The position numbers and the translations under genes were made by a program. The notes under the pieces are model-generated. The model saw nothing but the letters and a program-made list of their open reading frames with translations, made no database searches and was not told the DNA's origin. DNA of 63,871 nt, the filler included, from Pelomyxa schiedti (taxonomy: Eukaryota; Protista; Evosea), in the NCBI GenBank assembly GCA_020536535.1. It is 7 parts of 7 records of this genome, joined end to end, with 100 filler letters (N's around TTAATTAATTAA, not from the genome) between each part and the next. Parts side by side here need not be neighbours in the genome. Positions count along the whole stretch, not along the records: positions 27,383 to 34,233 come from JAHLWZ010001393.1; 6 more parts are not named here. One strand, given 5' to 3'. How positions within the stretch are numbered: the stretch's first letter is position 1; the number at the start of each line of letters is the position of its first letter. Shown piece after piece: positions 1 to 63,871 of the stretch.

Positions 1-1
1 G

Positions 2-118
2 CGACAGGGATACCACGACAACTATGACACATGCAGCCTCATCGACCCCGATTACCACGCGGCAATAGCCAGAACCGTAACAGCCGCTGCTCTGTCACTT
101 GCCTCTCAGCCTCTGTGA
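2..118 (+). CDS. 3' end of an M28 peptidase paralog (gene begins before the window)
   Basis: Bases 1-118 are identical to 3948-4065 and encode RQGYHDNYDTCSLIDPDYHAAIARTVTAAALSLASQPL*. Confidence 0.85.
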   Translation, partial: RQGYHDNYDTCSLIDPDYHAAIARTVTAAALSLASQPL

Positions 119-195
119 ATGTTTGTTGGTGTGTTGCCTCAGTTTCACAACGCAATTGATTCCTTGTTGTCGCTGTTCATGTGGCTGAATAAAAT

Positions 196-226
196 AATCA
201 ACAGACCGGAACGCTGTCGTTTTCGT
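196..226. repeat. Dispersed conserved non-coding element, copy A
   Basis: AATCAACAGACCGGAACGCTGTCGTTTTCGT; homologous to 4219-4255 and 61938-61974. Confidence 0.75.
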
Positions 227-520
227 GTCATCGCCAGTCTCGGCGGAAAGAGCACTCTTTTTGGCATCAACGGGGCAGGACCTGTGCCCTGTGAAGGGAA
301 AATTCTGAAATGTCTGGACCACAGCTGGACCAGACACGTTCTACTGTTTCGTGGTCTTTCCAGCCTCTGACCAAAGACCCAAAAAATTAAAAGTGAGTCC
401 CAAACGTCCATTAGTTCTTTTTTTTTGTGAAGTGACACTACTGGTTTTTTGACCCAAGTGCTTGGTTTTGCCAAACAAGCACCATCATGTACTTCCACCC
501 TTGGCCTCCAGATTTGTCCT

Positions 521-1408
521 CTAAGAAGAGAAATCAACATTGATGGGGAGGATGGCATTCCAGCCAGGAAACCTCACAGTGAGGAGTTTCATCATTGATG
601 TGGAATCAAAAATGGTGAAGCAAGAAGCAGAAGGATCAGTGTGAAACAGTAACCCTGATGCACCTATCACAGAGGGTACCCGTGAAGGGTCAGTGTTCAC
701 AATGGTTACTTCCTTGGAGGGAATAGTGGGATGTTTCCCCAACTTTGACCCAAGAAAAGTTCCCGCTGAGGTACTCACAGTCAGATAGTTGATGGAAGTG
801 TGGTCCAGGCAGCTTCTTTGCCTCACCAGTGGTTTCCTCAACCTGGAGAAACGGAACTGCACCAGCCACTTGGAGTTTGCTGCCTCGCGCCAAACACTGA
901 ACCCCTTCGGTGCCTCCCCGATCACCACAATGCCCCCCCTGCGCCCATCGACGCTCGCCTCCGTGCCCCTGTCCCGTGGGGGCCTCGCTGCGTCGCAGAG
1001 GCACAGCTGCATCTCGTTCGTTTGGCCCCCCCGGAGGTGGCCCACGTACCAGGAGCCGTCGACCCACGGCTGCTGCTGCTGCTGCTGCGCCGCCGTGCCC
1101 GACGCCCCGCAGAACCTCTGCTCCGCGCAGCCGACGACGCTCAGCAGGAGCCGAGACACCTTGAGGAGCACCAGCACGGCGCGGGACGTGGGGTGGCGCC
1201 CGCGCCACGCCTGCGCGCTCACGACGGCCGAGGTGGCCGTGGACGCCGCGAGGTCCCACACCAGCCGCGCCACAACGTGCACCGACGACCCCAGCGTCGT
1301 CGCGGCGTGGGCAGCAGCGCGCGGCGAGGAGGCGCAGGCGAGCGCGACAATTTGGTCACGGGCCACCAACGTGGGTGTGCAGACGAAAAGGCGGTTGGCC
1401 TGGGCCAT
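521..1408 (-). CDS. Intronless member of the expanded ARxQF/LWD family (divergent)
   Basis: 295-aa ORF. N-terminus VARDQIVALACASSPR...VARLVWD matches the family module; GC-rich 5' half. Confidence 0.75.
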   Translation of the reverse strand: MAQANRLFVCTPTLVARDQIVALACASSPRAAAHAATTLGSSVHVVARLVWDLAASTATSAVVSAQAWRGRHPTSRAVLVLLKVSRLLLSVVGCAEQRFCGASGTAAQQQQQQPWVDGSWYVGHLRGGQTNEMQLCLCDAARPPRDRGTEASVDGRRGGIVVIGEAPKGFSVWREAANSKWLVQFRFSRLRKPLVRQRSCLDHTSINYLTVSTSAGTFLGSKLGKHPTIPSKEVTIVNTDPSRVPSVIGASGLLFHTDPSASCFTIFDSTSMMKLLTVRFPGWNAILPINVDFSS

Positions 1409-1452
1409 GTTATTGTTGTGTGAGGAGTGATTCCCTGGGAATCTTGGTTGCT

Positions 1453-4065
1453 ATGGATGCCTTCTATGCAATGGTACAGGTTCAAAGTGAGCCAAAGCAG
1501 ATTCACATCGCCGGTGATGAGGCCAATTTCAGCGGATCGCCGTTGTTAGGAGAACCCGGTTGATAAACGGAAAGCTAGAATCACGATCTGATTTGTTCTT
1601 TAAGGTATTCCCCAAAACACCAAAAGCAAAGTACAGCGATGCGCACATTGTGGCTAGTTGCCGCGCTTGTGGTGGTGGTGGTGTTGGTGATGTTGCCAAT
1701 GACACATTGTGGGTGTGTGACCAGGTCGGATGTGCCAAGTGCGTTTGTTAGTTAGAGGCACACTTACTTGTTAACTCAATTAGTAAACTTACTCTTGTTT
1801 GAAAGTTCCACTCAGTTCATTCGTTGGAGTTCCAGCCCTCCCCCCTCCTGGGATGTACTATGCCTTCTCTGAGCAAAGGACACCACTGTACCTGTGCACG
1901 TCAATGTGGGAGCTGGCAAGTGGAATTGATGTTGTGGACAGCGTCAGCGCAACTGATGGTCCCGGTTGTGCAAGTGGCTCACTTGACTTGCCTGACTTCT
2001 TGAAGTCTCTTGGCGACCAGCAGTTCAACACCTTGTGGGGTTATATCACCTCCGCCAGCGGCTCTGTTGCCGAAGGAGGTTCTTTCCCTTTTCCTACGCC
2101 TATGACTGTTCAGCCAAGTAACAGATGACGGATCAAGTTCTTCGCAGCCCAGCGAATGCATTGATGTGGAATCCTGGCCGGTGGAAGATGATTGGGGAAT
2201 GCTGACCTGGGCTTTGGTGAGGTGGAGAAAAAGTGGTGATTTGAACAGCCCACCTGATTGGGATGACACTGCCGCCGGAAGCTTCAACTGGGCATTGTAC
2301 CCTTCTGTGTATGATCTTTCTCAGATATTCTTTCCTGATGTTTATTTCCCTTCTGACCCGTATGACTACACATGCATTTTCGATGGTGAGTGTTCTTTTC
2401 TCTGTTGTTGAAGCATTGGTTTGGTAATTGTTAATGCCAGGACCTCCGGAAGAATATTTTTGGTTTTACAAACCTCTCTTCGGAGACTGTCTGTGGGTGG
2501 ATAATTCCACTTTCACACCTATTGCCGGGTGGCTTCCGCTCTCTGAGTCTGTGCAATTCTCTCAAAGTCCGGATCTGTTTTCCCAAGCTTGTATGTACAT
2601 TCCTCAGCCATCCAGACTCCGTGGGGAAAGCACGACATTCTTGCTGCGTGTTTGTGACGGGATAGTTCAATGGCCAGAAGAATGGAATTGGGTAGACACT
2701 GACCAGGATCCAATAACTACTTCTGCAAGAAATGAGCAGTTTGATATAAATTTCCCCACGAATTTCAGCGAAGAGCTGCAACAGTTCACTCGACAACACT
2801 CAGGGGAGCAAGGAGTGGATATCGATGGCGCTTCTGTGTTCCTCACTCCGCGGGAGTGTGCCAACTCAGTGAGCGAGTCGAAACTTCCTGATGTTGTTCA
2901 GTNNNNNNNNNNNNNNNNNNNNNNNNNNNNNNNNNNNNNNNNNNNNNNNNNNNNNNNNNNNNNNNNNNNNNNNNNNNNNNNNNNNNNNNNNNNNNNNNNN
3001 NNCAGTTCACTCGACAACACTCAGGGGAGCAAGGAGTGGATATCGATGGCGCTTCTGTGTTCCTCACTCCGCGGGAGTGTGCCAACTCAGTGAGCGAGTC
3101 GAAACTTCCTGATGTTGTTCAGTTCCTCGCGGAATATTATTCGGAACTTGGAATACACACCTGGAGCCAAAGTATTCCGTGGGAGGATAAATCATTCACG
3201 AATTTAATCGGTGTAATTCCTGGCCAATCAGCGGATGCGGCAAAATACCCAGTTGTTATCACTGACCATTATGATGCGGCCTGGTGCGAAAACATCTATG
3301 GTGAGAACGGAACACTGATCGCAACTGACGGCGCAGATGACAACGCTTCAGCCAGTGCCGCGTTGATGATGCTGGCAAAAGTACTGTCAGCAGGAATCAA
3401 ATTCGAAAGAGATATCTGGATTTCCCACCTTGTGGGAGAAGTGTGTGCATACTTGTTTTTACGGCCTCTCCAATCTCATTTGCGAAAAATAGGAGTTCCC
3501 TGCAGATTGCTTGGGAATCAGGTCTCTCGTTTCCTTGATGCTGCAAAAAAAACAAGATGCAACAGCGATCATTGTTTTGGATATGATTGGATACAACAGT
3601 GACGACACCTTCCAGGTATCATTATCCTATTCTTGGTTAAATGGAAAACTAAATGGGGGAAAAAAAAAGGTAAACCCGGGTGATTCTGAGAAGTCCCTGG
3701 CAATTGCCGACGCAATACAGGATGCGGCGGCTCGAGAAGCTTCGAGCCTGACTCTTCTTGTGCAAAAGCGGTGGTATTCCACCAGCTACTTGTATAATAC
3801 TGATGGGATTGCCGCTTCATTGGCCGGATACCCGGTATTTGCTTTATTTTTGTCATCGCAATAGTCCTCACAAGTCCGGTACACACACCACCACCACCAT
3901 CAGGTTGCGCTCGTGAACGAGCACATCAATTATGAGTATGACTTCTGGCGACAGGGATACCACGACAACTATGACACATGCAGCCTCATCGACCCCGATT
4001 ACCACGCGGCAATAGCCAGAACCGTAACAGCCGCTGCTCTGTCACTTGCCTCTCAGCCTCTGTGA
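1453..4065 (+). CDS. M28-family Zn aminopeptidase-like protein, multi-exon, spans an assembly gap
   Basis: Motifs DHYD, GADDNAS, HLVGE|EFPADCLG, LDMIG and YHDNYDT are joined by GT-AG introns. The start codon is uncertain. Confidence 0.85.
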
Positions 4066-4218
4066 ATGAATGTTGGTGTGTTGCCTCAGTTTCACAAAAC
4101 CAACAATTATGCCTCCTTATCGGCACCCCAAAAGGCCATCAACCCTGTTGGTCATCAAAAATACATTCACGTAACCAAACTTTGTTTGTTTGAATTCCAC
4201 TATGTGGCGGAATAAAAT

Positions 4219-4255
4219 AATCAACGGACCGGAACGCTGTCATTTTCGTTATCGT
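4219..4255. repeat. Dispersed conserved non-coding element, copy B
   Basis: 34 of 37 bases identical to 61938-61974. Confidence 0.75.
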
Positions 4256-4313
4256 CGCTCAGGATCGGCGGTCTGGTGTTTTTTTTATTCAGCCATGTTA
4301 TGGGTGGTAGTAC

Positions 4314-6673
4314 TCACGATTGTCCTTGAAGGTGGTTCGTGAGTTGGTGTGGTGGACGGCCGCGTGCGCTTTCAGCAAGCTTGTACCACCTCACGGCCTC
4401 CCTGATGTCCCTGCACACTTGCCCTGGTGTCCCTTTGTCATACAGCATGCCCAGCTTCCGGTATGCAAGCTGGCAGCCGAGGGAAGCTGACTGGTGGAAA
4501 AGCCTCAGTGCTTCCTTCTTGTTTTTTGGAACTCGATGGCCTTGGAAGTGGAGCTGCGCCAGCTTCAAGGGAGCCATTCCAATGCCGTTATCTGTTGCAT
4601 TCTTCAGGCATTGTATCCCCTTGTTCATGTCAATGAGCCCAGGAGGTGCTGTTTTAGAATATCTAGCGGCCCCCACGTAGATCAACCCCATGTGAAGCTC
4701 ACTCTCTTTCATTCCCTGTGACAGAGATTTCTGGAAGAAGTGCAACGCTTTTGTGTAGTTGATCTCTGTTCCACACTCACGGAAGTAGTATGAAGAGGCC
4801 ATGGCGTAGTTGTACAGAGGTGCTTCTGATGGGTTATCAAGCATGGAGAACTTCTGAATTGCCTGCTGCACGTTTTCGGTAAAGCCACATTTGCCCCAGA
4901 GAAAGAATTCACCAAGTATCTGGAATGACTCTTGGAGTCCCTGTTCTGCTGATAGATTGAGAAGTCTGGTGATTGTGCGCTTCTCAGTTTCATCAGGATT
5001 TCCCTTTCTGGCCTTAAACAGCTCAATTGCGTATCTCATTTGGCTACGAGGGCGGCCATAGGATGCACTTTTGCACCACTGCTCGAGAGCGCTTTTTACA
5101 CCTTTCTTCATTCCACACCACCCATAATATGAGAATTCACCAGCCAGCTCCAGTGAACGTGCCTTCGTTTCTCCTCCTATTCGGCACCAGAAGTCCTGTA
5201 GCAGTGCGATTCCTCTACCTACTAGAATGCGATATTGATCTGAGCTTTCACACTGCATCATGTAGTGCCACGCAAGGTTGTACTGTGCAGTACGGTAACC
5301 TCCCTTGCAGGAAAGCTGCAGAAGGGTTGCGTCCTGAAGCTTCTTTCCCATGTGATTCGGGGACTTGGGTCACCACCCTTGGACGAAATGCTCATAAACT
5401 CTGCGCTCCTTTCTTTGTTGGTGAATGGAAATTTGCCGTATTTCTCAGAGCAGGCAATAGCCAGCAGGAATGAAGACAGGTTCGAAACCTTGGTGTTGAT
5501 GTCCTTGCAGCCACGCTCCAGAACCTTGATCATCCACTGTTGTGTTTCCAATTGGTATTTCCTGGCTCTGACAAGGAGCTGCTTTCCAAGGTCATAGTCT
5601 CTGGGGGACATGCCAGGGACATTCAGCAATAGGATGTTATCATGGTGATAAAGGCACTGCAACATCAAACAGGAAAAGGCACCAGCCTCTTGCTCGTGGT
5701 ATGCAAGCAATGAAGTACATTTCACAGCAGCAGCATAAAGGTCAAGTTCAGAAAGACTGTGAATTGCTTCAAGTGCCCCCTGGCATGTAATTTCAGCAGT
5801 GGGATCATCCTTCCGTGTCACCACCAGAGCTTTTTGTGTTGGATTGTTGGTCAGACCAGCCTCTCGCAGGAGGGATGACATTATTTTTTTGAACAAGGTG
5901 ATAGTCCATTTAAATCCTTCACTGCTCACTGATGCAGAAGTACCCGCAGAACTACGAGAATTAGTGTTACCCGCAGAACTACGAGAATTAGAATTACCAA
6001 AAATAAAATTTGGCATGGGCTCATGAAAATTAGTAGAATAATTAATATTATATTCTCTGTAACTATTTTCAACGTGTATAATAGATATGTTCCTGTTTTC
6101 AGTGAGTGAACTTCCAAATGCGGCCCTGACCTGCGCCTCAGCCATTTTTACGAAGTCGGCAACGCACGCTTGAACAACTTGTGAGGCTGGTATCATTACA
6201 CCCCCAACGCAAACAAACAACGACCCATCAGGTGGCACCACCAGCCCATCCCGTTCCCCGTCCCCATCACAACAAGACAGCACTTTGAAATAAGGTGCAA
6301 CTGCTGCTGCTTGTGACGTCACCACGGTGCCGGGTAACGAGGAAGCCGAACCAACGTTGTATGTTTGCGGACGGGACTGGGACTGGGACTGGGACTGGGA
6401 CTGGGACTGGGACTGGGACTGGGCACCCGCAAGTGCGGGGGCGCTGGGCCCTTGCGGTGCAAGTGGCGCCCGGTCTTCTTGTACAAGATTCGACGACTGG
6501 GTGGTGGTTGATACTGACGTTTGTCGAGCTGGTCCCGCTGTTGTAATTGTTTGTTGTTGCAGGAGGGGAGGAGCGGGCGACGATGATGATGAGTAGCTTG
6601 TGGGTCGGTGACGTTTTTGTGCGGGCCCATCCGCTGTGTCCCGGTCCTCGTCGTGGTTTGGTTGTACCGACAT
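4314..6673 (-). CDS. SEL1-like repeat protein with a low-complexity N-terminus
   Basis: ORF 4314-5351 has SEL1 repeats (AQYNLAWHY, SELHMGLIY, APLKLAQLHFQG, AYRKLGMLYDKG, EAVRWYKLA). ORF 5258-6742 runs into it in another frame; joining them needs an intron or indel near 5290-5370. Confidence 0.75.
6373..6420. repeat. (GGGACT)8 coding microsatellite (SQ repeat on the minus strand)
   Basis: Direct reading of the sequence. Confidence 0.95.
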
Positions 6674-6899
6674 CTCTTGGTTTTCGCGTCGATGTTCCTT
6701 CCTAGAAGAACCGGGTCTCCAATAGACTCCACGCCACTTCACCTCAAGAGACCGGATCTATTGTTCTATCACAGCCGCAGTGAGGTCGCCGCCTCCAATC
6801 CGCTGATACCGACCTCAATCATTCGATTAACAGGAAAGAGAAAAAGACGAATATTATTATTTGCGATACCTTGTCGTTCCTTGTCATGACAAAACGGTG

Positions 6900-8448
6900 T
6901 CACACCGCAAATAACACAACCACTAATACAAGGTCAGTGAGGAGCGTTCCCACAGTTGAGAATTGGCTCGGTGACCCTGAGATCGACTCTGAGTCACCAG
7001 AGCCAGACACCCTCTGCGTGGATTCTGACTCGGATCCATCGGCCACACTGCTGGTTCTTGTTGTAGCCTCTGAGCTTGTATCGACGATGGATTCACCAGA
7101 ATCTGATGCATCCAACACGCTGTTGGAGTGGGAGGCAGAGCTCGAGGTGGAACTGGAACTGGAGCTGGAGCTTGTGTTATAGATAGTACCGGAGAAGCTC
7201 TTGAATGAGTGGTATGGGTAGTCGGCCCAGCACCCGTAGTAGTATGATTCAATGCCCTCGCCCTCAGGCTGGACAGTGCAGTGCTCACAGGCGCTGTCTG
7301 TGCAAAGCCACGGTACCATCACTCCTTTCTCGTTCCATTCATAGTATCCCCATAGGTTGTTGTTAATTAGTATGCAGTCCGCGTTTGTAAAATATGTTAT
7401 ATCCCATGGAAGCCCTTCACAGTTTGCATTTGGCCATTGGGCCGTCCATGCCGGTCTATGAAAGAAATGTAAGTGACTAAGAAATTTCAAAGCGGAACTC
7501 ACTCCTTTTCAAACCAGGAATCAAGTTTGCTTTCAAACTCAGCAACTGTAATCCAGTAGTGACCGTGGTTCAGTTCCCTACACTGCAGATCCATCGGAAT
7601 AATAACATCCGGTGCGTAGTAATATCCATACACCGAGATCACATCACCGGTACAAGTGTCATCAGTGAAGCTGGCATCCACGGCAACGTAGGTAAAGTCA
7701 CAATCCCCCTCATCGTAGTTACATTCCTCAATATTACACAACCAATCACAGCGTTCATCACCAACCCAGGATTTGAGACACTTGTATGGGCCACAGTATG
7801 TATCATCTATAAAAATACTTTTAGTCAACAAGAAGAAAACAATCAGAGTACCACAGTCAGTTCCATCCCAATCGCAAAGGTCATTGTAACAGTCATTATC
7901 ACAAACCCCATCACCTACTTGTGTATTCAAGCATTCAAAGTTGCAATATCCCTGAAGGGAGTAATTACAGTCACCATCATCCCATTCACAATTGTCATTG
8001 TAACAGTCCTCATCGCATCTCGCATCACCAATTTCGTCCTCCCAGCAACCCAATGAACAGGACTCTAAATGTTCAAATAAAATGAAGCAACTGGTAAGAA
8101 GGAAGCAGTACCAACACAAGCAAGAAGGTCATAGTCACATCCCGCATTGTTACAGTCCCAGTTACAGTCTTCGTCCCCCACAGTAATAGGGTCACATTCT
8201 GGTGCACAGTTGAGGTATACTAAAAACATAATGACTAAGTAAATGTGAAATATAAGGAGGATACTACTCACAGCAGTAACCATTGTCCCACAGGCACTCA
8301 GCACTGGCACATTCCAGGTCACAGTCACGGTTCTCTAGCTCATCTTCAACACAGTTCCAACTACCGCAGTCTGACAAATCACAGTCACCACCATCATATT
8401 CGCAGGCCTCAGTCATACACCATGGGTCACAGTCTCCATCACCAATAA
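6900..8448 (-). CDS. LNR (Lin12/Notch) repeat surface protein with Ser-rich stalk and hydrophobic C-terminus; 5' end lies in the gap
   Basis: At least six C-x3-C..GD..CD..C....C.WD.GDC repeats; intron 7456-7502 (GTGAGT...TAG); terminal LLTDLVLVVVLFAV*. Confidence 0.8.
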
Positions 8449-8667
8449 NNNNNNNNNNNNNNNNNNNNNNNNNNNNNNNNNNNNNNNNNNNNNNNNNNNN
8501 NNNNNNNNNNNNNNNNNNNNNNNNNNNNNNNNNNNNNNNNNNNNNNNNGGCACAAGTGAGAAAATCGATCTCAAAGAAAAGGAAAATAAGAAAAACGACG
8601 ATCGGGCGGCGGTGTTGGGGTTGCAACAGCGGAGAGAACACACAAGCGACAAAACACGACACGCAAG

Positions 8668-11293
8668 ATGACGGACCAACCTGCCCCAGCAACAAACCAC
8701 AGTGCGTCTTTTCTGTGGCGGTTTTTCCCTCTTTTTTTTTTCCCCTTCTAAAGTTCTCTACCAAACCATTGGCGGTTTGGTTGGTTTATAGCCAAATCTA
8801 AGTCATTCTCTTTCTCGTTCTGGCGACGTTCTGCGGACCCACTGCCAACAGGAACACCTGCCACGATTTCCACAACACCACGTACGCAGTCTTCCTCACC
8901 CACATCGCTTCCGGTTTCATTGTCGACGTCGGCCTCTTCTTCCTTGGCCACTGTAACACCTGAAAAAAACGACGGCACCTATGATGCATCCAGTGTCATC
9001 GATCTAACTCTGGATGCCCCTGCCCCTACTCCTAAAACCACCACAATACCTACGGTAGATGAGGAGGAACCTACACCACCTCCTCCTTTGTCTTCGTTTC
9101 TGCCGTTCACACCTCCTCCACTTCCGTTGTCATTACAAGTACCTGATACGGCCGCGCCGGCTCCTCCATTGTCTATTCCTATTTCCATGCCAGCACCTCC
9201 TCCAGTCCTGACCGTCACTACCGTAGATAGTTCAGCGAATCCTTCCGTACCTCGACCGACCACACCACCAGCCACAGGACTTTATCCAGCGTGTGCCCCA
9301 CAAAGTGTTACAGGTTAAATTCGAACACCATAAGCTCAAAATTTTAATCCCAAACAGGTCCTCGAAGGGACAGCAGAGGTTCCATGATTGAAGTATGCAT
9401 TTCAAACTTCAAACTAGTCATGAGTTTAATTTTTTTAGGATGCTATAATACCAGAGTCCTCCTACGACCTGATGCTAATTAGAAGAGACGCAAAAGTTCT
9501 TGTAAAAGCGGCTACGTTAGAAAAACTAATGGACCGGCTCACATATGATAAAGCTCCTGGTGTGAAGGAACATATTTCTCTTCTGGCTCATATATCACCC
9601 ACAGACACAGAGCTCACAACTGCTTTTTTGATGACATATCGATCAATAACCACACCCCAAGATGTAATGAGGAAATTGATCCAGAGGTGAGTTCTTGCTG
9701 TTGTTCAAACCTAAATTGGTTTCTAGGTTCAATCTGGAACCTGGTCCAGGAGAGATTTGGACTGAAGAATTCGAAACTAAATTAAAGATTATAAAATTAA
9801 GGTTTGTGAACCCCTTCTTGAAACTTTCTGAGTATCTTCAGAGTGTTCAATGTCATGAAGCACTGGGTTGAAAAGCACTGGCACAACGACTTTGAAAATC
9901 CAGATGGTTCCCAGACTGATGAGCAAAGAGAACTCTGCAGGTTAAAACTAGCCTTACAGGCAGTGTAAAGTTAATCAAATTCAACTTCATAGGAGCCTCG
10001 AGGACTTTGTAGATACATCACTGACTGATGAACTACCTCAATTGGCTACAACAATCAACCGGCTCATACTGCGAGATGTACACCCCTGCGCTCTTTCTCA
10101 GCCTCTAACCTCTGATCAGCATAAAAACATTGTTGGAACTTTCTCAAATCCCCCTCCTCCGACAATAGCACCGAAGACTGTAAACTTTGATGACTTCGAT
10201 CTTGTAGAGGTGGCACGCCAAATTTCTCTGATTGAATGGGGAATTTTCAAAAAAATAGGTACATGAAAATTTAACCCTACCCTTTTACTCACATATTCAG
10301 AGGGAAAGGAATGCTTGAACCAAATCTGGGATAAAGTTGAAGGAGGCAGCCCAAACATTCAAGCCATGATTCAAAGGTTGAGTTTATTCCTCCTACTTTT
10401 TAAGTAAATTGTGTAGATTTAATCAAACTTCAAACTGGGTTGCCTCAAAAATTGTTTTGTGCAACAATCTCAAACAGCGAGCTGCCTACCTAAATAAGTT
10501 CATAAAACTGGCTCAGGTTTGTTTGTCCGATCACACACAACCTTTTACATAACATAGCGATGTTTTGAAGTGAACAACTTTAATGCTACGATGGCACTTA
10601 TAGCTGGGTTGCAAAACTCTGCTGTATTCCGTTTGAAAAAGACTTGGGAGGTAAACCAATTGTCCACATTTGTCTAGCTAAGGCTTTGTAGAAAGCTCTG
10701 CAAAAAGAAGCTGACCGGGCTCTTTGGGAGCAAATGATAGGGAATCTAAGTTCCAAACAAAGCTACAAGGGTTACAGAGCCCTTCTTCACAGTGTATCAC
10801 CTCCCTGTGTACCGTATCTGGGTAACTCTCCAATCACCCAATCCTTATGTTAACAACAACACTATTATTTTTCCCGTCATAGGCGTCTATCTTACCGGTG
10901 TGCATTCCCTTTAACTTGGCAATCAGGGTTTTCTAACTGTGCACAGACCTCACCTTTATTCAAGACGGAAATCCCGATTGGATTACAGTAGATGTCCCCT
11001 CAACACAAACCACATCACCAAGCACCTCCGGCAACACCTCACCACCCCCAACAACCACCGCAACAGCCACAGCCACAGCCACAGCCACAGCAACAACAAT
11101 CAAGCTCATCAATTTTGAAAAACGGCGCAAGGCAGCGGCAGTCATAGCGGAGATAGCCCAATACCAGCAAATAGGCTACAACTATTCGGTTGAGGAAACC
11201 ATACGCTCGCACCTTCTCACCTGTGCCACAAACCTCGTCAGTGACAACCTCCTGTACAAATATTCCCTACAATGTGAACCAAGAGACGAATAA
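8668..11293 (+). CDS. Ras guanine nucleotide exchange factor (Pro-rich N-terminus, REM and CDC25 domains)
   Basis: AATLEKLMDRL, FLMTYRSI, VARQISLIE, NNFNATMALIAGL, PPCVPYLG, DLTFIQDGNPD and INFEKRR across about 12 exons. The 5' exons are inferred. Confidence 0.92.
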
Positions 11294-11469
11294 CAAGCCA
11301 CAATGGAAGTAGTAACACGTACCATCATTCCCCACCAACCAAAAGCAAAAAACATGTAAAGGTAAAAACAAACTAATAAACGTGTCATTCATTCAGTGTT
11401 GGTGGCCGAGGTGCTATTTTTTCTTTGTTCCCGACAGACAAATCCCGGAATGAGTGTGCCAGTAGTAGA

Positions 11470-13608
11470 CTACGAAGTGTATTCACATACCAGCCAGTCG
11501 TAGCCGTGGTCAGTATCCCTAGTGATGTGGTGATCAGTTGGGGGGTTACAGGATAAAAGTGCGGAAGTAATTACTGAGTGCGCGGAGATGTTGTGTAGTG
11601 GGTTTGAATTGTAAATTACCAGCAGCGGGTTGTCTGGTAGTGTGAGGGGTTCCCGAAAGAGCACGAGAGCTTTCTGACTGCACAGAAAGTATTTTTCCCA
11701 CCTGGGCACGTGCTTACGATTGTGTGATTACCGTGTTCGTCATCGACTACAGGCTTCACGTCAAATCCGGCAATACGTCTTCGGAAGATATGGATGTTAA
11801 CCAAAAATGAATCCAAGAGCATAGAGTAACCTGTTATTGGGGTCCGTAGCCAAGCCATACAACACAATCCAGGAATGCTGACAGTACCAGCTCTCAGTTG
11901 AGCCAAGCCGTGAGCCAAACTCAATCACCTTCTGCATGTCCTAGTGGGGTATAAACCTGGATACAGAAGATAAAATTGTACTACCTGAGCATTTCGAGGC
12001 TGAAACCACTGCAAGTTTCTTTCTTCAGCAAAATTGAACAGCTGTGTTAGTGGTGCACGTGGATCCACTTTGAAGAACACAACATGGCGGTTGCAAAAGA
12101 TGTATTCTTGGTAAGATCCCTGTAAGTTTGGCCTTTTACCCGATGCCATCAAAACGGGAGCAGGAGTTGGGTGCGGTTGAATTGGTGATTGTGGTATAGG
12201 AATGGCCACACGCGAGGGAGTGGAGATTGTAATATTGGGTGGAACCACAGTAGGTGGACTGTAAACTGTCTGGATTGGTCATCAATAAAACGATTTAGTT
12301 TCGGAGAGCTTTACTTTCACTGACAGCTTTTTCAAAGCATGGAAAGCTTCCTCAACTTTTCTTCTCATTTCAGTTATGTCCTCTTCAACTCGTATTGTGG
12401 GAGGGGTTGCTAAGGGGGAATCAAGTGCTAACTGAGTTTGGTATAAGTATTATTGAACCACGTGGTGGGATAGCTCATACACTTGTCTTTCTCATAGTTT
12501 CTTCGTAAGTTGAAAACAGTTGAACATCGACAGCACTTGGTTGTACTGGAGCTTGGGCAACATTAAGAGTGTTCAACTCACTTTCGATTGCATTTATTGC
12601 TGCCTCATGTTGCATCAAGGTATTCAGTGCTGCTGTAAACTTTCCGACTTACAATGTTTAGATTTCTTTTCTAATCTACTTCGTTCAATTACCATTATCT
12701 CTTAGGACGGCGTCACACTCATTGAGAACACTAGCTTCCATACTATTCGCCTGAGCGACAATGTTGGTTATGATTTCGTGGTACTGCAGTCTCTTTTTTG
12801 TGTTCTCCTATTGTTTTCCACGTTAATTTTGACTAATAGGAGGCTGCTCACCTCCTGTGCTACACGCAATTGTTCTTTGGCAGCCACAACAACTTGGGAA
12901 ATTTCAGCATGCCGCTGTTTTAGTGCTGGCAATTTGGAAATTAGTTGTGTGCGCAGTGGTTTTGTCTCCTCGGCTAACAACCCGAACTTGTGTGTCTGAT
13001 GCTCCGGAATGAGGCAAAGCTGGCAAATTGGTATACGGCAGTTGGAACAGTACAATTGCAGTAAGTTGGGCGGGTGTTTTGGGCAAACACTCGACGACTC
13101 TACGTGAGTTCAGGGGAAAAAATGGGAGAACATAGATATATATATATACTAGGTGCAGCAGTAAGTTCAGTCTTCTTAAAATCAGCAAGCACTTCCATGA
13201 GGGCAAAGTTCTAATAGAAAAATAAGAAAAATAATTAAAAAAGGGGGGGACGGCCAATGCACCTTCAGGTAGACTTTGTCAACGTTATCAGCGGCCTCAC
13301 ATGGAGTACGGCAATAAGGGCATGGGACTTTCATTTGCCCTACGTTGTTGTTGGCGTTGGAAGCTTCCAATTACAATTGAGGCTACCGGTTTTGCGAGCG
13401 TTGGCAATAATAGATTTTAGACACTGACTGCATACTGTGTGCTGGCAAAGAGGAAGCACTCTGCGAAAATTAAGGTTCTCCAGAAACAAAAGGAGGTACA
13501 GCAGTTAAACCTTGGTTCTTTGTCGCCTTCATCGTACATTTCGTCGCATATTTTGCACACCAGGGAGGGCAGCATCGGCTGCCCCGACGCTGTTAATGCA
13601 GATGTCAT
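11470..13608 (-). CDS. RING - B-box - coiled-coil (TRIM-like) E3 ligase with an unrecognised C-terminal domain
   Basis: RING: CKIC...LCQHTVCSQC...CPYC. B-box2: CPKH..LYCSNCRIPICQLC..EHQTH. Heptad-rich exons follow. The 3' end is tentative. Confidence 0.8.
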
Positions 13609-13905
13609 AAGTCAAACGATTTCCAACACTCGCCTCCTGGGGAACTGTCACAGTGCGGTAAGGCACACAAAGTCATCAACCCCACCGATTACGTTATTCA
13701 TATGTCGCATTTACGCAGTACCGACACCTTACCTTGGATCTTCGTTTATTTTGATTTAAAAAAAAAAAGATCGGCCTTGTTTTTCGCACACCCGGCCGCA
13801 GGCAAACAACTAAAGTTTTGATTGCTTGGGTCAAGTTGGTCTATGGGGGCAGTTTTCTTTTGTTCCCATGGTACATTCACATGCATAGTGAGGTTCTTGT
13901 TTCAC

Positions 13906-16900
13906 TTATTTTGCAGTGCAAGATGAAGGGAGGCCCAATTGGTCAGGGGTCAAATTGGTGTCCATTTGCATCCACTTCCTCATTGCCAGAATCACTGACA
14001 GGTCACGATGTGTCCCTTGTTGTGGAATGTTAGTGTNNNNNNNNNNNNNNNNNNNNNNNNNNNNNNNNNNNNNNNNNNNNNNNNNNNNNNNNNNNNNNNN
14101 NNNNNNNNNNNNNNNNNNNNNNNNNNNNNNNNNNNNATGGAAACATTCATTAGTCTGTTTGTGTGTATTTGTTTGCGGGCGTATTCATTATTCTTTTAAT
14201 CGGGAGTGAACTTACTTGTGTAGTAGCCGGAAGCTGTTGAACCATCATATCCACAGCTTTGGTCTGAGAATGCTGTTGCCGCGGGTGTGTCCAAGCAACC
14301 ACTGCATGTATAGGCGCAGGAAGAGCACAAGGATTTTCCATCCGGGATTCCAAACCCGGAATCATTGGGCCAATAGTATGATGACAACAGCAAACGGACT
14401 GGGTAGCCGTTGTAGTTGTCAGTTACTCCATAGGGGGAGTTGAACAATATTTCTTCGAACCCGCGGTGCTTGCCAATATCCTTCTCAATGACAAGAACGC
14501 TTCCACTAAAAGAGGGAACTTATTAGGCCATTGAAATGAGCAAGGGATAGCCTACTAATTGCCCATATCTCTGCTGGTTGAACCTGGGGTCTGTTGGTCA
14601 GCATCGTCGTTCTGTACTGCATTCCGTTCATCGCTGATCGAATTGCAGTCCGCCCCGGGCTCTTTAGGGTACCTGATCTCGGTTGTTATAACGCCTCCCG
14701 AGTGATGAGAGATACCCGGAATTCCAGATTTTGACTTGGTAGACTTCAGTTTGGCTGAATCCGGCAGCATACAGCTGATCTTCAAGGTAAGGCCCGTAAT
14801 TGTACCCAGATCCTTCATTGCACATCAACATGCTGGCTTCACCGCCCAGAAGAATCTACAAAGATAATGACCATTTCGCATTGCAAGAAAGGGAAAACCT
14901 CAAGCCAGGTGATAAATTCAGACGGGAGAGACCCACCCATATTTGCACGGAACTTGGACAGAATTCCGACAATATCATCTTAGGGGCTTGGTTAGCCGGC
15001 GAAAAAAGAAATCAGAAAAAAACCTGGGGCAATGTGTTTGGCAGCGTCCACTCGGAAACCAGAAAATCCAATGGACATTAAGCTAGTAAGGTGAGATGAA
15101 ATCATCGGTAGTAGTAAGGCTACCTAGTCAGATAATCAGCAATGCGAGACTGAACATAATCACGCTCAGTGTTGAGATCCACGAGTCCGTTGAGCCAACC
15201 AGCATTTAAGTCCAAGGGATCAGTCCACGAGTTGAGTGCTCGCTCACAATGGAAGTCAAGAGGTCCGTACGGTACCGCAGGGAATTCCTAGGGAAGTTTA
15301 ACTTCAAAATGCCTCCACTTATACCATGTACTTGAAGGGGATTGTTTGATGTATGGGGATTGTAGGTATACGAGAACCCTAAAGCGAGTTATTTTTTGTT
15401 CGTTGCTTGCCAGATGCTTACCTTGGGTGTAAAACGAAGATACACTCTCTGCACTAGAGTTCTTGTTTGGCCAGTAGGTGCATGAGCCAGAATCATAACG
15501 GTGGTCAGGATTTGCGTCGTTTCCGCTGCCGACCATGTGGTTTATTACAGCGTCAGCGTAAACCCTGACACCATACTTACGGCATGTATACACCTAAAGG
15601 GAGTTAGCTGTTTAGTTCTCGGATAAGGATATACCAGTGAGCGCAAATCCTCATGAGTCCCCATTCTACCTTCAAGGCGATAGCTAACTGGTTGATACAT
15701 GAAGTACCATGGATTAAGGTAATTGTTAAAAGGCTGCAAGCTCATCACCTGCGACTCCGAAGTCAGATAAATAAGGAGACAGAAGTATGGACCTGCTCCT
15801 GATGGGGGAAAACTTTTACACCGGCCCAGCCCATCTTGGCAACGTATTGGCACTCTTTCTCAATTTCAGAGTCCGGCCAACCAAACATCTCAACTATGGC
15901 TCCTTTCTGGCCTCCGCGGAAATCTCCGTCAGTGCGAGCAACCTGAAATAATCAGAACCACTCTTCTCAAAACGCTTCCAACCTTTGGCCACTCCCAGTA
16001 GAAATCAAGGTCTTGAATTTGAATCTTGGCTCCATCTGAAGCATACGCGATAACGGGAATTGGCCCAAAATCTACAGTTGTGCAGTTAGGATAGAAGCAA
16101 TTAGGGGGAAAAAAAACCTGATGTGGTAAAGACTTTCGTGTTGGAACTTTGCATAACACCACCAAAAGAGTAGGTGTATGTCACTGAAGAGTTTACATGG
16201 TTGGTGATAATTTGCACAGTGGCCTGTGTGCGTGCTGAGTTGTAGACCATATGAGAGTATGCTGTCATTCTGTATTGCAGTTAGATATAATAATTGATTA
16301 TAATGTGAACACAAAATACCTGTAGTAATCACCAAATGAATCGCGATATTCGTCGTCAGTTGGCCAGGGAGTGTACCACCTTAAAGCGCAATCTCAGGTT
16401 TTATTTAGAAGACTCAGTTTTACATGTGATTCGCAAAGCTATCGTCAGTGTTTATTTCGTTGCCGGCACACTGATTTTCATAGAATATCTGACATCCTGG
16501 CAGGGGATCTAGAGCGCAGGTACTTCCATACTGGCACTTGGTACCATCATTGCAGAGAGTATCTAGTTTGTGTCAATTGTCTCCGGGTAGAGGGAGGGCT
16601 ACATCCACTCTGGCATGAAAGTGCACAAGCAGCATTGGAGCATACGGCTGTTTTAACACCTGTCGTAACAACGCATTCCTTTCCACAAGATCCTGTCGGG
16701 TATCAGTATTTGCAAAGTTGAAAGCTAATTGAGGTTTACCACAGTTCTCAGGATCAGATGACACATCAGCGAGACAAACCTCATCCGTCTCGCATGTGTC
16801 CCAGCCGCTGTTGCAAACACAATTTCCGTCTTGTATCGTACAGTGTGAGGATGGTGCGCACATGAGGGATGGGAAGATACCGTCATCACAATAACCATGG

Positions 16901-18727
16901 CCGTTGCAAGGAGAAGCACCGCCACAACTGCAAATTGGTCCGTACCATCCGTCGTCGCATTCACACTTGTATGAGGAGGAACATGTTCCATGGTTACTGC
17001 AGTTCGAGGCACAGGCAGGATTAAAGGTTTGTATGGTAGAGAGGACTCCACTTGCAACAGTGTAACTATAACGGATGAGTGGCATAGTAAATATGCGCAA
17101 GAAACAACATTCCAGGCAGCGTCACTTTGTAGTTCTTGCCACCATTGTTATCCCACGAGCCTGCGCCATTGTTGAAGACGAATTCGAGTGAATTGCAGGT
17201 AAGATAAGAGACCCACCAGGGAGGACTGAGTATTTGGTTACTGACACGAAGACTATTCTAGGTTGTCATACTTGGGATAAGAAGTGTTTTCGCTGGTTTT
17301 CATAGCATATCCAGGGGCAGTTGTCCATATTCCAGTCGTACCGCAGTCATAGTGAATGTATGGGGGGTTCCAGGCAATGGTGGAGTAGAATACAGTAACC
17401 ACGCCATCCCCAGGTTGTACGCCACAGGAATCTCCAAAAACGCAAGAACCACTGCTGCACAAGGTATCTACATTGGGTTAAAATGGTTTGAAGTTGATTT
17501 TCTTTTACAGTTCTCAAGGCAAGTGCGTGTACACTGCCCATTAGAACACACAGCCGAAGCAACGCCGCCTGTGACAAGGCACTCTGATCCACACGAACCT
17601 GAGGCACTTATGAAAAAGTAATCNNNNNNNNNNNNNNNNNNNNNNNNNNNNNNNNNNNNNNNNNNNNNNNNNNNNNNNNNNNNNNNNNNNNNNNNNNNNN
17701 NNNNNNNNNNNNNNNNNNNNNNNTTTTACAGTTCTCAAGGCAAGTGCGTGTACACTGCCCATTAGAACACACAGCCGAAGCAACGCCGCCTGTGACAAGG
17801 CACTCTGATCCACACGAACCTGAGGCACTTATGAAAAAGTAATCCGAGAAATGTGATGCTATACCACAGTTATAGGGATCTTCACTAACATCATAGAGGC
17901 ATTCTTCCCCGTCGTTACAGGTAGAATATCCTTCGTCACAAACGCAATTGCCAGCTTTGTTACAAACGGTAATTAGAAAGAAATCAATGGCGAGAGGGAA
18001 TTACCGGCATCACAAGAGCCGTGCTTGTTGCAAGGAGCATCACCTCCGCAGCTACAGTAGGAGCCGTACCAGCCAGAGTCACAAACGCAATCAAAAGAGG
18101 AGGTGCACGTGCCGTGTGAGTTGCAGTCATCAACACAACCTTTGGAGAATGTTTGAATTGTTGTCAAGGTCCCACTTGCAACAGTGTAACTAGTGGGTGA
18201 AAAAAAAAAGTGAGCCCGTCATTTTTATTAAACAGTAAGTACATTCCAGGAAGCGTGGCCTTGTAGTTACTACCGCCGTTGTTGTCCCAAGTTCCAGCCC
18301 CATTATTAAATACAAATTCCAGTCCATTGCATGGTAAGTATGCCACCCACCAAGGAGGGCTAAAAAGGAAGGATTGGAAAAATACGAACACAACCCCAAC
18401 CCACAAAGTATCCAAGTATAACTTATGTGAATCACAACACAAATTTCTTTTCTTGCACACTTATATTTAACTTCCCTCAAAAAAAAAAAGAAAAAAGCAA
18501 AAACCGGGAACATACTATAAGTAAGAGGTGTTGGTGCTGACTGACATAGCCACACCAGGGGAAGTAGTCCACACACCCGTAAGCCCACAGTCATAATGAA
18601 TATACACTTGTGACCAGCTGGTGCTACTATAAAACACTGTCACTACGCCGTCCCCCGGCTCGACGACGAAACACCCAACCGTCGCAACCGCTGCAACCCA
18701 TAATAACAACACCGCTGAGGGGCCCAT
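13906..18727 (-). CDS. Secreted GH13 alpha-amylase with 2x (CBM25-like + EGF-like + Cys-rich) N-terminal modules
   Basis: Signal peptide MGPSAVLLLWVAAVATVGC; CBM25-like VTVFY..W..VYIHY..G.WTT.PG and LEFVFNNG...WDNN; GAIVEMFGW, WYFMYQPVSY, VYADAVINHM and GFRVDAAKH; C-terminal HRDLSVILAMRKWM beyond the 14037 gap. Confidence 0.92.
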
Positions 18728-19313
18728 GGACCTACAAGAAACCGGAGGCGGCTCGGTGCGGTTTTTTTTTTTTTAGTTTTTTTAGTTCGCGTGGGAACGG
18801 AAATCATTCACTGGATCAAAGAGGCTGCGAAATTCGAAGCCAACGGTGGCTTCGAAGGCTGGGGAATATCGGTGAAGGCGGGCTCCTGTTGGGCTGCTGG
18901 CTTCGAAGTCCCCTCCTCCAGCGACATCTCAATCATCCGGTTTTATCAGCAAGAAGCAATGGTGGTTTCTTCCCAAAAACCGTGAAGTACAAATGCACCA
19001 CCACTAGTCTTATGGGTTGGCTTGGAAGTTTTGAGAGGTTTCCTTCATTCTTTCATCGGACAGTTGGGAAGACTTAGGAAAGCGTCGAAGGACGGTGTGC
19101 GTCGAGGAGAATTGTCCAACTGAGGAACAGTGAGGCTTTCTGATCTGATCGATCCAGTTCTCCGAAGCGGCGCAGTTGCAGAGCCTGGCAAATTGCCTCT
19201 GGTGAGATCCAGATCATTATTCAAAAACAAGTAGCACTACAAGGGCGAGCGGCACGTGCCGGTGGGGATCTTACAGTTAGTGTTTTGTTCGCTGGTGTAT
19301 TGGTGATAGTTTT

Positions 19314-21079
<1,766 letters not shown>

Positions 21080-21288
21080 AACACCCCACCAACTAAAACA
21101 CCTCACCCACCACCACCACAAGCTATACCTTGTATAGTCTTCATTCTCAATCACCATAACATTCACCACACTACAGTCACCCCAAATAATGGGGAGCACA
21201 TCTCTCCCCCTTCCCCTCAGTAAGTTTGAACCAATGAAATGGTTTTCGTCAAATTTGATTGGTTTTTCCAAGCCAAACGACGCGCCGG

Positions 21289-21735
21289 ATGGACACGGAC
21301 GACGCTGTACCACCCCCCACCATGGCACTCCTGGCCACCATCCACGATGACGACGAGGAAGCGAGGGGGGCGGAACCCACAGCCGCCCCCACCAGCGCCG
21401 CCAGCAGCACCGGCAGGCAGCACGGCGGCGGCCGCCCCCACCACAACCACCACAGGCACCACGACTATCCCAACGCAGGGGGGGAGGACGGGGACGCCGG
21501 TGGGGACAACAACAAGAGCGGGCACCACAGCAACAACAACAACAACAAGGAGGGGGAGGGGGCAGGAGGAGGAGGAGGAGGAGGGAGGCACACGCACCAC
21601 CACCACCACCACGGGGACGGGGAGCGGAGGGGGGGCGGCGGGGGCGCGGGGAGGAGGAGGAGGGGGACAGGGAGGGGGGGACCCATGTGCCGGCGGCGGG
21701 TGGCCCTGGTCGGGGGGTGCCTGTTCATACTAGCC

Positions 21736-21736
<1 letters not shown>
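21289..21736 (+). CDS. N-terminal exon of a probable membrane protein (His/Gly/Asn-rich, then a hydrophobic segment); the rest is lost in the gap
   Basis: GC-rich ORF MDTDDAVPP...RRRVALVGGCLFILA ending at a GT donor that opens a (GT)n tract. Confidence 0.5.
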
Positions 21737-21772
<36 letters not shown>

Positions 21773-21862
21773 GCGTGTGCGTGTGCGTGTGCGTGTGCGT
21801 GTGCGTGTGCGTGTGCGTGTGCGTGTGCGTGTGCGTGTGCGTGTGCGTGTGCGTGTGCGTGT
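21737..21862. repeat. (GT)n/(GTGCGT)n microsatellite running into the gap
   Basis: Direct reading of the sequence. Confidence 0.97.
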
Positions 21863-22138
21863 NNNNNNNNNNNNNNNNNNNNNNNNNNNNNNNNNNNNNN
21901 NNNNNNTTAATTAATTAANNNNNNNNNNNNNNNNNNNNNNNNNNNNNNNNNNNNNNNNNNNNTTTCGTCACATAAAGTTCGTTTGCATCCTCTGACTGAT
22001 GCGTCCTTGTGTCATAAGCCCCCCTAATGCACGGAATAAGCACTTGATCACAAATAATAATACTAAGCGGTACATTAATAAGACAGTATCATATCACGGG
22101 CAATTAATTCTAGGAAGGAACACCGAATAGATAGATAA

Positions 22139-22381
22139 TTACGGCAGGTTTCTGAACATCCTGTGGATTTTGTCAGTGAGTGGCAACTGCGTCATGTTGG
22201 CAGTGAGCGCCTTGGCCACAGTAGAGTCCCTCATTGATCCCGACGAACCGCTGGCGATGCTCCTCATCAATTCCACGTCCTCGCGTGACGGCGACGGAGT
22301 CGCTGGCGGCGGCGGTGGTGGTGATGATGCTGGAGCCAACTTGTAACAATCTCCACTGCTAGTGTTGGTACTACTGGCCAT
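22139..22381 (-). CDS. Small hypothetical protein (80 aa)
   Basis: ATG-initiated GC-rich ORF; no recognisable domain. Confidence 0.4.
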   Translation of the reverse strand: MASSTNTSSGDCYKLAPASSPPPPPPATPSPSREDVELMRSIASGSSGSMRDSTVAKALTANMTQLPLTDKIHRMFRNLP

Positions 22382-22478
22382 TCAACCTCAAGTGTCTTTT
22401 GACGATGGGGAATTGTGCTGTGTGGTGTTGTTTGTTGGGAAGAATGTGATGTGTTTGTGGGTTTGAGAGTGGAAATTG

Positions 22479-25400
22479 TCACTGTTGTATGTGTGTCTTC
22501 GAATTATAAACGCTGTGGGGAAAGACAAGGCGAGGAAAGGGCATTGATTTGATCCAAAAAGGATGTGCTTGTTGCCGTGTTGATGAAAATAACGAGCACT
22601 TCCCACATCGGAAGCCGCGAACCTGAACCAACACTTCTGTTCTTTTCCCTCGTTTCGCTTCGCTGAACTCATCAAACCAATCAAAGAAAGGTCTCTTCAG
22701 TCCGAAAATTTCAATTTCCCAGCAAGAGGAGCACAAGGCATCGAGGAACTGACGGTTGTACCCTGGGGAGGAGAACGAGGTGGTTCTATTTTGGATAGTT
22801 CGTTCTCTTTCTATTTTCAACCTTTTCTATTCTATTTTAAAATTACTGAATTGCGGGTGTGGTTTTGTTACCGCTAGTTGGATGTTGAGGAATGCAAGGA
22901 GGTTGTTGTGGGTTTTGTGGCCCCAGTTATTCACAGTGAGTATAGCCTAATCCTAAAAAAGTTCAGGAAATAGTTATCTGTGTGTTTGGTGTAAGGAAAC
23001 CTTGTGGGCAGTGGGGTTGGGTGTGGGTTCAAGTGCTCTCTTGCCTTGTTTTGCTGTACTTATGTTAATAACTCAATCTCCAAACGTGGGGTGTACCTAC
23101 CCGCTCGTGCAGTTTGGGCTTCTTCTTTTTGTTGAGTTCTTGATGGGAGGGGTGCCGGTGCATAAGTGAAACCAGGAATCTGACTCCCAGATATTGACAC
23201 ATATTTTTCATTTTGGATGTGAATGTCTTCTGCTGAAAGAAAGAGACAGAAATCTAAGCTAATTAGTGAAGGGCAACTTCTACTAAATACACACCACTTT
23301 TTGCTTTTATTTCATTCATATTATGAACAAAATCGTATGCCTCTCCTTGAAGATCAGGACCATTTTTGGAATCAGTAATTTGTATAAAATCTGAGTGGTT
23401 TTGGTTAGCAACAAAATCACAAAAAAGCTGCTTGGTATGTACAATAGCCGTCAACATATTCGAGGTTCCCGTTTTCGAGGTGATAACTGCGGACAGGTGT
23501 CACAAACGTTAGAGGGTACTGCTCCGACAGCAACAGGAGGCTCGTTCCAAGGGCACATGCTCTTTCCACAGGAATATTGAGCACAAAGCCAATTCTAAAA
23601 TCTACAAGAATTAGGTACTGGCAAGAATAATAATATACAGACTTGGAGTGTCAGTGAACAACATAGATGAGTGAGCTCCTGCAGAACTGTGGCAAACCTT
23701 CCGCAGTTTGCTACCAGGGGTAATGAGCTCTTGGAGGCAAAAAGTCTTGAAACTCGAGTTTAAATATCTTGTGACTAAATGCAGCCAAGGGAAACTTGAC
23801 ATCTAAAAGAGTGTAAACTTCTTTCAGAAAAAGAACATCATGATCATACTCCATGAACGGTATCAGCTGAGTCTTCAGCGATTTGAAGGCTACCAAATGG
23901 GAAGGGCGGGATGAAACAAAATTCTAGTGGTGCCACTGGAACGACAACAGATAAATAATTTGCGTTGAGGCCTTTGCTAAGTGCAAAAAAGCGCTGGGCT
24001 TGTTCCTGTGCATCTGCTTTGTAACGCATGCAGTAAGCTGTCTCACTTTTAATTTGTCCTGGCTGAAATATTCCTTGTAAACCTTCTAAACTACGTGATG
24101 AACCAGATCCTCGGACATATCTGTGATGAAATGAGAGACAGAAAATGAAAAAAAGGCAAACCTTGAGAATATAGATTCTTGTAACTGGCGGGCCGCCATT
24201 TTGATGGCACCAAATACTTTTTGTTGCTTTCTTTTTACCCTGAAACAAATGATGAGTGTGTACTTGCTGTAATAATTCAGACATACATTTCTATATACTC
24301 TTGTATCATTGAAGCCGGGCCAAAAAAGAAACATGATAGCTCTTTCCATAATTCGGGGTCAGCTTCCTCAAATAAACCTAACCGGAAAATAACTTGGAGC
24401 AGCGTCTCGGCAACTGGGGGTATCACCAGAGGGTTCTAAATGGGGAGAGGATATCGACTAGTAAACACCCCAAACTAGCTATATATAGATAACGTACAAC
24501 TATATTGTTGAACTCCAGAACGTTAGACTCCAGTGCAAAGGACGTGGTATCAATAGGTTTTGTGCTAGAGGTTATAATTTTCACCTTGCTTGAAATATCG
24601 TGCAGTTTGCTGCAAAGGACTTAGTCTTATGAAGAAAAAAAAATGGATATTAATACGTAAATGCAGCAGAAGCATAAGGACTGAGTTGTGCCACTTGCAT
24701 TCCGCTCACGTATAGAACTGGGATGGTTGCTTGACTCCAAGTGGGGTTCTTCTCTGCTATTATGCTGAGAAGTTCTGCGGCAGTACCTACAGAGCATTAA
24801 AGACTTGAACTTCAGTTTGAAAAAAAGGAAGGTACCTTGGTGTTGGCATACGTCTGAGAACAGCAGATGTACCAATGAAACCTTGCCAGCACTCCCTAAC
24901 ACCTCCACTAGGCCGAGTACGTTGTAGTGACAATATTGCTCGTCACCTGTGCGTAATGTTAGTACCATGAGTGCCACAATCTACATTACATTACATTACA
25001 TTACATTACATTACATTACATTACATTACATTACATTACATTACATTACATTACATTACATTACATTACATTACTTTCGGTTAAACGAGACGAAACCGCA
25101 CCATACGATATCCATTTTCCTTGCGTAGTGTGGAGTACGTTGTCGGCCCAGTCGTGCAAACGCTGAGTTTTCCACCATATGGTTGCTGTTGGTTTGTTTT
25201 GCCACACATTCGTCTCTTCGGGGTCCAGCGCGACTTCCACAGCGTCAACTCGTACCTCAACCACAATGTCGTCTGGCGTGTGTTCTGTCGACGACGTTGA
25301 AGTCGATGTTGATGGGAGTGGTACAGTAGCAGCGGCAGAAGAAGAAGAAGAAGTGTGCCGCGTAGCATCATCATGATGAAAAATCGACAGGGTTGGGAGA

Positions 25401-25930
25401 TCTGGGAGAGTTCGGGACGTAAATTGGCATACTGGGAAGGCAGATATTGCCGATGAGCTATGTGCCCCTGATTCGACAGAGCGCATCAACTCTGTTTGTT
25501 TGTTACTTCTAGGGCTTGGGTTTCGCTGCAGCCCAAACCCCACTCCTGTGCCACGCCTGCACAAAGATACAAGGGCCAGGAAGCGGACTTCCAGAGGTTC
25601 TCCCAAGAAGGATATGTTCTTCCACATGGTCGGATCATCCAGAAATTCCGAAAGCTCTCCGAGCGTTCCCCTCAGCCTCGACATGCGAGCTCCGCCCTCA
25701 ATCGCTTTCACAACACTGAGGAAGGACCTGGATCCATGTGGCCCCATCTCCTCGAACAACCTCGCCCCCACGTCGATGTACGCACTCCAGGCCGCCTGGT
25801 CGGTGATGACGCAGTTGTTCTCCAGGATGTGCCTGGAGAGCACCCTGAAGCTCTCCGAATGAACGTCGATGTCCCTCTCAATTTCCGCCCGGAACCGCCC
25901 CTCATCCCACACTGGTTGTTGTGTCGTCAT
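22479..25930 (-). CDS. Hypothetical multi-exon gene (possibly more than one)
   Basis: The 289-aa first exon (25930-25075) splices over intron 24947-25074 (GTAATG donor, TACTAAC branch, CAG) into ORF 24627-24977. Further protein-like exons extend to about 22480; the 3' extent is uncertain. Confidence 0.5.
24982..25074. repeat. (TACAT)n microsatellite inside an intron
   Basis: About 18 perfect pentamers. Confidence 0.97.
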
Positions 25931-26356
25931 CGATCTGCAAGAATAGATCCAAAAAAAACATCAGGATCCATTTATTTACAAACAAAAAATGGGGGTAGGA
26001 GAGAATTATTCCCGAGGCACACGAGTCTTTTGGCATGCAGGGAACGAGTGCCACTAATCTTCTGATTGACATGTTTGCAACCACTTCTTTCCATCACTCA
26101 AAGACTTGTGGATTTTTGATCAGATCTGACAGTGGTACCTGTTGTTGTTGTTTACCGATGCAGTCGTGGGGGTGGCACTTGTGGCAACGCGGCCATTAAT
26201 GTGGGTGACAACGCAGTCTGCTGGGTGGGGAGCGGCAGTTCAGGCAACACCACAAGCATAAATACTTGTAGCAACACAGGCGGTGGCACAACGAGCATTA
26301 ATTAGTACAGGTACTTGCACAAGTAAGCAGTCTGGGCAATTCACACAAATTGCACA

Positions 26357-26890
26357 ATGAGCAACAGCACAGGTGGCACCACAATTAGCAGTGTTGGCAG
26401 CAGCACAGCCAACACAACAGCTTATCCATCCGTCTCATCGATGTCCCCCCCGACGCTCAAATGGAACCTCTGCACGCACGGCAACCCCAACGCCACCGAT
26501 CTCGGGCGACACGGTGGTGCGCGAGGGGAGCTTCTACCGCAGCGTGGTGTGCCCCGACGCCGGGGTGCCCAAGCCCTGCTGCTCCCTGCTGTTCCAGGTG
26601 CGCGTGCTCGACGTGGACCGACGACACGTGGGCCGGCGGCCTCTCCCTGCGGACCCCGCTGCCTGCCAACACCAACGCCGTGTCTGAGACCCTCGCCAGC
26701 GAGACCGTGAGGAGGCTGGGCCTGGAGGCCAAGCGGGGGGGATCTGTTCGGGATATCGTTGGACCCGCGGTCGGGGAGGACCAGGCTGTGGCACAACGGG
26801 AGGAACTGGGGGGAGATGGAGGAGAGGGACTACCCTGTGATGCCCACTGACAGGCTGTTCTGGTCTCGTGCCCCTGCCTCCATGACCTGA
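26357..26890 (+). pseudogene. SPRY/NHR-like beta-domain gene broken by three single-base insertions
   Basis: A coherent peptide (LFQVRVLDVDDTWAGGLSL...GDLFGISLDP.SGRTRLWHNG..WG) is recovered only by removing one base near 26505, one near 26619 and one near 26738. Confidence 0.6.
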
Positions 26891-27382
26891 GACAGGGAAA
26901 AGGGTTTGGCTAAAACTTCTTTGAAGAAAACACAGTCTGCTTTGGTTGTGGCACAACATGGACAGCTGAGATTTTTTCCATCCTAACAACAACAGGCGTT
27001 GTTATGTAGGGATGAAGGGGTGCAGTGGACCCTGCAGGACTACGAACCAATCGTACGAAAGGGATAAGGGATTCTCTTAATTCTCGTTATCGTCTGTTGT
27101 GGGTGATTCGTGCTTGGAGTGATGGTGACGTCAGTGCTATTGTGTGTGATGGGAGATCAGAGTCCTGAGTCAGTTCTGGTCGGGGTGACCTTGACTGTGA
27201 TTGGTCAGAAAGTAAGCGCCTTGAGCACTGTTGTTTCCATAACTGTGGGGTACCACCCAACCCAGTGACCAATCACAGTCAANNNNNNNNNNNNNNNNNN
27301 NNNNNNNNNNNNNNNNNNNNNNNNNNTTAATTAATTAANNNNNNNNNNNNNNNNNNNNNNNNNNNNNNNNNNNNNNNNNNNN

Positions 27383-27893
27383 CTTCTTCTTTTGGAAAAG
27401 TCTCCACTTCTGATGTTGATGATGTTGCAGAGGACTTGATCCCCCACAAAACCTTTTTTGTGAGTGTTGAGATGTTCCTGGCACACTCCTGGATCTCAGA
27501 CTCACTGTTTTGCACCGTCAGTGTCTGCCCAAGGAGTTTCTTGCATGCAGAATCTGATTCGTTCAGTTTCATCACCAGTGTGCCTTTCCATTCAGTGAGT
27601 TTCTTCAGGTGTGATGCCAGTTCCTCGTTGGATTCTGTTGCTCTCTGGAGACTGTCATTCACTTTTCTCAGCGATTCCTTGAGCAGGACGAACTGTGGTG
27701 CCAAAATCAGCAACTGAGACTGGAGCAACTTTGCTGCTTCAAAGGCTTCCCTGAACTCAGAATGCGTTGTTGTTCTCACAAGAATCAACATCCTTTCATC
27801 ATCTTCCTGCTTTTTTTGAAGTTGGTCTTGCAGTTGTTGGAGGTTTTTCTTCACTTGGTTGATTTGCTCACACTGGCGCACTTTGTGTTTCAT
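27383..27893 (-). CDS. Coiled-coil protein fragment, truncated by the gap; its 5' end overlaps the motif array
   Basis: Heptad-rich ORF QINQVKKNLQQLQDQLQKK...LASHLKKL. Confidence 0.5.
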
Positions 27894-28340
27894 TGTCTCA
27901 AAGTGCGCCTGAGCAGACATTGAACACAAAGTGCGCCAAATGGGCACTTTGGCGAACCGACTCTGAAAAACCACGTGACACAAAGTGTGCCGCGGCGCAC
28001 TTTGTGTCATGTCACTTTGACGGTGATTTTTTGGATTTACTAAAAATCATGAATAAATGGTGGGAATCGTGTGCCCCCAACGTTTTTTGTGTTGTACACT
28101 GGCTCAAACAACCGAACAACACGTTTTCCAGGTGAACCACAACACTCTACCACCACGAACACAAAGTGCGCCGACCGACCAGCGCACTTTGTGTTTTTTG
28201 ACTGGGCCAACACCGTGACACAAAGTGCGCCATGGTGCCCACTTGGCGCACTTTGTGTCCCGTCAATCGTCAGTCTCAAAGTGCGCTGAGTGGCTGCCGA
28301 TGCCGGGAAACGTGAACTTGTGAGTGTTCTGCTGATTGTC
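27869..28340. repeat. Cluster of ACACAAAGTGCGCC motifs in inverted pairs
   Basis: Ten or more motif copies; hairpins near 27978-28007, 28158-28195 (14-bp perfect stem) and 28218-28259. Confidence 0.9.
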
Positions 28341-28389
28341 GCGCACTCTCTGTGTCAATTTTGGTTCTGTGTTGAGGGGGAGCAGGGCA

Positions 28390-28830
28390 GGAGACAATTG
28401 GTTGGGGGTGGTGGGTGAGGGTGATGCCACTGATTCCAGATCCCATCCATCCCTATCTATGCCATGGAGGTCTCCCAGCAGGGAGCAGAAATTGCAGGCA
28501 TGACACAACACAGACCACCCATCACCCTCAATTGTGTGTCTTTCTCAACTGTTGGCAATGATGTGTGCGTCATGCCTTGTAACTTACAAGGGGGTAACCT
28601 GTCCCACTGGTTTCCTGCTGTTGGGGTGTTTCTGGAGGAAATAGGGTGGTTGTTAATACTCTGGATCTGTTTGATTTCTGATTTCACTCACAGTGTAAGC
28701 TTGGGTTCCTGTGAGGTGACACACAAGAGAACCTTCAGTTCCCTGCAATAGACACACAGTTTGAGTGAATTTTTTTCCACTCCAACACAAAGTGCGCCGA
28801 GGAATGGAAAATCCTGCTGTAAATACAGTG
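28390..28830 (+). repeat. 441-bp inverted duplication, left arm
   Basis: Reverse complement of 32268-32708; I see one C/T difference. Confidence 0.95.
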
Positions 28831-29050
28831 AAGGTTGAGCTCAAGGTTGTGTACTACCTGTTGAAACACAAATGTGTGGTTTAGGGGTGGTGGACTACAT
28901 ACTAAACAAGGATTCGTGTGTGATTGGTTATCTCAGGCAGTTTAGGGGTAGATTCTGTGTCCTTGAGCATAAGTCCCAAAACGAATGGGAGTGAGAGAAG
29001 AAAGATTCTCTTGTTCTTTTGTTGTTTATTAAGGGATACACAGAGAGTTT

Positions 29051-29071
29051 GGGTTAGGGTTAGGGTTAGGG
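29051..29071 (+). repeat. Interstitial telomere-type repeat GGG(TTAGGG)3
   Basis: Direct reading; flanked by a direct repeat of AGGGATACACAGAGAGTTTG. Confidence 0.7.
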
Positions 29072-29748
29072 ATACACAGAGAGTTTGTGGGGTTGGGTTC
29101 AACGGCTGTGATGTTTCAAATCAATTCTCAAGTGTGTATGTAATCAAACATGTGGCACAATAAACAACAGTTGGAACCAGGAGAACGAATGGAGAGATCA
29201 ACAGGCAGATCAGTGAATTGCAGGAACATTTCTAAGGCTGGTTCTCCATACAATATCAACCAACACCGCAAAAACACCGGAACTATGTACCTCTTGTCAT
29301 GAGGTACAGAGCCGTACTACTGGCAACAATGGGAACGAACACCAGAGGGAGAACGAAGCCAATCAAGAGTAGATTTGTTTTCTGTGAAGGTGAACTGAGG
29401 AATTCCGAATTTGGGAAGAGGGCTGGTTCTCCCTCCCACAGCAACCGAACAACGCACCGACAACGGGAATATGTACCCATTGTTATGGGGCATACAATGA
29501 CACCACTGCCAACAGTGGGAACCAACACCAGACCGAGAACAAGACCCATCAAAAAATTGATTTGTATCCAAAAAAAAATCGATGTGGTTCTTGCTGCTGT
29601 GTGGTCACACCGCACAGTGAGTGGTGTGGTTTGGTGTGTTGTGCAAAGGGGTCTCCAGTCTGGTGGTATTTGTGCCAAACAGTTGCTGGGGGGCCAATAA
29701 CGATGACCCTTTTCATCGGCACGAATCACCAAATTACTTGTCAACCAG

Positions 29749-29950
29749 TGCACCGCGGCGCACTTTGTGTTTTGGAAGAGGACTTTTCACGTGACCCAAA
29801 GTGCGCCAGTGGGACACTGGCGCAGATGTGCGAAAATCGGCGCACTTTGGGTTTCGATTTCTCGGAAAAAAAAAAACACCCAAAAAATGGTTGGCGCACT
29901 TTGTGTTTTACAGAGCAATTTTCCTGTGGTTCAAAGTGCGCCACCGTGCA
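29749..29950. mobile_element. MITE-like non-autonomous element (202 bp)
   Basis: 19-bp TIRs TGCACCGCGGCGCACTTTG / CAAAGTGCGCCACCGTGCA (17/19 match), flanked by CCAG on both sides, with internal AAAGTGCGCC motifs. Confidence 0.7.
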
Positions 29951-29954
29951 CCAG

Positions 29955-30354
29955 TTATGACTTCCACAAAGTACACGAACTCAGCCTTCTCGCGAGGCTC
30001 TGAAGTCTGGTGCACTTTAGTGGGATTGGAGAGACTGAGGACTGAGCCGAATCTGGACTATTACCAGAATGAGACAGCGAAGGTAATGATCAGCACACAG
30101 CGCAGCTGGGTGCACAAATACAGCAACAACAACGCAGCATGCGGTTTTGATTACATGCACACTTGTCCGAGAATCCATTTGAACATCGCAGCCTTTTAAC
30201 CCAATCGCACAACCACTCTGCAAGATTTTACACACTCCCTTTTTATCCCTTTACACAACAACAACGAGAACAAACAAGAGAACACTTTATTCTCTTCACT
30301 CTCACTCGTTTTCTTCCTCTGTGGGGCTTATTCTCGAGCCCACAGAAGCTAACA
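29955..30354 (+). mobile_element. LTR copy 1 (5' end diverged), followed by the degenerate PBS-like TGCTGGAGATGC
   Basis: Aligns to 31323-31724 and 32741-33139; ends GAAGCTAACA. Confidence 0.8.
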
Positions 30355-30914
30355 GTTTCACGTGCTGGAGATGCACTTCCTTTTGGTTGTTCGTTGTTGT
30401 TGTTTGTGCTGCCATGGTCCATTACATGATGGGCAGGCACACACCTTGGGCCGAGGATGAGTTTCAATGACAGGTGGTACGCTCTCGATTGGTGTTGCAA
30501 TCGTCGGCCCAAGTGCGAAGGCAATCCATGGAAACATCATCGTGGCCACGTTGTTGCCACTGTGGCACGCCACATGATCGGCACCACTGCTGTCTTGCAT
30601 CTTCGGTTATGTTTGGCAGTGGACGAACAGAGTGCAATGTCAGGCTTTCCACCCACTTCACCTCGGCACTGACACCCCTTACTCTTGCTCTCTCACTCCT
30701 GCTGTGCACCCACACACCACTCCACTGGCTCCCACCTCTACACATGATTACCGGAAAGGCAGCGACGACCTGTTCAGGTGTGAGTGCTGGACCTGTTTTG
30801 AGTTGAGAGGGAACACAAGGGAAAGTGGAGGCTCCAGCGAGGGTTGGAGGGTGATGAGAAGTTCATTGGGATGCCTTGTGTGTGGTCTCAGCTCTCTGAG
30901 TTGCTCCCTCAGGC

Positions 30915-31915
30915 TCAACAAGCCATCGTGGAGTTGAGCCTTTCCAAGGCAACTTTATCATCAATATCACCTGCCTCTTGTGGTGGTAGCCAGCACATTT
31001 GTGCTGAAAAGATACCACACACACACACCTCAATCAGCTGGCAGTGTTCAAACTGTGATGATCCCATTTGATGTTTCACTCCTGGATGACTCGCACCTTG
31101 AAACATGTTGTTGTTGTTGAGGGTGCCCTTCAGTTTGAATGATGATGGCGATGATGACGATGACAGTGTTGCAACACCCTCACCACCACGGCACCCTTTT
31201 TGGGTGAATGTGCCTTCAAACATGTCACCGTTTGGCCACCTTCTCGTCCCCTTTGTTGGAACACCACCCTCCCACAACCCAGTGAACAATGATCCATCCC
31301 TGCTCCACGTCTTGGTTCCTTCTGTGTACTTCCACAAAGTACACGAACTTGGCCTTGCTCGCGAGGCTCTGAAGTCTGGCGCGCTTTAGCGGGATTGGAG
31401 AGACTGAGGACTGAGCCGAATCTGGACTATTACCAGAATGAGACAGCGAAGGTAATGATCAGCGCACAGCGCAGCTGGGCGCACAAATACAGCAACAAGA
31501 ACGTGGCAGGCAGTTTTGATTACATGCACACTTGTCCGAGAATCCATTTGAACATTGCAGCCTTTTAACCCAATCGCACAACCGCTCTGCGAGATTTTAC
31601 ACACTTCCTTTTTACCCCCTTCACAACAACGACAAGAACAAACAAGAGAACACTCTTTATTCTCTTCACTCTCACTCGTTTTCTTCCTCTGTGGGACTTA
31701 TTCTCGAGCCCACAGAAGCTAACACTTCACCGTGCTCCTTCCCCTGCACCCACTGGCCATCATACCTGTCACCGTTTGCCCACAGCCTCACACCCTGACC
31801 ATGGAACACGTTATCCTTCCACTCACCAACATAACTCCCTCCTCCAGCACCAAACAGGATACTCCCTGTTCCACATTTCTTGCTGTGATCGATTTGACCA
31901 TGGTAGATGTCACCC
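30915..31915 (-). pseudogene. MORN-repeat gene disrupted by a solo LTR
   Basis: Removing the LTR and one TSD restores YVGEWKDNVFHGQGVRLWANGDRYDGQWVQGKEHGEGTKTWSRDGSLFTGLWEGG...WPNGDMFEGTF. Confidence 0.85.
31323..31724 (+). mobile_element. Solo LTR (402 bp) with 4-bp TSD CTTC
   Basis: TGTGTACTTC...GAAGCTAACA termini; CTTC at 31319-31322 and at 31725-31728. Confidence 0.88.
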
Positions 31916-32189
31916 TAAGAAGTGATCGGCAAAAGTCCAAAGGGTGAAAAATGCATCGGAGCGCGGGTTTGCGGTGGTTGTTGCCGTCGAGGCGTCTGTG
32001 TTTGTTGCCAGTGGGTGCAGGGGAAGGAGAATGGTGAAGGAACAAAGACATTCATGATTTGCTCTCTGTTCCTGAGAACGAAAAACTTGATTACAGAGCC
32101 CAACTCCAATTGTGGGAAGTGTTGGTTCCCACTGAAACTCACAGTGGCCACCCTGGGTAGTTGAATCCACCAAACACAGCCTGGTTAAC

Positions 32190-32310
32190 TTGTGGCGCAC
32201 CTTGAACCACAGGGTTTTGACTGGAACACAAAGTGCGCCACTTGGGTTCCTAGTGGCGCACTTCCGACACTGTATTTACAGCAGGATTTTCCATTCCTCG
32301 GCACACTTTG
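32190..32310. repeat. AAAGTGCGCC motif cluster, homologous to the right end of the 29749 MITE (inverted)
   Basis: GTGGCGCACCTTGAACCACAGG...AACACAAAGTGCGCC matches the reverse complement of 29890-29945. Confidence 0.75.
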
Positions 32311-32708
32311 TGTTGGAGTGGAAAAAAATTCACTCAAACTGTGTGTCTATTGCAGGGAACTGAAGGTTCTCTTGTGTGTCACCTCACAGGAACCCAAGCT
32401 TACACTGTGAGTGAAATCAGAAATCAAACAGATCCAGAGTATTAACAACCACCCTATTTCCTCCAGAAACACCCCAACAGCAGGAAACCAGTGGGACAGG
32501 TTACCCCCTTGTAAGTTACAAGGCATGACGCACACATCATTGCCAACAGTTGAGAAAGACACACAATTGAGGGTGATGGGTGGTCTGTGTTGTGTCATGC
32601 CTGCAATTTCTGCTCCCTGCTGGGAGACCTCCATGGCATAGATAGGGATGGATGGGATCTGGAATCAGTGGCATCACCCTCACCCACCACCCCCAACCAA
32701 TTGTCTCC
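32268..32708 (-). repeat. 441-bp inverted duplication, right arm
   Basis: Reverse complement of 28390-28830. Confidence 0.95.
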
Positions 32709-32740
32709 CCCCCCCCGCTCCCCCTCACCAAACACCCAAC

Positions 32741-34233
32741 TGTGTACTTCCACAAAGTACACGAACTCGGCCTTGCTCGCGAGGCTCTGAAGTCTGGCGC
32801 GCTTTAGCGGGATTGGAGAGACTGAGGACTGAGCCGAATCTGGACTATTACCAGAATGAGACAGCGAAGGTAATGATCAGCGCACAGCGCAGCTGGGCGC
32901 ACAAATACAGCAATAAGAACGCGGCAGGCGGTTTTGATCACATGCACACTTGTCCGAGAATCCATTTGAACATCGCAGCCTTTTAACCCAATCGCACAAC
33001 CGCTCTGCGAGATTTTACACACTCCCTTTTTACCCCCTTACAACAACAACGACCAAACAAGAGAACCCTCTTTATTCTCTTCACTCTCACTCGTTTTCTT
33101 CCTCTGTGGGACTTATTCTCGAGCCCACAGAAGCTAACAAATTGGTGGAGGATGCATCACGTTCTCCGTGGCTCGTATCCAAACACTACGCAACATCGAA
33201 ACTCGTAACTCACTCGTAACTCGTAACTCGAACTGAACCGATTACACCCGATCTCCGATGCTTCGATTTTACTTGGGACCTTGCGTAAACCTACGAGGAC
33301 ACACCTCGTAACTCGAACCGAAACTCCGACGATTACACCCGATCTCCGATGCTTCGATTTTACTCGTGGACCTTACGTAAACCTACGAGGACACTACGGC
33401 ACACTAACGACACCGTACTTCGTTCGGCAGACATTAACCCAATTGCCAGATACTACCCGCGGCACTAATTCACATCACTAACCCTTATCTTTCCGATCAC
33501 CACGATGATTCGATGTTTTCGAGACTCTCACGAAGACTCTTATCGACCTCCAAATCGTTTCCTTTCTCATCTGTCAACGCACAGTTTGGCCCTGGACCAA
33601 GAACTACCCACAGAATATAACTCAGCCCCAAGTCAGGCCTGATCATGCTCCAAGACTCAGAGAGCTGTCACCACGCCACATACATATATGATAACTACTA
33701 TGTTCCTACTATGCACTGTACCTGTACGTGGAATACTCACGATCACGATCCATTACTACCGACACGACCTGCTTCACTGGCAACGAGTACGACAACACCG
33801 TCTGCGTTGAACAACCCGTTCTTTCTCGACATCGACATCGACATCGACGATGAAGGACCCGTCGGCATCGTCCCACCAACCAACCATCAATCAGATTTCC
33901 TTCAAGGAAGAATGAAAAAATTCGATTCGATTTGCTTGATTTATGAAAGATCTTCAATCTCTTACTTCGCGGTACTGAGACGAGCATAGTGGAGTCAGGA
34001 GAGACATGCGGAAATGCTGGAAAGCAGCCGCAAACCAGCGGAAGTCATACGGCAATGCACGGGCATGCAAATCCCACGGCAAAGATAAATACAGCAAGCT
34101 GGCATCATGGATGCCAAGCCCTCAAGGAACCAGAACTGGCAAGCCTGGAATCTGCACTGAGATTAGGATCAGTGATTCCACAACCAGAACCAACCTTACA
34201 GCACAACGGCCAGCGCTTCTGGAGAGTCTAATT
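32741..34233 (+). mobile_element. 5' LTR (32741-33139), PBS (33143-33155) and degenerate internal region of an LTR retroelement, truncated by the gap
   Basis: The TG...CA LTR is followed after 3 nt by TGGTGGAGGATGC. Tandemly duplicated leader at about 33195-33410; internal ORFs are broken by stops; no RT or integrase is visible. Confidence 0.8.
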
Positions 34234-34444
34234 NNNNNNNNNNNNNNNNNNNNNNNNNNNNNNNNNNNNNNNNNNNNTTAATTAATTAANNNNNNNNNNN
34301 NNNNNNNNNNNNNNNNNNNNNNNNNNNNNNNNNAATTCACACTGAACCCACTCAACCCACACAAAGACACTCCCAACAATTTCACAAAACACCACCCCCG
34401 AAACAGCATCACACAGAAGCACAACCACCACCACTGGAAAAGCA

Positions 34445-34687
34445 CTATTTCCACACAAAACTCCGGTTTTTTTCCCCCAAGTTTGCCGCACCCCAACTTT
34501 GTGTGGAGTAAACTAAGTTGGTTCCGGGAGTAAACTCCGAAAAGCATTGGCCGTCCCAATGATATGTGTTTGTGGTTATTCTCCAAGCAACGGCAGCCTC
34601 TTCCTCTGTCAAGTACCTTTTCAAGAAGTGCAGTGTCCAAAGCGACCATAATGGTTTTAAACCTTTTCCTGAAAGGTATTTGCCCAC
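34445..34687 (-). pseudogene. Possible PIF/Harbinger (ISL2EU-like) transposase N-terminal HTH fragment
   Basis: KPLWSLWTLHFLKRYLTEEEAAVAWRITTNTY resembles the LW.L.FLK.Y.TE...A..F.V...T helix of such transposases; the catalytic DDE region is not visible. Confidence 0.4.
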
Positions 34688-35006
34688 GTAAATGATGCCT
34701 GTGAAGACGACAAAGACTGTATTTTAAATGACTACCACTAAGCCAAAAAAAAACCTTAAACACATTCTCTGTGCTGCACCCGGTGTGCATCTCCACCATC
34801 ATTAAGAAATTCATTTTTTTCTTTTTTTAATGCCCCCTCCTTTGTGTAAGCTTTAGATTTTCTTTTCTTAGATTCTCTTTCTTTCTTTTTTCCCTTTGAC
34901 TCCACGTCTGTTGAGACACTTGCTTTTTTTTTTTTTTACCCCTCTTTGTGAGCCCTAATTTTTTTCTCCTATTATAAAATAAATTCAACCATCAAGTAAC
35001 ATCGGC

Positions 35007-35800
35007 ATGGGAAAACCAACACCAGTCAAAAAGGTACCGATACCAAAGAAAAGGTCCCTGGGCAACAACCACTGGACAGAGACTGAGAAAGCCGATTTTC
35101 GCAATTTGCTTGACCTTCTTGGGTATGCAATTGAAAATCCACCTGAACAAGAGGACATTTTAAAGGTGGCCACTCATTTTACCACCAAGACTCTTCGGTA
35201 TTGCTTTTTGTTTTTTTTAATTATTTATTTACATTCTTTTGTTGTGCTCATTCTGTTTTTCTTTAAAGTCAAATACAACAGCATTGGGAATATTACTCCC
35301 GAAAGGCTCGTGAGGAAAAAGATATTGGATAGTGAAGGTTCTGCAGAGGAGGCGGAAACTGTACCCCGAAGGAAACGGCCCCCAAAAAAAACTGATGTCA
35401 TTCTGGATGAGCTTGCTCTTCTTGGTGGTAAGGAGCACTGTTTTTTTCTTTTATGACTTATATTAAGCAGGAAATCATGCAGACTTGTTTTCAGAGGATG
35501 CCGAGTGTTTCCAGCAGAAAAAGAAGCAAGCAAGCCGGTTGCAGGCCCTATTGGGCAAGAAACAGCGCACATCTTCAGGGGAGCCTGAGAAACCAAAGCA
35601 ATGCTGCTGGCTCAGTGAGACATCAAGCCAGTACCGCATTTGGTTTCCAAATTATGGTTTGTAACCTTTTGTCTTGGTCATTCTAATTATTGCCAGGAGT
35701 AGACCTGCACCCCCGCATCACACAGTCGGCCCTGTTACTCACATCAGAGCCAGATAGTATCGACTTGCCTTTAGTACAAGGCGGCAATGTCAGCGGCGCG
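35007..35800 (+). CDS. Myb/SANT-like, basic nuclear protein (multi-exon)
   Basis: KKRSLGNNHWTETEKADFRNLLDLLG plus NLS-like tracts; introns at about 35198 and 35428. The 3' end is uncertain. Confidence 0.45.
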
Positions 35801-35812
35801 GAAAGACCTATA

Positions 35813-35965
35813 AGGTGTCGGCGACATCGCCGCGTCGCCGAGAGGGTCTCCCGCCAACGCGGCGATGTCGGCGGCGCGGGGAGACCTCCCAGGTGTCGGC
35901 GACATCGCCGCGCTGCCGAGAGGGTCTCCCGCCCACGCGGCGGTGTCGGCAGCATCCCGCGCTGC
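35813..35965. repeat. GC-rich tandem unit (~78 bp x2) with internal hairpins
   Basis: GACATCGCCGCGT (35823-35835) pairs perfectly with ACGCGGCGATGTC (35857-35869); second unit at 35901-35947. Confidence 0.85.
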
Positions 35966-36278
35966 CGAGACCTGTTGCGAGATCCCTACTCTCGGCGGCG
36001 CTCTTTTCTTCCCGCGCCGTCTGCGGCGCTCTCGCAGCCTGCGGCGCTCTTCTCATCAATTTTTTTCTGAGGTCTAATAGAATGGTTCTCCAGGGATACT
36101 CAGTGTTATTTGTTTCAGGAAATTCATAATAAAAGCCAATTACAGGACTTGGGCACCATTTTCCCTATGTGACAACAAGAAATACATGTGAACACTGTGT
36201 GTTGCTCACACTGTCGTGTTGCAGTGATTTTAGAAGACAACTCAGAAAATTTTCCTCATTTTGTTTTTGCACTGTTCG

Positions 36279-37397
36279 ATGGTGGACACAACAGCAGCCG
36301 TCTACATCCCAGAGTATTCTGACGCACGTGCCCAGTTCGTCGCACTCGGAGTCGGCGTCATTGTGGGACGTTGCGGGCGTTCAAGCCCAGCGTCGGCGCT
36401 CACGCCGTCGTCGCTGTCGACCCTCGGTCGTGAATGGATCGTTTTCCCCTCCAAGCACGTTGTCATCGTCCTGAGAACCCATAAGTACGTCAAGTTCAGT
36501 GTGTCGCCCATGCACAGCCTCGTCGACCTCCCCACAGTTCTCGATCTTGGAAACCCAAGATGGCAGTTACGTGGATGGGTTGGGCCCAATCGCACAGGTT
36601 CCAGGTTCGCGCTTGTGACGTCAATAGAACACCAAACAGTCAGCACCTACCGGCTGTGTGTTGTTGACATTGACACAAGTGGCAGTGGTGCTGAGATAGC
36701 TTCCAATGCACTGGTGGCTTGCGATTCAGTGATTTCCACGAGGAGGTGGGCTGTGGTGGTTCCTTGTATAGAGAAATCACTCATGACACTGTGGAATTTC
36801 GATCATGTTGAGGTTGGTCGAGTCGAAGAAGCCAGCAGGATTGAGCTGCCATGGGCTGCTGAGAGAATGGCAATTGATGGGGATCACCTCGTTGTTGCAC
36901 CCAAGGTGGCAAAAAAAACGGAGCAACCACTTGGAGTTGTGGTTGTGGACCTCCCTGCCACAATGGAAACAAAAAGATTGGCAATTTCCCAGCACATTGT
37001 CACCTCAACACATGGGAGCTTCTGGAGACTGTGGTCCTGGAATCAAAGGGTTTATGCCACACTGACGGATGATTCACTGATGTGTGTCTCCAGTGGTGAG
37101 AGGACCATCTACCCCCAGAGCTTCAGGCTCATGCCAATTGGTGGTCCCTACTTCTATGTTGATTATCAAGGCAGTTATGCCTGGTACGTTTACAGTGCCA
37201 CAGAGCCAGACAAGTTGTGCTGCAGGCACACAGCAGAGGGAATGCACACAGTAATATTTGGTCAGGAACTTGCTGTGAAAGTGCCAGGGCTAGGACCAAA
37301 TCGAGTTGCAGTTGTTGATGCTGTGTCTGGACTTGTCATTTTCAAAATACCCAATAGTGAAGACCTGCTTTCTGTTGCTGAAGTTCTGGCTCATTAA
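36279..37397 (+). CDS. Intronless member of the expanded family (DARAQFVAL..GRCGRSSPA subtype)
   Basis: About 372-aa ORF with the conserved N-terminal module and a beta-rich C-terminal region. Confidence 0.85.
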   Translation: MVDTTAAVYIPEYSDARAQFVALGVGVIVGRCGRSSPASALTPSSLSTLGREWIVFPSKHVVIVLRTHKYVKFSVSPMHSLVDLPTVLDLGNPRWQLRGWVGPNRTGSRFALVTSIEHQTVSTYRLCVVDIDTSGSGAEIASNALVACDSVISTRRWAVVVPCIEKSLMTLWNFDHVEVGRVEEASRIELPWAAERMAIDGDHLVVAPKVAKKTEQPLGVVVVDLPATMETKRLAISQHIVTSTHGSFWRLWSWNQRVYATLTDDSLMCVSSGERTIYPQSFRLMPIGGPYFYVDYQGSYAWYVYSATEPDKLCCRHTAEGMHTVIFGQELAVKVPGLGPNRVAVVDAVSGLVIFKIPNSEDLLSVAEVLAH

Positions 37398-37530
37398 AAG
37401 AAATTTGAGAAATACTGTGATGCTGAAGTCCTCTAATAATAATAAGGCATCAATGACTTTGATTGTGCTCGGGCTTGGTTGGTTTCAGGCAGTAAGTGCT
37501 TGCCAACCCAGTCAGGCTTTTGCCTGAAAC

Positions 37531-37630
37531 TGTTAGCTTCTGTGGGAAGAGAATAAAGCCCCACAGAGGAAAAAGAGTGAAAAAGAGTAAGAGTGTAAAG
37601 GTTCTCTTGCTTGTTCTTGTGCTTGGGTTG
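37531..37630 (-). mobile_element. Partial, diverged 3' end of the LTR in inverted orientation
   Basis: Reverse complement reads ...CCTCTGTGGGGCTTTATTCTCTTCCCACAGAAGCTAACA. Confidence 0.7.
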
Positions 37631-37900
37631 CACGTGTTCAAAGGATACTTAATTTTGGTGCAGTTAGCTTTGGAGCCACGCTATTCTCAGTTGAGATTAC
37701 CTCAGAATCAATCACCGCGGCAGTCCGCATTAGTGTGTCTCATAAGATCGTCACTGCCTTATTCCAGTAATTCCATCAAGCCTGCATTGGATCTCAAGAA
37801 TCGAGATTCAGACAGAGTCCGCAGAGTGTCCATAGAGCTAAAGCTCGTGTACTTTCTACCCAAAACCAGGCTTCATCTGGCTTACTCCTTGTCAGAAATG

Positions 37901-38043
37901 TGTGTACTTCCACAAAGTACAGGAACTCGGCCTTGCTCGCGAGGCTCTGAAGTCTGGCGCACTTTAGCGGGATGATTGGAGAGACTGAGGACTGAGCCGA
38001 ATCTGGACTATTACCAGAATGAGACAGCGAAGGTAATGATCAG
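37901..38043 (+). mobile_element. LTR copy 4, truncated by the gap
   Basis: TGTGTACTTCCACAAAGTAC... aligns to the other copies. Confidence 0.85.
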
Positions 38044-38363
38044 NNNNNNNNNNNNNNNNNNNNNNNNNNNNNNNNNNNNNNNNNNNNTTAATTAATTAAN
38101 NNNNNNNNNNNNNNNNNNNNNNNNNNNNNNNNNNNNNNNNNNNGCCCACTGTGGTCTGCTGTTCCACGTTGGTGGAAATCGAGTCACAGTGACTGATTAC
38201 TCCTCAGGTTCCAAGGTTGCCACTCTTCACGTGAACACACTGCGTGAAGGCAACAACCACCCCAAAATCCACACCCTCTCCTCCTTCTGGTTGTAATTGT
38301 TCGCCGGGTGATCATCTCCCTCGATCAAAATCAATCAAAAAACTTTTTTTCAGCGAACCATCA

Positions 38364-39902
38364 ATGACCACGATGCGGTGGTCACGAAACACCGCGCACG
38401 GCCAGCCGTCTCGTACTGTCCTCCTAGTACTATTGCTGCTTATTTGTCTCGCAGCGTCGTTGGTTATAGCGGAGGCGGTGCCGCCCCAAGCAGCAGAAGG
38501 GGGGCGAGGGGGCGCCACGGCCCAGGCCCAGGCCCACGGGTGGCTGGCCTACCACCCCATCATTGCCCAGGCCCAAGGGGCCAGCGGGGCCCAGAGCGGG
38601 ACTGCCCCGCAGAAACAGGGGGAGGTGGCGGGCGCCGGCGGAGACACCACGAGCACTGCCGCCGGCGGCAACAACAACAACAAGGGCACCGATGCGGCCA
38701 CCACAAACACGACTACGACTACGACTACAACAACAGCAACAACACCCATAATAACAACTGATAGTCGTGGTGCCACCAATACGAGGACGAACGGGAGCGA
38801 CGACGAGGAGGGAGACGGTGGGGGGGGCAAGGACCAGGGGGGCTACGAGTACACGATGAGGTGTTGGCGTGTGGGCAGCGATTTGGAGTCAGTCGAGTGC
38901 GACGATGGCCAGACTTATTACTGGAAACCAAAGCTCTACAAGCCTTGTGCGTAGTGCTTTTTTTTTTTTTTTTTTTTGCCCCTTATTTTCTCTGATAAAG
39001 CCCCCCTTTTTTCCTTCCCCTTTTTATTTTCTTTACCGCTGATGTATGTTGTGCAGCACAGATGATGTTTTGGTGCGTTTGCGTTGTATCATTGATACTT
39101 ACTTTATTTGCTGGGGCTATGTCTGGCCTGTCGCTGGCCCTTCTTGCTGTTGATCAAGTGTCACTACACATTGTTGCTGCATGTGGTTTACCTGACAGGC
39201 AAGTTCTAGCAAACAAAGTACTAGGAATTGTTAAGGTTTCTCTTGGTGTTTTCTTTTTCGAACTCTGAGCAAACTCACAGAGACACCATGTACTCCTGGT
39301 TACTTTACTTTTATCGAATGCCTTTGCCATGGAGGCTTTGCCTCTTTGTTTGGAGAAAATTATGCCAGAGTCCGTCACAATAGTAATTTCTGTAACTTTG
39401 GTTCTTTTTTTCGGCGAGTATGCATTACTCTCTCCGCTTGTTTCTTCTACCCTCATTGACGTTCTCAGAATAATTCCGCAGGCTCTTTGCTCCCGCTGGG
39501 GCCTTTATATAGGAGCACACTCCTCCATGTAATACTTCTTCCTATTTCTCACGATCCTAAACCTTTCAGGCTTGTTCGTCCACTTATGTTTATATGGGCT
39601 CCGGTGTCATATCCGCTTGCATGGCTTCTTGACCATATCGTTGGTATAAACCACGGAACGTACTACACAAGGCCAGGTTTCTCACTTTTTCAACAACGTT
39701 ACCCCTCACCATAACTCAGAACTTAAGGAACTGTTGCGGATTCACTCCGAGTCCAACAGTTCCAACCACGTAATAGACCGGCCGCTCACAACAGAGCAGG
39801 TTTTGCTCAACTTATAATTACTAAAAAGTATAACCACAAAACAAGGTGGAATCTATGTGTAAAGTGTTGGACTCCTTGCCCCCCTTCGACTCTGTACCAT
39901 AA
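38364..39902 (+). CDS. CNNM/DUF21 transmembrane protein, apparently without the CBS pair
   Basis: Signal peptide; FAGAMSGLSLALL, LLVTLLLSNAFAMEALP, VTLVLFFGE|IIPQALCSRWGL, PVSYPLAWLLDHIVG and ELKELLRIH; stop at 39900-39902. Confidence 0.85.
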
Positions 39903-40088
39903 AACAGTACCTCTCACACTCTTTTACCTCCAAAGTAACTCTTACATAGAAATGGCTACTCTCCCTGAGCCAATAATCCCCAACCCTTTTGTCAAGGCTA
40001 GTTGGGTTGCAACCCTTTTTTTATAAAAAAACCTCACTAGTGACAGTAAACTTTTTTTTTCGGCAAAATCAAAATCAAAAACCAAAAA

Positions 40089-40562
40089 GTGATGATAACA
40101 CGAAGGTACTATTATGATCCAATGACCAAATGCGACGTCGTCCGGGCCATTGTGTTGATGATGTTGTCATGTGGCCTGTTTGCAACTGCGGCCCTCGTTC
40201 TTTGGGATGACTACAACAGATCATCATCACTGTCAAAAATGGCGGCCACAGCCACCATAGCCAATGAAAAGACCAACACCGACAAAGCAAAGTTCGACTT
40301 GAGCAACTACTGGGACACCACTGTGGCGCTGTGGGTGATAAAGGAGATTGTGGGAACGAGGACTGGCGCGGTTGTGGTTGGGCTGGCGTGTCTGGCAATT
40401 GGGGCACTGATGGGGGGTGGGTACACATTATGGGTTGTGTGGTACCATGCAACTGGCCGCAATGATTCATTCGCCTCGTGCTGCAGTATGATCAGAACTG
40501 GGAATACAAGCCACGAGACACAACAAGGAGCCCAAAATAAACAAAAACCCAAAACACACTGA
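40089..40562 (+). CDS. Hypothetical two-TM membrane protein
   Basis: 157-aa ORF with two hydrophobic segments. Confidence 0.5.
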   Translation: MMITRRYYYDPMTKCDVVRAIVLMMLSCGLFATAALVLWDDYNRSSSLSKMAATATIANEKTNTDKAKFDLSNYWDTTVALWVIKEIVGTRTGAVVVGLACLAIGALMGGGYTLWVVWYHATGRNDSFASCCSMIRTGNTSHETQQGAQNKQKPKTH

Positions 40563-40593
40563 GTGCTACAGGGCTGTTTTTTTTTTTTTTTTT

Positions 40594-41715
40594 TTACCAC
40601 ACATAGGATTGAAACGATTCGAGGTACACCTGGCATGGTTCGTGGAAGTTGATTGAAGCAATAGCAATATCTGTAGTTGCTTCATGCACTTGCAGTCGCC
40701 CACTATTTGGTGTCTGGAAGATCAAACCACTTCCTGCAAGGAACGAACAGATATTCTGAACCTCTATTGTCCTCAGTGGTGCTGGTGTGCTGTTGCAGTC
40801 CCAGATTGTAATTGCTGTAGTTGTATGAAGTGCAAAAAGAGAGCCACTCAGTTGGTACAGTATAATTTGGCCTTGCTCGTAAATCTCAGTTGTTGTTCCA
40901 TTTGCTTGAACATGAAGTACACTATCCGATCTTGGCTTACTGGTTTCAACAATGAACTCTTTCTGCCCATTTTGGTTCCTTGTCTGAAGAATACATCTCA
41001 GCCAGTGATGCTTCCAGTAATCCTTCTTGAAGAAACAGTGAGTAGAGCTCACAACGTGTAAACGTTCTGTCCTGTATGTGGTCTCGATGTCAACTACAAC
41101 CAGAAGTTCCTTGTCCCAGGGATCATTACGGTTGGTCAGAAGAATAAGTGCTTGGGCTGAATTCAACTTGTTCAAGCTCACTGGCTCAACAATGCGAAAC
41201 CCATGGGGTATTGGTACAACAGTTTGTTCCTCCTCGAGGTTTTTCAAATTGGTGACAACGAGATAGTCGCCCCTGGATCTTCTCTGGAGCCACCACTTGC
41301 TATTCATGCACAAGCTGTAACCTCGAGTCTCTGCCTCCAATTCTATCTTTTCACCACTTACTGTACTCAACACAGCCACTTTTCCACGATCATTAACAAA
41401 CATCTGCTCAGAAACCCAGGTAGAAGGCTGAGAAACCCTGAAGACACTCAGAGTAGTAGTAATGCCCATCAGTAGCTGTGAAACTCCAAACCTGAAAACG
41501 TAGTAGTGCTTGGAAGGGGCAGTAGTAACAGTGGTAGCAATGGCCATTCTCCTCTCTGTCCCAATGACCCAAGTGTCCCACAATTGCCTTGAAACCTCAC
41601 CCCCCATCACCCTAGCCGCCGAGTGGCATCCACAACGAGCACTATGCGACGCCAAAAGAAACGCAGCAAATTGGCTCTGAACATCGAGTCTTTGAAAGCT
41701 TATGGCCAGGTCCAT
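40594..41715 (-). CDS. Intronless member of the expanded QLWDTWV family
   Basis: 373-aa ORF, VQSQFAAFLLASHSARCG...RQLWDTWVIGTER. Confidence 0.9.
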   Translation of the reverse strand: MDLAISFQRLDVQSQFAAFLLASHSARCGCHSAARVMGGEVSRQLWDTWVIGTERRMAIATTVTTAPSKHYYVFRFGVSQLLMGITTTLSVFRVSQPSTWVSEQMFVNDRGKVAVLSTVSGEKIELEAETRGYSLCMNSKWWLQRRSRGDYLVVTNLKNLEEEQTVVPIPHGFRIVEPVSLNKLNSAQALILLTNRNDPWDKELLVVVDIETTYRTERLHVVSSTHCFFKKDYWKHHWLRCILQTRNQNGQKEFIVETSKPRSDSVLHVQANGTTTEIYEQGQIILYQLSGSLFALHTTTAITIWDCNSTPAPLRTIEVQNICSFLAGSGLIFQTPNSGRLQVHEATTDIAIASINFHEPCQVYLESFQSYVW

Positions 41716-41986
41716 TTTTTTCCTGATATAAATGTGGTTGGATCTTCACAACTCCTTGTTTTTCCACTTCGTGGGTACCAAAATTGTTGCAGGTCAAGTT
41801 TTAGTGGTATTAATGCCCAGCAAATCAAAGTGGCGGAAAGCTGGCTCCCATCAACAACCTTTCATTTTCACTTGCAATGGGGTGGGTTTTAGAGTCAAAG
41901 GAAGACGTGCGTGATGTTTTCCCCCACGGGGGAGTGGCAGGCGTGAGGCGAACCCGTGATCAGAAATCATCGTTTCGCACTACTCG

Positions 41987-43252
41987 ATGATCAACAGTGA
42001 CCTTGCTGTGCCTCGCGCGGTGACACATCGACCAATTGCAACTGAGGAATGTCTATGTCTTGGAGAGATCGCTCTGAGGCAGGGGAATCGAGCAAGTGAT
42101 CAATTTGTGGTGTTACTTTTGGCTTTGCATTCGAGTGGGTGTGGGGGCAACTCACCTGCGAGGGTGTTGGGGCCAGCGCTTGCGAGGCAATTGTGGGACA
42201 CCTGGGTCATTGGAACACAGCGGAAAGTTTCAGTCGTGGCCGCAGCCAATAGAGGCACTGAGGGAGGTGGCTGGACAATTGTTATCAGGTTTGGCGTGTC
42301 ACTTGCACTTATGGGTATCACTACTGACGTGAGTGTAACCTGCAGTGACAGTGTGTGGGTGGGTGAGGATTTGTGTGTGAGGCATGAGGGGAGAGGGTCT
42401 CCTTTGTGTGCTCTGACAAACACAAAAAGTGGCAGAATTAGGAAGCTGGAAGCTGAGCAAAAGGATTTCATGAGATGCTTGTGCATGAATGGGATGTGGT
42501 GGTTGCAGATCAGAAAAGAGGGAAACCTGCTCGTTGTTACTAACCTGCAAACTTGTGGTGATGGTGATCACCAAGTTCTTGTTCCAATTCCTGAGTGTTT
42601 CATTGTTCAGTTCATGAGTTTCAACAAGATGAGCTTATCACAAGCACTAATGCTGATGGCTGGAGCCATGGAGCAGCAGCTGAACACAATGTTGGTTGTG
42701 GTTGATGTTGAAGGCACTTACACAACGAAAACTCTGCAAATTGTGAGCTCAACTCAGTGCGAATTTCCACGGCACTATTTCAGGGATAGCGGTGTGAAGT
42801 CTCTTCTTCTTTTGAAGAACAAATCAGGCCAAAATGTGTTCATTGTGGAGACAATCCCTTGTGATTTGTGCAAGCCCCCAAGTGCTGCATTCATTATTCA
42901 GGCCACTGGAGAGACAAGAAAGGTTTTCTGTGATTCCAATTACAGAGGAACGTTCCATCAACATAGTGGTTCCCTTTTCTCCTATTACCACACTGGCCAC
43001 ATGAGACTGGAGATCTGGGACTGCAATGACACAGAAAGTTTCAACCAGAAAGCACCACTGATAACAATCCAAGTGGATGGGAAGCAGAACTTTGGAGTAC
43101 TTTCAGGTGGGGGTTTGATTTTCGCCATTGAAGATAGTACCAGACTGAAAGTGCTTGAGGCCAAGTCAGGCCACATCATTTCCAGATTGGACTTTCTTAA
43201 ACCGGGATGGATTCTGCAGAATCTTGATGGTAGAAGGTCATTTTTGTGGTGA
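41987..43252 (+). CDS. Intronless member of the expanded QLWDTWV family
   Basis: 421-aa ORF, RASDQFVVLLLALHSSGCGGNSPARVLG...QLWDTWVIGTQR. Confidence 0.9.
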   Translation: MINSDLAVPRAVTHRPIATEECLCLGEIALRQGNRASDQFVVLLLALHSSGCGGNSPARVLGPALARQLWDTWVIGTQRKVSVVAAANRGTEGGGWTIVIRFGVSLALMGITTDVSVTCSDSVWVGEDLCVRHEGRGSPLCALTNTKSGRIRKLEAEQKDFMRCLCMNGMWWLQIRKEGNLLVVTNLQTCGDGDHQVLVPIPECFIVQFMSFNKMSLSQALMLMAGAMEQQLNTMLVVVDVEGTYTTKTLQIVSSTQCEFPRHYFRDSGVKSLLLLKNKSGQNVFIVETIPCDLCKPPSAAFIIQATGETRKVFCDSNYRGTFHQHSGSLFSYYHTGHMRLEIWDCNDTESFNQKAPLITIQVDGKQNFGVLSGGGLIFAIEDSTRLKVLEAKSGHIISRLDFLKPGWILQNLDGRRSFLW

Positions 43253-43358
43253 GGAATTATGAGCACTTATTTGTCTAAGGGGGCTGGGCTCGCTTGTACA
43301 AACAAAGTGATTAAAAAACATTGTCGTTTCTGATTTTGGAAATTTTAGTGGAGACTGA

Positions 43359-44663
43359 CTATAGAAGAGACTTGTCTGAATGGAGCTCCGCAAGCTCAAA
43401 CCCAGGGTGCAAAACCTCAATTGAAGCAACAAAGCCTGATGTTGTGGCATCAAGCACTTGAAGCCTTTTTCGGTCTTCAATGAGGCAGGTGAGGCCACTT
43501 CCTGCAAGGAAGTTTGAACTCCTTTCCACTGTATTAAGTGGTGTGTGTTGGGTGAAGGAGATTGTGTGATTGCAGTCCCAGATATCCAATGCTACTTTTT
43601 CATGGTTGCAGAGTGAAAAAAGAGAGCCACTCAGTTGGTTTGATAGCCCTCCTCTGGAACTGTTCTGGAACATGAGCTGAGTCACCGCACCACTTTGTTG
43701 TATGGCATACACCACCTTCAAATCAGACATGTGTTCGTGTGGCTTGATCTCAACAATGAACACGTTCTGACCGGCCTTGTTCTTCATCAGATGGATTCTA
43801 CTCACATAGTTACTCTCGAAATAACGCTGCGGAAATGAACATTGATTCCAGCTCACAATCTGCAGACTTTTGGTGACATAGGTTCTCGCAATGTCTACAA
43901 CGGCCAATACTGTGTGCATTTGCTGCGGATTACCTCGCTTGGTCGTTGTCATCAGCATCAGTGCCTGTTGTGAATTCAACTTGCTGAAGCTCATTGATTC
44001 CACAACCCGGTAATCATCAGGGATTGAGATAAGAATCGGGGGTTCACTGTGAGCCTTCAAGTTTGTAATGACGAGGAGGTTTCCCTCTTCTCTTATCTGC
44101 AACCACCATTTCTCATTCATGCACAGGAATTGCATGAAGTTTGTGTTCTCTGGAACCAATTGGAACTTATGCCCACTTGTTGCATCCAGAAAAATCAGCT
44201 TCTGGTGTCCATAAGGATCAGGAGTAACTCTCAGATTCTCATCCACCCAAGTCCCATAACCGAGATCACGAGTGACCCTCACATTGGTTGTTAGACCCAT
44301 AAGCCCAAGTGAGACGCCAAATCTGAATGTGAGGGTCAGGGACGTCCCATAAACGATTGTCTCGGCCACCACCGATAACATCCTCTGAGTTCCGATGACC
44401 CAGGTGTCCCACAATTGCCTCGCCAGAAACGGCCCCAACGCCCGCGCCTGCGAGTTGCTCCCACACCGACTAGACTGCGACGCCAAAAGAAGCGACGCGA
44501 ATTGGTCTCTGGCACGACTCCCCTGCCTCAAATTGATCTCTCCGAGCCACTTGCACGTCGCGTCGCCGGTCAGCATCATCACACCACGCTTCCAAGAAAA
44601 TGCAAACAAAAATTGACTTCGGGGAAAAGCCATCTGCTGCTTGTCAAACAACACAAGCACCAC
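43359..44663 (-). CDS. Intronless member of the expanded QLWDTWV family
   Basis: ORF of up to 434 aa, RARDQFASLLLASQSSRCGSNSQARALG...QLWDTWV; the true start may be the downstream MMLTG. Confidence 0.9.
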   Translation of the reverse strand: MVLVLFDKQQMAFPRSQFLFAFSWKRGVMMLTGDATCKWLGEINLRQGSRARDQFASLLLASQSSRCGSNSQARALGPFLARQLWDTWVIGTQRMLSVVAETIVYGTSLTLTFRFGVSLGLMGLTTNVRVTRDLGYGTWVDENLRVTPDPYGHQKLIFLDATSGHKFQLVPENTNFMQFLCMNEKWWLQIREEGNLLVITNLKAHSEPPILISIPDDYRVVESMSFSKLNSQQALMLMTTTKRGNPQQMHTVLAVVDIARTYVTKSLQIVSWNQCSFPQRYFESNYVSRIHLMKNKAGQNVFIVEIKPHEHMSDLKVVYAIQQSGAVTQLMFQNSSRGGLSNQLSGSLFSLCNHEKVALDIWDCNHTISFTQHTPLNTVERSSNFLAGSGLTCLIEDRKRLQVLDATTSGFVASIEVLHPGFELAELHSDKSLL

Positions 44664-44666
44664 GAC

Positions 44667-45499
44667 ATGAAACGACAGGTATTTCGGTGTTTCGTTGTTG
44701 GAGACCGAGGGGTGGGCAAGACGTCGTTGATAGATTCGTTTGGGGCGACGTCGTCGCCCAAGTTCGACGACGGGCTGTACCCGGACGCAGCGGGTTACCC
44801 CGACGCGAAGAAGGACTGCCTCATCGACGACGTGCCCGTGTCAATCCTATTGTGGGACGGCCCACCTGACTACGCGACTGTTGTATGTTGTTTCTTCTGG
44901 AACTACTAAAAATACTGCTTTTCAAATATTATATAATTAAAATATTGTTTACAAGCATTTTGTGCAAATACCGAGATGTTGTTGTTTTTTTTTATGTGAT
45001 TTAGGTTAGAACTGTTTATCGCACACCGCATTGCCTTTACAATCTATGTTAAGGTTATTTGTTATGTATACTAACTTGTATCTACTAGAAATACCTAAAT
45101 AAGACAAGAAGGGAGATATTTCTGATACTATTCTCGGTTGTTGATGCGTTCTCCTTTGAGGATGTAACAGCCAAATGGATCCCACAGATAAAGCGGCACA
45201 TGCCCAAGTCTCCAATTGTTCTTGTAGCCACCAAAGTAGACAAGAGGACGCACACTGACTCAATTGATTATGAGACCGGAATGCAGAGGGCCAAAGATAT
45301 AGGGGCAGCAAAGTATATAGAGTGCAGCACAATAACGGACCAAGGCAGCAATGTGTTTGAGAGTGCAGTAAGGTGTGTGGTGGAACGGGAAGCTGCCAAG
45401 AACCATCATCACTCTCATAGTCACCATCACAGTCACAGTCATAGTCATGGGAGCGCACCACCAGCAAGGTGCTTTTGTGGAATTTGCAACGTGATGTAG
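44667..45499 (+). CDS. Atypical Rho/Rac-family small GTPase with a His-rich tail and CaaX
   Basis: G1 GDRGVGKTS, WDGPPD at G3, KWIPQIKRHMPKSPIVLVATKVD, KYIECS, HHHSHSHHHSHSHSH and terminal CNVM*; two introns. Confidence 0.85.
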
Positions 45500-45589
45500 A
45501 AAAGAATGTCTGTTTGGAACAGGCTTATCTTATTGTGTGTTTAAAAAATCTTTTATTTTTAAAAAGTACATTAACGGGTTGTTCTTCAA

Positions 45590-46733
45590 TCAAACCTTTA
45601 CTGCATAAACTTTAATTGGAAGATGAGAAGTGGGTGTTGCAACACCGCACTGATTGCCAGACAGTGCGACTGTTGGGAGAGTCAGTAGAAAACAAGTTTA
45701 TTATTTGAGGTACCATTTCCGAGAGAAATATCATTACTGCCGGTGGAAGAGAATTCAGTCGTGCCGCGAGATGAAGTAGGGACACCAACGCTATTGCCAC
45801 AGAATGATGTGGCCGAAGTTGTTGGTGTTGGTGATAAAAAACCGAGTGGATTCCCCTGGCTCTGTTCAGTCTTATGGCCAGTGTGAGAAGAAAAAATAGA
45901 GAATGGCTGCGAAACATACTCCGAATTCAACCACTATGGAGTTGGTGAACCCAGTGGAATTGAGCTGTGAAATATAGTCACCAATAAGCATGGCCCCGCT
46001 AAGGAATGGGTTTTCTGGATGTGGTTGTTTGAGTGCCATGTCACTGAGACATAACCTCCCTCCTGGCTTCAAAATCCTGTACATTTCAGTCATGACCTAG
46101 AATTCGATCACACGTTAAATGAGGTGGCAGGGGTTCTAGTACTTGATATTTATTGGGAACACGGCTCAAAAAACAGCCCCCAACAATAACATCCACAGAG
46201 TTAGAGTCTATGGGCATTCTATCCATTTCATACAGCCTGAATTCCGCATTAGAAATCCCTTGGCGGACAGCATTGCTTTTTGCGAGTTCCAGCGTTGCCG
46301 CTACAACAAGTGAGTTCAGCCGAATACGATAAGAGAACACACCAGTAATATCCACGCCAATTATATGACCCGTGGGGCCTGCTGTTTTAGCTGCCATGAA
46401 GGAGTCCATTCCAGCACCACATCCTAAGCTCACAACAACTGAGGTGTCCAAGAATTCCTGTGTAAGTTATTTGTTGGCAAAATATGATAATAACAATACA
46501 ATATCAAAAGTTGAACACTCACACTTCTTTAATTAATATTATTATATTACCAAAACACTAATAAATTCAGGTGCCGGTGAATGATGTCATCTCCAAAAAC
46601 CTTCACCAGGCCTGATGTTGGCAAACGACGATGGGTAAAAAAGATTGGCAGAGTATCTATCAGTCGGTATAGACCGCAGCTCGTCAACACTACGTCCAAA
46701 CGCCATCGCTATGCGCCCATCGCGATCTGTCAT
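45590..46733 (-). CDS. ArsM/AS3MT-like class I SAM methyltransferase
   Basis: FGRSVDELRSIP, SLGCGAGMDSFMAAKTAGPTGHIIGVDIT, NAEFRLYEMDRMPIDSNSVDVI and EMYRILKPGGRLCLSD. Confidence 0.8.
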
Positions 46734-47121
46734 CTTCAATGAATTCTAAGAACAATCAATCAAGCTGCGAAAAAAAAAAACGGCGAGTAGCGACGGTTGT
46801 GAAGACGGCGTCGGTGCGGACGGCGGTGGTTACGCGAAGAGCGGAGACACCACGCCGTCCCATCATTGCTTTGAAGCGCCGCTGTTTGCCACCACTGCGT
46901 TTGGCCGCGCAGCGACGACTAAGGACAATCAGATCCCTGCGTGTTGTTGCACTGAAAATACATGCCCTCGCTCTTGTGGTTCCACAACGCACAGTGCCGT
47001 TCCATTGGCCAAACGACACAGTTTCAATAATAATTCTGAACATTCAACCAACGGGACTGCTTGCCACAATGGTGGTGGGACGGCCGGCGCCGCACACGGA
47101 AGTTATGGGAGCTATTGGAGG

Positions 47122-47952
47122 ATGATGAGCGTGAGACGTGGCGGAGCATTCCACGTAGTGGGATGGGCTTGTGGGATGGGGACTGTTGTGCTGGCTGTAT
47201 CTACTCCGGTGCCTTTCTTTCTGTGGCTGGTGTTCTGGTTCGTTTGAGTTGTTGTTTTCACATTCATCTTTTCTCTCTTTCTTTTACTGAAACCTATCCA
47301 GGAGAATGTGGGCGGTGCTTGCACAAGTGATAGTTTTCTTATGGGCTTTCCTCCAGGATATTGGATTGGTACCCAGGTTTGGTTTTATTTTTCTACCCGT
47401 GTGATGTTGACTTATTTCTAGAAATCCGAAGCTGCTTTGTAATTACATATTCGAAAATTTATGCCACCAGGCGTTTGTAATGGCCGCAGGAACAGTCATT
47501 GCTTACTGGGTGCGTTTCTCTGACTTCCTCATTTTTTTTCTCACTTCTTCAGGTTCTGGATATGTGTGGAGTTAAATCCGGCATCTCGTATCCCTTTCTC
47601 ACTTGATGCACACCGTTTCCCCGTTGTTCATGGTGCTCGAAATGATAATATTTGGGCATGCCGTTCACCCTTTCTGGTCTGAAGTTGGTTCCGTAATTGT
47701 GGTTATTACAAGCTACTTCATAACGGTAAACTCTCCATTTCTCCATTTGATGTAATACTTACTCTCTTGTAGGCGGTGGCAGTGAGATGGTACTGTGGAG
47801 TATGGCCGTACCCATTTTTGTATTCTGTGCCATTTCTCATTGTCACTGCTGTCATGTTTGTACTTGTACACCTCGCAATTGTGACCCTATCACGGAGTAT
47901 CAGAAGCCGAGGTGGTATGATAAGAAGGATTCGTCCTCTCTATGTACATTGA
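47122..47952 (+). CDS. FAR-17a/AIG1/ADTRP-like multi-pass membrane protein with one apparent 1-nt deletion
   Basis: WAVLAQVIVFLWAFLQD, HLMHTVSPLFMVLE and GVWPYPFL; frame breaks at TCCCTTTCTCAC (~47597). The start is uncertain. Confidence 0.6.
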
Positions 47953-47997
47953 ATAAAACCAAAATTTGGGAAAAGCAAAAAACAAAAAAACATTTTA

Positions 47998-49362
47998 CTA
48001 CCACAAGAAGCATTCACGTGGTATGAAGTACTCCAGAGTCACATTGGGACCAACAACCTCCAAGGAAGCAACAATGAAGCCTGATGTTGCTTCAGTAACC
48101 TGCAATGTTTTGTTGCCTTCTTCAATGAAGCAAGCCAACCCACCCCCTGTAAGCACTGTAAAAACAACTTGTTGATCGCAGCCAACAGTCCTCAGTGGCT
48201 GGTGGGATCCTATATCTGCAGTGTCACTGCAGTCCCAGATACCCACAAGGCGTCGTCCACTGGGAGTCATGTGCACCCCTGAGAATAGAGAACCACTCAG
48301 CTGAGTCAATGGTCCGAATCTGAAGAAGGTGCTGAGGTCCTTCATCTCCCCATTTGGTTGAACAGCATACACCTCGGAAATGGTGGGGGAGAAGGAATCA
48401 GTTGTTTCTGTCATTACAATGAACACGTTCTGGGCAGCTTTGTTCCGCATCAGAAGAAGGGATTTCACACGGGTTTTCAGCAGATAACCCTGTGGAAATA
48501 AGCAATGAGTTGTGCTCAAAATCTGCAGACTTTTGGAGGCGCAGGTGCTTGCAACGTCAACAACAAGAAGCAAGGAACTGAGCTGATGCTCTTTCAGCGT
48601 GCTATCTGTGGTCATCAGAATCAGTGCTTGTGATGAATTCATCTTATAGAATCTCATTGATTCAACGACATGGTAATTCTCAGGAACAGGCACAACAACT
48701 GCGTCACTTGGAGCCTGCAAATTCCTAATGACAAGCATTTCTCCCTTATCTATGGTCTGCAGCCACCACACCCCATTTATGCACAAGTGGTGCACCGACA
48801 AATCCGGGTCTCTCTCAGCCCCAAAATGCCTCTCATCACCACTCGTTGAGTTCTTCAGCACCACTGAAGTGATACCACTGTAGACTGGTGTGCATAGACT
48901 CACAGTAAGATTGTCACCCACGCGAAGTAATGATGAGTCCACACCCTCACTGCGATGAGTGACAGTCACTTCGGTAGTGATTCCCATAAGCGCGACGGAC
49001 ACGCCGAATCTGATGGTATCTGTAACAAGCTTGCACTTGCCGGCGCGCCTCAGCACAACCAAGACCACGTTTCTCTCGGTGCCGATTACCCAGGTGTCCC
49101 ACAATTGCCTTGCGACTGCCGCACCCAACACCCCCGCGGGCGAGTTGCTCCCGCACCTACGGCACTGCGATGCCAAAAGTAACTCCGCAAATTGATCTCT
49201 CGCTCGAACACCCTGACTCAACGCGATCTCCCCAGTTCCGCCATTGTGGGTGTTGTAGCAGGTACTTACTGTTGTCATCTCTGTTGTCTTCTGAGAATTG
49301 CTAATCACTTTGCCAAATCCAGCCTCGTATTTGGCAATTTCATGTTTTACCACAAGAAACAT
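47998..49362 (-). CDS. Intronless member of the expanded QLWDTWV family
   Basis: RARDQFAELLLASQCRRCGSNSPAGVLG...QLWDTWV; likely start is MTTVSTC near 49278. Confidence 0.9.
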   Translation of the reverse strand: MFLVVKHEIAKYEAGFGKVISNSQKTTEMTTVSTCYNTHNGGTGEIALSQGVRARDQFAELLLASQCRRCGSNSPAGVLGAAVARQLWDTWVIGTERNVVLVVLRRAGKCKLVTDTIRFGVSVALMGITTEVTVTHRSEGVDSSLLRVGDNLTVSLCTPVYSGITSVVLKNSTSGDERHFGAERDPDLSVHHLCINGVWWLQTIDKGEMLVIRNLQAPSDAVVVPVPENYHVVESMRFYKMNSSQALILMTTDSTLKEHQLSSLLLVVDVASTCASKSLQILSTTHCLFPQGYLLKTRVKSLLLMRNKAAQNVFIVMTETTDSFSPTISEVYAVQPNGEMKDLSTFFRFGPLTQLSGSLFSGVHMTPSGRRLVGIWDCSDTADIGSHQPLRTVGCDQQVVFTVLTGGGLACFIEEGNKTLQVTEATSGFIVASLEVVGPNVTLEYFIPRECFLW

Positions 49363-50555
49363 CTTCTTTCAACAAAGAGGCTCAGAGACCAGGTAGGGAG
49401 AACAACCTCCAGGGAAACGACAACAGCACCTGTTGTCGCCTCAGTCACTTGCATTTGTTTGCCGTCCGTGATGAGGAGCACCAACCCGCCTCCTGAAACA
49501 GCCCAAGGATCCTTGGTAACAGTGCGTACTGTCCTGAGTGGAGGTGGCAGAGATTGAGTGCAACCAGTTGGCATGTTGGTGCAGTCCCAGATATCCAGAA
49601 TGCATTCTTCGTCATTCCAGTAAGCAACTGAGAAAAGGGAGGCACTCAGTTGTGATGCCGTGCCAAACCCACTGAGGTTGACCATCTCTCCACTTGAGTG
49701 AATGGCATACACTTGCCCACCTCCCATTCCGAGCATAAAAGTGAGCTTGGTCTCAACAATGAACACACCCTGGCCAGATTTCTTCTGCAACAGAAAAATG
49801 TATTGCACACTCTTGTCCTCAAAATAGCCTGGTGAAAATGGGCACTTAGTGGAGCTCACAATCTGGAGACTCTTTGTGGCAAAGGTGGCAGAAACGTCCA
49901 AAATCACCAACACTGTGTTCGGTTGATGCTCAGAGCTGGCTGTGCTGGTCATAAACATCATTGCCCGCGATGAATTCAATTTGCTTAAGCTCATGCACTC
50001 AACGACATGGTAATCCTCAGGAAGTGGAATGGTCTCTGTGTCAAAACCCGCGGTTTGCAGGTTTGACACAGTGAGTGAGTTCCCCTTCCCTTTGTACTGC
50101 AGCCACCACTTCCCATTCATGCACAAGGTCTTCCAAGATACTGCCAAAATCTTCTCCACTCCAGTAGTAGTATCCAAGAACCTAGCTGAATCATCACAAT
50201 CACCTTCTGGTAGCTGGCTCACACTTATATTTTCAGACACCCAAACTTCATACTCCCAAACAGGCACAACACTCACCTCAGTTGTAAGCCCCAAAAGCAC
50301 AAGTGACACGCCAACCCTGATGACGAACGGAGCCCGCGGCATTTGGGATTCCGTAGTCGTCACCACGGCGGACACTTTCCTCTCAGTTCCGATTACCCAG
50401 GTGTCCCACAATTGCCTAGCAATCGCCGGGCCCAACGCCCTCGCCGGCGAGTTGCTCCCGCACCGACAATGTGACGCCACAAGAAGCGCCGCGAATTGGT
50501 CTTTGGCGCGAAGACCCTGCCCAAGCGCGATGCACTGTTGCTGGCAACTCCACAT
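49347..50555 (-). CDS. Intronless member of the expanded QLWDTWV family
   Basis: 402-aa ORF, RAKDQFAALLVASHCRCGSNSPARALG...QLWDTWV. Confidence 0.9.
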   Translation of the reverse strand: MWSCQQQCIALGQGLRAKDQFAALLVASHCRCGSNSPARALGPAIARQLWDTWVIGTERKVSAVVTTTESQMPRAPFVIRVGVSLVLLGLTTEVSVVPVWEYEVWVSENISVSQLPEGDCDDSARFLDTTTGVEKILAVSWKTLCMNGKWWLQYKGKGNSLTVSNLQTAGFDTETIPLPEDYHVVECMSLSKLNSSRAMMFMTSTASSEHQPNTVLVILDVSATFATKSLQIVSSTKCPFSPGYFEDKSVQYIFLLQKKSGQGVFIVETKLTFMLGMGGGQVYAIHSSGEMVNLSGFGTASQLSASLFSVAYWNDEECILDIWDCTNMPTGCTQSLPPPLRTVRTVTKDPWAVSGGGLVLLITDGKQMQVTEATTGAVVVSLEVVLPTWSLSLFVERRCFLW

Positions 50556-50739
50556 AGACTATGTATGCAGTGCAGCGAACAACGTTGTGATGATAAAACT
50601 TAGGGTCTGATGAGAGGAGATTCAGTTGCCAACAGAGCACCAGCTCTTCCATTGTTGAGAGTCCCAACCCTGATAGTCTGGCTAGCATCGGCCACGGGTT
50701 CATGTAAATCCCGGGTAGAAGCACGTTCAGCGAAGGGTG

Positions 50740-51724
50740 ATGAGCGGAGATTCTGGTTCCACGGGTGTGAGGGTGACACTGCAGAGTGATGGAGCGTGTC
50801 TCGTTCTGAAACCATCGAAAATAGTGTGTCTGCTACGTAGCTACGCCGCCCATGCCAAGGTTATTTCTTTGCATGTCTCTATGCAGCTATTGTGGCGCTC
50901 TAACAACGAAGATGATTGTGATTATATAAGATGGCGATGAGTTGGGGGGGCAAACAATTTGACTACCAACACATAATTTACCACCAACAGGAACTGGGCA
51001 ACGCGGTTCCGAGCAAGCCAATGTTTTTCTTGAAACCACCGTCGGCTATGATAGAGAGCGGGGGCAACATCGTGATACCACCTGGCGTGAGGGATGTGCA
51101 TCACGAGGTGGAGCTATCAATCGTGATCGGAAGGAGGGGCAAGGTTTGCTCATCCGCCTTTGTTGTGATATATCTCGTTAACATCTCTAAAGAACATAAG
51201 GCCCGAGGATGCGTTGTCACATGTTAAAATGTGGCTTGTCATGCTGGATATGACTGCCAGGTATTCAACACTTTCGCGCGCCTTTTTTCTTTTCTGTGTG
51301 TGTTCAAATCTTTATCTCTTCTGTAGGGATGTTCAAGACGCGGCAAAGGCCAAAGGATTGCCATGGGCAGAAGCCAAAGGATATGATACATTTGCCCCTG
51401 TCGGTGCCATTGCGCAACCGGCTTCATGGGACTACCACAACAAAAATATTTGGCTTAAGGTAACCAACCAACAACACATTTCTTTTTTCCCTCACACTCA
51501 TCCAGGTAAATTCCGAAATGAGGCAGAACAGCAGCACTGGACTGATGCTGTGGAGCATAGAGCACATAATATCGCAGATATCCACAGTTATGACTCTTGA
51601 GGAGGGGGACATCATTATGACCGGCACACCAGAAGGTGTTGGTCCTGTAAGGCCTGGTGACACTATCACTGCCGGGATAGAAACCCTTGGTGAGGTTGTT
51701 GCTCATGTGGTTTCCTCTTCTTAA
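50740..51724 (+). CDS. FAHD1: Fumarylacetoacetate hydrolase domain protein (acylpyruvase/oxaloacetate decarboxylase type)
   Basis: KIVCLLRSYAAHAK|ELGNAVP..PMFFLKP, HHEVEL, LDMTAR|DVQ, LPW..AKGYDTFAP and GDIIMTGTPEGVGP. Confidence 0.92.
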
Positions 51725-51792
51725 AAGGAACTAAAACAAGCAAATACAGTCGTGAATGAATTTAAAATTAAATCCCGCAGCGTACATTATGC

Positions 51793-54701
51793 TTAGCTTA
51801 GGTACTTGATATTCGCACTTGAATTTATGGAGTCCTTGAAGTGCGGGAGCCAGTCATGCTTGTATGAAGCTTTGGATGTAAAACAGCTCTTCAATACAAA
51901 TGCAATGTCACTTACAGAGAATTTCGTACTCCATACAACTGAATGGCAAAGAAGGTGGTTTTTCCCACGGCACAGTACTATGGAGTATGGAGAATGCTTG
52001 TGAACAACGGAAAAAAATCGGCTGTCCTCAAACTCATGAGTGAAGTAAACGACATCAAAATCGTTGATGGTGAGGAAGTCGGCCAGTTCATGGGAGACTA
52101 GCGACTTCTTGGAAGGATAAAATACACAGCAATCCAAAAAGTCGGTCTCTTTGGTCAGTGCCAAGCACAAAGCCTCTTCCTATAATAAGGTAAAAATCTT
52201 GAAATAAAGACATAGGAATACCTTATGGTGCACTGCCGGAACGGTACATGGCACAACAAGTAGTACTCTGCCAAAGTCAGTCCTTGCCAAGGTTACAGCA
52301 CCAGAGAAGTGCTGGAAAAGCATATCATATATAACTGAGGCGGGAGTGTGGCGCAGAGGCAAGAGAATACTTTCTCCACCAGGTATAGTGGATTTTGGAA
52401 GACTTTCCCTACCGAGTGTGTGGCATACAGCGGGGGAAATCGGGATCGATTTTCCCCCGCTGGTAAAGGCCCAAACGCGGTGGATTGGAGAAAAGGAAAA
52501 CAGTATGTTGTGATCCTCTCTACTCAGTAATTTGCAAGCTTCCCGTTTGTTTCTTTCCAGAAGATCAGAATTTAATCCGCGAGTGGGCCCTGTACAAAGA
52601 AAAGCACTGTGCAAAGCTGTTTCCAGGGCCAGGGAGAGCAGAAACTGGACTGTGATGTGTGGATGATGAATTTCCAATATCTGGTATTACTGAATAAACT
52701 CACAGAAAAGAACTAAATATACCGTAATTGCTGTAGCAAAGTGTAAAATCCCTGTCACACCGATTGTCCTGTCAACACTTGAGCACGGCCAGCATGGATG
52801 AGAAGTAACACAACTCAGAAGTCCGCTAAAAGTAGGTTGAAGTCTGGTAACAGCTTCTCTTATGAAATTGTCCTTCATTCATTATCAGTACTGAATTGTT
52901 ACACGATTGTACCTTGGGAAGAAGATGTGAAGGATATTCTTCCTGTGTTCCATTAGGTAATACTTGACTTTTGAAAACGACTGGCCAGTCATGAATCCGT
53001 GCCAATTTCATGAGGGGGCTGCCTAGGATACTAAATCCTAAACAAGAGAAAACCACAAGAGAGATACCTGCGTGAACATTGAGAAAAGGGATACAAGCTA
53101 AAGACATCCTGGAATGTTCAGCAAAACTTATTTGCAAAAGTGCTACGGCCGACTGTATTGTCTCCATTAATCCCTAGAATATAATTAGAGTGAATGACCA
53201 CAAGGCAAGGAAGCTACGTGAGAAAGCTTGGACCTGAATTGAGACTGTGGGATGGTACAGTATCAGGTTAATGTTCGTACATGGAACTCCAGATTGAATA
53301 CTATTCCGCACGGACTCAAAGGCCTGCCCCGCAAAAAATCCTTTGTTCATATCCTCTGCATGTAACACACTATCACTGAATGACTCCACTCCAAACGAAA
53401 GGAGTTGAAGCCCCGCCTGCACTCCGGCCTGAAGTGAGGCACTGTCCACGGATGTAACTCTTGTTTGTCCAAACAATTTAAGTGTTGTTGGAAGTAATCC
53501 AACTTGTTTTGCTCTGAGGGAGTGTTATTGACAGATTTTTACTTGGAAAAACTACGCACTTAATAATTTCTGTGAACAGGTGCAGAGCTCTTTCTGGCGA
53601 CAACAAGAAGTCATCGTCATTAAAATGCACCAAGGGACAACGAAGAGGAAGTGCAGTGGCTGAAGAAATAAGCTTGACCACATCCATAACGCTGAGAGCA
53701 GAGCGAGATGAGTATGCCAATTTCCCAAATTTTTTTGCTGGGAGGATTTTACTGACTAAAACAGTGGAAAGAGACTTACATGTGCAAAAGCTGCAATTAT
53801 AAGGGCAAAAGCTTACGGTGTGTATTCGAAGAGTATGGAATATCTCCACCGAACTGGAAATCGAGCAATCTGTGGCTCGCCAGTACCGCCAATATGGTAT
53901 GTTTCTCCCATTGTAACAAGATAATTCGGAAAAAAGTGCGGTGGAAACCTGAAGTCATTCTAATCCGTGAGACAAGGATAAAAAGGAATACACAGGTACC
54001 GGGCCAGTTAAGATGCTCTCAATGTCATAGACTTCTCCACGGCAAATAGCACCTGGAATACCTTGAGCTGGCGACGGATGGTTCAGGTTAGATTTCATCA
54101 TATTCTCAATGATCCGAGATATTGGCAGCTCCCCAAGCCCTGAAATGCAACAATCTAGCCAAGGAAGGCACTGTGAAATGCTAGAGGTTGGCAGGGAACG
54201 ACTAGCTTAGTGGTTACACTTTGAACAGAAGTCGGTAATCAATGCTGGCTTCTTGCCCCCCAGCAAGGAACAATGGCCGGGGCTGCTGGGTCTTTGTAGC
54301 TTCATAAATCTCTGTCATAAAAAAGAGGTCTTCACCTGATCTGGAATGAGTGTGCTGACATTACAAGGTGTCAAAACAAGAAATCCTCTTACCTACCAGG
54401 AATCGCACCGGACTGAATCCAATGACGTGGTACTTACACATGGAAACCATGTTGACAAAGCTCGTTAATGTATCGCACAAGAGTGCATGTGCTGGGTCAA
54501 AGACAGTTACTTGCACCTTAACGAAACTGTCACAAAACTCGAGTGCCTAATGTGGCGGGGGCGGTAACCGCACCTTATCCTCAAAATGTGTGTGCAACCA
54601 GTCCGCAATCCTGTAGACGCCATACGGCGGCTCCACGATCTCGAGTTTCTTTTGTTAGCACTCGATTCAAACAAACCAAGCACGAAACGCCGCCGGTCCA
54701 T
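51793..54701 (-). CDS. Hypothetical multi-exon protein
   Basis: Chain of same-strand 60-165-aa ORFs separated by intron-sized GT-AG gaps; no domain recognised. Confidence 0.55.
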
Positions 54702-55179
54702 GACATAACACCCAGGGTGCACAGTCACAGGCCAACAAAAATCAACTCAACACCGCAACACAACGGCACAGTACCAAGTGCGGGCCCGTGTGGGCCGATC
54801 TAGCCCTGTACTCCTCCCACGTGACGTGCTCAGCACAACACACAGCGCTGCCGCACAACAACACCCTTATTATCACGCTCCCACTCACGCCATCATCACC
54901 ACGGCCCTCACCGTCGTGGTCACGACTACTGTCCGTCACACCACCAACACCAACGACACCAGCACCCCCTGCAACGCCATTCATTTCTAGTACAAAACAC
55001 TGTCGTCTTTTGTCGTTGTTACGGAGGCGTGTCACGCTGTATCGCAGCGAACGGTTCGGCTCGTTTTTTTTCTGTGTGAGAGGATAGAAAAAACTTGATT
55101 GATGACGGGATTTATCAGTATGATGCTGGTGTGGAAAAGCATGGTGGGAAGGGACAGTGAGTTGTGAGATAGATATTAT

Positions 55180-56776
55180 GGGTGATCGTGAGGCTGTTGG
55201 TTGCTGTTTATTCATTTTCCAGCTGCTCCTGTGCAAAAGCGTCCTGCAGGGCAGTCAGGTCCTCCCCAACTGGTTCCGCTGTGTTTGCCACCTGAAAGGA
55301 GTTGTTACTGCATTGTGATTTAAGTAAAAGGGGGCGGAATTGTCTGGACTGTGCTTTTATGGTTGTTGTTGTTTTTTTAAAAAAAAACCTGATGAGGCTG
55401 TGAAGTGGTCTCGCAGCTGTCGGTGTGAGCCTACAGTGACTGAGTGTTTTGTGTATTTGTCACCGGGAACACACCTCTCGTTGATTCCAGCGGTTGAACC
55501 TTCTCTCTCTTTTAGCCTGCCTTTCTTCCTCGTCATCTGAAAATTCTTGACTCTGGCATTACTGTTGGAAATGGCACAAATTGAAAGGGAAACAGGACAC
55601 GCACATTAAGTGGTATCTCTTCATCATAAATATCTGAGGCATCGCTTCCTAAAGAGTACTTGAATTTAAATTTGCAAATTGTTGTGAACACAAACCCTTG
55701 ACAATTAGGTCTGGCACAAAGATTGGCCTCACTAGCCGGCATGGACAGAATACTTTTTTCCCGATTATATCTCTATTAACTGCGGCATTGGGCGGCAATC
55801 GAACAAGGTATAACGGCTTCCGAACTGGGCCACATACTTCATCGATCTGGAGAACTATCAGTCTCATGAGTAATTTTTAAAGTGGTAACTTTGCCGAGAA
55901 TTGATCTATCTTCGTAACACAAAATGCAGTCTTCCTCGATTGGGTCCCTTGGACAGTATTACTGGGGTTGTCACACGTGAGACTATTTTTCGACATACAA
56001 GTTATCTAGGGAATGTACAACAATGACGCTATCTACAATTTCGTGGATGTGCCCAACTTCGGCAATCGGTTCCCCAGGGAAAAGTTCTACGTTGATGGGT
56101 TGAACTTCCGGTTCCTTTTTTTTGTAATGAATTATAACATAAGTAATTACAGATAGTAATAACACTTTGCACACACCAATACTTCATTCCTTGTGTAGGG
56201 CAGCCATCTTTCGTCCATCTCGTCTTCCACCTCCGGCGCCGCATTTCCAATTGTGGGATCTCTTTTTCCTTTTCCTTTTCCCGCGTGTCCACCTGTCCTT
56301 GAATACAAGTTGGGGTGAGCCTAAATGCACACACACAGCCACCCTCCCATAACCGTCGTACCGCCGGTAGCGTCGTCGCCCTGGTCATCGTCCCCGGCGT
56401 CGCCATCGGCATCGTCATCGGGGGGCAGATCGTCGTCGGGCACCGTGAGCCTCAGTGCGTTGGTGGCGGCGGGTTGGTCGCCCAGTCCCATAACCGCGAG
56501 TTGCGCCCTGCACGCCTCGACCGACGTGCCGACATGTTCCGGCTGTAGTAGTTGCTGCCTTTGACATGTCGACGATGTTGGCGACGATGAAGTGCACGTG
56601 TTGGTTGTCGTTTCCGGTGTGCTGGAGGTGGTGGTTGTAGTGGGCCGTGAGTTCACTACAATGCCAATGGGTGCCGCGTGACTGCTGTCGGCGACGGGAT
56701 GTGCCTCAACAACTGTTGGCTGGGGAATGCCGCTGCATGGCAAAGCTGAGGTGGTCGCAGCGCTGGTATCCATCAT
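55180..56776 (-). CDS. NAF1: H/ACA snoRNP assembly factor (Gar1/Naf1 domain)
   Basis: Acidic N-terminus; EVGHIHEIVDSVIVV, IDEVCGPVRKPLYLVR, SDASDIYDEE and EFSDDEEE. The 3' end is approximate. Confidence 0.82.
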
Positions 56777-56837
56777 CGAAACCGATTTGTTATTGGCCGA
56801 CCTGCAACTGCGTCTCGTGATTTCCAAAAGGGATGAT

Positions 56838-58400
56838 ATGGGCTTCCCCGAAATGGAAATCGGCTTGATGAAGCTAGAAGAGGAAACGACACAAGCTGTC
56901 TCTACCCCCTCGGACCGCGCTAACGACGAGGGAGAAGCCCCAGGGGTTGCATCACGTAGCAACCACTTTGGGCTCGTGGACCTCCCCGACAGTGTAATAG
57001 TAGCCATCGCTTCCTACGTCGCTGCGGACACCACGCCCACATACAATGCACGTAGTCGCGGGGGGTGCCGCCAGCCGCATCCCCCCCCGCCGACGGCGAT
57101 CTGGGCCAACAAGGCAAAGGATTACGAGCCGAAGAAACGCCTGCGGCAACGCATAAGGTGCCATCTGGGATTACACCGTCGATGGTGAAGAGATTGGAAG
57201 GGGTGCCTCTTGGCCCCACGGTTACCAGCATGACCTATGCCGAGGAGCGCAAAGAAGAGGCAAAGATCATAAGTATTGCGAGGAAACATGCGTGTCGAGG
57301 AGGAAGACGAGGGGGGCATCGGACTTGATGTCGATGAGGCGAGTGTGCAGGAGGCTGCATGACCTGATGGGAACTGTCCCGTTCTGGATCGAGATGTGCA
57401 GGCACAGGTACTATTCGAAGTGAGGAACGAGAGGACACAAGAGGAGGTGGCTGCGTTGGAGGAGGAGAAGGCGGCCGAGAGGGAGAAGGTTGAACTGGAG
57501 GCAAAAGCAATCGAAGAAGAGAAAGAGAGAAGGAAGGTGCTGAGGGAGCTTCGTGCCAAAAAGAGAGAACTCCAAAGAAGGGCAGCGGCTGAGGAGCAAG
57601 CCAAAAGAGAGAAACAAGCTGCCGCAGCAGCGGAAATGACACAGCATCAATCACAGAGTGGAGAGCAAGAGTCACAACCTTCTGTTCCCACCGCCACAGC
57701 AACCCCTGAGACATCCAGTGGTTCAACTGAACCGCCTAGAATTGATCCCAATGACCCGGCGTTTCCTGATGCCCTTATCCGGACAGGCTCTGTTTCTGAA
57801 CCACCTGAGCCTGATGACGACGACGAGGAGACTACGGAAGTCGACGTAGATGAAGCTGCCATTCCCTCAAAAATTGTTGTTCCCTTATTCAGGAGAATAT
57901 GTCCCAGCTGTCACAAATTCTGGAGGTTGTTGTTCCTGACAATGAACTGTATGATGCAAAACAACGCGGAAACAATCCGCGGTGGGTCTCATGTGATGGG
58001 AAAGGTTCCAAATGCCTTGGAGAGTGCACTGGAATCAACTGGATATGCTTGGCATGTGCCCACCTTGATCAAACAACAAAAAGCCAACAAAAACAAAAAA
58101 GGTGTGTGATGACTATGAGCTGTGCGAAGCCTGTGAGAGAAACCGCGAATTCTCTTGCTGGAGTGGCTGGGGAGCTGTGTGCACATTCTTCTTAAAATAC
58201 ACATCAACTCACCCTGCTCACAGCGCAACGAACATGACATGACACATCCTTTGTTGAAAGTTCTGGATTCCCAGTGTGTTGTTTCTCTTTTTCTCAAATT
58301 CTCAGACCTCAAATTTACATGTCACAATTTCTCAGGTTCAGCTGCTCCAAGTGGATTCTGTTGTGCAATGAGTACGACTTTTGAGCGTTTTCAGTGTGCA
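56838..58400 (+). CDS. F-box-like + coiled-coil + ZZ zinc-finger protein (or pseudogene)
   Basis: LVDLPDSVIVAIASYV; E/K-rich helix; VSCDGKGSKC...WICL|VCDDYELCEAC...HDMTHPLLKV. Several frame changes need introns or indels. Confidence 0.55.
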
Positions 58401-58510
58401 TCTGGCAGAATAAAAAAAACACCAGACCGCCGATCCTGAGCCACGATAACGAAATGACAGCGTTCATTTCCGGTCAATTGAACATTTTTTTACACCCTGA
58501 TCGTTTTTCC

Positions 58511-58882
58511 ATGAACGTCGTGCCTAATAGCACCGAGTGCGGTGACGTCGCGCCAGGGAAACTTGGGCTCGTTGATCTCCCCGACAGCGTCATCGTAGCC
58601 ATCGCATCCTACGTCGCGGCCGACACCACCCCCCTGTCGCTGCAGCGCTGCACCCCGCCGCCACGTCATCCCGTCGCCTCGCAACCATCCCTAGTCGAGA
58701 CGCTCCCCTCCCCCGCATCCCATCCCACACCCAAAGGCATCATCGGATCCGAAGAACCGCCAGCGTCGCGATTGCACCACGTGGTGGCGGTGCCCAGTGG
58801 AATCACACCGTCGATGGTGAAGAGACTGGAAGGGGCCCAGCCGGGCAAGAAGACCCTCGATGACGAGTGGGAAGAGCAGGAA
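58511..58882 (+). CDS. Tandem paralog of the F-box-like gene, truncated by the gap
   Basis: Shares LGLVDLPDSVIVAIASYVAADTTP and VPSGITPSMVKRLEG. Confidence 0.65.
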
Positions 58883-58982
58883 ANNNNNNNNNNNNNNNNN
58901 NNNNNNNNNNNNNNNNNNNNNNNNNNNTTAATTAATTAANNNNNNNNNNNNNNNNNNNNNNNNNNNNNNNNNNNNNNNNNNN

Positions 58983-59554
58983 NCACCAGCACCACCCAGC
59001 CACTTTATCCCACAATCCTCCCACCACACCCTCCTCTCCCTTTTTTCGTCCGGGGAATCGCAACAGCGCGGGCCGTCGACGAGCCTCTGGGCAGTGGCCA
59101 GGTGCCCGCCCACGCACAGCCCCCACAGCACCCCCACCGCCTCCCTCTCCTCGTTCCTCCCCCCGCCCCTCTCCATCCTCCCTCCTCCTCCGGCGCCACC
59201 GTTTTTGTTCAGGAGCAACCACGAGGCGCACCTTCCGCGCTCGCCGTCCGAGCCACCCGCGTCCGCTGCGCACTCGAGGGCGAAGTAAGAGGAGAGGCGC
59301 CGCCACCACAGCGTGCCGAGCACCGCGTGGCAGGCCCGCGGGACCAGAGGGAACATGGCCTCGGCCACCCGCATCACCGCCACGCAGTCGCCCCTCGTGG
59401 TGGGAGGGTGGTGCCACCCGCCGCGGCCGTCGACGCGCCGCGCGGGCCTGGGAACCAACACGGGGACCACGTGGTCCCACACTACTCGGGACATCATCAG
59501 CAACCTGCCCGCTCCTTCTCCCTTCGGTGTTGTAGTTGTCGTCGTTGTTGTCAT
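58983..59554 (-). CDS. 5' part of a tandem ankyrin-like paralog, truncated by the gap
   Basis: Near-identical to 61225-61766. Confidence 0.8.
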
Positions 59555-59608
59555 TTGGGTTATCGTCGAAACGCGTTTCGGGAACGCAGAAACAGGTTGG
59601 TTTTAATG

Positions 59609-61766
59609 TTACAAGCATGCATCTCGCTTTGTAATGGCAAACCATAGAGGAGTTTCGGTACCCACAGTTCTGGCAGTTTTGTAGAAACGCACCATCTCGC
59701 GTTTCGTTAGTCCCAACTTGGAGACAGAGAACTCAATGTTGAGGGGTGATGCAGCTACAATGTACAGGAAGCTTTCAGTATCTCTCACAACGTCAGCTGT
59801 GATTTCTGGGAACTGTCTCAGCAACATCCTCCATGTTCTCAGGCTGACTGAATGCCACGAGTTGTACCTCTTTTTCACCATGTCCATCACCTTGTTTGGT
59901 TGTATTTGTAAGTTTAGAAAGAATCTCAAAAAAAGAACAAGATACAACCTCATGGAACGTGACGTGGAATTTTGTGATGATCCACTCAGCACAGCTGGCT
60001 CTGGACGCGATGATCAAAACATAGAGAATCTGGTTGTTGTTCTGAGTGACTTGGTCTCTTGTCAGGTTGAAGCTCTCAATCAACCACTTCACCACTTTGC
60101 TGGATGAGCATTCCAACTCTGCTTGCAAGGATTCTGCCACTTCTGACTGTGAGAACTGGCCAAGTGCAGCCATCTTCTGTGCTGAGGCCAGGTCTGATCG
60201 TGGAAGACATCCCAGCACTTCTTTCCACATCGTTGCTGTGTTTGTGTCATGTGGGAGGTGAAATGTCTCCAGCAGGTACAGTGCCCCTCTGATGTTGTCA
60301 AGCTTCAAGCACTCCAGGATTGATTCCGTCACTTCATGCTGCTCAATGAGTTCCACATGTGGAACACGGTCAAGGAACCACTTCAGAGCTTCTGGGCCTT
60401 CAGTGTAATGAGTTGCACATGAAAGAGTGAGGGATTTCACTCCTCCTGTTTGGGTTAGATGGTAAGTGTCCTCCAACCAGTCAGCAACTGCAAAATTTCC
60501 AACAGACAGTGCATTCATGATTGAATTATCAATCACTGAAACAGTATTTGCTCTCTGAATCATGACCTTCACCACTTCGACACTATCTTTTTGGTTTTGG
60601 AAAACATCATAAAAGCATTCAGGAAGAGGCACATTGAAACTGTCAATGAGCCACTCAATGAGATTGGCATCACAGATGCTGTTGTAAGCACACCACAAGC
60701 AGAAATTTGTATCAGGCATCACCAAACCACTTTCAATGAGCCACCTCAACGTCTTTTGGTGGTAGACCTGGGTCGACTCTGTATCCAGCTTCCATTCTGG
60801 GAACTTGTTTGAAAACCACTTGCACCCTTCAATTTGTTCCTCTGCAGTACTTTCCCCTGACAGAAGGCCTTTATAATCAGCATCCTCTTCAGTCAGAGCG
60901 AACACATCATCACACCACTTCATCACCTCCAGGTTCCGACTCTGTCCTGCAAATTGATATCCATATGACAACACCCTCGAAGCCAGCCTCATGTCAAAGC
61001 GCCACGCAAGCCACTGAGCCACACCAAGGTGCCCACCCTTGAGTGCTGCGATGATTGGCTTGCCGAGCTCCCACTCCTTCACACCAAACCTCGTGATGAT
61101 CCACTTGGCAACGTCCAAGTGGCCTTCCTTGCAAACACAGCACAGCAGCGTACTCGTGTCTTCAACCTCGGTGTCATACACCAGATCCCTCACCATAAAA
61201 TCATTGTCATTCTCGAGATCACCGGCACCACCCAGCCACTTTATCCCACAATCCTCCCACCACATCCTCCTCCCGCTTCTTTCTGCTTCTTCTCCACCGT
61301 CGACGAGCCTCTGGGCAGTGGCCAGGTGCCCGCCCACGCACAGCCCCCACAGCACCCCCACCGCCTCCCTCTCCTCGTTCCTCCCCCCGCCGCCCCTCCC
61401 TCCTCCTGCGGCCTCGCCGTGCCTTCTCAGTAGCAGCCACGAGGCGCACCTTCCGCGCTCGCCGTCGGCGCCACCCGCGTCCGCTGCGCAATCGAGGGCG
61501 AAGTAAGAGGAGAGGCGCCGCCACCACAGCGTGCCGAGCACCGCGTGGCAGGCCCGCGGGACCAGCGGGAACATGGCCTCGGCAACCCGCATCACCGCCA
61601 CGCAGTCGCCCCTCGTGGTGGGGGGGTGGTGCCACCCGCCGCCGCCGTCGACGCGCCGCGCGGGCCTGGGAACCAACACGGGGACCACGTGGTCCCACAC
61701 GACTCGCGACATCATCAGCAACCTGCCCACTCCTTCTCCCTTCGGTGTTGTCGTGGTCGTTGTCAT
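59609..61766 (-). CDS. Ankyrin-repeat-like protein of the MMSRVVWDH family
   Basis: LWGLCVGGHLATAQRLV, CKEGHLDVAKWII and ALKGGHLGVAQWLA; an intron near 59892-59950 joins FHE to VMDMVKK...SLRTWRMLLRQFPEIT. Confidence 0.85.
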
Positions 61767-61937
61767 GGAAGCTGAAGTAGATGATTTTTAAAAATTAAAA
61801 AGAAAATGTGACAGAGAATTTACCTTTGATCGAAGGTTTCCCAGAACTAGGGGTAGGCCGTCCAGTTCTGTAACTTTCACCTCGCGGCATCAGCTAAAGT
61901 AAATGAACTCGCCATTCATCACACGGGTGATTTAAAA

Positions 61938-61974
61938 AATCAACAGACCGGAACGTTGTAATTTTCGTTATCGT
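61938..61974. repeat. Dispersed conserved non-coding element, copy C
   Basis: AATCAACAGACCGGAACGTTGTAATTTTCGTTATCGT. Confidence 0.75.
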
Positions 61975-62039
61975 GGCACAGGAACATCACCTCGGCAATT
62001 CTGCAAACCTGCTTTTTGTGAATGTCGTTGACCAAGACG

Positions 62040-62679
62040 ATGAGCGAGGCCGAAGCGGCGATGAACAACACCCACAACGTGAGGATAGTCGCTCTGCTCG
62101 AGCCACTCTCTCTGCCGCGAGGGGAGATGGAGAGGGAGACGGGGGGGAGTGCGAGCGGGAGCGGGAGGGGGGGAAGGGAGGAGAAAGGGGTCACAGTGAG
62201 GGAGAGGCTGTGGGGGGGCCCGCATGGGGTGACCCTCACCCCTGATGTTAGGGAGTTATACCCAGGCTGCAAGTCTGACGAGACCCCACGCCCAAATTAC
62301 ATTATCAAGGCATGCAAATTCATCCCTTGAGTTACAGCAACACAAGGATGGTTTTCTTTTACTAACTTAGTAATTAATCCACAGCCGTCGATTGCCCTGA
62401 TGCAATACTCCGCACCAAGCGATGTTCCTCTGCCCCCAGGGACAAATGTATGTGCGTAGTTTGTTCGTTGTTTATTTAATCGTTTCCAATCAATTCGTTT
62501 CTCGAATTTTCTTTCTATTATTATCAGTTTCTTTCCTATTTGGTCACCATTTTCCCCAACCACAGAGCCGGGATTTTTGGATCAACCTATTGGACTCCAG
62601 GCCAAACCACATTCACCTCGCAGCTGATTCAGCATCATCTCTCCGAATTTCGGATGGTGTCATTGTTGTTGTGGACTGC
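62040..62679 (+). CDS. Degenerate EF-2/EFL1-like G-domain protein, truncated by the gap
   Basis: HNVRIVAL, HGVTLTP and FWINLLDSRPNHIHLAADSASSLRISDGVIVVVDC parallel the EF-2 motifs NIRN, RGITI and INLIDSPGH...AALRVTDGALVVVDC. Confidence 0.6.
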
Positions 62680-62779
62680 NNNNNNNNNNNNNNNNNNNNN
62701 NNNNNNNNNNNNNNNNNNNNNNNTTAATTAATTAANNNNNNNNNNNNNNNNNNNNNNNNNNNNNNNNNNNNNNNNNNNN

Positions 62780-63871
62780 CCCCGAACCCAAAAGGTGAGA
62801 GCGGCACCAACAGGCTGCCGGAAATTCTTCAAGGCAAGCTCGGGTTCCAGCCAAACGAGATGCCGGTCTTCACCTACTCGCTCCTATCAGTGTTGCTCAC
62901 AGACACTCCCGCCGCACCACCTGACATCTCAGTCATTTCAACATCCCCTCCACAGCAACAACAACCATCAACACCACCAACAGCAACAGAAACAGAAACA
63001 ACCACACAAACAACAACAACAACAGCAACAATAATCCCATCCACGCCACAACCACCTCCACAATCACCTCCCCCTCGTACTCCATCATCATCAACAGCAA
63101 GCACCCCGGCACCAACAACACAGTCCTCAGTCAAGATGCCCGCAACAACCAACAATCTATAATCTAGTGCCGCGAATTGAGCTTTTCTTGTTTTTATCAA
63201 AAAAGTTTGGTTTGGCGTTGATGTTTACGGCGGACGACTTCCCCGTCCACGACAACGACATCGACGGCGAGGTTTTCGACGATGGCACCTCCCATAATAG
63301 CCCCAAGCAGGGGCTCTTGATGCCAGAGCCGAGTCCTGCTGATTCTGGCGACACCCATAATGGCGATGATGCCGACGGCGAGCACCAACAACCATCACAA
63401 TTTGACACGACGTCACCATCAACGGTAACAGCAAAACCAACAGCAACCAACAAAACAACCCATAATGTAAAAACAACAAAACCAGTGGGTGGTGGCACAA
63501 CTTCCCCATTAAAACAACAACAACCGCAGCAGAATCAAAGTCAACAGCAACAACTGCTACAGCAACTTCTACGTAGAGAAAATGCAGCCTCTGCTGTGAC
63601 CAATAGTCCCAGCCCAGTGTCATCACCGCAGCAGATTCACCGAAGCCCGGCGGCCCGGCCCCAGGGGGCTGCTAATGTGAGCGGCGGTACTTATGGGTCT
63701 GGTGTCACAGGGAGGCAAGGGGGCCTGGTTGCTGCATCGAGCAACTACTGCTACCCTGTCACTGTGGTCAATTCTGCACTGAGTGTCATAAGCAGGGAGG
63801 AACTGGAATCTAGGCTCATTGATGTGAAGGATGACAACACTACGTTGAAGAAGTCTTTGCGGGCTCAGGAG
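62780..63871 (+). CDS. Low-complexity Thr/Pro/Gln-rich protein with a coiled coil, continuing past the window end
   Basis: Open frame from about 63170 to 63871 ending SREELESRLIDVKDDNTTLKKSLRAQE; upstream T/P-rich segment at 62860-63162. Confidence 0.55.

What the first reader, a model, noticed from the sequence alone, without database searches (positions are those of the whole stretch)
29961..33139. Repeat copies diverge mainly by CpG-to-TpG/CpA transitions, suggesting cytosine methylation of transposons
Seen: in the first ~270 bp, LTR copy 1 versus copy 3 differs at about 13 substitutions by my manual count, and 9 are CpG-to-TpG/CpA (e.g. GGCGCGC>GGTGCAC, TAGCGG>TAGTGG, TGCGAG>TGCAAG). Copy 2 shows about 4 of 7. 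The single difference between the 441-bp inverted arms is also GCG>GTG. Knowledge: this bias is the footprint of 5mC deamination, and the model amoebozoans Dictyostelium and Entamoeba have only Dnmt2-type enzymes and little 5mC. Inference: this lineage may have CpG-targeted repeat silencing or a RIP-like mutator.
Basis: partly seen in the sequence, partly recalled or inferred. Interest (0 to 1): 0.75.

Follow-up and report, generated by a model that had tools for sequence, protein, structure and literature searches.

The report
CpG decay in Pelomyxa repeats
Repeated DNA in the anaerobic amoeba Pelomyxa schiedti loses CpG sites about ten times faster than other sites mutate, the usual footprint of cytosine methylation; this is unreported for Pelomyxa but expected from its relatives, and it is not confined to transposons.

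Summary
The piece comes from Pelomyxa schiedti (Archamoebae). It holds three about 400-bp LTR copies: A 29960-30354, B 31323-31724, C 32741-33139. Polarised by majority rule, the three copies show 13 CpG losses on 44 CpG positions, 1 gain on 55 TpG/CpA positions, and 6 other transitions on 298 positions.

The bias generalises. In 13 independent repeat pairs (8.3 kb, six contigs), CpG transitions run 10.1 times faster than other transitions (bootstrap 7.9-16; neutral simulation 1.07). There is no 5' neighbour preference and no CpA effect, and CpG divergence scales with neutral divergence. Gene paralogues show the bias as strongly as transposons. CpG o/e is 0.49-0.64 on all five contigs analysed, with TpG/CpA excess.

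Deamination of 5-methylcytosine at CpG is the best explanation (about 0.7). A RIP-like mutator is unlikely, and transposon-specific targeting is not shown. I could not search Pelomyxa for a DNMT gene. A published table lists four DNMT1-family genes in the related archamoeba Mastigamoeba, and Acanthamoeba methylates young retrotransposons. The public Pelomyxa reads come from amplified DNA and cannot show 5mC. Verdict: a new member of a known kind, of moderate interest.

The parts
29960..30354 (+). LTR copy A: the oldest and most decayed copy, lacking the first 5 bases (TGTGT). It carries 9 private CpG>TpG/CpA changes, 3 other transitions and 2 clear transversions (a third scored change lies at the cut 5' end and is an alignment artefact).
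31323..31724 (+). LTR copy B: a solo LTR (TGTGT...AACA) inserted in a MORN-repeat exon on the minus strand. The 4-bp target-site duplication CTTC lies at 31319-31322 and 31725-31728. It carries 4 private CpG transitions out of 6 substitutions.
   Evidence: Alignment. The empty site in paralogue L001 4320-4323 aligns to both flanks with a 4-bp overlap.
32741..33139 (+). LTR copy C: closest to the ancestral state, with 0 private CpG changes and CpG o/e about 0.94. It is followed 3 nt downstream by a PBS-like TGGTGGAGGATGC (33143), so it may be the 5' LTR of an element that runs off the piece.
   Evidence: The PBS reading is from the sequence only; no matching tRNA was found.
28376..28830 (+). 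Left arm of the 455-nt inverted repeat, CpG o/e 0.11.
32268..32722 (-). Right arm of the inverted repeat. The only core difference from the left arm is a CpG transition inside the motif CACAAAGTGCGCC.
31726..31914 (-). MORN-repeat exon fragment upstream (in gene sense) of the LTR-B insertion.
   Evidence: Pfam MORN E = 9e-12; 84% DNA identity to L001 4115-4323.
31017..31322 (-). The same MORN gene continuing on the other side of LTR-B. It is 96% identical to paralogue L001 4320-4625.
27383..27920 (-). Coiled-coil ORF cut by the piece edge. It belongs to the Pelomyxa RING/MORN paralogue family and identifies the organism.
   Evidence: 81-88% identity to Pelo_17945, Pelo_1142 and Pelo_9450; DNA paralogues on L001, L002 and L004.
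33140..34233 (+). Sequence downstream of LTR-C. It is the only part of the sample that is not CpG-depleted (o/e 1.19; TpG 1.06, CpA 1.05). It has no Pfam or Rfam match and may be the young internal or leader region of the element.

Best explanation
The piece is a transposon-riddled paralogue of a RING/MORN gene in Pelomyxa schiedti. Three independent insertions of one LTR family (A oldest, B a solo LTR, C youngest) have aged in place.

As they aged they lost CpG dinucleotides by C>T transitions on either strand, about ten times faster than other sites change. The most likely cause is spontaneous deamination of 5-methylcytosine laid down by a CpG-specific, flank-independent (DNMT1-type) methylation system. 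That system is active now or was active until very recently.

Shown: the spectrum, its direction, its generality across repeats and gene paralogues, and CpG depletion in everything sampled.

Inferred: that methylation is the cause, and which enzyme does it.

The data do not show that methylation is aimed at transposons in particular.
For: - Organism: proteins and DNA match the P. schiedti assembly GCA_020536535.1.
- Direction: 13 CpG losses against 1 gain in the LTR triple, and two CpGs hit independently in A and B.
- Magnitude: 118 C/T differences before G (394 conserved CpG cytosines) against 106 before A/C/T (3298 conserved). The corrected rate ratio is 10.1 (bootstrap 7.9-16). A context-free simulation on the same sequences gives 1.07, maximum 2.3.
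- Consistency: all 11 pairs with any non-CpG C/T difference to compare against show a ratio of 5.6-31.
- Flank-independent: the A, C, G and T 5' neighbours give 0.20-0.26, p = 0.69; CpA, CpC and CpT are all about 0.03.
- Clock-like: CpG divergence of 4%, 18%, 23% and 53% tracks non-CpG divergence of 0.5%, 2.6%, 4.2% and 7.8%.
- Composition: CpG o/e is 0.49-0.64 on the five contigs analysed, with TpG and CpA at 1.2-1.6.
- Relatives: Mastigamoeba balamuthi has 4 DNMT1-family genes (PMC12344493 Table S1). Acanthamoeba has CpG methylation concentrated on young LTR and LINE copies.
Against: - No DNMT gene and no 5mC measurement exist for Pelomyxa. I could not query its proteome for one.
- The best-known archamoeba, Entamoeba, has only DNMT2.
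- CpG o/e of about 0.5-0.6 is higher than the roughly 0.2 expected at equilibrium under a uniform 10-fold rate. Methylation would therefore have to be partial, patchy or recent.
- The roughly 47-kb sample was reached through paralogues and a retrotransposon, so it is biased towards repeat-rich contigs.
- One 1.1-kb stretch (33140-34233) keeps its full CpG content.
Confidence: 0.7

Rival explanations
1. Methylation-independent CpG mutability. An intrinsic context bias of damage, replication or repair in a genome without 5mC produces both the CpG transitions and the CpG depletion.
For: No DNMT or 5mC has been shown for Pelomyxa. Entamoeba has only DNMT2. From my own knowledge, some genomes without 5mC are CpG-depleted, and yeast mutation-accumulation lines show a modest CpG excess.
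Against: The corrected ratio of 10.1 (7.9-16) is what heavily methylated CpGs show. To my knowledge it is far above the 1-3 fold reported for unmethylated genomes. The effect is strictly CpG, symmetric on both strands and flank-independent. The related archamoeba Mastigamoeba encodes DNMT1-family genes.
Confidence: 0.15
2. A RIP-like, repeat-induced mutator deaminates cytosines in duplicated DNA during some life-cycle stage.
For: All the evidence for hypermutation comes from duplicated sequences, which are the only ones that can be compared. In fungi a DNMT-like enzyme drives such a process.
Against: There is no CpA preference and no TpCpG preference. CpG divergence rises in proportion to neutral divergence rather than in bursts. 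Young duplicates keep their CpGs: the L003 LTR pair has 0 of 18 changed, the 888-bp L004 duplication 4 of 94, and LTR-C 0. Annotated genes outside the obvious families are also CpG-depleted. DNMT4/RID appears confined to fungi (PMC12344493).
Confidence: 0.06
3. An artefact of single-cell whole-genome amplification, co-assembly of seven cells, or collapsed repeats.
For: The assembly was built from GenomiPhi-amplified single cells with SPAdes --sc (PMC8887013). Amplification chimeras could explain odd structures such as the 455-nt inverted repeat.
Against: Polymerase errors or damage would not be CpG-specific and would not reach 3-15% divergence in a consensus. The pattern recurs on six contigs and in every informative pair. 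The LTR-B insertion has a clean 4-bp target duplication and an empty paralogous site.
Confidence: 0.03

Closest known systems
CpG methylation of young LTR/LINE retrotransposons and silent genes in Acanthamoeba castellanii (DNMT1 + DNMT3; PMC12344493)
   Same: It is an amoebozoan with CpG-only methylation and retrotransposons as prominent targets. It is the expected source of CpG>TpG decay in ageing copies.
   Different: There 5mC was measured directly (EM-seq, WGBS, nanopore), is sparse (1.3% of CpGs) and is confined to about 3.4% of the genome. Here nothing is measured, and the decay and CpG depletion appear in everything sampled, genes included. That would imply broader or heavier methylation.
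DNMT1-family genes of Mastigamoeba balamuthi (4 copies, no DNMT3/5; Table S1 of PMC12344493)
   Same: It is another free-living archamoeba and a close relative of Pelomyxa. It supplies a plausible enzyme for flank-independent CpG methylation.
   Different: This is only a gene count in a supplementary table. I found no methylome and no paper discussing it. Pelomyxa is not in the table.
Age-dependent CpG decay of LTRs, Alu and L1 in vertebrate genomes
   Same: The signature matches: a roughly 10-fold CpG transition excess, losses far exceeding gains, young copies CpG-rich and old copies CpG-poor, and genome-wide CpG depletion with TpG/CpA excess.
   Different: The lineage and toolkit differ. CpG o/e here (about 0.5-0.6) is less extreme than in mammals (about 0.2).
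Repeat-induced point mutation (RIP) of fungi
   Same: C>T transitions accumulate in duplicated DNA.
   Different: RIP prefers CpA (Neurospora) or TpCpG (some basidiomycetes) and acts in bursts on fresh duplicates. Here the target is any CpG, the accumulation is clock-like, and young duplicates are intact.
Hypermethylated Tp1 LTR-retrotransposon clusters of Physarum polycephalum (from my own knowledge of 1980s-1991 literature; not checked here)
   Same: It is an amoebozoan with methylated, nested LTR-element DNA.
   Different: It belongs to a different class (Myxogastria), and its methylation was shown by restriction analysis. No link to Pelomyxa was tested.

Membership tests
5mC-driven CpG decay (CpG methylation footprint) | Transitions at CpG are several-fold faster than at other sites. 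| tested here: met
   The corrected ratio is 10.1 (bootstrap 7.9-16) over 13 independent pairs. Neutral simulation gives 1.07. The LTR pairs give p = 4e-7 to 9e-4.
5mC-driven CpG decay (CpG methylation footprint) | Directionality: CpG losses far exceed CpG gains. | tested here: met
   LTR triple: 13 losses on 44 sites against 1 gain on 55 sites. L001 triple: 5 on 56 against 3 on 135.
5mC-driven CpG decay (CpG methylation footprint) | CpG depletion with reciprocal TpG/CpA excess. | tested here: met
   CpG o/e is 0.49-0.64, with TpG and CpA at 1.2-1.6, on five contigs (about 47 kb). GpC is about 0.83-0.98.
5mC-driven CpG decay (CpG methylation footprint) | A DNA cytosine-5 methyltransferase (DNMT1/3/5 type) is encoded in the genome. 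| not testable with these tools
Only indirect evidence exists: 4 DNMT1-family genes in Mastigamoeba.
5mC-driven CpG decay (CpG methylation footprint) | 5mC is physically present on the DNA. | not testable with these tools
   The public reads come from GenomiPhi-amplified DNA, which carries no methylation.
Transposon-targeted methylation (genome defence) | The effect is stronger in transposons than in genes or unique DNA. | tested here: not met
   Gene-paralogue pairs give ratios of 8.8-31 and transposon pairs 5.6-10.8. Genes have CpG o/e 0.13-0.72. The sample is small and repeat-biased, so this is a weak test.
RIP-like mutator | Dinucleotide or trinucleotide preference typical of RIP (CpA, or TpCpG). 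| tested here: not met
   C/T differences per C: CpA 0.027, CpC 0.032, CpT 0.037, CpG 0.23. The 5' neighbour has no effect, p = 0.69.
RIP-like mutator | Burst-like mutation of fresh duplicates. | tested here: not met
   CpG divergence is proportional to non-CpG divergence. Duplicates of 97.9-99.5% identity keep nearly all their CpGs.
LTR retrotransposon (identity of the repeat) | TG...CA termini and a short target-site duplication. | tested here: met
   The termini are TGTGT...AACA. Copy B has the 4-bp duplication CTTC, with an empty site in paralogue L001.
LTR retrotransposon (identity of the repeat) | A primer-binding site next to the 5' LTR and an internal gag-pol. | tested here: inconclusive
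   TGGTGGAGGATGC lies 3 nt after copy C. No tRNA was available to match it, and no gag or pol domain was found in the 1.1 kb before the piece ends.

The most novel reading that the evidence does not exclude
Pelomyxa schiedti, a free-living anaerobic archamoeba, carries dense CpG methylation over genes as well as repeats. A DNMT1-only toolkit like that of Mastigamoeba maintains it. 5mC would then be ancestral to Archamoebae and lost on the way to parasitic Entamoeba. A CpG-rich young LTR family (copy C and its 1.1-kb leader, o/e 0.94-1.2) either escapes methylation or has only just invaded.
Probability: 0.3. Interest if true: 0.55.

Novelty: new member of a known kind. Interest (0 to 1): 0.38.

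Why it matters
The only Pelomyxa genome was built from amplified single-cell DNA, which erases methylation. The substitution spectrum of its repeats is therefore the only evidence available on 5mC in this organism. That spectrum predicts CpG methylation in a lineage whose textbook member, Entamoeba, has only Dnmt2.

If confirmed, 5mC would be placed in the free-living archamoebal ancestor, and its loss would be dated to the Entamoeba branch. It would also add an amoebozoan with apparently much broader CpG methylation than Acanthamoeba. It is not a new mechanism: the signature, the likely enzyme family and its role on retrotransposons are all known elsewhere.

Tried and rejected
- A megablast of the LTR against phage records found nothing, as expected for a eukaryote.
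- To collect more LTR copies I searched with an ORF read through the LTR; no protein shares words with it.
- A search with a Pelomyxa gag-protease ORF returned only two proteins, so the repeat sample stayed small.
- Walking along a contig with a single-exon chromodomain ORF added only 1.5 kb.
- No tRNA in five loci to test the primer-binding site. TRF reported no tandem repeats. No Rfam family. No Pfam domain in the ORFs downstream of LTR-C.
- No homology between the flanks of the three LTR copies, so they are separate insertions and not one duplicated block.
- Literature: no paper links Pelomyxa, Archamoebae or Mastigamoeba with 5mC. One search was badly set and returned only mammalian DNMT1 papers. 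The supplement of PMC11244446 does not list these taxa.
- My first pooled statistic (differences divided by conserved C) was biased about 2-fold, because changes arising in the abundant TpG also count. I replaced it with a corrected estimate and a neutral simulation (one search timed out).
- I did not search the Pelomyxa proteome for DNMT.
Full report
WHAT IS THERE

The piece (27383-34233) belongs to Pelomyxa schiedti, a free-living anaerobic archamoeba. A coiled-coil ORF at its left edge is 81-88% identical to three P. schiedti proteins. Several stretches are 84-96% identical at DNA level to contigs of assembly GCA_020536535.1.

The piece holds three direct copies of an about 400-bp repeat with TGTGT...AACA ends:
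- A, 29960-30354, has lost its first five bases.
- B, 31323-31724, is a solo LTR inside a MORN-repeat exon on the minus strand (Pfam MORN, E = 9e-12).
- C, 32741-33139, is followed 3 nt later by a primer-binding-site-like TGGTGGAGGATGC.

A paralogous gene on L001 shows the uninterrupted site. The two flanks of B align to it with a 4-bp overlap, so B has a target-site duplication CTTC. The flanks of A, B and C are unrelated, so these are three separate insertions.

A 455-nt inverted repeat (28376-28830 and 32268-32722) brackets A and B. The host gene is broken up: its MORN part and its coiled-coil part lie 254 bp apart in L001 but about 3.1 kb apart here.

CHECKING THE OBSERVATION

A and C differ at 13 substitutions in the first 270 columns, and 9 are CpG>TpG or CpG>CpA. 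B has 4 such changes among 6 private substitutions. The only difference in the 441-bp core of the inverted repeat is GTGCGCC versus GTGTGCC.

Polarising each difference by the majority of the three copies gives:
- 13 CpG losses on 44 CpG positions
- 1 CpG gain on 55 TpG/CpA positions
- 6 other transitions on 298 positions

Two CpGs decayed independently, to CpA in A and to TpG in B. That rules out the reverse direction.

By lineage, A has 9 CpG losses, B has 4 and C has none. This fits A as the oldest copy and C as the youngest. CpG o/e rises accordingly: 0.68 in A, 0.83 in B and 0.94 in C.

DOES IT GENERALISE?

I fetched about 41 kb of non-overlapping sequence from five further P. schiedti contigs (re-fetched one of them with 1.5 kb more). 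From these I took 13 non-overlapping repeat pairs of at least 83% identity, 8.3 kb aligned in all. They include:
- retrotransposon gag-protease copies
- the LTR pair of a chromodomain gypsy element
- a 2.2-kb and a 0.9-kb segmental duplication
- paralogues of the RING/MORN family

C/T differences number 118 before G (394 conserved CpG cytosines) and 106 before A, C or T (3298 conserved). The naive ratio is inflated, because T>C changes in the abundant TpG also count. I therefore subtracted that expectation. The corrected CpG to non-CpG transition rate ratio is 10.1, with a bootstrap range over pairs of 7.9-16. A context-free simulation on the same sequences gives 1.07, maximum 2.3.

All 11 pairs with any non-CpG C/T difference to compare against show a ratio of 5.6-31. 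The 5' neighbour of the CpG has no effect (0.20-0.26 for A, C, G and T; p = 0.69). CpA, CpC and CpT are alike at 0.027-0.037. CpG divergence rises with non-CpG divergence: 4% at 0.5%, 18% at 2.6%, 23% at 4.2% and 53% at 7.8%.

COMPOSITION

CpG o/e is 0.62 for the piece and 0.49-0.64 for the other contigs. TpG and CpA stand at 1.2-1.6 and GpC at about 0.83-0.98. Annotated genes lie at 0.13-0.72, and the inverted repeat at 0.11.

The single exception is 33140-34233, downstream of LTR-C. Its CpG o/e is 1.19 and it has no TpG/CpA excess.

WHAT IT MOST LIKELY MEANS

A strictly CpG-specific, strand-symmetric, flank-independent, directional and clock-like tenfold excess of transitions, together with CpG depletion and TpG/CpA excess, is the established footprint of 5-methylcytosine deamination. 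This is general knowledge from vertebrate repeats. I put about 0.7 on CpG methylation by a DNMT1-type system that is active in Pelomyxa now or was until very recently. The youngest comparisons still show the bias: the inverted-repeat arms, and the 2%-diverged L004 duplication.

The enzyme is inferred, not shown. Table S1 of PMC12344493 lists four DNMT1-family genes and no DNMT2, 3 or 5 in Mastigamoeba balamuthi, another free-living archamoeba. It lists only DNMT2 in Entamoeba and none in Dictyostelium. It lists DNMT1-family genes in Acanthamoeba, Vermamoeba, Arcella and Amoeba proteus. In Acanthamoeba, measured 5mC is CpG-only and enriched on young LTR and LINE copies and on silent genes.

Nothing shows that transposons are the particular target. 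Gene paralogues and segmental duplications carry the same bias or a stronger one, and genes are CpG-depleted. This test is weak, because my sample was reached through paralogues and a retrotransposon and is repeat-biased.

A RIP-like mutator is unlikely, for these reasons:
- There is no CpA or TpCpG preference.
- Accumulation is proportional rather than burst-like.
- Young duplicates keep intact CpGs: the L003 LTR pair has 0 of 18 changed, L004 has 4 of 94, and LTR-C has none.

A methylation-free CpG bias cannot be excluded without a DNMT gene or a methylome. However, to my knowledge a tenfold effect is well beyond what unmethylated genomes show.

Amplification or assembly artefacts cannot produce CpG-specific divergence of 3-15% on six contigs. 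They could still account for odd structures such as the inverted repeat, because the genome was assembled from GenomiPhi-amplified single cells (PMC8887013).

OPEN POINTS

An o/e of 0.5-0.6 is milder than the equilibrium expected under a uniform tenfold rate, and values range from 0.11 to 1.19. Methylation, if present, is probably uneven.

LTR-C has four private non-CpG changes and no CpG change. About three CpG changes would be expected if it had aged like the others. That hints that its differences arose in an active, unmethylated master lineage, but the numbers are too small to be sure.

I could not search the Pelomyxa proteome for DNMTs, and public reads cannot reveal 5mC. Both steps are listed as decisive.

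NOVELTY

I found no paper on cytosine methylation in Pelomyxa, Mastigamoeba or Archamoebae. The prediction is therefore new for this lineage. The phenomenon, its likely enzyme family and its association with retrotransposons are well known, including within Amoebozoa. I rate it a new member of a known kind, with moderate interest.

Noticed in passing
window 27875-28257, 29757-29905, 32227-32312: The 13-mer CACAAAGTGCGCC (at most 1 mismatch) occurs 16 times in the piece, against 0.01 expected. Most copies form inverted pairs making short palindromes. It is absent from about 41 kb of other Pelomyxa loci. Region 27920-28265 folds as a nested hairpin (DNA, z = -8.2), like a foldback or MITE-type element. 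Two variants are CpG>TpG.
   Followed up: partly
window 33140-34233: This is the only stretch not CpG-depleted (o/e 1.19, no TpG/CpA excess) in the roughly 47 kb sampled. It is non-coding by Pfam and has a 35-bp exact duplicate spaced 91 bp apart (33239 and 33330). It may be the leader of a young element starting at LTR-C, or DNA that escapes methylation.
   Followed up: partly
window 29051-29070: An internal (TTAGGG)3 telomere-type repeat lies between two copies of GGGATACACAGAGAGTTTG.
   Followed up: no
window 28376-28830 and 32268-32722: These 455-nt inverted arms are 99.8% identical in their core and have an extremely low CpG o/e (0.11). The genome was assembled from amplified single cells, so an amplification or assembly chimera is possible. 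No other copy was found in the fetched loci.
   Followed up: partly
window 27383-27920 and 30918-31914; L001 50-1070 and 3618-6221; L002 215-1172; L004 4036-8204; L005 2253-5701: An expanded Pelomyxa gene family combines MORN repeats, a coiled coil and a C3HC4 RING finger. Paralogues lie on at least five contigs, often next to retrotransposons. The window copy is disrupted by about 3.1 kb of inserted repeats and by solo LTR-B.
   Followed up: partly
L003 2247-7611: This looks like a complete young gypsy/chromovirus-type element. Its 220-bp LTRs are 99.5% identical, and it has protease, RT-RNaseH and chromodomain ORFs. A 93%-identical partial copy lies on L002.
   Followed up: partly
L001 1-2169 and 5126-7323: A 2.2-kb segmental duplication (91.6% identity) includes a RING gene. 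A nested triple repeat of about 750 bp lies at 1269-2014, 2270-3044 and 6430-7180.
   Followed up: partly
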